From assembly GCA_001661245.1 (NCBI GenBank), contig KV454017.1, positions 305,927 to 360,881 of the forward strand: 54,955 nucleotides of DNA, read 5' to 3'. The stretch is from Pachysolen tannophilus NRRL Y-2460 (taxonomy: Eukaryota). Position 1 is the stretch's first letter. The number at the start of each line of letters is the position of its first letter. The translations under genes were made by a program, and so were the position numbers. Under the pieces are notes generated by a model. That model was not told where the DNA came from. It made no database searches and saw only the letters and a program-made list of their open reading frames with translations. Shown in pieces: positions 1 to 54,955 of this stretch.

Positions 1-460
1 GTTGGTTTCAACGTTAAGAACGTTCCGTTAAGAAATTAGAAGAGGTAACGTTTGTGGTGATTCAAAGAATGATCCACCAAAAGGTTGTGATTCCTTTGCT
101 GCTCAAGTTATTGTCTTGAACCATCCAGGTCAAATCTCTGCTGGTTACTCTCCAGTCTTGGATTGTCACACTGCTCATATTGCTTGTAAATTCGACACCT
201 TGATTGAAAAAATTGATAGAAGAACTGGTAAGAAATTAGAAGAAAATCCTAAATTTGTTAAATCTGGTGATGCTTGTATCGTTAAGATGGTTCCAACTAA
301 ACCAATGTGTGTTGAAGCTTACTCCGACTACCCACCATTAGGTAGATTCGCTGTCAGAGATATGAGACAAACCGTTGCTGTCGGTGTTATCAAATCTGTC
401 GAAAAATCAGACAAGGCTGGTAAGGTTACAAAAGCTGCTCAAAAAGCTGCCAAGAAATAA
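1..460 (+). CDS. TEF1: Translation elongation factor EF-1 alpha, 3' part (runs off window start)
   Basis: [41 protein letters not shown] and the C-terminal KAAKK are EF-1A hallmarks. Bases 1-45 encode VGFNVKNV(SVKE)IRRG with two apparent single-base deletions. Confidence 0.97.
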
Positions 461-991
461 ACTAACTACTTAAACATAATGGAAAAAAATTTGAAAAAAT
501 TCATTTACTATTTTTTTTGATTTCATTTAATTTAATGTTTTTTTGGTTACGCTTTATTCTTTAATTTTGTTCTCTTTGTTTTTTTTTTTTTTCTTTTTTT
601 TTCTAGGGATCTAGTTTATAATATAATTTTATATATTTGATATTCTCTAATAATTTACTACTTTACTTGTTCAAAGTAGTAGTAGTTTTGTAATGATGAA
701 ATTTTCATATTTTAAATATCTTGAAACTAGGTCGTGAACATTTTTTCAAAACCTTTTTCTTTTTTTTGCTTTTTTTTTTTGCTTCTTTAATCTACCTATC
801 CGGGGTGCGAGCTTTTTCAATTTATATTGGAAAGATATATATAATCTATCAATTTTTTAATCATCTTTGGTGTAATAATCAATCATTTAAAATAAATCAA
901 ATATTTTAATATAATTAGTAGTTTTCAATTAAACATATATATATATATATTTATTTATATATATATATAGATATATATATATATTTTGAAA

Positions 992-1609
992 ATGTCAAGT
1001 GGAAAGAAAACTTTTTTAAAAGTGATTATATTAGGAGATTCTGGTGTTGGTAAAACTTCTTTAATGCAACAATTTGTTAATGGTAAATTTTCTCATCAAT
1101 ATAAAGCTACTATTGGAGCAGATTTTTTAACAAAAGAATTGATTATAGATGATAAAAATGTGACAATGCAAATATGGGATACTGCTGGTCAAGAAAGATT
1201 TCAATCTTTAGGTGTAGCTTTTTATAGAGGTGCTGATTGTTGTGTCTTGGTATATGATGTTACAAATACTAAATCATTTGAATCTGTTTCTTCATGGAGA
1301 GATGAATTTTTAGTTCAAGCAAATATTAAGGATCCAGAAAATTTTCCATTTGTAGTAATTGGAAATAAGATCGATGTTGAAGAAAATAAAAGATTAATAA
1401 GCAATAAAAAGGCAACAACTTTATGTTCAAATTTAGGAAGTTTACCATATTTTGAAACAAGTGCAAAAGAAGCAGTCAACGTGGAACAGGCTTTTGATGT
1501 TGTTGCCAGGAATGCCTTACAACAGGAAGAAAATGAAGAATATAATGAAGATTATTCAGATGCTATTAATATTCATTTAGAAAATGAACCAAGTTCATGT
1601 GCTTGTTAA
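992..1609 (+). CDS. YPT7: Rab7-family small GTPase
   Basis: [18 protein letters not shown] effector loop, [19 protein letters not shown] and C-terminal CAC prenylation motif. First ATG at 992. Confidence 0.96.
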
Positions 1610-1870
1610 GATTCAAATCAAAACATTTAGCAAACATTATCATTCATTTGTCTTATCTGTTTATGCTTTATCTTTCTTTTTTTCTTATTTTCCCTTTTCT
1701 TTCCCTTTCTTTTTTTTTTTTTTTTTTTTCTTTTTTCATTTTCTTTTTAATATTTGGTATTTTGGCTGGTGTACGAAAGGTCTATTGATTTAAGCTAATT
1801 TATATTTTTGTACTTTTTAATCTAAATAAAAATTGTTTTTACCATAGAGACATTTAAATGAGTAACACCT

Positions 1871-1966
1871 TACACCAATCACACCAATCACACCATCCTG
1901 CAAAACCACTTGCACCACCTACACCACCTACACCACTTGCACCACACACTGCACCATCTTGCAACT
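1871..1966. repeat. Degenerate ~9-bp tandem repeat (CACCA core)
   Basis: acaccaatc acaccaatc acaccatcc ... gcaccacct acaccacct acaccactt gcaccacac, visible directly. Confidence 0.8.
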
Positions 1967-2620
1967 CATAAGTAGTGTGTTCCATTTCAATATTGCCAGT
2001 TTAGGCAACCCGCTATTTATTTAGAGCATCGTCGCTTCTTTCACACGTGTGGAATAAAAAAAAAAAAAAAAAAAAAAAAAGAAATGCTCGATCAAACTTT
2101 GATTTCTTTATCTAACTTTAAAGTAGATTTTTTTTAAAATTTAATTAATATTATTATATATATATATATATATATATAAAGTAACTAGCTGATTATTTTC
2201 AAATAAGTTGAATTTTACTTAATTATTTTAATTTGGACAAATATGTTGAGTAATTATCATTATTAAAGAAAATATATAAAAGGATCAAAAAGAAAGGAAT
2301 TCATTTGTATTCGTTAGAGTTTTAGAGAGGTTAAATTTTTTTTTTTTTTATTTTATAAAGAAAAAGAAGACATAAAGAAGCTTGTTATATATATAAATAT
2401 ATATATATTTTATTATATATATGATATTATATATATGATATATATATTTACGGTCTTTCACTGTTGAAACGATTTATAGTTTCACTAGAAATACGAATTT
2501 TTTTTTTTTTTTTTTCTATTTGTTTTTATGATGCATAATAAGAGAGCTGGTCTGTGAAAATTGAATAAGAAGTGAAACAATTTTTTACTGGGGGAGTAGA
2601 AGAAATAATCTTTAAAGAAA

Positions 2621-4177
2621 ATGAATATTTCAGTGGAGAATTCTCCTGTGATATATAATAATAACAGAAATAGCAATAACAACAATCAGCCCAGGAATCC
2701 TAGTTCGAAATCTGCATCGGTTAAAAATTCTCCAAAATTGATGAATATACCAGGATCAATTGAGTCTTTGTCAAAAATTAAATCAGATGAAAAAAATCAT
2801 AATACCATCATATCAGATGATATAAATGATTCCAAGAATCCAAGCACACAAATTAATGAAAACTTGCTGGGTGAACCAATACCTACACAATATATTGGTT
2901 TTAAATCAACGAAAAATTTCAGAGGTGCAAGTTTTAGTTCTTCAAGTAGTGGTTCTTCAAGTTACAGTTCAGATCCAGAATTATTGGAAACTTTAAGAGA
3001 ATACAAGACAAAAGATCAGTTATTCCAAGAAGAAGAACAAAGAAATAGGCATGGTAATTCAGCTCCATCTAATGACAATAATAATAATAACTATAGTCAT
3101 ATATCCTCATCACATGAAATACAGGAGCAAACAGTGAAAAACGATTTTAATGAAGCGCTGAAAGTGCAGAGCGCCAATAATGGGAAAGTTGAAACCCCCA
3201 CAGTAAAGAGTAAAATTACAAATGATAATGGACAACCAAGAGTACTTCCTAGAAATTTCATTGATTGTTCAAGAGATGACTTGATAGTATTAGTTGCAAG
3301 AATGTTGGTGTCTTTAATTTCAATAAACGATAATTTATCGCCACAAATATCATCACATCATTTAACTAGATTTCATTCAAGAGCACCACCTAATATTTCA
3401 GTTTTTTCATATCTTACGAGATTAGCACATTATTCTACATTAGAAAATGCAATATTGATTACAGCAATATATTACATAGATTTATTATCATTATCATATC
3501 CAACTTTTTTGATAAATTCATTAACTGTACATAGATTTTTGTTGACTGCATCGACTGTAGCTTCAAAAGGTTTATGTGATTCATTTTGTTCAAATAATCA
3601 TTATGCAAAAGTTGGAGGTGTTCATATAACAGAATTAAATTTGTTAGAAATGGAATTTTTAAATAAAGTTAATTGGAGAGTAATACCTAGAGATTTAAAT
3701 GGTTTAGATAAAAGAGGAAGTGTTTCAACAAAATCTTCATCAACAAATACATCAACATTTAACGAAAATAATTCCATTAAAAGAGAAAAATCTGGAGTTG
3801 GTTCTGCAAAAGATGTTTTAGATTTATATTATAGAAGAATGATACTGCTAGTTGGTAAAAATGTAGATGGTGATACAGATGAAATAGGTAATGGTTATAC
3901 ATATATATTGGATGATCTTCCAGGTAGTAATTCAGGTTCTGAAGAAAGTATACGGCAATATTCACAGTTACAAGAAGAGGAATTTAAGTGTCCTCCAGTA
4001 TTTATACCTACATCATCACAACTGTCATCAAAAAATCATCATAACGTTGACAGTACAAATTCGATCAAAAATAATTGTCAGTCACCTTTAAAAAGAGCTG
4101 CTGATCAAAATGATCGTGATTTTCAACATACAAGGGGTAAAAGGAGAACAGAAAAAATGATTGGTAAGCACAACTAA
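2621..4177 (+). CDS. Pho85 cyclin of the Pho80/Pcl6/Pcl7 family
   Basis: Cyclin box LTRFHSRAPPNIS...YYID...NSLTVHRFLL...SKGLCDSF...YAKVGG...ELNLLEMEFL with low-complexity flanks. Confidence 0.85.
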   Translation: MNISVENSPVIYNNNRNSNNNNQPRNPSSKSASVKNSPKLMNIPGSIESLSKIKSDEKNHNTIISDDINDSKNPSTQINENLLGEPIPTQYIGFKSTKNFRGASFSSSSSGSSSYSSDPELLETLREYKTKDQLFQEEEQRNRHGNSAPSNDNNNNNYSHISSSHEIQEQTVKNDFNEALKVQSANNGKVETPTVKSKITNDNGQPRVLPRNFIDCSRDDLIVLVARMLVSLISINDNLSPQISSHHLTRFHSRAPPNISVFSYLTRLAHYSTLENAILITAIYYIDLLSLSYPTFLINSLTVHRFLLTASTVASKGLCDSFCSNNHYAKVGGVHITELNLLEMEFLNKVNWRVIPRDLNGLDKRGSVSTKSSSTNTSTFNENNSIKREKSGVGSAKDVLDLYYRRMILLVGKNVDGDTDEIGNGYTYILDDLPGSNSGSEESIRQYSQLQEEEFKCPPVFIPTSSQLSSKNHHNVDSTNSIKNNCQSPLKRAADQNDRDFQHTRGKRRTEKMIGKHN

Positions 4178-4737
4178 AGAGAGAAATGGTTTTTTGGTTT
4201 TGGGTAGGTCATATATATATGATATATATATATATATTTATTACTCTCTTTTTTTTTATTTTTTTATTTTTTGTTTTCATTTCAAATTCTTTTAATTCTT
4301 CTTTTTTTTTTTTTTTTTTTGATTTGATTTCATTTCTTATTTTGAAAAGTTTCCAATACTATATTACAACTTTTACACATCTATCTAAAAATTCCTATAA
4401 AACTAAAACTAAACCAGATAATATTAGTTTTAACTTCATACAATCATGGTTGGTATCTCGTCGTTTATTACCCTATCAGATAACAGATACGATGAACAGC
4501 CCTCAATAAAATTTTTTTTTTTTTTCTGTTTTTTTTTTTCTTTGCACCGCTTGTCGAAAAAAAAAGAAATGAAAAATGATCAACATGCTGTCTTTTTACG
4601 CCTTTAAACGAATAATATAAAATAATTTATCTTTTTAAAATAGAGTATATCAAAATTGATTAATATTATTATTATTATTCTTTATTTTTTTTTTTCTTTT
4701 GCTTTGCTTTTCTTTGTGAATTTAGAGTTTGTTGAAG

Positions 4738-5301
4738 ATGAATCCAGCTGTTTCAAATTTAGTCATAATGCTTGTTATGATGCAAGTATCCAAGCGTCTT
4801 GATTGGGAAAATCCAGATACCGTTTTTTATGTTAGAACAGGTTATATTTCTTCAACTTTAATTGTTCTTGGTATTTATTTATATACCAGGTATATTATCA
4901 TTAAGAAAAATGATTTAACTACTTTGAAATATCTTGAACCAGCAAATGCTTTGAGTGGTCAAACTGAAGCAAAATTGAATGTTACCACTGTTAAAGAATA
5001 TGATTTAACTCAAATTCATTCAGCTATTAAAGGTGTCTTTACAGGTATGTTAATGATGGGTTTCATGCATTTATATATGAAATATACAAATCCGTTATTA
5101 ATGCAATCTATTTCACCAATCAAATCTGCTTTTGAGGCAAATATTGTTAAAATCCATGTTTTTAACCAACCAGCTACCGGTGATTTGAAAAGACCATTCA
5201 AGACATCTTCATTATTTGGTGATTCAGGTGCTCCAAAGACTGATAAGCAATCTATTGAAAGTGCTGAAGTTGCTGGTAATGGTGGTTTCAAAGAAGAGTA
5301 A
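4738..5301 (+). CDS. PHO88: Pho88/Snd3 ER membrane protein
   Basis: MNPAVSNLVIML start, TTVKEYD, MMGFMHLYMKYTNPLLMQSI, GDLKRPF. ATG at 4738. Confidence 0.92.
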   Translation: MNPAVSNLVIMLVMMQVSKRLDWENPDTVFYVRTGYISSTLIVLGIYLYTRYIIIKKNDLTTLKYLEPANALSGQTEAKLNVTTVKEYDLTQIHSAIKGVFTGMLMMGFMHLYMKYTNPLLMQSISPIKSAFEANIVKIHVFNQPATGDLKRPFKTSSLFGDSGAPKTDKQSIESAEVAGNGGFKEE

Positions 5302-5743
5302 ATAAAAAATAAAAAGATTAAAAAAAAAANAAAAAAACAAGATAACATAAAATAATAAAAGGATCAAGTATTTTTTTATCATATTGTACACCATTTCGTA
5401 TCTGTTACCAGTAGCATGAGAGAGAGAGGCTTACTTTAATTTTTGTTTTATATTTCTTCTACTTTTCGAAAACAATTCCTTTTATATATATATATATATA
5501 TATATTTCATTTCGATTTTCTAAATATTAATCTATATAATTTTAAATCTATTATTACTTACTTACTGCTTAAAACTTTGTAAGATCTTAGTGATTACTTT
5601 AAAATCAGTTTCTGCAGAACAAACAAAAAGAAAAGAAAAAGAAACATCTTATATACTTACCTCCCACAACTGGATATGGTTGTTCTTATTGAAAGTTGTT
5701 TCTCGTCACTGTCGTCACCATCGTCGTTACCCAATTTTTCACT

Positions 5744-5794
5744 TATCTCCCGCCTAGCTTTCGCCCAGTTTTTGGCCTATCTCCCGCCTAGCTT
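5744..5794. repeat. 17-bp direct repeat TATCTCCCGCCTAGCTT x2 upstream of FAR8
   Basis: Exact copies at 5744-5760 and 5778-5794. Confidence 0.8.
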
Positions 5795-6090
5795 CCACAA
5801 ATTTTTCAAGGGCTTTTTTTTTTTGCTGGTTCAAAATTCTTTTGATTTTCCTCTGAACAAAAAAATCATTTTTCGAAACATTAAATCAAAATACAAAACA
5901 TAAATATAAATTATTAGATCTAGCAATATTAAATGATTTAATTTTGTTAATCTGACTGGTTAATTGTCAATTGTATATTATTCAAGTTTGGTTGATTTTT
6001 TTGAAGTCTTTTTTGATTGATAGATATTTATATATATATATATAAATATATATATATTTATATGTATATGTATATATTTGAATTAGAAAT

Positions 6091-7950
6091 ATGGAACAGT
6101 CAAATTATACCCTACCGGGTATAATGCATTATCTACAAACTCAATATACGATAATAGAGAGAAATAAAATATTAAACAATTTGGAAAAATCAGAGTTGAA
6201 ATTGAAGATATCTCAATTAGAAAGTGAGCGGAATACTTTGAAATTACAAAATGCAGAATTGAATGAAAAGGTTAAAAATTTAAAGACAAAGCTTGAAGAA
6301 GTGGAGCTTAATAAGAATTCAAATTCAAATTCAAATTCTAATTCTAATTCTAAAGATGAAGGTAGTGATAGCGATAAAGAAGATGAAGAATTATCTAAAA
6401 TTAATACAATGGATGTTGTTCCGCTTATTAAGGCTAGACAATTTTTGAAAAATTCAACAAATGAAATATTATATTTACTCAATGCACCATCGATTGATTC
6501 AAATAACCCTTTGGGTTTAAGTGATGAAAAATCAGATTTCATGATACCAGTTACTTCCCCTACAAATGCCAATTATAACATAGACTCCATGGCTGCAGGG
6601 AAACAGAATCTTTCACCACCGCCAATGTCATACTCACAGCAAGACAAAGATCAACTGTCTCATAATCAACATGAGAATCAAAAAGCATTAGACTTGATCA
6701 ATCAAGTTGATTCTTCATCTAAAGATAGAAAAAATGTTGAAAAATATATTGAGAATTTTGGTAAAATCAATGATGACATTGATAGCGATGATAGAGAACA
6801 ATTGGAAAAATTTATGAATGATTTAGTAGTAATGAATGAAAGTAGACCGGAAAATGAAACAGATGATGAAACTATCATATATGATGGTGCTAATGAGGAT
6901 GAAGAAAATATTCAGGACATTGATATCGGTGAATCAGATGAGAGTCTAACTTTTAAAAATGCAAGCACTACGTTAGATTCAGAATCAAATCGTATTATAG
7001 ATTTAAAATATGTTGAAACTCATGATTTCTTACTTTCAATATTAGAAAATAATCATATTGATAAATGGAATTTAATAACAGGTTCTAAGACAAGGCAAAG
7101 CTTTCCAACAAAAGATTTATTAAATGATGGATATTTCGAAGTAAATAAATTTGGAAAGTTTTTCATTGAAGCTACTAAAAAAGGTGATTTTTTCGTTTAT
7201 GATAGCAAATTCCATCTAAGTGATAAATTAATTTTTACTAAAAAAATTAAAAGTATGGATTTAAATAAAACAAATGAAGACATTGTAGCTTTATTATTTG
7301 AAGATAATTCAATTGAGTTTTATAATATTAATTTTGCAAAACTGGCAAACAATTTCACATTACAGAAAAATACAGATTATAAATTGAAAAATTTGAATTT
7401 GAAAGATGTATTAATATCTCTTCAATTCATAAATAATAATGATAATATAGGGTTTTATCTTTCGCTATTAACAGATTCAGGAAGAGTGTTGAATTATGAT
7501 TTATTAAATGATAAGGTTATTTATAATTTGAATTTGGGTCTTACTTTGAAATCTTCAATTTTTAAATTTTCAAACAAATATTTAATTCATGAATTCAATT
7601 CAACAGAGTTAACAGTACTAGATTTAGTAACACAAAATTTTAAAACATTACCAATTTTTGCAATTACCAAGATTTTAAGCATTAACATACATGAGAATAT
7701 TTTTACATTGAATTATTCAAATGGAGATATTGAAATTTATAACATTGACGATTTAAAAATTAATGAAGCAAAAGTAGGACTAGATCTATCCAAATCCTAT
7801 TATTTCAAGAAAATTGAATATTTCGAAGATTATAAAGATGGTGTGATTCTTGATAAAGAGTTGAAAGTCGAGTTGAACGTTACAGAAAATCAGAAATTGA
7901 AAATATTTGTAGGAGCCTCAGATGGTTTGATTAGAGTTTTTGATTTATAG
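6091..7950 (+). CDS. FAR8: Striatin-family protein (STRIPAK/Far complex): N-terminal striatin coiled coil, C-terminal WD-like region
   Basis: N-terminal YTLPGIMHYLQ striatin motif followed by a coiled coil; ends in GASDGLIRVF. Confidence 0.8.
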   Translation: MEQSNYTLPGIMHYLQTQYTIIERNKILNNLEKSELKLKISQLESERNTLKLQNAELNEKVKNLKTKLEEVELNKNSNSNSNSNSNSKDEGSDSDKEDEELSKINTMDVVPLIKARQFLKNSTNEILYLLNAPSIDSNNPLGLSDEKSDFMIPVTSPTNANYNIDSMAAGKQNLSPPPMSYSQQDKDQLSHNQHENQKALDLINQVDSSSKDRKNVEKYIENFGKINDDIDSDDREQLEKFMNDLVVMNESRPENETDDETIIYDGANEDEENIQDIDIGESDESLTFKNASTTLDSESNRIIDLKYVETHDFLLSILENNHIDKWNLITGSKTRQSFPTKDLLNDGYFEVNKFGKFFIEATKKGDFFVYDSKFHLSDKLIFTKKIKSMDLNKTNEDIVALLFEDNSIEFYNINFAKLANNFTLQKNTDYKLKNLNLKDVLISLQFINNNDNIGFYLSLLTDSGRVLNYDLLNDKVIYNLNLGLTLKSSIFKFSNKYLIHEFNSTELTVLDLVTQNFKTLPIFAITKILSINIHENIFTLNYSNGDIEIYNIDDLKINEAKVGLDLSKSYYFKKIEYFEDYKDGVILDKELKVELNVTENQKLKIFVGASDGLIRVFDL

Positions 7951-7972
7951 TAATTTCTTTATTATTTATTAA

Positions 7973-8980
7973 TTATAGAAATGTGTAAAATTTTTTGGAA
8001 TATAAAAATAAAAATAGTCCAAAACTCAAATGTAAACAGCTGAATACAAAAGTATTAAAAATTAAACCACAAATTGTAAATAAGAAGTTATATTTTTCTT
8101 CACCACCAACAAAATTAATATCTCCACTAATAAATGTATAACAGCGTTTTATAGCTTCTTTAAGTAAAAATCCAATAGTATAATATAAAACATAGTGAAT
8201 ACAATAACAGAAAATATTTATTACCGAAACAAGTCTTAACCTGTAAAGAAATAAATTTTGCATTATTACTTTACCTTCCTCTGCACTTTCATCTACTGTT
8301 ATAGAACTCCTTTGAGGTCGTAGTTTTAAAGTTTGATAAATTATCAGTTGCGAAGTGGATAATGAAATTAACGACACTGCAATGAAAAAAAAATTCCAAT
8401 ATCTCCATTTAACCAAATAATGTATAAGTTGACAAATCTCTATAATTTTTTCATGATGTTCATTATACCTTGGAATTGAAATATACAGGTTTCCTTCTGG
8501 TAAAACACCTTTAACATTTAAAAAAAGTTGGAAATCTAAATAATTTGCTAATTTCTCCACATTTGATCTATTGTCATCATTGTTAAATTTGAACTCAATT
8601 TTTTCATTTTTAGAATTTTTGAAAAAAGTCTTGGTCAAATAAGTTTTTTCCTGTGGTATTTCACCATCAGCATGGCATATAATACTAAATATTTGATAAG
8701 AACATTCTAAAGATAACTTCCCGTGTTCTAAAAATGTAGGCCCAATATAAAATAAATCTAACTCGGGAAATAATGAAGCTTCAGGTAGTTGAGTATTGGC
8801 CCTTAAGTATTGGAAAGTTTTAATGCTCACTTCAAAAGAAGGAAGTCTAAACAGAATAGTAAAAAGATAAAGTTCCTGGAGATAATTCGTATAAAGTAAA
8901 AAAGCACCAAAAACTATGTATAGTAACAAAAAAATTGTTTTGGACAATACATAATCTTGATTACATGAAATAAGATTCAT
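7973..8980 (-). CDS. Uncharacterised multi-pass membrane protein
   Basis: 335-aa ATG ORF with one N-terminal and about three C-terminal hydrophobic segments; no family recognised. Confidence 0.6.
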   Translation of the reverse strand: MNLISCNQDYVLSKTIFLLLYIVFGAFLLYTNYLQELYLFTILFRLPSFEVSIKTFQYLRANTQLPEASLFPELDLFYIGPTFLEHGKLSLECSYQIFSIICHADGEIPQEKTYLTKTFFKNSKNEKIEFKFNNDDNRSNVEKLANYLDFQLFLNVKGVLPEGNLYISIPRYNEHHEKIIEICQLIHYLVKWRYWNFFFIAVSLISLSTSQLIIYQTLKLRPQRSSITVDESAEEGKVIMQNLFLYRLRLVSVINIFCYCIHYVLYYTIGFLLKEAIKRCYTFISGDINFVGGEEKYNFLFTICGLIFNTFVFSCLHLSFGLFLFLYSKKFYTFL

Positions 8981-9256
8981 TTATGATCGGGACATTCTTT
9001 GGGAAAAACTACCATCAATTTCAATATTTTTTTTTAAAAAAAAAAAGACATTAAAGGAAGTCAACTAATTAATCTAAATCTTAATTAAATCAATCCAAAA
9101 ATTCCAAAACTATATTAAACCATTTGGAAACTATCATCATCTATTTTGTGTCAATCTTTGAGTAGCCGCAAAAACTTGCTATGCACGCCGCACGCGGCGC
9201 ATGCACCTTAAAAACAATTGATAATTTGAGCAAACGAAAAATTTATTGATTTCTTT

Positions 9257-10897
9257 TTACCAAGTGTAACGGAAAACCTCAGCTTTTTGAATATCTGTCA
9301 AGTCCAATATGTCTAACTCCATCTTATAGCTGCTATCAACAATGCCGTATTTTTTATTTCTTTTCTTGTTTTCAAGTATGCAAAGAAGACCATAGATTAG
9401 TATTGTAACAATAGAGACTGCAAGAAAACTTAAAATTGCATCGTAACCCGTAGGATACTCAGGAGATTGACTTGATAGGAAAAATTGAGGAGCAACAATA
9501 TTGGCAACGCAATATGAAATAAAGTTAATTGCATTTACTACAGTCTTTTTTGTATGACCAGAAGTATTTGCCATTGATAAAGAGCACATACTGACATAAG
9601 GACCCCAATAAAAATAGAAAAAATAATATGCCAATAATCTGCTAATTTTATCAGTTAATTTCATCATTAAGACACAACAAATTAAAGGACAAAGTGTGAC
9701 AATTGCAGTAATAACAGTTCTAAATTTTCCAGGAACAACTAAACATGGTAAGGCAATTAGCCAAGAACTAAATGTCATAAATACACCTGTTGGGAGTCCC
9801 ATAAGTACTGTTCTATGTTCTGAATAACCCAAACCACTGACAATTTGCGCTGCAAATGATACTAATCCACCATTTGCTATATTTATGGAAAATACAAAAA
9901 TTGCCATACACCAAGTTGTTGGAGACAATAAGGCTTCAATGGCTTGATCTTTCTTGAAGACTTTATTTTTTGTACCTGTTCTATTTTCCTTTGTTCTATC
10001 AATAGCAATATATTTTTCCCTCGTAGAGAAAAACCGACATTTCATTGGTGAATCTGGAATAAGAATTAACATTATCCAAGAGATTCCAAATGTGATAGCA
10101 CCAAAAGTTATGAATAATAATCTCCAACTTGCTACTGATGAGTTTGACGTGCCAATACCATAAGAAAGACTTCCAGTTATCAACGAAGAAAACCCAGAAA
10201 ACCAAATAGCAGTACGGAAAGGCTGTTCTTTTTTCCTATAAAACATTGAAGTGATCACAGTTAATGCAGGAAATAGAAAAGTTTCACCCATTCCTAATAA
10301 AAACCTTAATGCAGCCAAAGTTGCAAAATTGTTTGCAGCACCAATACACATCAAAATGCTACTCCAAATAATAAAACTAATGCCTAAACATTTTGCAACT
10401 GGGTATCTTTGTATAAGATAGTTTGCAGGTGCTTCCATTCCAAGATACCCAAAATAAAAAATACTTGCAATCCATGAATACCTTCAAAAGCCAAAAAAAC
10501 AAAAAAAAAAACAAAAAAAAAAAAAAGATGTTAGTAACCTTTCTATAATCGTAGTCCTTGATTTCCTTTAAACTTACTGTTGTCCAACCAATTTACAATC
10601 TGTTTCCATACCGTATAAAGCAGCATTGGAAATTACTATTTTATCTGCGGCTGCAAGAGTTGTAGCAACCGTCATAATAGGCATCAACATTAAATCGATT
10701 TTAAATAATACTTTTCTTGCTTCAGCAGGCGTATAATCTGCATGTTCGGAATTTTTTGCAAGAAATTCAGCACCTAAATCCAATTCTTTCTCAGAATGTG
10801 ATTTAACAACCTCTAGCGATTTAATATCAATTTTGGTTCCTTGGTTTTTCAAAAAATTCGATTCACCCAATTGTTCTTCCGAAGACATCATAACCAT
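9257..10897 (-). CDS. MFS transporter, allantoate permease (Dal5/Tna1, anion:cation symporter) family; 2 exons (10897-10578, 10481-9257)
   Basis: KIDLMLMP...DK...SNAALYG joins QYSWIASIFYFGYL after removing intron 10577-10482 (GTAAGT, TACTAAC, AAG). Also RFLLGMGE, PDSP, ANTSGHTKK. Confidence 0.9.
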
Positions 10898-11553
10898 GAA
10901 CAAGTTAACCACCACCCTAGGTAATTTTTTTGTTCGAATAATCTTATACTAATATTAGCAACTGGGGTAGCAACCAATTCTTTCTGAGGAAATTGAACTT
11001 TATTTATACCAAGAATATCTTTTCAAATATCCAGTCCCACTTCATATATATTAGCAAAAAGCATTCTTTATAGTTTATACACATCCGCATATGCACAAAA
11101 ATTTATAGGAAAGATGAACTTTAAGAGCAGCTTAGCTAGAACTTACCAACAACAACCTAATTTTCTTTATTAAGTTTTTTAAAGTATAATAATTACACTG
11201 TCAACATAGGGTCAACACACTGTTAATCTTTTGATTGCCATTTTGACGCTTTTTTCCGACTTGAAAGTTGGTAATCAGATGCGCTGTGCATCGAAACAGA
11301 TAAAGAGAGAGGGTATTAATGAATTAATTATTCGGGGCTCTTTTTTGGTGGTTGAAGAGGTATACGGAAGCGCCGAGGAAACCAAGTACTAAAGTTATTT
11401 GTATATTTTATGGGTATTGCAATTGAGTTTTATAAATGGCTAGAATTTGTTCTAATTGTTCTGGTTAACTTTAAACTGAAAGAAAGAAATTAATAAGAGT
11501 TGAAATCAAAGAAATTGTTTTCTTTTTTGGTTTAATTGGTCTCGTAAAGAAAA

Positions 11554-12867
11554 ATGACGGAATCGATTTTGATAGTTGGTTGTGGTGTGTTTGGTTTATC
11601 AACAGCTGTTCATTTGGCTGAAAGAGGTGGTTATCAAGTTACTGCTATTGATTTGCTTCCAGTTCCTTCACAGTTTTCAGCTGCTAATGATTTTAACAAG
11701 ATAATAAGATGTGAATATACGGATTTCATCTATACGAAGATGGCAGTAGAAGCTATGAAACTTTGGAGATCAGATCCTATCTTTAAAGGAATATATTCAG
11801 AGTGTGGAAGAATTTTAATTACACCGGAACTTCATGTTGGTAGAAAAGAATTTGAAGAAGAAAGTATTAAGAATTTACAAAAAATTCCAGGAGAAGGCCG
11901 AAAGTTGGAATATTTTAAAGGTGGGAATGATCTTGCTAATAGATTTGATTTTTTAAATCTTAATTCTGTTAGCGAAACTACTGAAATCAAATGGAACCCA
12001 GAAGCTGGGTTGGCTCATGCTGCTAATTCATTAATAGCTTTATACAATAAAGCTGTCGATTTGGGTGTTAAGTTTATATTTGGTAAATCAGGAGAAGCCA
12101 TAAGGACTGTTTCTAAAAAAAATGGTAGAGATTATATTATAACAAAAGATGGTACGGAATATACAGCAGATAAAATTATTATATCTGCAGGCGCTTCAAC
12201 TGGGTTTATTGTTGATTTGAACCATCAACAATCTGCTACAGGTTTATTTGTTACTCATATTAAGCTTACACCACAAGAATATGAAAAATTTAAAAATATT
12301 CCAATTTTGTTTGATGCCGAAATGGGATATTTCTTCCCACCTGATTCAAAGACTCATGTTTTAAAAATTGCATTACCTGGTTCAGGTGCTTCAAACTTGG
12401 TGACAAGTCCTCATGATGAAAATGAAAAAATATCGTTACCAAGATACAAATTGGATTGTCCTACTGATACCATACCTTATATGGCAATAAGACAAGCAAG
12501 GCTGCTTTTGAAAAAATTTGTTCCAGAATTAGAAGATCATGAGTTGTTCAATAGCAAAGCATGTTGGATAGCAGATACTTCCGATTCACATTTTATCATT
12601 GATAAAGTTCCAAATTCCAAGAATTTATACGTTGCTACAGGAGACAGTGGACATGGTTTCAAATTTTTACCAAACATCGGAAAATACATTGTTGACAAGT
12701 TAGAAGGAAAGCTAGACCCAGAAATGGAATATTCCTGGCAGTGGAAACAAGATAGACCAGAGTTTGATCCCAATATGTGCAGCTGGAGAGTTGGAAGTGG
12801 AAACTTGGATTTTTCAGAAATCGAGTGGGCCAGAGAAGATGATAAGGGATGTATTATTAAATTGTGA
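11554..12867 (+). CDS. FAD-dependent oxidase of the sarcosine/pipecolate/saccharopine/fructosyl-amino-acid oxidase family
   Basis: IVGCGVFGLSTA Rossmann motif, SAANDFNKIIR, GYFFPP, CW at the expected flavinylation site, ATGDSGHGFKFLP. Confidence 0.9.
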   Translation: MTESILIVGCGVFGLSTAVHLAERGGYQVTAIDLLPVPSQFSAANDFNKIIRCEYTDFIYTKMAVEAMKLWRSDPIFKGIYSECGRILITPELHVGRKEFEEESIKNLQKIPGEGRKLEYFKGGNDLANRFDFLNLNSVSETTEIKWNPEAGLAHAANSLIALYNKAVDLGVKFIFGKSGEAIRTVSKKNGRDYIITKDGTEYTADKIIISAGASTGFIVDLNHQQSATGLFVTHIKLTPQEYEKFKNIPILFDAEMGYFFPPDSKTHVLKIALPGSGASNLVTSPHDENEKISLPRYKLDCPTDTIPYMAIRQARLLLKKFVPELEDHELFNSKACWIADTSDSHFIIDKVPNSKNLYVATGDSGHGFKFLPNIGKYIVDKLEGKLDPEMEYSWQWKQDRPEFDPNMCSWRVGSGNLDFSEIEWAREDDKGCIIKL

Positions 12868-13291
12868 TTTTCTTTTTTAAAAAAAAAAATAAAAAATAGA
12901 TAAGAACCAATCTACCAGACAGATAATAAAAAATATCGTATTATTCTCTACACGTTTCATTTGAACTAAAATCTCGCTATCTAAATTCTTATCCGACTCT
13001 TTGGTGTTTAACTGATACACTTGTTCCGTCTACTAGATGATGGATGATATTTCTCACTAGTGTTTTTAAACGTACTATTTTATGCATTTTTTGCAGGTGT
13101 TCTTATCGGGGTTTCAAGCTAAAGAGGTCAAGGCAACTTGAAGCGCCCAACCTTCTTTTGATATTTGCCGTCTATGTTGTAAAATGTAGTTATTATCGTT
13201 TGTAAGTAGCCATATTTAATCTCGCTGACTACCTAGACTTATTCTATAGATGTAGTTGGGTATCACATTAGAAGTGTTAAAAGAAAAAGAG

Positions 13292-16200
13292 ATGACTATT
13301 GCTGGAAACATAAAAATTGCTATTGATGTATGTGTAATTTTGAATTGGTTTTTTTTTTTTTGAATTATTCATCTGGACTAACAGGATTTTAAACTTATAG
13401 CGTGGTGGAACGTTTACTGATGTGCTTGCTATAATTCCAGGTAAAGAAGACTATGTTTTCAAATTGTTATCTGTTGACCCTTCGAATTATAAAGATGCTA
13501 ATATTGAAGGTATAAGAAGAGTATTGGAATATGCTACTGGTGAAAAGATTTCACGTGGAGTTCCATTAGATACTTCTAAGATTGAGAATATTAGACTTGG
13601 AACCACTGTAGCAACTAATGCGTTATTGGAGAGGAAAGGTGTTAGGTTTGCTTTATTGGTGACAAAAGGTTTCAAAGATTTATTACACATTGGTAATCAA
13701 TCACGTCCTAATTTATTTGATTTGAATATTCGTAAACCAGGTGTCTTGTATGAAAAAGTGATTGAAATTGAAGAAAGAGTTACTTTACCTGCTTTTTCAG
13801 AAGATTCTACAGGGTATCAAGCAAATGATTTGGTTGATAATGAAAAATATATCTTTGGTGAAACTAAAGAAGTGATTCAGATTGTAAAGCCTTTAAATAT
13901 CGAGAAATCTACTAAAGATTTAATTGAATTAAAAAATATTGGTATTAACTCAATAGCTATTTGTCTTGTTCATGGGTATAATTATCAGGAGCACGAGAAG
14001 ACATTAGGTGAGATTGCCAGAAAAATTGGATTCAAAAATATCTCTTTATCTCATGAGTTGTTACCAATGATCAAAGTGGTTAATAGAGGTCATTCAACAT
14101 GTATTGATGCATACCTTACTCCAATAATAAAATTGTACATTGAAAACCTTTTAAGTGGATTTCAAAAAGATTTTTACAAGTATACAAGAGTTGAATTTAT
14201 GATGTCCGATGGTGGTTTATGCCAATATGATAAATTCACTGGTTTGAAAGCTTTACTTTCAGGGCCTGCAGGTGGAGTTGTTGGTCATGCTCAAACTTGC
14301 TATGATCCTGAAGAAGGAACTTATACAATTGGGTTTGATATGGGTGGTACTTCAACAGACGTATCCAGATATTCAGGTGTTTATGATCATATTTTTGAAA
14401 CAACTACTGCTGGTATCAAAATAGCAGCTCCACAATTAGATATTAATACTGTTGCTGCAGGTGGAGGATCAATCTTAAAATACGAAAACGGGATTTATTT
14501 AGTTGGTCCTGAATCGGCTGGAGCTCATCCAGGTCCTGCTTGTTACCGTAAAGGTGGACCTCTAACGGTAACTGATGCAAATTTAATGTGTTCAAGAATA
14601 TTACCGGAGTTCTTCCCGAAGATTTTTGGGAAGAATGAAAATCAAGAATTAGATAAAGAAATTGTTAGACAAAAATTTCAAGATTTGGCTGATTTGATTA
14701 ATTCAGATCACCCTGAAGTTAATGCAAGATCTCCTTATGATATAGCTTTGGGGTTTTTAAAAGTTGCCAATGTTGCAATGGCTAAACCTATAAGGCAATT
14801 GACTGAAAATAAAGGTTTTGACGTTTCGAAACATAATTTAGCTTCTTTTGGAGGAGCTGGTGGTCAACATGCAAACTCATTGGCCAAGGTATTGAAAATG
14901 AAGAGAATCGTTATTCATAAATATTCATCGATTTTGTCTGCCTATGGAATTGCTTTGGCGGATGTTGTTCATGAAGCTCAAGAGCCGGCTTCTGCAGTGT
15001 ACTCATTAGACATTAAGCATAATCTATTGGCAAAATGTGAAATATTGAAGCAAAAGGTGAATAAAGAATTACTATCCCAAGGTGTAACTCCAGATATTGT
15101 TAATTACGACATTTTTTTCAACATGGGATATAAAGGGTCCGATTCTAGTTTAATGATTATGGATGAAAAGGGAGAAAAAGACTTTGATTTCCTCGAGAAA
15201 TTTTATCTTGTTCACCAAAGACAATTTTCCTTTAACGATAAAAGCAGAGAAGTCATTGTTAATGATATTAGGGTAAGAGGTAGCGGTAATATCAATAAGG
15301 TTAAGGAAAGATCACCTTTCAAAGATTTACTTGAGGTTGAGAAACATCAAGTTTCCAAGGGTATAGAAAAATTGAGTTGTCCGATCTACTTTGAAGAAGG
15401 ATTTTTGGATTCAAAGGTATATTTCCTAAACGACATTGGGATTGGAAGTATTATAGTAGGTCCAGCTTTAATTATAGATGCTACTCAAACCATTTTAGTT
15501 GAACCAGGATCAAAATTGACTATTTTACCCAGACATTTGATTATGGATTTATCAGAGGAAAGTCCAAATGTGGAGTTTAGTCAATCTCATGTTGATCCAG
15601 TTCAATTGTCAATTTTTTCACATAGATTTATGTCAATTGCAGAGTCTATGTGTACAACATTACAAAAGATATCAGTTAGTGCTAATATAAAAGAGAGAAT
15701 GGACTTTAGTTGCGCTCTATTTGATGAAGAGGGAAATTTGGTTGCTAACGCTCCTGCAGTTCCAGTTCATTTAAGTTCAATGTCATTTGCTGTTAAGTTC
15801 CAGATCAAGTATTGGGACGGTAATATAAATGAAGGTGATATTTTGGCCACAAATCATCCCAAAGCTATGGGCACACATCTACCAGACATCACCCTTATAT
15901 CTCCAATATTTGTTGATGGTCATATAAGATTTTACGTTGGTTCTCGTGCACATCATGCTGAGATTGGGGGTACTAAACCAGGATCTATGGATTCTTCTGC
16001 TACAGGACTAGATCAAGAAGGTGCAAAATTTGTTGCCTGGAAAGTAGTCAGCAAAAGCCAATTTGATTATGATGGAGTACAAAAATATTTCATTGAAGAA
16101 CCAAATTCTTACCCTGGATCTTCTCCTTCCAGAAAAGTTGCTGATAACATCTCGGATATCAAGGCTCAAATTGCTTCTAATAGAAAGGGAATTGATTTAT

Positions 16201-17315
16201 TGAGAGATGTGTTTACTGAGTTTGGTACAGACGTTGTCTTATTCTATATGAGAGCAATTAAGGATACTTCTGAAATTGCAGTTAGAAAATTCTTACAAAA
16301 ACTTGCCAGGGAAAATAGACATAGGTTACCGTTAACTTCAGTTGATTATATGGATGATGGTGCTCAAATTGCAATAAAAATTGACATTAATGAAGAGGAT
16401 GGCTCTGCAATTTTTGATTTCACAGGTACTTCTGAGGAAGCTTATAATTGCTATAATGCTCCTCGTGCTATCACATATGCTTGTATAACATACTGCTTAC
16501 GATGTCACATTACTGAGGGAGACCTACCTTTAAATGAAGGTGTCTTGGCTCCAATCAAAGTGATTATTCCTGAAGGAACCATTTTAAACCCAAGTGAAAC
16601 TGCTGCAGTTTCAGCAGGTAATGGCAATACTTCTCAAAAAATTACTGACACAATTTTGAAAGCTTTTGGAACTGTTGCGGCTTCTTACGGTTGCATGAAT
16701 GCTATATGTTTTGGACAAGGTGGTAATGACAAGAATGGGAAATTTATACGAGGTTTTGGGTTTTGCGAAACAATTGGAGGTGGTTCTGGTGCTGGTAATG
16801 GGTTTAATGGGTTCAGTGGTACTCAATGCCACATGACAAATACTTTAATGACCGATCCAGAGGTCTTAGAGAAGAGGTATCCTTGCATCTTATTACAATT
16901 TTCTGTCCGTGAAGGAACTGGAGGTAAAGGTAAGTGGCATGGAGGCAATGGTCTTATAAGAGAATTACAATTTACTTCACAATGCCATGCTTCTGTGTTA
17001 ACACAGCGTAGAACTTACGAACCTTACGGAATGGCAGGTGGCAAACCTGGCAAAAGAGGTGCAAACAGATTAGGAAGATGTCAAAAAGATGGAAGAATTG
17101 TTTGGAAATATCTAGGTTCCAACGCAGAGATTGAATTAAACATAGGTGATGTTCTCAAGATATCCACTCCAGGAGGTGGTGGGTACGGGAAACCTCAAGC
17201 AAGGACCCAAACGACCCAAACTCAACAAGAGAACCCCAATGAACTGTTCTACAAATTCCCAAGGTCAAGCGGCAGTCTAGCTCAGCTACAAGAAGCATTA
17301 TCTACTTCTCAATAG
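13292..17315 (+). CDS. OXP1: ATP-dependent 5-oxoprolinase (hydantoinase A/B fusion); 2 exons (13292-13327, 13401-17315)
   Basis: MTIAGNIKIAID|RGGTFTD restored by intron 13328-13400 (GTATGT, GACTAAC, TAG). GTTVATNALLERKG, GFDMGGTSTDVSR, NIKERMDFSCALF, TPGGGGYG. Confidence 0.93.
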
Positions 17316-17523
17316 ATATTCGTAGTTATTTGTATTGGTTCACTTAATTTAGTTAGTAAATAAAAGTCGTTTTCTTTGTATCAATGGCCCCTTGCTAGTT
17401 GATAATAAATTAAATCATGTTTACCATTTTAATTAATAAATAATAGATTTCAATTAAGTTGCCACCCAGGTGATTAATCATTGTATTTTACAGTTTATAT
17501 CAATAGAGTAAGGGATAGATATA

Positions 17524-19078
17524 ATGTCAAAGGTACCAGGTAAGTTTTCATTTTTTTTTTTTTCAAAAAACTTTTATGTTTGGAAGGAATTGAAATTGAT
17601 TTAATGCTAACTTTTTATTTGCAGTGAAAATTAAAAATGCCGGTAAGACCTATGAGGTTGATGTTGATTTGAGCGAACCGGGGTTGACTTTTAAGCTTCA
17701 GATTTCTTCGTTAACAGGTATTCAACCGGAAAGGCAAAAGGTTTTGTTGAAAGGAGGTCAATTGAAAGATGACTCTGATATGAAAGATTTTAATTTGAAG
17801 CCAAATCAAGTTATTATGGTCTTGGGTACTCCAGATGATAAACTTCCAAAGAAACCAATTGAAAAAACAGTATTTGTTGAAGATTTGGAAGAAGAGAATA
17901 AATTGATTAATTTTAGTGATGAACCTTCAGGTTTGGTTAATCTTGGAAATACTTGTTATTTAAATAGTTCTTTACAATCTTTATTTACAGTTAAAGAAAT
18001 TACACAACGTTTATCAAACATTTCTAAGAATAATGGTACTTTGATAAATTCTAATCATCAAAATTTTATTACATTTTTGGGGCAGTTATTTGATAAGATG
18101 GCTAAAAAAGAAACTAAGATTACTCCTTTAAATTTCTTGACCACATTAAGAACAACTTTTCCTCAATTTAGTGAAATGTCTGATCATGGTTTTTATAAAC
18201 AACAAGATGCTGAAGAAGCATTTTCTCAAATTTTATCAACATTATTACAAAATATTAAAGATTTGGATAATTTTTTCAAAATTGAATTTAAGACTAGAAC
18301 AAAATGTCTTGAAACAGATGAAGAACCAGTGATTGGTTTTGAAGATTCTTTAAAATTAGATTGTCATATTTCAATTAATACAAATTTCTTGAAAGATGGA
18401 TTAATGAAAAATTTAAAAGAAAAAATTGAAAAACGTAATGAATTATTAGATAAAAATGCAACTTATGAAGTTTCTAGAAAAATTGTTAAATTACCAAAAT
18501 ATTTAACTGTACATTTTGTTAGATTTTTTTGGAAAAGAGAAACAAATAAAAAATCTAAAATCTTAAGGAAAGTTCAATTTCCAATGCAATTAGATTTAGC
18601 TGATATGTTGGATGATGATATTAAACAACAAAAATGTGAATTTAGAGATAAAATTTATAATGTTGAAAAGGAAAATGAAGAAGAAGCAAAAGAATTGAAA
18701 AAGAAGAAAAAAAATAATTTCCATATTGAAACAATGGCACAATTTGATAAAGAACAATCTGAATCTAAAAAACTTCAAGAAAAATGGGCTTCAAATTTTA
18801 AAAAAGCATTTCCTCCAGATTTTGATCCTAATTGTGGTGAAAATCCATCATCATTATATGAGTTGAGATCTATAATCACCCATCAAGGCTCTAGTGCAGA
18901 TTCTGGACATTATCAATGTTTTGTTAAGGATGAAACAGATTTATCTGGAGATAAATGGTGGAAATTCAATGATGATAAAGTCAGTGTCGTTAACAGAGAA
19001 AAAATTGATCAGCTAGCTGGTGGAGGAGAAGGTGATAGCGCTTTGATCTTGATGTATAAAGCTGTAGGTTTAGAATAA
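17524..19078 (+). CDS. UBP6: Proteasome-associated ubiquitin hydrolase with N-terminal UBL; 2 exons (17524-17539, 17625-19078)
   Basis: UBL (PERQKVLLKGG), Cys box GLVNLGNTCYLNS, QQDAEE, His box HQGSSADSGHY. Intron 17540-17624 (GTAAGT, TGCTAAC, CAG). Confidence 0.95.
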
Positions 19079-19247
19079 TTTTTTAATTGTATCTATGATA
19101 TTTATTTATCAAAGTTTTTTTTTTTTTTTTTCAAAAATTGTTTACACAAAAATTTCATCTGGTAAAAAAAAAAAAAGAATATAAATGAAATGAAATAAAA
19201 TGAAATGAAAAGACATTTATGGAAATGTGAAAGAATATTAGATAATG

Positions 19248-19533
19248 TTATAATTTATCAACCAATTTTTTAAATGCTTCCGCTTCTTCCCAACAATTCA
19301 ATGGCTTACCCTTATTATCTTTTAAGCATTGTAAAATATTTGATTTAGCATTCTTTAAATCGTCACTAATTTGTGGTTTAGTATTATTAATAGCTTCCAA
19401 TTTTTTCGTAATTTCATTCAATTGTTCATTAACTTTTGATACAGATTTCCCATCATCTTTAACATCATCATTTTGTGATTTATTCAATGATTTATTCAAA
19501 TTTTCTAAAGCATCTTTTTCTAATTGTTTCAAT
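19248..19533 (-). CDS. MIC19: MICOS subunit Mic19, 3' half (detached from its 5' half in this assembly)
   Basis: C-terminal CLKDNKGKPLNCWEEAEAFKK CX10C motif. No ATG of its own. Convergent with UBP6 as in S. cerevisiae (recalled synteny). Confidence 0.85.
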
Positions 19534-20215
19534 TTATAGCTTCTTTCGAATTATGTTGTCTGGAATGGTTATTGCGGCTCAAGCTTGGATTTTTTTTAGT
19601 ATTTTTTTTATCTTATTTCATTTTATTTCATCTTATTCAAGACGAGGCTTCGAAACCTCATTTCCATTTTTATCAGATTTCCAAAAACGATACTATATTC
19701 ATATTTAGTTTCTATTTCCGCTTCCATTTGTATTGAATACGGGCTTGGTAATATAAGCTTTGAGGTTAGTAAAAAAAATCCTGTATTCTGTGGAAAGCTG
19801 ATAAAATAAGTGAAACGAGAAGATGACCTCAATTTAATTCCAATTGTTTTACCTATATCGTAGAATTTTACAAAAAAAAAAAAAAAACACTTTCACACAC
19901 TCTTTCCCCACAACTCTGTTATTTGTCATAAAATATCTCTCAATGGGCTCCAACTACATCTCCAAGACTATATAATCAACTATAACTTTTGGTCAATTGG
20001 TTAATAGAAAATGGCTTTTAAAACCGGGTCGTGCGTGGTTTTACCAAGTTTTGTGTTTTGATGTTCTTGATTGGGTGAATTGAGCAAAATAACAAATGAA
20101 AAATAAATGAATGAAAAACCTATGAATGAAAAGTACAACTAAAAGGTGAGGTGAGGTTCGGTAAGGAAGGTTATAAAAGGAATATTATCTTTATAGAAAT
20201 ATAGAATAATTTGCA

Positions 20216-20460
20216 ATGGGGTCATCAGCTTCTAAACCAGAAGAAACGAAAACGTTTATACCAAGTGCACCAGTTGAATTTAGTCCGTCATTATTATCTC
20301 AATTAGATTCTTCAGTTGAAGTAAGTTTGTTTCGTTTTTTTTTTTTTTTTTAAAGAATCTAGTTTTACTAATATATTTTACAATTTAGTCTGATTATACT
20401 CGTTCTCAATATGCAGAGAATTATATTCATCAAAGAGTTAATAAAGATAAAATTAAGTAA
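20216..20460 (+). CDS. MIC19: Mic19 5' half (exons 20216-20320 and 20389-~20447), on the opposite strand to its 3' half; absent from the ORF track
   Basis: MGSSASKPEETKTFIPSAPVEFSPSLLSQLDSSVE|SDYTRSQYAENYIHQRVNK, with myristoylation-type start and SQLDSSxESDY motif. Intron 20321-20388 (GTAAGT, TACTAAT, TAG). TATAAAA at 20172. Confidence 0.85.
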
Positions 20461-20624
20461 ATAAAAAGTTCAAAGCCTATGGCTTTGTCATGTCAAGCCA
20501 AATCCAAGCCAAATCCAAGCCAATTGCCAAGTTCAATAACAATAAAAATAAAAATAAAAAAAGTTATGAGGAATCTTAATTTAGAAAAAAGTAAAGATTG
20601 TATCAAACAATATTAATAATCTTT

Positions 20625-21542
20625 TCATAAATCTTGTAGGAAACTACAAGCAGAGTCGATAAGAATCTTGAGTGCATCTTTATCTGAACCAGGTCCTACG
20701 TTATGTTTTGCACCAGGAACAACTTTTGAATATCTTGACCAAAATTGTGGATCCATTGTTTCTTTCCAACCATCGATTAATTTTTGTTTATCAACATGAT
20801 CAGGTACACATTCATCATTACCGGAATATAACACTAATAAAGGTTTTTTAATATTACCAAAAATTGGTGTCAAATATTCTTTTGTTAAGTCACTTGAGAA
20901 AAAATCATCATCTCCTCCAACTTCTGCTAATGATAACCAACGATAAGCTGAAACTGGTGCACCTAAAAATGCATCTGAAAATTTCTTTGGTAAAGTATGT
21001 TCTGATTTCCCCTGTTTTATATATTCTCTTGCTTCTGCACTATATTCAGCAATCTTTTCCTTATTGAAAAAAGTTGAAATTGCTTCTCTATCTGATGCTG
21101 GTGCTTGTAAAATACCTCCATCAACTTCCATATCTTTTGAAGTTTTTGTAAATTTAGATAAATATTGAACTGTATCTTGACAACCAGTAGAATGACCAAA
21201 TAAAACTACTTGGCTCCTATTACCACCTCTTTCAGACCTTAGATATTGAACTAATAAACTGATCTCATCTGCATCTCTTTTCAATGAACCTGTTCCCCAA
21301 CCAGTATATGAAGACGAAAAAAGTATTTGAACTAAACTCCAACCTATGCCATCTAAACCTTCGGCAAGTTTTGGCAAATATGGTACAGTTAACAAACCAT
21401 CAGTTAAGCCACCAATAAATAAAACAACTTTCTTAGATTGAATTCCAGATTTTTTATTTGTAAATTCGAAAGCAGTTAGTCTCGGAGCATACTCATGTAC
21501 TAAACCAGATTGTGGTTCTAAAATTGTAATTACTTGTTGCAT
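20625..21542 (-). CDS. Alpha/beta hydrolase, DUF1749/UPF0613 family
   Basis: LFIGGLTDGL, GHSTGCQD nucleophile elbow, ILQAPASDRE, DDDFFSSDL, GAKH. Start taken at first ATG. Confidence 0.85.
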   Translation of the reverse strand: MQQVITILEPQSGLVHEYAPRLTAFEFTNKKSGIQSKKVVLFIGGLTDGLLTVPYLPKLAEGLDGIGWSLVQILFSSSYTGWGTGSLKRDADEISLLVQYLRSERGGNRSQVVLFGHSTGCQDTVQYLSKFTKTSKDMEVDGGILQAPASDREAISTFFNKEKIAEYSAEAREYIKQGKSEHTLPKKFSDAFLGAPVSAYRWLSLAEVGGDDDFFSSDLTKEYLTPIFGNIKKPLLVLYSGNDECVPDHVDKQKLIDGWKETMDPQFWSRYSKVVPGAKHNVGPGSDKDALKILIDSACSFLQDL

Positions 21543-22007
21543 TATCAAAAAATTTTTTTTTGCCAATTACTCAAAACATGAAAACCCAATTAACAACAAT
21601 TATATATCAATTTTGTTGGTTAATATCACTATCAATAATATTTATAGTATTAGTTTACTATATAGAGAGTCCTTTATTGTTTGATAATTATAATTTCTTA
21701 TCTAGGCACAAAAAAAAAAAAAGAACTGCAAAAAAAAGATCTAGATTGCTTAATCGATGCACAAATTACAAGATATAAGAAAGTTATAGATTGATTAACA
21801 ACTTAGTAGTAACTAATTAATGCATATATATATCCTTAATTATGCCATTCTATATACAATATATATGCTAAACCCCGAAAAATTCAAGACTAAAAAAAAA
21901 ATGAAAACCCCCTTTATAAAATGAACCTAATAATAATAAAAAAATAAAAATAAAAAAAAAATGCCAATAAATAAATTATTTGAATGAATACGTTTTGCTC
22001 TAAAAAT

Positions 22008-23420
22008 CTAACTAGTCCATCTTTCATCGGCCCATCCTTTAACAGTATATTGAATATTTTTCCCTATTTTACCACATGGTTTGAAAACTTTCTTGGTATT
22101 ACTATGATGTTCTAAATTTACCCATGGTAAGTTTGATCTTTCCTGTAAAAATCTGTTACTACTGCTATTATTATTATTATTATTATTATTGTTGTTGTTG
22201 TTGTTGTCGTTAAATTTTGTAAATTTTGTATTTTCGATAATAAAATCATCAATTATTGAATCTTGCCTTGGTGGCAATATAACGTTTGACCATAATTTTT
22301 CTCTTGCTAATAAACTTAGCTTTATAATATTTTCATCATTTTTAGAAAATTGATTTTTACTTCTTCCACGAACAACGTCATCGAGGTAAAAATCATCATC
22401 ACTATCATCACTTTCATCAGATGAGGAAGATAAAGAATTTGATGAAAAAATTTCTTGTTGTTGATAAAAATCTAATTCTTCATCTGAATAAGGTAAATAT
22501 TTTTTCAATTTTGATGAATAATCATGTGCGTATATTCTTAAAAATTTTGAATTAATTCTTGGTTCTCTATGACGTATATTTTTACAATTTATTGGAATAA
22601 TATCATTGTTTAAAGAAATTGAATCGGTATTTATTTTGGAACTTTTAAAAGTTTCCAATTGAATATCCATGAAATATTCTTGTTGTTCCTTGTGTTGTAA
22701 ATGTGGCTGTGGTTGTTGTTGTTGGAAAGGTGCCTTATCATCGGTCATTCTAGCACTGAATTGCATTGTAGATGCAGTCAAAGCATTTTGTTGTCTTATT
22801 GTTGAATTTGAAAAAGATGTTGCCAATCCAGATAACAGTTTTAATGATTTACTTAAATTTGAAACAAATTTTTGTCTTTTACTTTGTTTTTTCGAATTTG
22901 GTTTTTCCTTTGTTTCATTCGTATAATGTGGATAATAAGACAAACATACTTCTTCATTATTAATATCTTCAACTTCACTATCTTCATCTAATAATGATAA
23001 TGGATGTTCTGTTATTGAAGAAAATGAAAAACTTATATTTTTAGATAATAATGAACTTCCTGAACCATTAGATGTTACACATTCCGATATTGATGAGGAT
23101 GAAAGTGATGAATAAGTTAAATCCAAATATGAACTTGTATCCGCAGTTGATGGTAACAATGCATTGGCGCTTACCGACAGGCGCAGTAAAGAACATGATA
23201 ATCCTAATTTTTTAGCATTAATAACACTTATCAAGGAAGGAGTACTTGTTATAGGTAACAAATTCATCGATTGATAATTCTTTCTTTCTTCTGTATTATA
23301 ACTTAACGCCATATAAAAGTCGTCCTCCTTTTCCATACCGCCTTCAGAATTTGTATTCACTTTTTTAATAATATCTAAAGGAACTGAAACGGTATATGGA
23401 TATTCTCGAACCTCCATCAT
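22008..23420 (-). CDS. Uncharacterised Ser-rich fungal protein, resembling the YBL029W family
   Basis: 470-aa ORF with blocks REPRINSKFLRIYA, REKLW...LPPR and KPCG...IQYTVKGW. Confidence 0.65.
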   Translation of the reverse strand: MMEVREYPYTVSVPLDIIKKVNTNSEGGMEKEDDFYMALSYNTEERKNYQSMNLLPITSTPSLISVINAKKLGLSCSLLRLSVSANALLPSTADTSSYLDLTYSSLSSSSISECVTSNGSGSSLLSKNISFSFSSITEHPLSLLDEDSEVEDINNEEVCLSYYPHYTNETKEKPNSKKQSKRQKFVSNLSKSLKLLSGLATSFSNSTIRQQNALTASTMQFSARMTDDKAPFQQQQPQPHLQHKEQQEYFMDIQLETFKSSKINTDSISLNNDIIPINCKNIRHREPRINSKFLRIYAHDYSSKLKKYLPYSDEELDFYQQQEIFSSNSLSSSSDESDDSDDDFYLDDVVRGRSKNQFSKNDENIIKLSLLAREKLWSNVILPPRQDSIIDDFIIENTKFTKFNDNNNNNNNNNNNNNSSSNRFLQERSNLPWVNLEHHSNTKKVFKPCGKIGKNIQYTVKGWADERWTS

Positions 23421-23705
23421 TAAGAAAAAGGAAAAAAAAGAATAATAATAATAATAATAATACTTGATTTTATGAATAACAAATAAAAGAAAATGGAAAT
23501 TTTCTTTCCATTTAAATTTTTTTAATTTGGATTAGGATTCCTTATATGAATGAATTTCTTTGTTCTTTTTTTATTTTTTTTTATTTTATTTTAAATTATT
23601 ATTTACTTCAAATTGTTTGGTCTGTTAAATGGCATTCGGTTAACGGCTTAGAAATTTCTTTTTAGAAATAGTGCCATAAAACAAATGTTTTCAAAACGTT
23701 TAACT

Positions 23706-23820
23706 GGCAGAAAATGCAAAGGGAAACAGGGCAGAAAAAGGCAGAACTTGGCAGAAATTAGCAGAAATGAGCAGAAATTAGCAGAAATTAGCAGAGAAAG
23801 GCAGAGAAAGGCAGAGAAAG
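23706..23820. repeat. ~10-bp minisatellite (GCAGAAATTA / GCAGAGAAAG)
   Basis: About 11 degenerate units visible in the divergent intergenic region. Confidence 0.85.
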
Positions 23821-24555
23821 ACAAAGAAATTTTAATGGTCGGTCCGCCGTCCCCGTCAATTTTGGTAAATTTTTTTTTTTCCCCTTTATTTTTTTTTTTT
23901 TCTTAACAAGGGAAACTAGCCGTTGCTTCCATTAGGTTCCAGTAACCGCGGGATTCTTGTTTGTTTTATTTAGGAAGGTAATCTCGAGAAGTGGAATTAG
24001 GTTTCTAATTTTGCCGTGAATTATGCATAAAAATCTAAAAGTTGTCCAGATTGGGCAGTTATTGGCTTGCCGGGTAGAACTTTTTTGGGAAAAAGGAGAA
24101 GGAGGAAATAAATAAGGAGAAGGAGAAATTTGTTTTGTTAGTGTTATTGTGCAAACTTTTCCGGATTTTGATTTGTATGTTTAAATGTATATGTGTGTAC
24201 CGTACCCGTACCGTCTTTAGCCCATTTCGCTAAATTTGTATGTTGATGAGGTAAAAAAAAATAATCGGTAGATAGCAAAGGGGTGAGGTACTAAAGATGA
24301 TTAGGTAAAAAATGGGAAAAAGAGGGTTCCTGTTATTTTCAGGTCCACTGAATGACTAATTTGGGGGAATCAAACCTCCATTATGCTTAATAATTTTGTA
24401 TCTGTAATATACATCAGAATATAAAAAGTAGTATGAAGTTTAAGATTGCTATCAATATATATATATAGATGTTGTTTTTCCCCAGTTTTCATTTAAGATT
24501 TAAATTTTTTTTTTTTTTGTTCTATATATACATACATATAAATGGTATATGAATT

Positions 24556-25629
24556 ATGGATAGTTTAACTTTTTCACCATCAATTGGGTATCCTTTAGCA
24601 TACTTTAAAATTTTACCTAATCCTGAAATTTTTAAATTTCCTAGTTTTAAAGCGTTACCGTTATCGCCATTTAATGATGAACATGTTTTTTTAAATAAAT
24701 TATATGTGAATTCTTTAGATACTAGGGTACCATTTACTATAGCAATTGTTTATTTTACATCAGTTTATTTATGTAATAAATATATAAGACAAAGACAATT
24801 AAAACAATATTTATTAAAAAATGAGAGTATAAAAGATATAACAAAGATTAATTTTAAAAAATTACCACCAGCACCATTTAAATTTGCTAAAACAAAAATT
24901 TTCAAAATATTTGTTATTTTACATAATATATTTTTATGCGGATTTTCAATTTATAGTTTTATTGGAATGACAAAAAGCATATATAATAATTCTCATAAGA
25001 TAATTCCAAATATTTTTGAATTAAAAAATTTGAATTTTAGTAAAAATGAATTATTTTGGCAATCAATTTGTAATTTAGAAAATGGTATATGGTCAAATAA
25101 AAATAATTTAAAAGGTTTAGCATTTTATAGTTTTTGGTTTTATATATCCAAATTTTATGAAATATTGGATACAATCATAATTTTACTGAAGGGAAAACAA
25201 TCCTCAATTTTACAAAGTTATCATCATTCTGGTGCAATGATTAGTATGTGGGCAGGAGTTAGATTTTCATCACCACCAATATGGGTATTTGTCGTTTTTA
25301 ATTCATTTATTCATACAATAATGTATTTCTATTTTACCCTCTCTTGTTTACATATAAGAGTCCCCACTCTGTTCAAAAAATCTCTAACAAGCATGCAGAT
25401 CTGCCAATTCGTATCGGGTATCTCCTTACTGCTTTCACATATTTTTGTTAATTATTATGATAATCTAACTAAAGAATTCAAATCATGTATCTCAGATGGT
25501 GACCAAGCCCTGGCTTTATGGATAAATGTCATTTATTTGACTCCATTGACCATATTGTTTGGTGCATTCTATGTAGAAAGCTATAAAAATCCACCAAAAA
25601 CAATATTAACCCCAACCATAAAACCATAA
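24556..25629 (+). CDS. GNS1/SUR4 (ELO) family fatty-acid elongase-like protein
   Basis: FYISKFYEILDT, LQSYHH, FNSFIHTIMYFYF, LTSMQICQF. Confidence 0.88.
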   Translation: MDSLTFSPSIGYPLAYFKILPNPEIFKFPSFKALPLSPFNDEHVFLNKLYVNSLDTRVPFTIAIVYFTSVYLCNKYIRQRQLKQYLLKNESIKDITKINFKKLPPAPFKFAKTKIFKIFVILHNIFLCGFSIYSFIGMTKSIYNNSHKIIPNIFELKNLNFSKNELFWQSICNLENGIWSNKNNLKGLAFYSFWFYISKFYEILDTIIILLKGKQSSILQSYHHSGAMISMWAGVRFSSPPIWVFVVFNSFIHTIMYFYFTLSCLHIRVPTLFKKSLTSMQICQFVSGISLLLSHIFVNYYDNLTKEFKSCISDGDQALALWINVIYLTPLTILFGAFYVESYKNPPKTILTPTIKP

Positions 25630-25706
25630 TACAATTTATACATACTATAATATATAACATTACAATACATTCTACAATATTACTATGACATCATATTTTT
25701 TTTATT

Positions 25707-25743
<37 letters not shown>

Positions 25744-25746
25744 CGC

Positions 25747-26644
25747 NNNNNNNNNNNNNNNNNNNNNNNNNNNNNNNNNNNNNNNNNNNNNNNNNNNNNN
25801 NNNNNNNNNNNNNNNNNNNNNNNNNNNNNNNNNNNNNNNNNNNNNNNNNNNNNNNNNNNNNNNNNNNNNNNNNNNNNNNNNNNNNNNNNNNNNNNNNNNN
25901 NNNNNNNNNNNNNNNNNNNNNNNNNNNNNNNNNNNNNNNNNNNNNNNNNNNNNNNNNNNNNNNNNNNNNNNNNNNNNNNNNNNNNNNNNNNNNNNNNNNN
26001 NNNNNNNNNNNNNNNNNNNNNNNNNNNNNNNNNNNNNNNNNNNNNNNNNNNNNNNNNNNNNNNNNNNNNNNNNNNNNNNNNNNNNNNNNNNNNNNNNNNN
26101 NNNNNNNNNNNNNNNNNNNNNNNNNNNNNNNNNNNNNNNNNNNNNNNNNNNNNNNNNNNNNNNNNNNNNNNNNNNNNNNNNNNNNNNNNNNNNNNNNNNN
26201 NNNNNNNNNNNNNNNNNNNNNNNNNNNNNNNNNNNNNNNNNNNNNNNNNNNNNNNNNNNNNNNNNNNNNNNNNNNNNNNNNNNNNNNNNNNNNNNNNNNN
26301 NNNNNNNNNNNNNNNNNNNNNNNNNNNNNNNNNNNNNNNNNNNNNNNNNNNNNNNNNNNNNNNNNNNNNNNNNNNNNNNNNNNNNNNNNNNNNNNNNNNN
26401 NNNNNNNNNNNNNNNNNNNNNNNNNNNNNNNNNNNNNNNNNNNNNNNNNNNNNNNNNNNNNNNNNNNNNNNNNNNNNNNNNNNNNNNNNNNNNNNNNNNN
26501 NNNNNNNNNNNNNNNNNNNNNNNNNNNNNNNNNNNNNNNNNNNNNNNNNNNNNNNNNNNNNNNNNNNNNNNNNNNNNNNNNNNNNNNNNNNNNNNNNNNN
26601 NNNNNNNNNNNNNNNNNNNNNNNNNNNNNNNNNNNNNNNNNNNN
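25747..26644. other. Assembly gap (N run)
   Basis: Run of N flanked by long poly-T tracts. Confidence 1.
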
Positions 26645-26706
26645 CTATTTATTATTAAATTTTTTTTTTTTTTTTTTTTTTTTGGTAATCATTTTGTTTT
26701 TCGGTG

Positions 26707-28647
26707 ATGTCATATAAACAGATTGAAGGGTCAAATTCTTCAACTTCATCAATTTCAAATCCTTTTAAAGAGGAAAGACTTAATAATAGCAATAATAATG
26801 GGTCATCGAGTGTGATATTCAATGCGGATGATTCTCCGGGTGATTCGAATGATTATGAGGAATATACGGAATCTGCAAGAGAAAAATTGATTAATCATAG
26901 ATTAGCACAAGGATTATCTGCCGATGGCGTTAATGAAGATGATAATCCATTTAGAGATCATTTACTGGCAGATGATGATGCGGCGTTTTTAGATGATGAT
27001 GATCATTTCCATAATGTTGATTTTAACCATGGGAGTGGTGGTGCTATGGGTAATCAATATTCAAATGTCTATAGTAATATAGATTTTGATAAACTGCCAG
27101 ATACAAAATTTAAAGGTTTATTATTATTATATTTTACATCTGCTTTTGTTTCATTGGGAGTTTTCGTATTTGGTTATGATCAAGGTGTTATGTCAGGTAT
27201 TATTACTGAAAGATCTTTTGTTCAATTTTTTGATGATCCAACAAAAGCTCAAATTGGTACAATGGTTGCCATATTGGAATTGGGTGCTCTTGCTTCTTCT
27301 TTAAGTGTTGGTAGAGTTGGTGATTTAATTGGTAGAAAAAAAACTATATTAGTTGGAGCTGCAGTTTTCGTTGTTGGTGGATTTTTACAATCTTTTTCAG
27401 GAAAAATGTTTGTCTTAATAATTGGTAGAATTATTTCTGGAATTGCAATTGGTTTATTATCAGCTATAGTTCCGATATATCAAACTGAAATATCCCCACC
27501 AGCTTCTCGTGGTAGATTAGGTTGTATTCAATGGACTGGAAATATTTTTGGTTATACTGCATCTGTATGGGTAGATTATTGGTGTTCTTTTGCTACAAAT
27601 CAATTTTCTTGGAGAACTCCATTATTTATTCAATCATTATTAGGATTAGCTTTATTTGTTGGTGGATTTTTCATTGTTGAAAGTCCAAGATGGTTATTAG
27701 AAAATAATAAAGATGCTCAAGGTTTTGAAGTTTTAAATTTATTATTTGCAGATTCTCCACAAGGTACACTGAAAAATGAATTTGAAATAATTAAAAGTTC
27801 AGTTATATCAGAAAGATTAAGTGCTCCACCAGAGACAAGAACTTATAAAGTCATGTTTAAAAGATATTGGTATAGACTTTTAATTGCTTGTTCTGCACAA
27901 ATGTGGGCTCAAATTAATGGTATTAATGTTATATGTTATTATGCTCCAATGTTATTTGAACAAGCAGGTTTTAAAAATAAAGCAGCATTATTAGTTACAG
28001 GTTTAAATGCTTTAGTTTATTTAGCAAGCACTGTACCACCATGGTTTCTTGTTGATAAATGGGGCCGTAAACCAATATTAATGAGTGGTGGCTTGGTAAT
28101 GGGTGTATCGTTATTAACTATTTCTTATGCTATGTGGTTAGATAAATCTTTTACCCCAGCAGTTGTTGCTGTTTTCGTCTTTGTTTTCAATGCAGGTTTC
28201 GGTTATAGTTGGGGACCAATACCTTGGTTAATGTGTGAAATTTTACCATTACAAATAAGAGCAAAAGGTGCTTCATTAAGTACAGCAACAAATTGGGTTT
28301 TCAATTACTTGGTTGGACAAATGACTCCAATTTTACAAGTAAAAATGCGTTGGGGTTTATATTTCATGCATGGAACTTTCTGTATTTGTTCGGTAATCTT
28401 TGTTTATAGATTTTTCCCTGAAACAAGAGGCGTTGAATTGGAAGAAATGGACAAGATTTTCAATGATAACCCAGATACAAATGGTAGCAAAGAACATCAG
28501 GACGCAGATGATGATGATGATGACGATGACGATGAAGATGACGCATATGACGAGGTAAGACGTCACCGTTCAGCAAGAGTTGCAGATTACGAAGATGAAG
28601 TCGAATTGAATACTTTAAGAAACAACAACGTTGCAGGTCACGTATAA
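26707..28647 (+). CDS. MFS sugar porter family transporter
   Basis: FGYDQGVMSG, DLIGRK, PIYQTEISP, ESPRWL, QINGINVICYY, VDKWGRK, PETRG; acidic N- and C-terminal tails. Confidence 0.92.
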   Translation: MSYKQIEGSNSSTSSISNPFKEERLNNSNNNGSSSVIFNADDSPGDSNDYEEYTESAREKLINHRLAQGLSADGVNEDDNPFRDHLLADDDAAFLDDDDHFHNVDFNHGSGGAMGNQYSNVYSNIDFDKLPDTKFKGLLLLYFTSAFVSLGVFVFGYDQGVMSGIITERSFVQFFDDPTKAQIGTMVAILELGALASSLSVGRVGDLIGRKKTILVGAAVFVVGGFLQSFSGKMFVLIIGRIISGIAIGLLSAIVPIYQTEISPPASRGRLGCIQWTGNIFGYTASVWVDYWCSFATNQFSWRTPLFIQSLLGLALFVGGFFIVESPRWLLENNKDAQGFEVLNLLFADSPQGTLKNEFEIIKSSVISERLSAPPETRTYKVMFKRYWYRLLIACSAQMWAQINGINVICYYAPMLFEQAGFKNKAALLVTGLNALVYLASTVPPWFLVDKWGRKPILMSGGLVMGVSLLTISYAMWLDKSFTPAVVAVFVFVFNAGFGYSWGPIPWLMCEILPLQIRAKGASLSTATNWVFNYLVGQMTPILQVKMRWGLYFMHGTFCICSVIFVYRFFPETRGVELEEMDKIFNDNPDTNGSKEHQDADDDDDDDDDEDDAYDEVRRHRSARVADYEDEVELNTLRNNNVAGHV

Positions 28648-29429
28648 GCAAAAGAAGAAGGAAAAATAAAAAAAATTAAAAAATATAGGTGTCTTTTTTC
28701 ATCAATTCTTTTATCTCTTCTTTCTCTTTCTCACTCTTTTCTTTATTTTTTATATTCATTGCTTTTATTTTTTTTCTTTTTTTTCTTTTTTTTCTTTTTT
28801 TGAAATTGAACATTTGTATTATATTTTGAATTTCCAGAAGAAATGATACTAATCTATATAAATAATGAATTACAAGAATAAACTTACTCTATTACCAATT
28901 AGGTAATTACTTTAATCTCCTTCTTTGGAAATAAATATGTCCGAAAAAGTGATTAACCAAAAATAGTTGAAAAAAATTGACTAGTGAAGGGAATTTTTAG
29001 TTTTTCGGGCAAGATTTAAAAGGAAGAAATTTCTTTATGTCCTCCTATCTTAATTCCTCTTAATTCGTTTTAATTCCCCTTTTTCTCCCGCCCTTTTTTG
29101 CTTCTTCTTTCCGCCCAAGTTTTCTTTCTATTTTCAGCTCATCACGCACGCATATAGTGATCACGCTCTGATAAAGTTTGCAGCTCTATTTTAGCATGTT
29201 CTACATATTAACAACCTATTAATTAAATTAATTATTATATTCAAGAGTAAAATAGCAAGAGATTGTTAATATCCTAATTTAGTATAAATTAGGTAAATAT
29301 ATTTATTAATATTATCTAAGATTTGAAATTGTTTTTATATATGAATAATTAAAAAATAATTGATTTTTTTTTTTACTTTTTTTTTTTGGCGGTATTATAA
29401 TTAGTTGATATTTTTTTTAAATATTCAAT

Positions 29430-31586
29430 ATGGCAACCAGTGAAATTGGTCGCTTAATATTTCAAGAAAATTCGAAACCTTCTCATGGTTCGAAAACACA
29501 GTTAAAATCCATTGCAAATAAGACTAAAAGTAATGATTATGTTTCTCCGTTTAGAAAACATTCTTTGAAAAGATCGTCAGTTTCTTCAAGTAGTAGAAGA
29601 ACGAGCAAATCAAAATCTATTAGTTCAATGACTTCTTCTACTGCTGCTTCAACAAAACATGCTAAAGATGAAGAGCAAGCGGAAGAAAAGGAAGAGGAGG
29701 AGAAACTGGATTTGAAGGAAGTTCAACCGGATAATGCAAGTGAAAGACCAATTTATGATACGGTTGTGTCCACGGATGAAGTTGTTGAGAATGAAGAGCC
29801 TCTTAGTTCAGAAGTAGCGCCGGATAAGGAAGGAGAAGAGCTGAAGGAAGAATTGAAAGAAGATACTGAAGTTGATAAACCTACAGAGCCTATTGATACA
29901 GCAGAAGCTACTTCCGAGACTAATGAGACTAATGAGACTAATGAACTTACTGAGAACCCAGAAGAAGCTGCTGCTGAGACTACTGAGGTTGTGGAAGAAC
30001 CAACACAAAAAGAGTTGCCAGAAACAGCTGAAAGTAACGAACAAGTTGAAGGAGAAGTAGGTGAAGTAACTGATGAAAATGAAACTACTAAAGCTGATGA
30101 ATCTAAGGACATTGAATCCGAATTGGATTTGTCACCTCCGGAAAAAAATGAAACTGAGAAAAAATATGAAAATAAACCAAAATTATTAAATCGTTATTAT
30201 GAAAATAGAGTTATTGCAGATATTTCAATGACTAACAGAGGTGTTACTGATCCTGAAAGAGCTATTAATTTGGGTGGAGGTATGATATTAACCCAAGCAC
30301 AAATTTATGCACTTGCTCAGAAAAGAGTTGCACCAATCTTGGTTGATATTAACAAAAAAGTGGCCAAGAATTTAGCAGAAGATGAAAAGAAAAGGAAATT
30401 AGAAAATGAAAAATATAATAAAAATGAAGATGCAAAAGCTGCAAAGAAATTGGCAAAATTCAAAGCAAAAGTTGAAAAGGAAAATTTAAAAATAATTGCT
30501 GAATTTGATAAAGAAATTGCAAAAATTTCTCTTCAAATGGAAGAAAGTGTTGCTGCGCATGTGAAATTCCTTGAAAATACTAAAGCTGCAATGGAAAAAA
30601 ATGTCAAAGAAGCTGAGAAAAGGGAAAAAGAAAATGCTGCAAAACATGAGACTGATAAGACGGATTTAGAAAAAAATGCCATTATATATAAAGAAGAAAA
30701 ATTAAAGGCAATTGAAACTGCTAAAACTAAACAAAAAGAAGAATCTAAAAGAGAAGAAGAATTGGTTGCAGCGGCAAAAGAAAGTGAAACTAGAGCTGAT
30801 CTTCTGGAATCTCAATTAAAGTCACAAACTGCAGAATTAGAATCTAGACTTTTGGAGTTAAATACAGTATTACTGAAAAAAGCTGAACATGATGAGGTAA
30901 TAAGCAGTTCAATAGCCCAAAAGAAAGAATTAGAGTTAAAAGTTAAGGAAACTACTAAAAGAGCTGCAACTGCAGAGAAAAAATTGAATAAATTGAATGC
31001 TCATATAGCTTTATTAAATTCTAAACTTGAAGCTCATAATAAAAAAATTAACGAAATAACGGTTACTGGTAAACAAAGAAGAGAACAGCTGTTGGCAGAA
31101 GCTCAAGATGCAAAGAAAGATTGGGAAAAAGAGCAGAACAATATCAAAACTCAAGTAGCAAAGGAACAAGAAAGAAAGAAGGCCGAGGCCCAATGGGAGA
31201 GACAAAGACTGAAAGAATTAGAGAAAGAAAAGGCAGCAGCCGATGCAGCAGCAGCAGCGGGAACAGCAACAACAACAAAAACAGGTGTGAAATCGGCAGG
31301 GTATCCAGTCACTTTAGACCCACTGACAAGCAGTGCAGGGTCGAACTTAACCTCACAGTCTGCTGCTCCAGCTCCAAGTACTGCTACAACTGCCACAACT
31401 ATTCCGCAGGCTAGCCTGAACTCTGCTGCTGCAGAAAAAAAACCAAATAAGAAAAAGAAAGATGCTGCAAAACAAGATAAAGAGTCGGAATATGACGAAA
31501 TTACAACTTATGAAACTGTGTCTGATGAGGAATTTGAAAAACATAAGGGTGACCCAAATTATTTAGAGATTACTGATGGAGAATAG
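29430..31586 (+). CDS. EIS1: Eisosome protein 1-like coiled-coil protein
   Basis: INLGGGMILTQAQIYALAQKRVAPILVDI resembles the Eis1 conserved block; long charged coiled coil follows. Confidence 0.6.
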   Translation: MATSEIGRLIFQENSKPSHGSKTQLKSIANKTKSNDYVSPFRKHSLKRSSVSSSSRRTSKSKSISSMTSSTAASTKHAKDEEQAEEKEEEEKLDLKEVQPDNASERPIYDTVVSTDEVVENEEPLSSEVAPDKEGEELKEELKEDTEVDKPTEPIDTAEATSETNETNETNELTENPEEAAAETTEVVEEPTQKELPETAESNEQVEGEVGEVTDENETTKADESKDIESELDLSPPEKNETEKKYENKPKLLNRYYENRVIADISMTNRGVTDPERAINLGGGMILTQAQIYALAQKRVAPILVDINKKVAKNLAEDEKKRKLENEKYNKNEDAKAAKKLAKFKAKVEKENLKIIAEFDKEIAKISLQMEESVAAHVKFLENTKAAMEKNVKEAEKREKENAAKHETDKTDLEKNAIIYKEEKLKAIETAKTKQKEESKREEELVAAAKESETRADLLESQLKSQTAELESRLLELNTVLLKKAEHDEVISSSIAQKKELELKVKETTKRAATAEKKLNKLNAHIALLNSKLEAHNKKINEITVTGKQRREQLLAEAQDAKKDWEKEQNNIKTQVAKEQERKKAEAQWERQRLKELEKEKAAADAAAAAGTATTTKTGVKSAGYPVTLDPLTSSAGSNLTSQSAAPAPSTATTATTIPQASLNSAAAEKKPNKKKKDAAKQDKESEYDEITTYETVSDEEFEKHKGDPNYLEITDGE

Positions 31587-32011
31587 TCATATCTATCTAT
31601 CTATATATGAAAAAAAGATTTTACTTTCTGTTTTTCCATTTTATTTTATTTTATTTTTTTTTATTTTTTTTTATTTTTTTTTTATTTCCAGTGTGTTTGA
31701 TTATTGTACTTTTATCCTTTTATTTATGATGAAAGGTGTCTCTTGATTGTGTGAGTACTTACTTTACCCTCGCTTGATTAGATGTTGAATATAATATTTT
31801 TGAAAAAGAGAAAAAAAAAAACCTTCCGGTGATTAGTTGTATTGTGGATTGTAGATTTACCCTTAATAAAAAATTACTTGCCCTTTATGCATTTAAAATA
31901 GCTTGTTATTGACGAGTTTTTTCGCTACGTTAACCGAGTTATTTAAGCTACGAACATTTTCAGTTGAAAATGCATAGTTTAAGAAATTTGGAAAACTCGT
32001 ACAACGTTGCG

Positions 32012-32022
32012 GGTTCGAAACT
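32012..32022 (+). promoter_or_regulatory. RNA polymerase III B box upstream of snR52
   Basis: GGTTCGAAACT matches GWTCRANNC. T6 terminator at ~32143 after the snoRNA. Confidence 0.7.
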
Positions 32023-32047
32023 CAGCAGAGAAAAACATATTATAGTT

Positions 32048-32132
32048 TTATATGATGATTAACTTTTAATGCGTGAACAATCTCTTAGTATAACTTACTG
32101 TGAGGAGAAACATGTTGCCTTCCTACTGATTA
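32048..32132 (+). ncRNA. SNR52: Box C/D snoRNA snR52
   Basis: Box C ATGATGA 32052-32058 and box D CTGA 32126-32129. Guide GTTGCCTTCCT is antisense to 18S AGGAAGGCAGC; second guide GCGTGAACAATC. Both match recalled yeast snR52. Confidence 0.88.
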
Positions 32133-32559
32133 ACTAATATGTCTTTTTTATAAACAGTAGTTAGTGCATTATCTTTTTAATTGCCTTTACTTTACACTCA
32201 CGTTAATAGTGGTTTCTAATCTTCTAGTTTCTTACTGTTTTCTGTTTGGTTGAAATTGGTCGAAAACTGGTTGAAAACTGAAACTGCGCTCTGTAGTGCC
32301 TGTATTGCTAAGAAATTTCAAATTGAAAACTGTATGTGTAATACTGTCTAGGTATTTTTTTTTTTTTTTTGGTTTTAACAAGATTTAAATGACAATTAGA
32401 ATTCAAATAGAATTGTGTTAATATTAGTGTTAAGGTTTCAATTGTTTTAATTAGTTTTCCAATTAGATCTGAAATTAAAAATTTTCACTAAATTTTGATT
32501 TTTTTTTTTCTTTTCTTTTCTTTTCTTTTCTTTTCTTTTTTGTTTAAGTTGTTTTAAAA

Positions 32560-33618
32560 ATGTCCAAGAATTGGAAAGCTCCAAATGTCACGCCAGAGAG
32601 TATTTCTGATTTTAACATTGAACCGGATAATGGTGATCATGCAAATCCGTTTGAAGATTATGATACTATTATAGAACCTGATGTTCCTGTGAGCCAAGGT
32701 GCAAACCTGAGTTCTAAGCCAAAGGCTTCTTCAACTCAATATACTAATAATTCAAATAATGGTAATGGAAGTGGTAGCGGCGGGAATTTTTTCTCAAATT
32801 TTTCTAATTATGCTAATCCATTCAATGCATCTTTAAATTCTATCAATAATGATATTAATAAGAATATTCATGTTAGAGAACGTCAGTTTAGTGGTGGTAA
32901 TACATTAGATGAATCGGTATTTGTTACCATTAAACGTGATTTAGATAAAATTGGTGATAAATTATTACAAATCTTATGGCCATTGGGGTTAAGATCAAAG
33001 TTAATAAAAGTTCAAAATTTTACAAGAATAGGGAATTCTCCAAATAATAATGATACTGCTAATGAAATAGCAGGTGAAGATTCTGAAGAAATTTCAAAAG
33101 AAGCAATAATAAAAATTTTAGATTGGGATTTATGGGGACCATTAGTTATAACTTTAGGTTTTAGTTTAATCTTAACTTATTTACAAATAAGATCACTTGA
33201 TAAGAAATTTGAAACTAAAGCTTCACAAATATTTAGTGGTTCTTTTTCCTTATTATGGGCCTCTATACTGGTATTATCTTTAAACATTCAGTTATTATCT
33301 CCATTCCATGATAAATCAAATGCTGTTTCAAGTGGTACAATAAGTTTATCATTTTTCCAATGCGTTAGTATTTTGGGATATTCAATTTTCCCAATTGTCT
33401 TTGGTGGATTTCTATCGATTTTCCTCAAATGGAAATATATAAGAATTATTTTATTGGCAATTTTGTCAAGTTGGTCTATTTATGCTGTATATTTGATTTT
33501 AAAAATTGTCAACAATAGTGGTGCTAATAGAGGTAAAGGAGATGATAGAATTTTTTTGATTGTTTACCCTATTGGTCTAGTGTTTGGAGTATTTAGTTGG
33601 TTATGTGTTATTAGCTAA
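32560..33618 (+). CDS. YIP4: Yip1-domain Golgi membrane protein (Yip4-like)
   Basis: TLDESVFVTIKRDL, DWDLWGPL, SFFQCVSILGYSIFP, LIVYPI. Confidence 0.75.
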   Translation: MSKNWKAPNVTPESISDFNIEPDNGDHANPFEDYDTIIEPDVPVSQGANLSSKPKASSTQYTNNSNNGNGSGSGGNFFSNFSNYANPFNASLNSINNDINKNIHVRERQFSGGNTLDESVFVTIKRDLDKIGDKLLQILWPLGLRSKLIKVQNFTRIGNSPNNNDTANEIAGEDSEEISKEAIIKILDWDLWGPLVITLGFSLILTYLQIRSLDKKFETKASQIFSGSFSLLWASILVLSLNIQLLSPFHDKSNAVSSGTISLSFFQCVSILGYSIFPIVFGGFLSIFLKWKYIRIILLAILSSWSIYAVYLILKIVNNSGANRGKGDDRIFLIVYPIGLVFGVFSWLCVIS

Positions 33619-33728
33619 ATGAACATTTTATTCCAAAAAAAAAAAAAAATTAAAAAAAAAAAAAAAAAATTATTATACTAATGAAAACAAATAATATATA
33701 TATGTATATATACATGTATATAAATTTG

Positions 33729-34463
33729 TCATAAATATGTTAAATCTACAAGTTCTTCTGGGATATTTAATTCTTTCCTTAAATCGGATTTTGGAATTGG
33801 ACGTATTGGATCATTACTAAAATGATATAATAACAGTTCAATATTATCAGTATATATCTCTGCTGCATTTTTTAAATTTTCAAAATTTTTTTGTAAATTT
33901 TCAAGAGTCTTGGGATCATTTTCTTTTAAAAGTTCTAATTTTTCCGTATTTTGAAATTTAATTTGATTTAAATTTTCTAATTCTTTAATTAAATCAGATC
34001 TTTTTGTAAATTTATCAATTTTTTCAATTCTTTTATCTAATTCTAGTCCAATTGTTTCTTCAACATCGGTTTTCTTTTGTCTTAAATCTTGAATCTTATT
34101 ACTTAACGTTGTATGTTCTTGATTTAATTTTTTTTGAATTTCAAATTCGAAAACCCAATATAAATTTGATATTCCACATTTTTCACAATTCACCAAATTT
34201 TCATCCAATAAATTTTGTAAAACTTCTTTAATCTGCATCGACGAAATTCCAGTAAATTTGGACCCAGCATTTTCAACTTCTTTAATATTATAGAACTCAT
34301 GTTTTCTCTTAAAAAAATCCAATAGTTTAATTTTTTTCTCTTCTAATGATAATCCTCTCTTGGCAACCTAAACAAAAACCCGTTAGCACAAACTAAACAT
34401 AATTTATTAAAAAGAGAAGAAAAAAAAACAAAAAAGAATTAAAATTCTACTAGTTCATACCAT
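33729..34463 (-). CDS. MND1: Meiotic recombination protein Mnd1; exon 1 is the ATG alone (34463-34461), exon 2 is 34367-33729
   Basis: Splicing 34460-34368 (GTATGA, TGCTAAC, TAG) gives MVAKRGLSLEEKKIKLLDFF. Also KEVLQNLLDENLVNCEKCGISNLYWVF and YTDNI. Confidence 0.92.
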
Positions 34464-34967
34464 ATTTCCAATTATTGCTTATAGTATCAATTCATAAAAC
34501 AAACTTATAGAAAAAAACAAAAAGAGAGAAACTACCCATCTTATATACTTACCTACTACCTATTCAACTTGGTACTGCCCTCTATCTTCAAAGTAAGGAA
34601 TACAACATCCGCAATGTTGTACTTTCCAAATCAGGAAATCATCTAAAAATAACACATCTTTTGTTGTCGTGTGTGGTACCACAAAATTTCGGAGCATTTT
34701 TTATTTTTTCTTGGCATAAAATTTACATAGTCTCCGAAGGCATCCTTTTCTCTGACTTGCATTGGAATTGTATAATTAATTTCAAATTAAAGAGATTTAA
34801 TCTATGTTAATTTCATTTAGAAATAATAGATATCAATTAACTATAAAATTTATTGATTTAATTTATTTGTATTTTAATTCAATTTCGAATACTTTTTTTT
34901 TTTCTAAAAAACTTTTTAAGTCTTAGTTTAGTTTCGTTTTTTTTTTTTTTTTTTTGGTCTGTGAGAT

Positions 34968-36395
34968 ATGGGAAGACATCAATCCAGAATAGAAGCTAGA
35001 TTAATTAATTTATTGAATAGTCCAGAAAATGCAAACAAGTGTGGTGAATGTGGTTCTCAGTATCCGACTTGGGCAAGTTATAATTTAGGTATATTTTTAT
35101 GTGGAAGATGTGCTTCGTTACATAAGAAATTAGGTTCTGATATTTCAAAAGTTAAATCATTATCTTTAGATACATGGACAGATGGTGAAATTGATAAACT
35201 TTCGTATGTTGGTAATAAGAAAGCAAGGTCGATTTGGAATCCTAAAAAAGTTCCATTTCCGTTTGATGATGAAGATACAGCTGCTATTGAACAATATTTA
35301 AGGCAGAAATATATAAAGGGGCAATTTAGGTATGATGCCATTGATGATGACGAATACGATGGGTTTATTAATGATCGCGGTGGAATTAATTCTCGTGGAA
35401 GTTCTCGTGGGAGCTCTTTGAGTAGTTCCAGGCGTAATATACGCGGTCGTTCAAAAGGTTATTATGATGACGATTATGGTTATGATGATACCGATACACG
35501 TAAACACAGATTATCTAAATCTTTATCAAGACATACGACTGGTTCGGTAGCTTCTAAAAGGTTTGAATCTTATCCTAAATTAACCCATAGGCCTGTTTCA
35601 TCTTATGAGAGAGATATGTATTCGAAGCAAACTATGAGATTGAAAAGAGAATTTGGTTTTACAGATACTGATGCTATAGTTGAAGCACTTACATTGACAA
35701 AAGGTAATGTGAATATGGCTATTGAAATTATGATTGATGATCAAAAAAGTGGGAGGCCCAGCAGCGGTGCTGCTTCTAGCCGCGATACTTTATCAAGTGA
35801 TTCGAAACCACCACCATTGCCAAAGAGAAAAGATAATTTTTTAACAAGTACCAAGACAGGTTCACTGAGTAGTGTTGGATTTGGCAGTAATGACCAATCT
35901 TTTGATTGGTTATCAGGTAACTCACCGCCACCTCAATCTGCAGTTTTCACTGGTACAGGTATGGTTCAACAACAAGCGCAACAAGTGCAACAATTACAAC
36001 AACTGCAACCACAATCGCAACCGCAATTACTACAATATGTTGATCCAAATACTGGAGTGATTACTTATGTTGATCCTACAACTGGACAGCAGTACATTGA
36101 TCCAAATCAACAGCAAATGCCTTTTCAACAGCCTGTTCAAACTGGATTAGGCTTAGATAAAAATACATTATTGTCACTTTATCAAAGACCAGATTTATTT
36201 TCGAGCTCGGTTAATGTCACAGAAGATCAAAAATTAAGAATCCAAAGACAATTGGAACAAGAACAACAGTTGGCTTTACAACAACAACAACAACAGTTGC
36301 TGTTGCAGCAGCAGATAGCCTTACAACAACAGCAACAGCAACAACAACAACTGTACTATTTACAGCAACAAGGACATACTGGATTTTTTGGTTAA
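34968..36395 (+). CDS. GTS1: ArfGAP-domain protein with UBA-like region and Gln-rich tail
   Basis: CGECG...PTWASYNLGIFLCGRCASLH zinc finger, SKVKSLSLDTW, polyQ C-terminus; lies between MND1 and ATG1. Confidence 0.82.
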   Translation: MGRHQSRIEARLINLLNSPENANKCGECGSQYPTWASYNLGIFLCGRCASLHKKLGSDISKVKSLSLDTWTDGEIDKLSYVGNKKARSIWNPKKVPFPFDDEDTAAIEQYLRQKYIKGQFRYDAIDDDEYDGFINDRGGINSRGSSRGSSLSSSRRNIRGRSKGYYDDDYGYDDTDTRKHRLSKSLSRHTTGSVASKRFESYPKLTHRPVSSYERDMYSKQTMRLKREFGFTDTDAIVEALTLTKGNVNMAIEIMIDDQKSGRPSSGAASSRDTLSSDSKPPPLPKRKDNFLTSTKTGSLSSVGFGSNDQSFDWLSGNSPPPQSAVFTGTGMVQQQAQQVQQLQQLQPQSQPQLLQYVDPNTGVITYVDPTTGQQYIDPNQQQMPFQQPVQTGLGLDKNTLLSLYQRPDLFSSSVNVTEDQKLRIQRQLEQEQQLALQQQQQQLLLQQQIALQQQQQQQQQLYYLQQQGHTGFFG

Positions 36396-37271
36396 TCAAT
36401 AGCGTTTTTTGTAGTTAAAATATAAAGCTTATACATTTTAAAAATCAGCTTATCGTAAAGTGTCGTATGAGTGAATATATAGGTAGAAGTCCAGGCCCAG
36501 GCCACAGGCCAATTGCACCAAGCATAAGCTAACTACTCCAGGTATAAGCTAATTGCCCAGGGGCAGAGCTCAAGGCTTAGGATTTTTTACTTCTTCTTTC
36601 TTCCTTCCACCTTCTACCTTCCACCTTCCACTTTCCACCCAGTGCTTTCCTGCCCGCCAAAAAGAAAAAACTTTTGATTTCTCCGCAACGCTTTTTTCCC
36701 TCCCTCCGCCCACAATCTATTCACCCCAGAAAGAGTCGGCCCTACAGCCCCAGTAATCCAGGGTGGTGGCCAGTCTTTCCGTTTGCCACAACCGCGTTTA
36801 AATCTTGTTTATATTTAAAGTGTGTGATGAATCACATATTTTCTCTTATCAGCTCTTTTATAAAGATGAGTAATTCCCGTTTAATTTTTAAAATTAGGAA
36901 GTTCTACATTAAATATAAATTTAATTTAATTTAATTTATTATTATTATTATTTTTTTAAAAAAGAATCAATTTCGATATTTATCTGTATTTAAGATTTCA
37001 GATAAGTTATTGTTTATTGCCAATAAAATTCCTAATTTTGAATAACAATTTTTAGGAAGCGCTATTAGAAAGATATTAATAGTGTGTATTATCTTGTATT
37101 ATTATTATTTAATATTATTAGCTTTTTTATAGAACAAGGAACAATTTATACAAAAATTCGGGTTTATTAGAAAATCATTACAAATATATATATATATATA
37201 TATTATATATGTATATATGTTTTTGTATTCATATGTATGTATATATATCTATATTTATATATGAATAAAAA

Positions 37272-39887
37272 ATGTCTCAAAGATCTTCAAGTTCGAGTTC
37301 TCTGAAACACCAAATGCTGCTGCCGCTGGCGCATCAACAACAACAGCAACATCAACAGGTAGTTGGACAATACATTATTGGGCCCGAAATAGGTAAAGGT
37401 TCATTTGCTAATGTTTATAAAGGTTATGATAAATATACAAATCAAACAGTGGCAATAAAATCTGTTTTTAGATCAAAATTGAAGAATAAAAAATTATTGG
37501 AAAATTTGGAAGTTGAGATTTCTATATTGAAGACTTTGCAACATCCACATATCGTACTGCTATTGGATTGCCAACAGACTCAACAACATTTCCATTTATT
37601 TATGGAATATTGTTCATTGGGTGATTTAAGCTATTTTATAAGGAAAAGAGATCAATTGGTAAAGACTCATCCATTAATTAATTCTATCTTAGAAAGATAT
37701 CCATCACCGGTTAATAGTCATGGTTTAAATAAGATACTTGTGATAAATTTTTTGAAACAGTTAGCGTCTGCACTAGAATTTTTAAGAGATCAAAATTTAG
37801 TTCATAGAGATATTAAACCTCAAAACTTGTTATTAAGTTATCCACTACATTCTAAAAAAGAGTTTTCAGATAAACATTATGTTGGTATGTGGGAATTACC
37901 AATTTTAAAGATTGCGGATTTTGGATTTGCTAGAATTTTACCAAATACCTCATTACTGGAAACCTTGTGTGGATCTCCGTTATATATGGCTCCAGAGATA
38001 TTAAGGTATGAAAAATATAATGCTAAGGCTGATTTATGGTCTGTTGGGGCTGTCTTGTATGAAATGGCAGTTGGTCATCCTCCATTTAAAGCTTCAAATC
38101 ATGTTGAATTATTGAGAAAAATTGAAAGAACAAAAGATAAAATTGTTTTCCCACAATCTGCTCAAGTGTCAGAAGATGTTATTCGATTAATTTGTGGTTT
38201 GCTAAAATGTAATCCAACTGAAAGAATGGGATTTCAAGAATTTTTCCAAGATTCTTTAATCTTATCAGATCTAAGAAGTAGTGAGGAGCCATTGGATGGA
38301 ACTAATTTAGACGAAAATTTATTTATCAGTGAATATTTACCAAATAATAATCATAGTCAACAGCATAATCTTGTTCAACGTGGTTCTAAGAAACTGCAAA
38401 GTTCATCATCTAATTCTTCAAATAACAATATAGATCTGATAAAAGAAGAAAAAAGTTTATCTCCAGGTGATTCTTTACTAATCACTCTGAGTAGGAATAC
38501 AGCTACAAAATCTCACGAAGAGATTAAAAGTTTCCTGGAAGATAAGATACCGTCTGGTGAGGATTTTACGAATTCTATTACAAGTAAGGCTAAGAACAAT
38601 AATATTAATAATCAGAAAGATGATATAGTAGTTGAAAGAGATTATGTTGTAGTTGAGAAAAGAACCGTGGAAGTAAATGCTTTAGCTGATGAATTGCGCC
38701 ATGCTGGTAACGCTGGTAAAGTTAATGCTAATCATAATCAAAGTTATGCTTTAGACAGCCATAGTCGTAGTGGTAGTGGTGGTGCTAGTGGTAATGCCGG
38801 TGATGTAACAAATGGTGCTGGTAGTAGCCATAATAAGTCAAATGCAATTGCCATACAATCACCAACGAATTTGATCCGTCGGTATTCATCTTCATCTAGG
38901 TCTTCTTCAGGTACATCAAATAGGAGACCAAGTTTCAATGAAAGAAGAGTTTCTATATCAATTAGCCCAACTAATGCCCTAACGAAAGCTTTAGGTGCTG
39001 CTTCAACAAGATTGTTTGGTGGCCAAATAAGTTCTCCTTATGTTATTGAAAATGCTAATGTTGCAAATAGCACCAATAATCAGAGTAATATTAATAACAA
39101 ACAATTAGCTGCGTCATCGTCTTTTTTCGTTAACAAGGAAGACTTAGAAATTATATCTTCATTGGAATCATTGGCTACAAAAGCTCATGCAATATCGTTG
39201 TTTGCAGAAGTTAAATTTTCGCAATTGTTACCATTACCTCCATCTTCATCTGACTCTGCTGTTACCGACAGCGATTCGAAGACTTATTTGCCTCCATCAA
39301 TGATAAAGACTATATGTGAAGAAGGAGTTGTGCTTTATGTTAAAGCTTTATCTTTGTTATCAAAGGCCATGGATTTAGCAAGTCAATGGTGGGGTAAAAA
39401 CAATAATAAGCAGCTTAATCCAAGATTAATTGAATTAGTTGAATGGATTAGAGAGAGGTTCAATTCAGCTTTAGAAAAAGCGGAATTTTTGAGATCAAAA
39501 TTAAATGAATCAAACAAAGCTTTGAATATTAATTCTATTTCATTATCAAGTCAAATCCAAATTATTCCTGAAAAATTAATATTCACTAGAGCCTTAGAAA
39601 TTGCTAGGAAAGCTGCCGAAGATGAGGCGAAACAAATCGATTTGCAAAACTGTGAATTGTCATATTCCACTTCTATATGGATGTTAGAAGCGATATTGGA
39701 CCAAGACAGTAATGATGAAGATGTCGTGATCTTAGATGACGATGACAAATCTCAGGTTGAGAGATACATTGTCACTATAGGGAACAGATTGAATGTATTG
39801 AGAAAAAAGTTGGATCAATTGGAAGAAAATAGTAGTAACAGTGTTGATAATAAGGTGAATAGGGAGTTTGAAGAAGTGGATGGATGA
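37272..39887 (+). CDS. ATG1: Autophagy Ser/Thr kinase Atg1
   Basis: EIGKGSFANVYKG, HRDIKPQNLLL, DFGFARILPNTSL[CTG]ETLCGSPLYMAPE, ERDYVVVEK, C-terminal EAT/MIT-like region. Confidence 0.96.
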   Translation: MSQRSSSSSSLKHQMLLPLAHQQQQQHQQVVGQYIIGPEIGKGSFANVYKGYDKYTNQTVAIKSVFRSKLKNKKLLENLEVEISILKTLQHPHIVLLLDCQQTQQHFHLFMEYCSLGDLSYFIRKRDQLVKTHPLINSILERYPSPVNSHGLNKILVINFLKQLASALEFLRDQNLVHRDIKPQNLLLSYPLHSKKEFSDKHYVGMWELPILKIADFGFARILPNTSLLETLCGSPLYMAPEILRYEKYNAKADLWSVGAVLYEMAVGHPPFKASNHVELLRKIERTKDKIVFPQSAQVSEDVIRLICGLLKCNPTERMGFQEFFQDSLILSDLRSSEEPLDGTNLDENLFISEYLPNNNHSQQHNLVQRGSKKLQSSSSNSSNNNIDLIKEEKSLSPGDSLLITLSRNTATKSHEEIKSFLEDKIPSGEDFTNSITSKAKNNNINNQKDDIVVERDYVVVEKRTVEVNALADELRHAGNAGKVNANHNQSYALDSHSRSGSGGASGNAGDVTNGAGSSHNKSNAIAIQSPTNLIRRYSSSSRSSSGTSNRRPSFNERRVSISISPTNALTKALGAASTRLFGGQISSPYVIENANVANSTNNQSNINNKQLAASSSFFVNKEDLEIISSLESLATKAHAISLFAEVKFSQLLPLPPSSSDSAVTDSDSKTYLPPSMIKTICEEGVVLYVKALSLLSKAMDLASQWWGKNNNKQLNPRLIELVEWIRERFNSALEKAEFLRSKLNESNKALNINSISLSSQIQIIPEKLIFTRALEIARKAAEDEAKQIDLQNCELSYSTSIWMLEAILDQDSNDEDVVILDDDDKSQVERYIVTIGNRLNVLRKKLDQLEENSSNSVDNKVNREFEEVDG

Positions 39888-40491
39888 AGGGTTGAACAGG
39901 CTCGCCTTTTTTGGAAAGGTTTTTTTTTTTATATATATATTTTACACATCACTATATGGGTTTTAATTTTTTTTTTTTTTTAGGTTTTAACATTAGCAAT
40001 TTGAGATATGAGGGTTATTGTTACTTTTTACTGGTTTTGTTAGGGCGTGCTTGGTTTTAGTTGTTATACAAAGATTCATCCTTAATATTTTGGAATCATA
40101 TTTCGTTGTCTGGATTATCATTCTAGACAGTTTTTTTTTTCTGTTGAAATAATTGTTTATTTTTAACTTGTTTTATATTAATCATAAATTGAAAAAAAAT
40201 GAAAAATTTATATTTAAACTAAACATCTGATTAGTTTTGAATATTTTAAAATAGAGTAAGTTATAGCGTAAGGTTACTACCTTTTTCAAGAAATTCTTGT
40301 TCTAAAATTTAAACTTGAAGAATAAATGCTACGATTTTAATAAGAAAGTGTAGTTACGAAAATTATTAGTTAAAAGCAACCATATTTTATTAAAATATTA
40401 AGTAAAATGCAATTATTAATATTTGAAAACCACCTTAAAACCATAAAAAACCTGAAAATAGAATCCGAAAATTAGTATCATATCTGCTATT

Positions 40492-41756
40492 TTATTTGAA
40501 GTCTTTGTATGTCCATTTTTCTGTAATTTTTGGAGAATATTTCCTTTTTTTAATAACCGGTCTTCTAGATTCAATCATACCTTTATTTTGAAGTTTCATC
40601 ATTTCATCGTATAACAAATTTCCTTCCGGTTTCAATTTTCTTAATGAGTCTGATAATTCGTCTGATAATTTAACTTCTAATTGTTCATTAATGTTATCAT
40701 ACTTGAATAGTCTTTTCTTTCTACGTGTATTTTTAGAACTTGGTTCTTCAACAATTTTAGATTTTTGTTCTTGCTTTTGCTTTTGTTTTTCCAAAACTTC
40801 CTTCTCAAATTGATCTATTTTTTCTAATTCTTTAACTTGAGCTTTTAACGATTTTAATTGATTTTCCAACTCCAACCTTTGCTTGTTTCTTTTCTGTTTA
40901 TTTCTTTGAGCTTTTGTTTTCTGCTTATTAACAACTGGTGGATTAATCGACAATGACGACTTTTCATTTAAAGTTGTTTCAATTTCATTTATTTCATCCT
41001 CGTCTTCTTGTTCAGCTTCACTATCTGAAAGTTCCTGATTATCATCAATAGTTTTAATCAACTCTTGAATTCTTTCTTTTTCCTTTTCTAATGCAACTCT
41101 CTTATCTTCATTTTCCTTTTCTTTTAAATATTCTTTATTGATTAACCCTTCCCAACTTTGTAAAGATGGATTATACGATTTACCCTCATGCGGAATAATT
41201 TCAGTTTCTTTAACAGAAATAGGTTTTTCTTGTAAAGTTAATGGTGGTTTAGAAGCCTTTGTCCAACTTTTAGAACTAAATTTTTTTGAATCTTTATTTG
41301 CTTTAATACCATTATCGCCCCAAACGTCATAAGCTTTTGTATTAATAATTCCATTTCTTTCTAATTCAGTCTTTGCCTGAGTCTCTCCTTGAACTCTCCC
41401 AGCGGTCTTCATCAATCTGTGAACTTCTTTCTTAGAAACACCTTCAATTTTTTTTTCCTTTCATTACGCTCAACTTTTAAAGCTGGTGCCTTCGATCTTT
41501 GAGATAAAATTTCCAGAGATTTCAAAACTTTAACATCTCTACCTAATTTCTTCGACACTATATCATCACCCGTTGTGTCAATAGTGAATAACTCACCATG
41601 TTCTAATTCATCGATATTCTCAGTACCCAATTGTCTCAAGTCTTCTCTCTTGGCTTCAATTGCTTCTTCAATATCATCTATATCTATGTTTTTTCTCCAG
41701 GCCTTCTTCCCCTTACGAGAAGGCTGCTGTCTTTGCTGAGGTCTATCTACTTCCAT
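40492..41756 (-). CDS. NOP53: Ribosome biogenesis protein Nop53, split by a one-base frameshift in an A9 run at 41448-41456
   Basis: N-part QPSRKGKKAWRKNIDI and LFTIDTTGD; C-part HEGKSYNP, LSDELSDSLRKLKPEGNLL, TEKWTYKDFK. Confidence 0.9.
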
Positions 41757-41887
41757 TCTGATGCCCAAGCCGATACACTGTATAATAATATCTCTAAACT
41801 TAATCAATAAATAATATCTATTCTTTTAAAAGCATCTGGAAAATTTTTCTAAAATTTTTCTTAAAAAGAAAAAAAAAATTTTTTATG

Positions 41888-41897
41888 TGAAAAATTT
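41888..41897. promoter_or_regulatory. RRPE-like element upstream of NOP53
   Basis: TGAAAAATTT ~130 bp upstream of a ribosome-biogenesis gene. Confidence 0.55.
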
Positions 41898-42144
41898 CTA
41901 TTTTTTTTTTTAACCAGTAAAAGAAATTGGAACAACTTCAGCCTAATTTTCCACCTAAATACATTAACTTTTGGCGGGCGCTTTAGGCGGAAATTAGGCG
42001 GACACCGGGGAAGGAAGAGAACTAGTTGGTTGGTTTAGGTGTCAGAGTTGATGGAAAGATCAACGATGTTATATAATGCTATGACATATGATGCTACGAG
42101 ACTAAATGTTTGAAGTTTGAAGTTTAATATTTGGCTATATATTT

Positions 42145-43407
42145 CTAGTCTAAGGACAATCCCAATGCTTGACGTTGGGATTTGGAATTTGGGTCGTAGA
42201 ATGGAATTTCTGCTAATGAGGTCACTCTGGTTCCATGTCTTGGTTCTTTACCTTCGTAATCCCAAGATGCTGAATGTTGAGAAATTCTGTTATCCCAAAG
42301 AGCTGAGGTACCCAAACCAGGTTTTGAAGATTTCCAATTAAATCTGACTTGAATATCCAAATTTCTTTCGTAAACACTGTACAAGAATTCTAGGATAATT
42401 TTACTTTCTTCTGGTTCCAAGCCAACAATATACTGAGTATGACCTCTATTAACATATAAGGATTTCCAACCTGTAGCAGGATGAGTTCTAACAAGTGGAT
42501 GTTTTCTCAAGACTTTTTTCCCGCCGCTGAAGGGATCATTACGATCAAGATAATTATGCAAAGAAGCATGAACAGCTTCTTTACCTTCCAAAAATTTTTG
42601 TAAAGCTGGAGAAAGCTTATCAAATGCTGCATAACCAGAAACCCAACTTGTATCACCTCCAACATCTGGGATTGCATCAAGATGAAGATGCGTAATACCA
42701 GCTGGCTGGAATTCGTGTGGAAGATCGGTATGCCATTTTGCAGTGCCCACTTTCCCACCATTTTTAAAATTGATCTTAACTCCATTGGCTCTGGCAAGAT
42801 CTGGCCAAATAACAGTAGTACCATTTAGAGGTGTACCATCACCATTTTTCAACCCAGGAACTCTAGGCAGTTGAGCATGAACTTCTACATTCCCCCAATA
42901 TTTGCCCAATTCTAACTGTTTTTGAGGAGATAGATCTTGATCTCTAAAGAAAACAACTACTCTCTCTGCAATCAACAAAGCCAACTCATCTTTTTGCTGA
43001 TCAGTTAAATCAGACAATTGTAATCCAACAATTTCTGTCCCAATATGTTTAGTTAGATCTTTAACTTCCTTAGCAGCACTAAATAATGACTTCTTTTGAG
43101 GATCAGCATTTTTACCTCTGTCGGTAAATGGAACTTCTTGACTCCTAATTGCCTCAACTTCATCAACATAAACAGGAATGTTTTCAGCAGAAGGAATATA
43201 AGGATAACCTTTACTTAAATCAATCCCATATTTCTCAAATCTAGCACGAGTGGTATCAGGAAGCTTTAGTTGAATATTTTTTTTCAGATTGAATTTCAAA
43301 GCATTGACCTCATGAACAATTTTGTCAAGATCGTCAACAGCATTTTCGTGACTGTTTTCTTTCAGTTTAGTTGAAGTAGTTGAAGATAGAGTAGCAATTG
43401 GTGACAT
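42145..43407 (-). CDS. JLP1: Alpha-ketoglutarate-dependent sulfonate dioxygenase (TauD/Jlp1 family)
   Basis: ERVVVFFRDQ, WHTD (HxD), GGDT, HPLVRTHPATGWKSLYVN, WDNRISQH. Confidence 0.88.
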   Translation of the reverse strand: MSPIATLSSTTSTKLKENSHENAVDDLDKIVHEVNALKFNLKKNIQLKLPDTTRARFEKYGIDLSKGYPYIPSAENIPVYVDEVEAIRSQEVPFTDRGKNADPQKKSLFSAAKEVKDLTKHIGTEIVGLQLSDLTDQQKDELALLIAERVVVFFRDQDLSPQKQLELGKYWGNVEVHAQLPRVPGLKNGDGTPLNGTTVIWPDLARANGVKINFKNGGKVGTAKWHTDLPHEFQPAGITHLHLDAIPDVGGDTSWVSGYAAFDKLSPALQKFLEGKEAVHASLHNYLDRNDPFSGGKKVLRKHPLVRTHPATGWKSLYVNRGHTQYIVGLEPEESKIILEFLYSVYERNLDIQVRFNWKSSKPGLGTSALWDNRISQHSASWDYEGKEPRHGTRVTSLAEIPFYDPNSKSQRQALGLSLD

Positions 43408-44067
43408 CTAAAATGCAAAGCAAAATATCAAAAAAAAATGATCGTAAAAGTTTGCGTTGAAGTTATCTTTTCTCCAACGTTTAATACACATATATATATA
43501 TTTATATCAATAGATATATGAACACTTTGCTTAGAAATCAATTTTACCAATTACAATCCACAATTCTACAAAATTTAGTACTGTGGCAGAAACTATTGAA
43601 GGACAATTACTTTCTTCTAAAGAAACCACCTACAACATAGGTCTTTTCAATTGCCAAAAGAAAATGTGGAACTTTTCCTCTTGATGTGAAAGCTGTGTAC
43701 GAAGACGATGCAAAAAAATGTGTAAAAATATGCATCATGCAGCTGATTAGAACTAATTTTGCAGACACGCTGATAAGAAACTACTGAGGCCATTGTGATT
43801 TAAATAATCATAGAGTAATTGTTAGAGGAGCTAGAGCAGTTTTTATAGACACTAATAGATAAACCATATATTTCGATTACTTGATTTTTGATTTATGCAA
43901 CAAGTATATCTTTTACTTCGAAATAATGAAAACGAATGATCGTAATGATAAAATATAATAAAACAAAAGATGAAAAATAAAATAAAATAAAATGAAAAAA
44001 ATGAAATAATAAAACTAACCTTACACCACCCTGAGTATAAACTAATGATTAAACCACAATTATTGAT

Positions 44068-47000
44068 TCATTTATTGGTACTGTTAGTACTGCTACTGTT
44101 ATGCTTCAATAACCCTATAGTGATCGAATTGCTCCTGTGAGCCCCCTTTTTATTAATATTATTTTTGTTATGCTTATCCAAGACACCAGAATTTTTTTGT
44201 TTATCTTCTCCTTCATTGTAATGTACAGCTTTTTGGAAAGGAATCATTGCACGATCTTTATTATAGTGGTTTTGAAATAATCTTGGATCGTATTCTAAAA
44301 CATCTTTTCCAAGAACCAAATGAGATGAAACGTCAGATTTTAGTACTTTGGGTAAAGATTTGATTGTAGGTGATACACCGCTTTCCAAAAATTTAATACT
44401 ATTATTGTTTAGCTGAATAGTTTCAACAGATTGACTAGATTGTAATAACGATGACGCTTTAGTTGAAAGTGGACCTTTCTCTTCTAACATAGTTTGTGTA
44501 CCATCTCTGTTGCCATTATTAGTAGTGATGTTCAAGTTTGAATTTGCCCTTGCAATCGACCTCATATTACTGCCGCTTGCACTGGATCCGGAAGACAATT
44601 CTGGTATTTTCTGCTGAAATTCCAAAGGCAAGTCAAAAGATACAGTCGAAGAAGAATTTGTTATTATAAAATTTTTATCGTCCTCATCATCAACATCATT
44701 GTTCAGTTTTGCATGTGCCAAAGACCGGATAGTTGGGATATTTGATTCGTACGACTTGACCCTTTTTGAAATTTGTGGTTTAAAAAGAGGTAAATCTCGT
44801 TTTGGACCAAATGCAAATGTTAATTCTGCATCATCATCCTCCTCTTCTTCATCTTCAATCTCAGCTTCATCCCCAGTAGAACTAAAATTACTATCGGTAT
44901 TTGTTGCACTTATTGGATTTTCTTTTAAGTTTTTCTCATCGCTGGATTCGTCTCCTTCACTATCTTCAAGTTCAAAAAAACTTTTATCAGATTTCGAAGT
45001 GCTCCTATTGCCTTTATCCTTATATTTGCTTACAGTTTCTGAAGAGCTCGATGATGATGATGAGCATGTTGAATAAGAAGAATAGCTAAACTGAGACGAC
45101 CGCCTAACCTCTTGTTTTTTAGCATGATTATTATTGTTATTTTCATCAGCATATATGAAATCGGGTCCATCTGTAATATCTATATCTGCAATCTCATCGT
45201 TATCTGATGTTTTAGCTTTTGGATCAATATCATTTTGATTTTTGGATTCATTGTCTTTAATAGAAGATTTATACTTCAAAGGAACAAAATTTGAAAAATC
45301 AATAACTTCGTGATCATCAAAACTTCCCAAAGAAGCAAAACTTGTATTGGAAGGTATATTAACTTTCAGTTTATTCAACGAGGAAAAAGCTAAAGATGGA
45401 TCACAGCTACCGAGACTACCAATATCCGTACTATTTTGATGACTTTTTATGTTATCCACAATAAAAGAGTTATCATCACTGTTTGAAAGCAGGTCTCCAG
45501 AAGGTGTCAAAGAATCGCTAATACTTTCTCTCATGTCATCGTTCTTCTTAATAATTCCTGTTAATGCATTTGATGCAGAAGTTTGTTTGCTGTCAGTATT
45601 AAATGATCCTTGAGCACTTTTTCTTGTTTCAACTAAACCTGCTGAACCAGATGAAAGATTTCTTGAATGATGACGACCATTTTGATTGTTATTGATAACA
45701 TTACTGTTATTAGCAGCACTCATAGCTGCTGACAAGGAAAGCAAATGATGTCTTTGCTGCTGCTGTTGAAATTCTGCGGAAGGAGAAGCTGCCGTTGATC
45801 TTAAAGATTCAGATAAAATTAAAGTGTTATTACTTGAATCATTACTATTATTGGGAACTATGTTTTTAGCAGTTACTCCAACTCCATCCGCTGTACCAAT
45901 ACTAATGCTGTTTAATTGATGATTTAATGAACGATCAGAATCGCTAGAATTGACAGAATTATTGCTATTACTATAACTGTTGTTACTATTACGGAACCCA
46001 AACTTAAATGCGTTCGCCAATTTTTTCTTTATTTTATTTCCGATACCAATAACAGCATCGTCAACTTCTTCATTAGAAATATCAATTTTAACAACATTCT
46101 CAGTTGTGTATTTCTTTGAATCCTTTCGCGATAATCCTTCCAAGAAAAAGTCCATTTTCTTTATTTGAGGAATATCGATTCTCAAATCTTGATCTTTAAT
46201 TAATAATTTTGACAACAAATCTTTTGCAGATTCGAAATCGTTATCCGAGACTGATTCATAACCTGGCACTGACGATTTTGGAGGAATTTTCAAAGAATCA
46301 TTATTGATGGCTTCAAAAAGGCCAAATTCTGTATCTGAATTGAAGGGTAGTTTCCCAAATAATAAACAAAATAATGTGACACCTAATGCCCAAATATCTA
46401 TCTTATGCGTGATTTTCTTGCTATTTTCTAAAAAATTTGTAAAATTTTCCGTTTGACATAATTCAGGCGCCAAGAAAGCTGGAGTTCCTGCTGTTTTACA
46501 TAACTCTAATTCATTATTGAAATTATTGTCATCCAAAGAAGAAGCAAATGACACTCCAAAATCTGAAATCTTGACAACATCATCTGCAGAAACTAATAAA
46601 TTGGCTGGTTTTATATCACGATGAATTATCCCTTGATAATGTAAATATTCTAAACCTAGTACAACATCTCTAAATATTTTTTTTGCTTCATGAAATTTCA
46701 ATACAGGTTTGAAATCTCCAATGGTTTCATCATATTCTTGCCATCTAATTTCACCTTTCTCTAAATATTCCAAGACTAAATAAATTTTTCTCGATTTAAC
46801 GTCATCTAATACTTCAATTAATTTAACAACATGAGGATGATCACATTTTTTCATAATTGCAATCTCTCTTTTTATCTTATCTTCTTGAGTTGAGCCCGGG
46901 ACCGCTAATTTTCCCAATTTCGGCTTTGTTTTTCTATCAACAATCTTAATAGCAACAAGTCTATCTGATAACATATCTTTTGCCAATTTTACTTTCCCAT

Positions 47001-47967
47001 GTTGGCCCTTACCTAAATTTTTCAAAATTTCATATGTATTTAAAACTTTTCTTCTACTAACTGGATCATATTCAACGTAAACATGATGTGTTTCTTTAAC
47101 TTTTGACACTGTTTGATATGTTGGTATTGAACGAACACTGTCATTGTTATTAAATTCTGGTCTTTCAGAAGATGATGTTGTTGCTCGTAATGAAGTGTTA
47201 TTGTCTACTCTTGGTGATCTTTCTCGTTTTAACGAAAGCATGTAATCACCACTGCCCAGCAGTGGAGAAACAATGGAATTATTCCTTGATTGAGGGAGAG
47301 ATGAGTTATTAGCAAAACCCTGTCGCAAATGATGACCAGCACCATTACCGATATTACCGCTATAAGGGCCGTAAGGGCCATTTGGTCCATAAGAACCATG
47401 AGAGTTATACGGTCCAGAAGAACCATACTGTCCATAAGAACCATTAGCGCCATTAATACTTCTACTTCTGTCACTTCCATTTGTATGTCCCAGACTCAAC
47501 GAAGTAGAAGTATTTGTATTTGTTATATTGTTATCATATTCATCATCATTATCATCATCGTTATCATCATTATTATCGTCATCGTTAATATCCATCATCC
47601 CTGTGCCTGATTCACTCGATCCACCGGACTTTGCACCAAATCCCCTTACACTCAGTTCATCAATTGTACTGGGTGTGCTAGGAGCTTGTTCTTGTATGCT
47701 TCCCAATTGCAGATGTACATTTATAATATTAGGACTGTTTTTACCTAGTACTAACGAAGCGGGACTCGAAACAGCACTCGGCCCAACACTATTCCGTGAA
47801 CTCGATTCAGATAATAAAGAACTTGGTCTTCTCAAAAACTTCGGGCTCTCATCATAATCATAATCATTATTAGTAGAAGAAGCTACCACCGTATCTTCCG
47901 ACGAACCTACATCTTTTGATATTATTGAATTAAAATTCGAATCCTCCATATCCTTCCTTCCTTCCAT
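44068..47967 (-). CDS. SAK1: Snf1-activating kinase (Sak1/Tos3 family)
   Basis: KVKETHHVYVEYDPVSRRKVLNTYEI, LGKGQHGKVKL, KIKREIAIMKKC, KISDFGVS, TAGTPAFLAPELC. Confidence 0.88.
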   Translation of the reverse strand: MEGRKDMEDSNFNSIISKDVGSSEDTVVASSTNNDYDYDESPKFLRRPSSLLSESSSRNSVGPSAVSSPASLVLGKNSPNIINVHLQLGSIQEQAPSTPSTIDELSVRGFGAKSGGSSESGTGMMDINDDDNNDDNDDDNDDEYDNNITNTNTSTSLSLGHTNGSDRSRSINGANGSYGQYGSSGPYNSHGSYGPNGPYGPYSGNIGNGAGHHLRQGFANNSSLPQSRNNSIVSPLLGSGDYMLSLKRERSPRVDNNTSLRATTSSSERPEFNNNDSVRSIPTYQTVSKVKETHHVYVEYDPVSRRKVLNTYEILKNLGKGQHGKVKLAKDMLSDRLVAIKIVDRKTKPKLGKLAVPGSTQEDKIKREIAIMKKCDHPHVVKLIEVLDDVKSRKIYLVLEYLEKGEIRWQEYDETIGDFKPVLKFHEAKKIFRDVVLGLEYLHYQGIIHRDIKPANLLVSADDVVKISDFGVSFASSLDDNNFNNELELCKTAGTPAFLAPELCQTENFTNFLENSKKITHKIDIWALGVTLFCLLFGKLPFNSDTEFGLFEAINNDSLKIPPKSSVPGYESVSDNDFESAKDLLSKLLIKDQDLRIDIPQIKKMDFFLEGLSRKDSKKYTTENVVKIDISNEEVDDAVIGIGNKIKKKLANAFKFGFRNSNNSYSNSNNSVNSSDSDRSLNHQLNSISIGTADGVGVTAKNIVPNNSNDSSNNTLILSESLRSTAASPSAEFQQQQQRHHLLSLSAAMSAANNSNVINNNQNGRHHSRNLSSGSAGLVETRKSAQGSFNTDSKQTSASNALTGIIKKNDDMRESISDSLTPSGDLLSNSDDNSFIVDNIKSHQNSTDIGSLGSCDPSLAFSSLNKLKVNIPSNTSFASLGSFDDHEVIDFSNFVPLKYKSSIKDNESKNQNDIDPKAKTSDNDEIADIDITDGPDFIYADENNNNNHAKKQEVRRSSQFSYSSYSTCSSSSSSSSETVSKYKDKGNRSTSKSDKSFFELEDSEGDESSDEKNLKENPISATNTDSNFSSTGDEAEIEDEEEEDDDAELTFAFGPKRDLPLFKPQISKRVKSYESNIPTIRSLAHAKLNNDVDDEDDKNFIITNSSSTVSFDLPLEFQQKIPELSSGSSASGSNMRSIARANSNLNITTNNGNRDGTQTMLEEKGPLSTKASSLLQSSQSVETIQLNNNSIKFLESGVSPTIKSLPKVLKSDVSSHLVLGKDVLEYDPRLFQNHYNKDRAMIPFQKAVHYNEGEDKQKNSGVLDKHNKNNINKKGAHRSNSITIGLLKHNSSSTNSTNK

Positions 47968-48432
47968 ATTTATAAGTGAAACCGTTCCTTCAAAATTTTT
48001 GATAATTTCTTGAATCTCTTTCTATGAGTAAAATAGTAATATTTCAAATCAATAAATAAACTAAAAAAAAAAATGTTAAGAAAAAAAAAAAAAAAAAAAA
48101 CACACAAACAAACAGAAAAAAAAAAAAAAAAGTTTTTGAAACTTAGTTTCAACGAAATCAACCCTTCGATTTTAATATCTATTGATCGATATACCTGATT
48201 CTATGACTTATTAAATTATTATACTTTATTTAATTATGGCTCATCAATAAAGTATTATACTACTCATCAAATGGTTTATTTAATACGTGTTGTTACATCA
48301 GAAGACAAGTTTCAGAATTAGACTCTACGCGCACGACCGCAATTTTTCACCTTTTCTCGATGTCTGCGATGAAGGTTTTGTTTGGGAGATATACAACGAA
48401 TGGGTTGAAATGTGATTTATTTTTGGGTCTAT

Positions 48433-50691
48433 TTATTCTATTTGGTCCTTATAGTTGGTTCTATTGTTGCCAGTGTCTCTTGAGACGACTCTTTTTCTTG
48501 TTGTGTTTGCTGTGTTTCTTCGTGTTGGTGGTTCCTGTTCTGTGTCGTCTTTATCGATATTTTCAAATAGTTGTTCCATGTATTGTCTATGCTCTTGTAA
48601 TTCTGGGTAATCGTAATAATCCTCATCATCGGCTTTCTTTGCTGAAGATTGAGCACTGGCCTGATTGTTTTCATCCGATTCATTTTCTTGTAGATCTGGA
48701 TTCATGACTCTGAGCTTGGATCTTCTCTTGGAAGAAACCAATATTTGTACGTCTATATCTTCTATTTCATCATCATCTTCAATTTCGTCATTCACTTCTC
48801 GTGGTTGTGAATGAGTCAAGTCGGTGAATCTATCATGTAAATGGGTTGGTTCTGGTTCAAAATATGTACTTGTTGTCAATACGGATCTCGAATCATTTAT
48901 CATTTCTTTTCGATTACCATCCACTATACTTCCATTCTCATATATCAAGTGTAACGTTGACCTTGATTTTTCAGAAAGACAACTGAAACGCTCATTACCA
49001 TTACTCGATGTAGTGTCTTCTTCTCTAATAGAAAAAGGGGTTGACATAAAAGTTGAATTTCTTCTAATGGAATTTTGAATTGTAGAAAAAGTTGATGAAA
49101 GACTTCTCCTAATGAAACTAGGTGTATGCGGCTGTTGTGGTGTGGCTGGCGCACTAGATGTGTCAATTCTCATGCTTGTTCGCACTTGGTTACTCAGAGT
49201 TCTTGAAGCGGCAGAAGCAGAAGGAGCAGCAGCAGCAGCAGTTGCTGCTGTTGTGGTTGTTGGTAAATTAGGTAATTCTGCAAGTGGTCTTTTCTTCTTT
49301 TGCATATGCAGGATGTTATTTTCATATTCCTCTCTCTTGCGGCTCCAGGACTCTATTGATAAATTATCACTTTCTCCTAAACTATTAAATTTATTATGCC
49401 TTCCGATCCCCAGTGCTCCTCCTCCTCCTCGACCATGAGAACTCATTGATGGCTTCTGAGATAAAGTGTTATAAAATTCCATAATATCAAAATTGTCAGC
49501 ATCGCTTGAAATATGTTTTTTCTTTTTATATACAAAGATATAATAACATATACCTGCACTAATGAGTAATATTGGAACAATAGTCAAAACTGTTGATAAT
49601 GTGATTACTAAAGTCTTGTGTGAATTTTTTTGCTTATAATCAACAGAAGATATAGATTCCATATCCAGTGACACATCAAATAAGTTTATTTTATAATTGC
49701 TATCAGATCTTTTTTTCTTTGTAGAAGATGAATCTGAACTTGAATTTGTTATAGTAATCAAAGTATCATAAATTATACATGACCCTAAAATTTCACTCAA
49801 GTTTAAATTTGAAGGGACATAACTATCCATTGATTCCCAATTCCAACTACTACTAGTACTGGACATATTTAATTTCACAAAATTTGGTGTCGCTAATTCA
49901 TCAATTACTTCACCTCCAACCATCATCACACTATTAATTGCAAAACTAGATTCCTGTGAATTTTCTACTAAATAATTCAGATCTTTTGTATTAAAAATTG
50001 GTAATAATGATGAAAATCTTCTGGAATTTATTGTAGTATTAGAAGCTGTCATTGTTTTAAAAGACCAAGTTTCATATTGCCATAAAGCTAATTGTTCTAA
50101 ACTTACCCATCCATAAGTCGATTGGCCTCCAACAATAATTTGAGTTTCATAATTGACTAATAAATTTGAAGCTCCATAAAAATTTGTTGGGGTTACAGAG
50201 GTTGAAAAATTTTGGAAAGTTAAAGTAGTAACATCAAACAGTAACAATCTACTTGTGATATCCGAACTATTTGATGGTGAAATTCCACCGTAGATGAATA
50301 TAATATCATCATCATCCAATGTTGTAAGGTAATTCGAATACTGATAAAATGGAACGGACTCATTAGATAAACTTAAAGAATACCATATATCTTCATCTGA
50401 ATCGTATTTTTGTAAACCTATATCTTCTTTTTCAGTTTCATAAAACGCATAGAGTTGATTATTTGCAATAACTAATGAACCATTTGAAGGTGGCGAGGCC
50501 AAAATATCAGTCACTTGTGAATCATTTGTAAATTTATCGTTAAAACTCAAAGACACGAAATCGTTATTTGATAGTCGAATATAAACAGTTGTATTTTCAT
50601 ATGAATAAAGGGCTTGCTGTACTATTGTATCTTGTGCCTGAACCCAACTTACTGAAAGCAGAATAAACGATACTAGCACCGATGTTCTCAT
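48433..50691 (-). CDS. Type I membrane protein with Kelch-like extracellular region and Ser/Thr-rich cytosolic tail
   Basis: Signal peptide, repeated hydrophobic-GG motifs (IFIYGG, IIVGG, MMVGG), one TM followed by KKKK, tail motif LRVMNPD. Confidence 0.7.
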   Translation of the reverse strand: MRTSVLVSFILLSVSWVQAQDTIVQQALYSYENTTVYIRLSNNDFVSLSFNDKFTNDSQVTDILASPPSNGSLVIANNQLYAFYETEKEDIGLQKYDSDEDIWYSLSLSNESVPFYQYSNYLTTLDDDDIIFIYGGISPSNSSDITSRLLLFDVTTLTFQNFSTSVTPTNFYGASNLLVNYETQIIVGGQSTYGWVSLEQLALWQYETWSFKTMTASNTTINSRRFSSLLPIFNTKDLNYLVENSQESSFAINSVMMVGGEVIDELATPNFVKLNMSSTSSSWNWESMDSYVPSNLNLSEILGSCIIYDTLITITNSSSDSSSTKKKRSDSNYKINLFDVSLDMESISSVDYKQKNSHKTLVITLSTVLTIVPILLISAGICYYIFVYKKKKHISSDADNFDIMEFYNTLSQKPSMSSHGRGGGGALGIGRHNKFNSLGESDNLSIESWSRKREEYENNILHMQKKKRPLAELPNLPTTTTAATAAAAAPSASAASRTLSNQVRTSMRIDTSSAPATPQQPHTPSFIRRSLSSTFSTIQNSIRRNSTFMSTPFSIREEDTTSSNGNERFSCLSEKSRSTLHLIYENGSIVDGNRKEMINDSRSVLTTSTYFEPEPTHLHDRFTDLTHSQPREVNDEIEDDDEIEDIDVQILVSSKRRSKLRVMNPDLQENESDENNQASAQSSAKKADDEDYYDYPELQEHRQYMEQLFENIDKDDTEQEPPTRRNTANTTRKRVVSRDTGNNRTNYKDQIE

Positions 50692-51137
50692 AACAGCTCA
50701 CAATAAATAAATATCAACGATACGGTATTTCGATTTAAGTTGAGTTAAAAACTGGAATAAATATATAGTTTTTTTTTTTATTTTATTTTAGTGATACTTT
50801 AAACGAATGTACAAATGTATCCTTTTCTTCTTCTTACTATTATTATTATTATTATTTACTTCACTTATATTACATCAAGATGAGATATTATAGAATTCAG
50901 TTTAGCAGTTTCTAAAAACTGCTCTAAAACTAAAAAAAAAGAAGAAAAAAATAGTCAAGATATTATTTTGGTTTGGTTCATTTTGGTTAAATTTTAATTG
51001 TTTACAATTTACCGCATTAGTCAAAAACAACAATTTTTGGGACATAATGATTTTAATACTCTTAAGTTCTATTAATTTTATGAATTTTATACAGGGATAA
51101 AAGATAAATAAGGACGAGAATAGAATATAAGAAACAT

Positions 51138-52368
51138 TCAGGCAACGACTGAGCGAGCAAATTCTCTTGATTTTTGTATCAAGACAGCATCTGCCAATAC
51201 CAAAGCTGCCATAGATTCTACAATTGGTACAGCTCTAGGAACAACACTTGGATCATGTCTACCTCTAGCAGCTAATATACCTTCTTCACCATCATAAGAG
51301 GAGGTAGTTTGGTCTTGAGAAATGGTTGCTGCAGGCTTGAATGCCACAGAAAAATAAATATTTTCACCATTACTGATACCACCTTGAATACCACCAGAAT
51401 TATTTGTCTTTGTTCTAAGTTTACCTGTTGTTGGATCAAGATAAAATGGATCATTATGTTTTGAACCTGGTATAGTAGTACCAATAAAACCTGATCCAAT
51501 TTCAAAACCTTTTGTTGCTGGGATTGAGAGCATAGCATGTGCCAACATTGCTTCCAACTTATCAAAAGCAGGTTCACCTAAACCAATTGGCAAATTTCTT
51601 ATTACACATGTAACAACCCCACCAATGGAATCTTTTAAATCTCTATAGTGTTCAATAATCTTTGTCAATTTATCCTGGATTTCAAGATCAGGACAACGGA
51701 TTGGACCAACTTCATCAACTTGTTCTCTTGTCACAGTATTTAATAATTTTAAGAAACTTTCAGATCTTGGATCTCTATCAATAGAGACTTCACCTACTGC
51801 TGAAACAAAAGCAACAATTTCAACATTATTAACTTTTTTCAAAAATTTCTCTGCAATACCACCAGCTGCAACTCTTCCAATAGTTTCTCTTGCAGATGAT
51901 CTTCCACCACCTGATGAAGCTTTAATACCATATTTTTGCAAATAAGTAAAATCAGCATGAGAAGGTCTTGGATAAATGTCTGTTTCCGAATAATCATGAG
52001 GTCTTTGATCTTGATTACGAACTAACATTCCAATAGGTGTACCTAAAGTCTTACCATTTTCAGTACCACTATGGATTTCAACTTTATCCTTCTCATCTCT
52101 TGGTGTTGATAATTTGGATTGACCCGGTCTTCTCCTTGATAACTGAGGTTGAATATCAGCCTCAGTTAAGTCCATTCCAGGAGGAATACCATCAACGATA
52201 CAACCGACCGATTTACAATGAGATTCTCCATAAGTAGTTACACCTGCAAGAAAAAAAAAAAAAATAAAAATTTTTTTTTTAACTGTTAATATACATCCAC
52301 AAAAAAAATCCAACTATTTATTTCTTCATTATTTCTTACTTACGGAAAAGATGACCAAAAGTTGACAT
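51138..52368 (-). CDS. ARO2: Chorismate synthase; 2 exons (52368-52344, 52243-51138)
   Basis: Splicing 52343-52244 (GTAAGT, TATTAAC, CAG) gives [17 protein letters not shown]. Also [22 protein letters not shown]. Confidence 0.96.
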
Positions 52369-52655
52369 CGTCAAATATAAATATTACTATTGATTACTTA
52401 GTTATTTATTTGATAAACAAATAAAAAAATGAATAATACTTCTTTTCTTCGATGAGTACATGTTCTGATGATTCATCGTCACATCATTTTTTATGATTTT
52501 TGTGAGATTTAAAACTGTTTTTGATATTTTCACACACGACCGGTTTTCTTCCCCAAAAAAAGAAAAATGGGTCATAAAGTGAACCAAAAAAAAAACAGAA
52601 AGAAGAAGAAAATGGAACAGTTATTGGATATACCAAACTATAAATTAATTCAGTA

Positions 52656-53474
52656 ATGATGATGATGATGATTTCAATTGGTGATCCGATAGTGGTGACA
52701 GCTATAGTGGGGTTAATTGTTGTGTTGGTTTTAGCTGGGGTTTTCCATAAGGAATTTTTATTTGGATTTTTCAAAAATGATCAAAAAACATTTTTAATAT
52801 GTGGTCCAAATAACAGTGGTAAGACAAGTTTATTTTATTTGTTGGCTACAGGTAAAGTTCCTTCATATCCACCTCAGATGTCTCAGGTACCGAATTTTAA
52901 AGAAAATTATCAATTACCATCTAGTGCGAAGGTATCTATAGGAGAGAATTTCAAATTAATTGATTATCCAGGTCATCCAAAGTTATTAAATCTTTATTTA
53001 TATAAAGATTTAAAAAATAAAAAATTTCTTAAAAATTGTAAAGGAATAATATTTGTTTTAGATTCTTCATCAATTAATGAATTTGAAATTGGTAAGATGT
53101 TATATGAGATTTTATCTAAAACAGAATTTTTACCAAATGGAGTAGATATATTAGTTGCTTGTAATAAATCAGATTTATTTCAAAGTAAGCCAGTATTTAA
53201 AATTAAAGAGATTTTGGAACTGGAAATGAATAAGATAAGGATTAATAATAGTAAGAATATCAATAAGATTGATTCAAGTGAGGGTGACATTGTAGATGGA
53301 GGTGAAGAAGATTTTTTAACTATTAGTAGTGGTAGTGGCAGTGGCAGTGGTAGCAAAAGTTCAAAATTTACATTTGATCAATTAGAAGGAAATTTTGATT
53401 TCTTGGATGGGAGTGTTAATAAGCAAAAAATTGACAAATGGGAATGTTGGATGGTAGAAAGGGCAGTCAACTAA
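52656..53474 (+). CDS. SRP102: Signal recognition particle receptor beta subunit
   Basis: N-terminal TM, GPNNSGKTSLF, LIDYPGHPKL, DILVACNKSD. Exact start among tandem ATGs is uncertain. Confidence 0.88.
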   Translation: MMMMMISIGDPIVVTAIVGLIVVLVLAGVFHKEFLFGFFKNDQKTFLICGPNNSGKTSLFYLLATGKVPSYPPQMSQVPNFKENYQLPSSAKVSIGENFKLIDYPGHPKLLNLYLYKDLKNKKFLKNCKGIIFVLDSSSINEFEIGKMLYEILSKTEFLPNGVDILVACNKSDLFQSKPVFKIKEILELEMNKIRINNSKNINKIDSSEGDIVDGGEEDFLTISSGSGSGSGSKSSKFTFDQLEGNFDFLDGSVNKQKIDKWECWMVERAVN

Positions 53475-53480
53475 TTAAAA

Positions 53481-54221
53481 CTATATATCATTTTCATCAT
53501 CATTATTTTTCAATATTAAAACTTGTTCTCCAGGTTTAGGTAAATCTTTAACACTTGGGAAAAATGAAGGATCTTGTAATTTTTTTGCATGTTCTTTTTT
53601 TTTCAAAATTTCATTATATTTTTTCAATCTTAATTGATAATAATTCATATCTAATTGAAATTTTTTATATTTTATCTCCAATTTTTGTAATTCTAAAGTC
53701 TTTAATTCAATTTCTTTCTTTATAGAATTTAATTTTTCTTTATTATCAAGTGTAGGTTTAGATTTATCTTTATCTTTAACTTCAGTATCTCCATCAGTAT
53801 TACCATCACCATCAGGTTCAGGTTTAAGATTTTTCCCCTTTTCTTTCTTGTTAAAATATCCAACAATTTTATTAATACCAATACCATTTTCATCATTAAC
53901 TAATTTTTCTAATTTTATACATTTTTCAGATAATTTCAATTTTTCAAGTTTTAAATTTTCAATTTTTAATTCAATTTCTTTATTTTCTTCTAAATTATCA
54001 ATATCATCACTTAAAAATCTTGAAGAACAAAAATTTTTATCTAATAAATGTGATTCACATATATAGAAAAAATCTAATTCTGAATAATTTAAAGATTTTA
54101 AAGTTACCAATACCGAAACAGTAGGTTTATAACATATAAAGCATGATTTAGCATCTGATTGAGCAAGTTTCCGAAGTTTATATATATTTGGGAAAGGAAC
54201 ACTTTTCTTCTGAGACAACAT
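53481..54221 (-). CDS. VFA1: Vps4-associated protein Vfa1-like
   Basis: PFPNIYKLRK...KSCFICYKPTVSVL...DFFYICESHLLD and C-terminal FFPSV. Confidence 0.75.
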   Translation of the reverse strand: MLSQKKSVPFPNIYKLRKLAQSDAKSCFICYKPTVSVLVTLKSLNYSELDFFYICESHLLDKNFCSSRFLSDDIDNLEENKEIELKIENLKLEKLKLSEKCIKLEKLVNDENGIGINKIVGYFNKKEKGKNLKPEPDGDGNTDGDTEVKDKDKSKPTLDNKEKLNSIKKEIELKTLELQKLEIKYKKFQLDMNYYQLRLKKYNEILKKKEHAKKLQDPSFFPSVKDLPKPGEQVLILKNNDDENDI

Positions 54222-54955
54222 ATTATAAAAAAAGAAAAAAGATAAAATCTATACCAAATAACAAACTATCTGATTAAAATTAGTTATTTAATCTCAAATC
54301 CAATTTATAACTAGTTGTACAACTAGTAATACAAACTAGTAATAAATTGATTGTTTTTAATTTTTTTAAACTTGATTTACCCTACCTTCCCTGAAACATT
54401 CCGTCTTCCGCCACTTTAATAAATCAATTATAGATGATGATGATGATGATAATATAAAAAAGATATCATATCGTATACAAACTTACAACAAAGGAAAGAA
54501 TTAGCTATTTATGAAAAATAAATGCTAGGATCTAGCAATTTAATAAAAAAAAAGAAAAAAAATATAATCTATTTAAAATTCTAATTTAATTAATTCTTCT
54601 TTATATCTTTTTATCTTTAGTAAAAAAAATTTAAATTTTTTCTACTTTCTTTTTCGGAGTGAAAGGAAAAGAAAGAAAGAAAGAGAGAAAAAAAATAAAA
54701 AGAATATAATAATATTATTATTTTAATTTAATTAAATTTAAATATCTAATTATTTATTAAACTCATATCAATCAATCAATTCAATTTAAAAAATTTCTTG
54801 TTTGTTTGATAATATTCTTTATTGGTAATATATTTATATATAAATAAATATATATATATATATTAATATATTATTCAATTCATCATCAATACTGATTTTT
54901 GCCCCTATTTGTTAGGTGTTTTTTTTTTTATTTTTTTTTTTTTAAATTTTTTTTT

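Follow-up and report, generated by a model that had tools for sequence, protein, structure and literature searches.

The reassignment of sense codons in nuclear genomes is very rare, and the case closest to the DNA described here is that of the yeast Pachysolen tannophilus, whose nuclear code is labelled translation table 26 by NCBI. In 2016, mass spectrometry data and a tRNA-Ala with the anticodon CAG were published for this species (PMC4937558). According to the portion of that report available here, 907 CUG positions were fully supported by LC-MS/MS of strain NRRL Y-2460 (PRIDE PXD003898), of which 97.2% were Ala, the ambiguity of CUG was no greater than that of AUG, with a second residue at only 8 positions, and the tRNA(CAG) harbors G3:U70 and A73 and is devoid of the long variable arm on which charging with Leu depends. 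The available part of PMC5951914 assigns Pachysolen, Nakazawaea and Peterozyma to the Ala clade, and describes CUG as rare and mostly located in poorly aligned regions in the reassigned clades. A stochastic decoding of CUG is also described for another yeast in the accessible part of PMC6041473.

The stretch of DNA analysed here, hereafter the window, is 54,955 nucleotides long with a base composition of 30% G + C. Among its 25 ORFs starting with ATG and coding for at least 150 amino acids, CTG represents 65 of 12,236 codons (stops counted), versus 609 TTA and 282 TTG. At least one CTG is present in 17 of these ORFs, the eight CTG-free ones being a Ras-type GTPase, Pho88, an MFS transporter, a UCH, a DUF1749 protein, Nop53, chorismate synthase and Vfa1. 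Some genes carry their CTGs in low-complexity sequence, for example an eisosome-like protein (eight), a 1299-aa kinase (eight, all outside the kinase domain), an ArfGAP (four) and two ORFs without any Pfam family (three each). Ser-rich low-complexity stretches contain many of the CTGs of the window. In the three proteins aligned with sets of homologues (an Atg1-type kinase, an ELO-family elongase and a TauD-family dioxygenase), column occupancy is at least 80% for nine of 17 CTGs and below 80% for the other eight. Both the rarity of CTG and its depletion from conserved sites, which are features of the table 26 code, are found in the window, and the 65 CTGs, together with the eight of 17 in columns less than 80% occupied, agree with the description given in the available part of PMC5951914. 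The reading of this DNA made earlier from sequence only had seen no tRNA gene in the window; likewise, ARAGORN found no tRNA gene and Rfam gave no match in it, 898 bases (25747-26644) reading N. Position 5330 also reads N.

The source of the window is indicated by its TauD ORF, which is 99% identical over 96% of its length to the public protein P0272, the next-best matches reaching at most 72%. P0272 is PACTADRAFT_86783 of Pachysolen tannophilus NRRL Y-2460 (NCBI name), which places the source species within the Ala clade. The sequence-only reading had matched the code to that of the Pachysolen clade; this was correct, and the window comes from Pachysolen itself. P0272 has Ala at both CTG positions that it has in common with the TauD ORF, including codon 180. 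Two other public proteins, P0001 and P0121, correspond to window ORFs with Ala at four of four and seven of seven CTGs, respectively, and no other mismatch. Moreover, the table-26 translations of the Atg1 and Yip proteins are exact entries in NCBI, UniRef and nr, and the same exact-match search in the public collection found Atg1 translated with neither table 1 nor table 12. The presence of Ala in public translations shows only which code the annotators chose.

The Atg1-type kinase ORF (37272..39887, forward strand), which harbors Pkinase and ATG1-like MIT1/MIT2 domains, contains ten CTG codons (11, 16, 17, 19, 96, 229, 375, 389, 406 and 422). Codon 229 (37956..37958, forward strand) lies in frame in the activation loop, within TCA TTA CTG GAA ACC TTG TGT, and its column among 150 homologues consists of 143 Ala, three Thr, one Val and three gaps, with no Leu and no Ser. 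The earlier suggestion that this CTG fits Ala is strongly supported by the Ala found in 143 of the 147 homologues with a residue there. Codon 96 (37557..37559, forward strand), in frame within CAT ATC GTA CTG CTA, occupies a column with 31 Ala, 23 Glu, 23 Ser, 18 Gly, 13 Arg, 11 Gln, five Lys, a few other residues and 13 gaps. Ala is the commonest residue there (31/137), the remainder being mostly polar, with Ser at 17% and Leu at about 2%, which supports the same suggestion made for this codon. In alignments with solved structures, ULK1 and ULK2 have Ala at both sites, and ULK3 has Lys at the site of codon 229. Codons 16, 17 and 19 form a CTG CTG CCG CTG run at the N-terminus (37317-37322 and 37326-37328, forward strand). 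The column of codon 375 is 82% Pro, with flanks made of unconserved low-complexity sequence, and the likelihoods below are therefore reported both with and without it. Three sequencing runs from two studies were compared with the Atg1 gene; the pieces that could be placed were only 18-24 bases long and none covered the CTGs of interest.

The CTGs of the elongase, given here on the forward strand, present a more mixed picture. Codon 292 (25429..25431) aligns with 114 Ala and five Gly among 119 homologues. The column of codon 211 (25186..25188) contains 104 Leu, seven Ala, four Val, three Met and one Ser of 119, the rows with Ala including matches named Geotrichum, Dipodascopsis and Lipomyces. 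This codon had been put forward in the sequence-only reading as a CTG in an Ala column: the CTG is indeed at 25186, but the column is mostly Leu, so that the example is only weakly supported. Codon 319 (25510..25512) falls in a column of the same kind, with 83 Leu, 14 Phe, 11 Met, six Ile, three Val and two Ala of 119. Codon 272 (25369..25371) lies in a variable hydrophobic column (41 Ile, 22 Leu, 16 Trp, 12 Val, nine Phe, eight Ala, three Met, three Gly and others among 119). The share of Ser in the elongase CTG columns is 0-3%. By a hand estimate, the column counts of the elongase taken by itself would fit Leu about equally well as Ala. No relative of the elongase was found by a PDB search.

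In the TauD-family dioxygenase, codon 180 (42868..42870, reverse strand) aligns with 54 Val, 35 Ala, 11 Gln, ten Thr, five Gly and one each of His, Ile and Ser among 119 homologues, with no Leu; codon 41 lies in a variable column. A pairing of codon 180 with Leu or Tyr of distant bacterial TauD relatives was superseded by these 119 fungal homologues. The CTG at codon 237 of the Yip1-domain protein (33268..33270, forward strand) corresponds to Ala in the public protein, and a PDB search found no relative of this protein. Other CTGs could be paired with solved structures. In the SRP receptor beta subunit, codon 189 (53220..53222, forward strand) is matched by Ser of yeast (chain 1nrj_B) and by Lys of mammals (two chains), and codon 317 of a fructosyl-amine-oxidase-like FAD oxidoreductase (12502..12504, forward strand) by Lys, Lys, Arg and Ala in four PDB alignments. 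Codon 409 of the Pho80-type cyclin (3845..3847, forward strand) corresponds to Gln in the PHO80 chain 2pk9_B, and codon 135 of the Mnd1 ORF (33834..33836, reverse strand) to Cys in the Mnd1 chain 4y66_A. At the five positions paired with structures (ULK1/2, SR-beta, oxidase, Pho80 and Mnd1), no orthologue has Leu. The PDB pairing of codon 355 of a sugar transporter with Val or Glu lies in a gapped loop and was not trusted. For the Kelch-domain membrane protein, which has seven CTGs, the matches listed comprised no protein other than that of the window itself. Every coordinate on which the sequence-only reading had relied proved to be a CTG codon when checked against the sequence; of its four examples, two are well supported and one is weak when judged by these comparisons.

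The orthologue columns at CTG were tabulated for the three aligned proteins, as that reading had proposed, and Ala was the best-fitting residue. To avoid any bias of the alignments by the query, CTG was first translated as X. The homologue sets comprised 119 sequences for the elongase, the best 150 representatives for Atg1 and 119 for TauD, for which statistics were computed on 116 after exclusion of three paralogues from Pachysolen and of the public protein nearly identical to the query. Each residue was scored by its summed log column frequency, with a pseudocount, over columns of at least 80% occupancy. For eight CTG columns, the log-likelihood was -14.7 for Ala, -27.4 for Leu, -29.3 for Val and -31.8 for Gly; Ala ranked first of the 20 residues, 18.4 log units ahead of Ser. 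When the doubtful Atg1 codon 375 was added (nine columns), Ala scored -20.3 and Leu -33.0. Among control codons of the same three genes, the true residue ranked first in 21 of 21 cases, including rare codons with one to eight occurrences. An Ala-minus-Leu score as high as the observed +12.7 was reached by none of 10,000 random draws of eight true-Leu columns. Ala is the most frequent residue in three of nine CTG columns versus two of 142 columns under the other Leu codons of the query (Fisher p = 0.0014), and columns with at least 90% Ala are found at two of nine CTGs versus 0 of 142 other Leu codons (Fisher p = 0.003). These two columns, at Atg1 codon 229 and elongase codon 292, are at least 96% Ala and devoid of Leu. 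CTG therefore aligns with Ala rather than with Leu or Ser, though Leu is the majority residue in two of the nine columns. A test based on both the hydropathy and the composition of the five residues flanking each of the 65 CTGs on either side gave Gln as the best central residue, followed by His, Arg, Pro, Leu and Ala, and the same test ranked the true residue just 8th, 12th and 10th for the controls CTA, CTC and GTG.

Taken together, the window is almost certainly nuclear DNA of Pachysolen tannophilus, from strain NRRL Y-2460 or one almost identical to it, in which CUG is read as Ala by a tRNA-Ala with a CAG anticodon, according to code 26. The basis for this assignment consists here of the homologue columns, the public proteins and the named match, the tRNA and peptide components being taken from the literature. 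The claim of the sequence-only reading that CUG stands for Ala fits the columns best, corresponds to the code used in public annotation, and is experimentally established according to the available part of PMC4937558. In this scheme, the anticodon of a tRNA-Ala would have mutated to CAG, and the alanyl-tRNA synthetase would read the acceptor stem (G3:U70 and A73) and ignore the anticodon; because the anticodon is ignored, the mutated tRNA would still be charged with Ala. Given code 26 in the source yeast, every CTG of the genes of the window encodes Ala.

Three other decodings of CUG were considered, all of them poorly supported. That the standard code applies, with CTG read as Leu and the Ala-like columns arising by chance, is close to inconceivable. 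The elongase columns of codons 211 and 319, which are 87% and 70% Leu, and the hydrophobic column of codon 272 would be in keeping with it, but no homologue has Leu at Atg1 codon 229 (Ala in 143/147) or elongase codon 292 (Ala in 114/119), and Leu is likewise absent from the column of TauD codon 180 (0 of 119 homologues). The standard code is further opposed by the absence of true Leu codons from columns with at least 90% Ala (0/142), by the failure of all 10,000 draws to reach the observed score, and by the proteomics published in the available part of PMC4937558. A reading of CUG as Ser, as in Candida (table 12) or in the Ascoidea and Saccharomycopsis clades, can be given hardly more credence. 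It would find some echo in the Ser of S. cerevisiae paired with SR-beta codon 189, in the 17% of Ser at Atg1 codon 96 and in the many CTGs lying within Ser-rich low-complexity stretches. However, Ser trails Ala by 18.4 log units, accounts for 0% of the two near-invariant Ala columns and for 0-3% in the elongase, the table-12 translation of Atg1 is absent from the public collection, and Pachysolen is placed outside both Ser clades in the available part of PMC5951914.

The third possibility is that CUG is mostly Ala and, depending on site or conditions, also Leu, by analogy with the Ser and Leu decoding of Ascoidea asiatica. This is very improbable, and it is the one alternative that draws any support from the window, via the two Leu-majority columns at elongase codons 211 and 319. 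Leu is the most frequent residue in two of nine columns at CTG, versus one of 73 at GCN codons (Fisher p = 0.03), and only 0.2% of draws of eight true-Ala columns scored as low as CTG. CTG thus behaves unlike an ordinary Ala codon, its columns being partly of the Ala type and partly of the Leu type, which matches neither control class, and stochastic decoding of CUG does exist in another yeast, as described in the accessible part of PMC6041473. Nevertheless, two Leu-type columns of a single membrane protein provide a thin foundation for dual decoding, and Ala also occurs in them (seven and two of 119). Moreover, the available part of PMC4937558 describes the CUG of Pachysolen as being as unambiguous as AUG (97.2% Ala) and its tRNA as devoid of the long variable arm for Leu charging.

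The decoding as Ala can be reconciled with the mixed columns in a simple way. CTG differs by a single base from Leu codons (TTG and CTN), from GTG for Val, from CAG for Gln and from CCG for Pro, and by two bases from any GCN codon. New Ala-encoding CTGs are therefore often expected at Ala-tolerant sites occupied by Leu, Val, Gln or Pro in relatives, and the CTGs found in such columns may have arisen there via single-base changes. The elongase (Leu), TauD (Val and Gln), Pho80 (Gln) and Atg1 codon 375 (Pro) all provide columns matching this origin. For elongase codons 211 and 319, the plainer reading is that one base of a TTG or CTN codon has newly changed at positions of membrane helices where Ala is acceptable. 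It is unlikely that they represent Leu-encoding CUG codons inherited from before the reassignment, with a forced replacement of Leu by Ala, or sites at which a fraction of Leu continues to be incorporated. Relic codons or residual Leu, if true, would qualify the published view that conserved Ala positions host most of the CUGs of Pachysolen and that those shared with standard-code yeasts are confined to poorly conserved ones. The mixed columns raise the question of where the reassigned codons, roughly 16,800 CTGs genome-wide, came from. In practical terms, a standard-code translation of the window misplaces Leu for Ala 65 times, which affects 17 of the 25 larger ORFs and includes the activation loop of Atg1.

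With respect to known systems, the window does not differ in kind from the table 26 code of Pachysolen: the organism is the same, as are the reading of CUG as Ala, the rarity of CTG and its placement at poorly conserved sites, and two of nine alignable CTGs of the window lie in columns with 70-87% Leu. The CUG-Ser1 code of Candida (table 12) is similar in that a tRNA of another family, with a mutated anticodon, has captured the codon from Leu, and in that CTG is rare and located mostly at non-conserved sites (available part of PMC5951914), whereas the residue is Ser there and Ala in the window, where Ser scores 18.4 log units worse. Competing Ser and Leu tRNAs, as in Ascoidea asiatica, would also give a mixed signal at CUG columns; however, that system requires two tRNA(CAG), and Pachysolen is reported with tRNA-Ala(CAG) only in the available part of PMC4937558. 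The reading of CUG as Ala is thus correct for the window but already known, this code having been discovered in Pachysolen tannophilus itself and having its own NCBI table.

The 5-oxoprolinase-type frame (13401-17315, + strand) is open over 1304 codons from position 13401, its earliest in-frame ATG lies at 14067, and the Pfam match of the ORF opens straight with Hydantoinase_A; the real start of this gene is probably located on an exon further upstream. The ATG-initiated ORFs of Mnd1 (33729-34367), chorismate synthase (51138-52313) and Nop53 (40492-41460), all on the minus strand, each start partway into the corresponding Pfam profile: at position 30 of 60 for Mnd1, 26 of 327 for chorismate synthase and 112 of 399 for Nop53. 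The reading frames of these three genes continue open upstream of the ATG-ORF starts, which suggests 5' exons or alternative start sites. For the TauD-family dioxygenase (42145-43407, - strand), the plain ORF codes for 420 aa, while the named public model P0272 (PACTADRAFT_86783), 99% identical to it, has 443 aa and an N-terminus unlike that of the ORF, the agreement between the two starting only around ORF residue 20. The published TauD model therefore has a different start or a 5' intron. A CTG codon, the 15th of the ORF, lies within this differing N-terminal stretch.

A 752-aa protein (48433-50691, - strand; seven CTG codons) opens with a stretch resembling a signal peptide, contains a membrane span and ends in a long tail rich in Ser and Thr; it also shows a weak match to Kelch that lies under the Pfam cut-off. 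A word-indexed homologue search retrieved only the protein itself among the 8000 candidates considered, which does not imply an absence of relatives.

Unreadable bases consist of an isolated N at position 5330 and a single run of 898 N at 25747-26644, flanked by the elongase and sugar-transporter genes, which is either a withheld segment or an assembly gap. No tRNA gene was found in the readable part of the window, to which this result is limited because the content of the 898-N run is invisible; a small RNA gene could possibly lie within it.

Where homologues lack Ala in the columns aligned to CTG codons, the residues they carry often have codons one base from CTG. This is the case for elongase codons 211 and 319 (Leu in homologues), TauD codon 180 (Val or Gln), Pho80 codon 409 (Gln in the homologue) and Atg1 codon 375 (Pro). 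These very few columns hint at a route by which new Ala-CTG codons form. Eight of the 25 ORFs, at 992, 4738, 9257, 17780, 20625, 40492, 51138 and 53481, are devoid of CTG, and include several of the best conserved, namely the Ras-type GTPase, Pho88, UCH, DUF1749, Nop53 and chorismate synthase. The lack of CTG in these conserved ORFs is in line with the avoidance of this codon at conserved sites described in PMC5951914.
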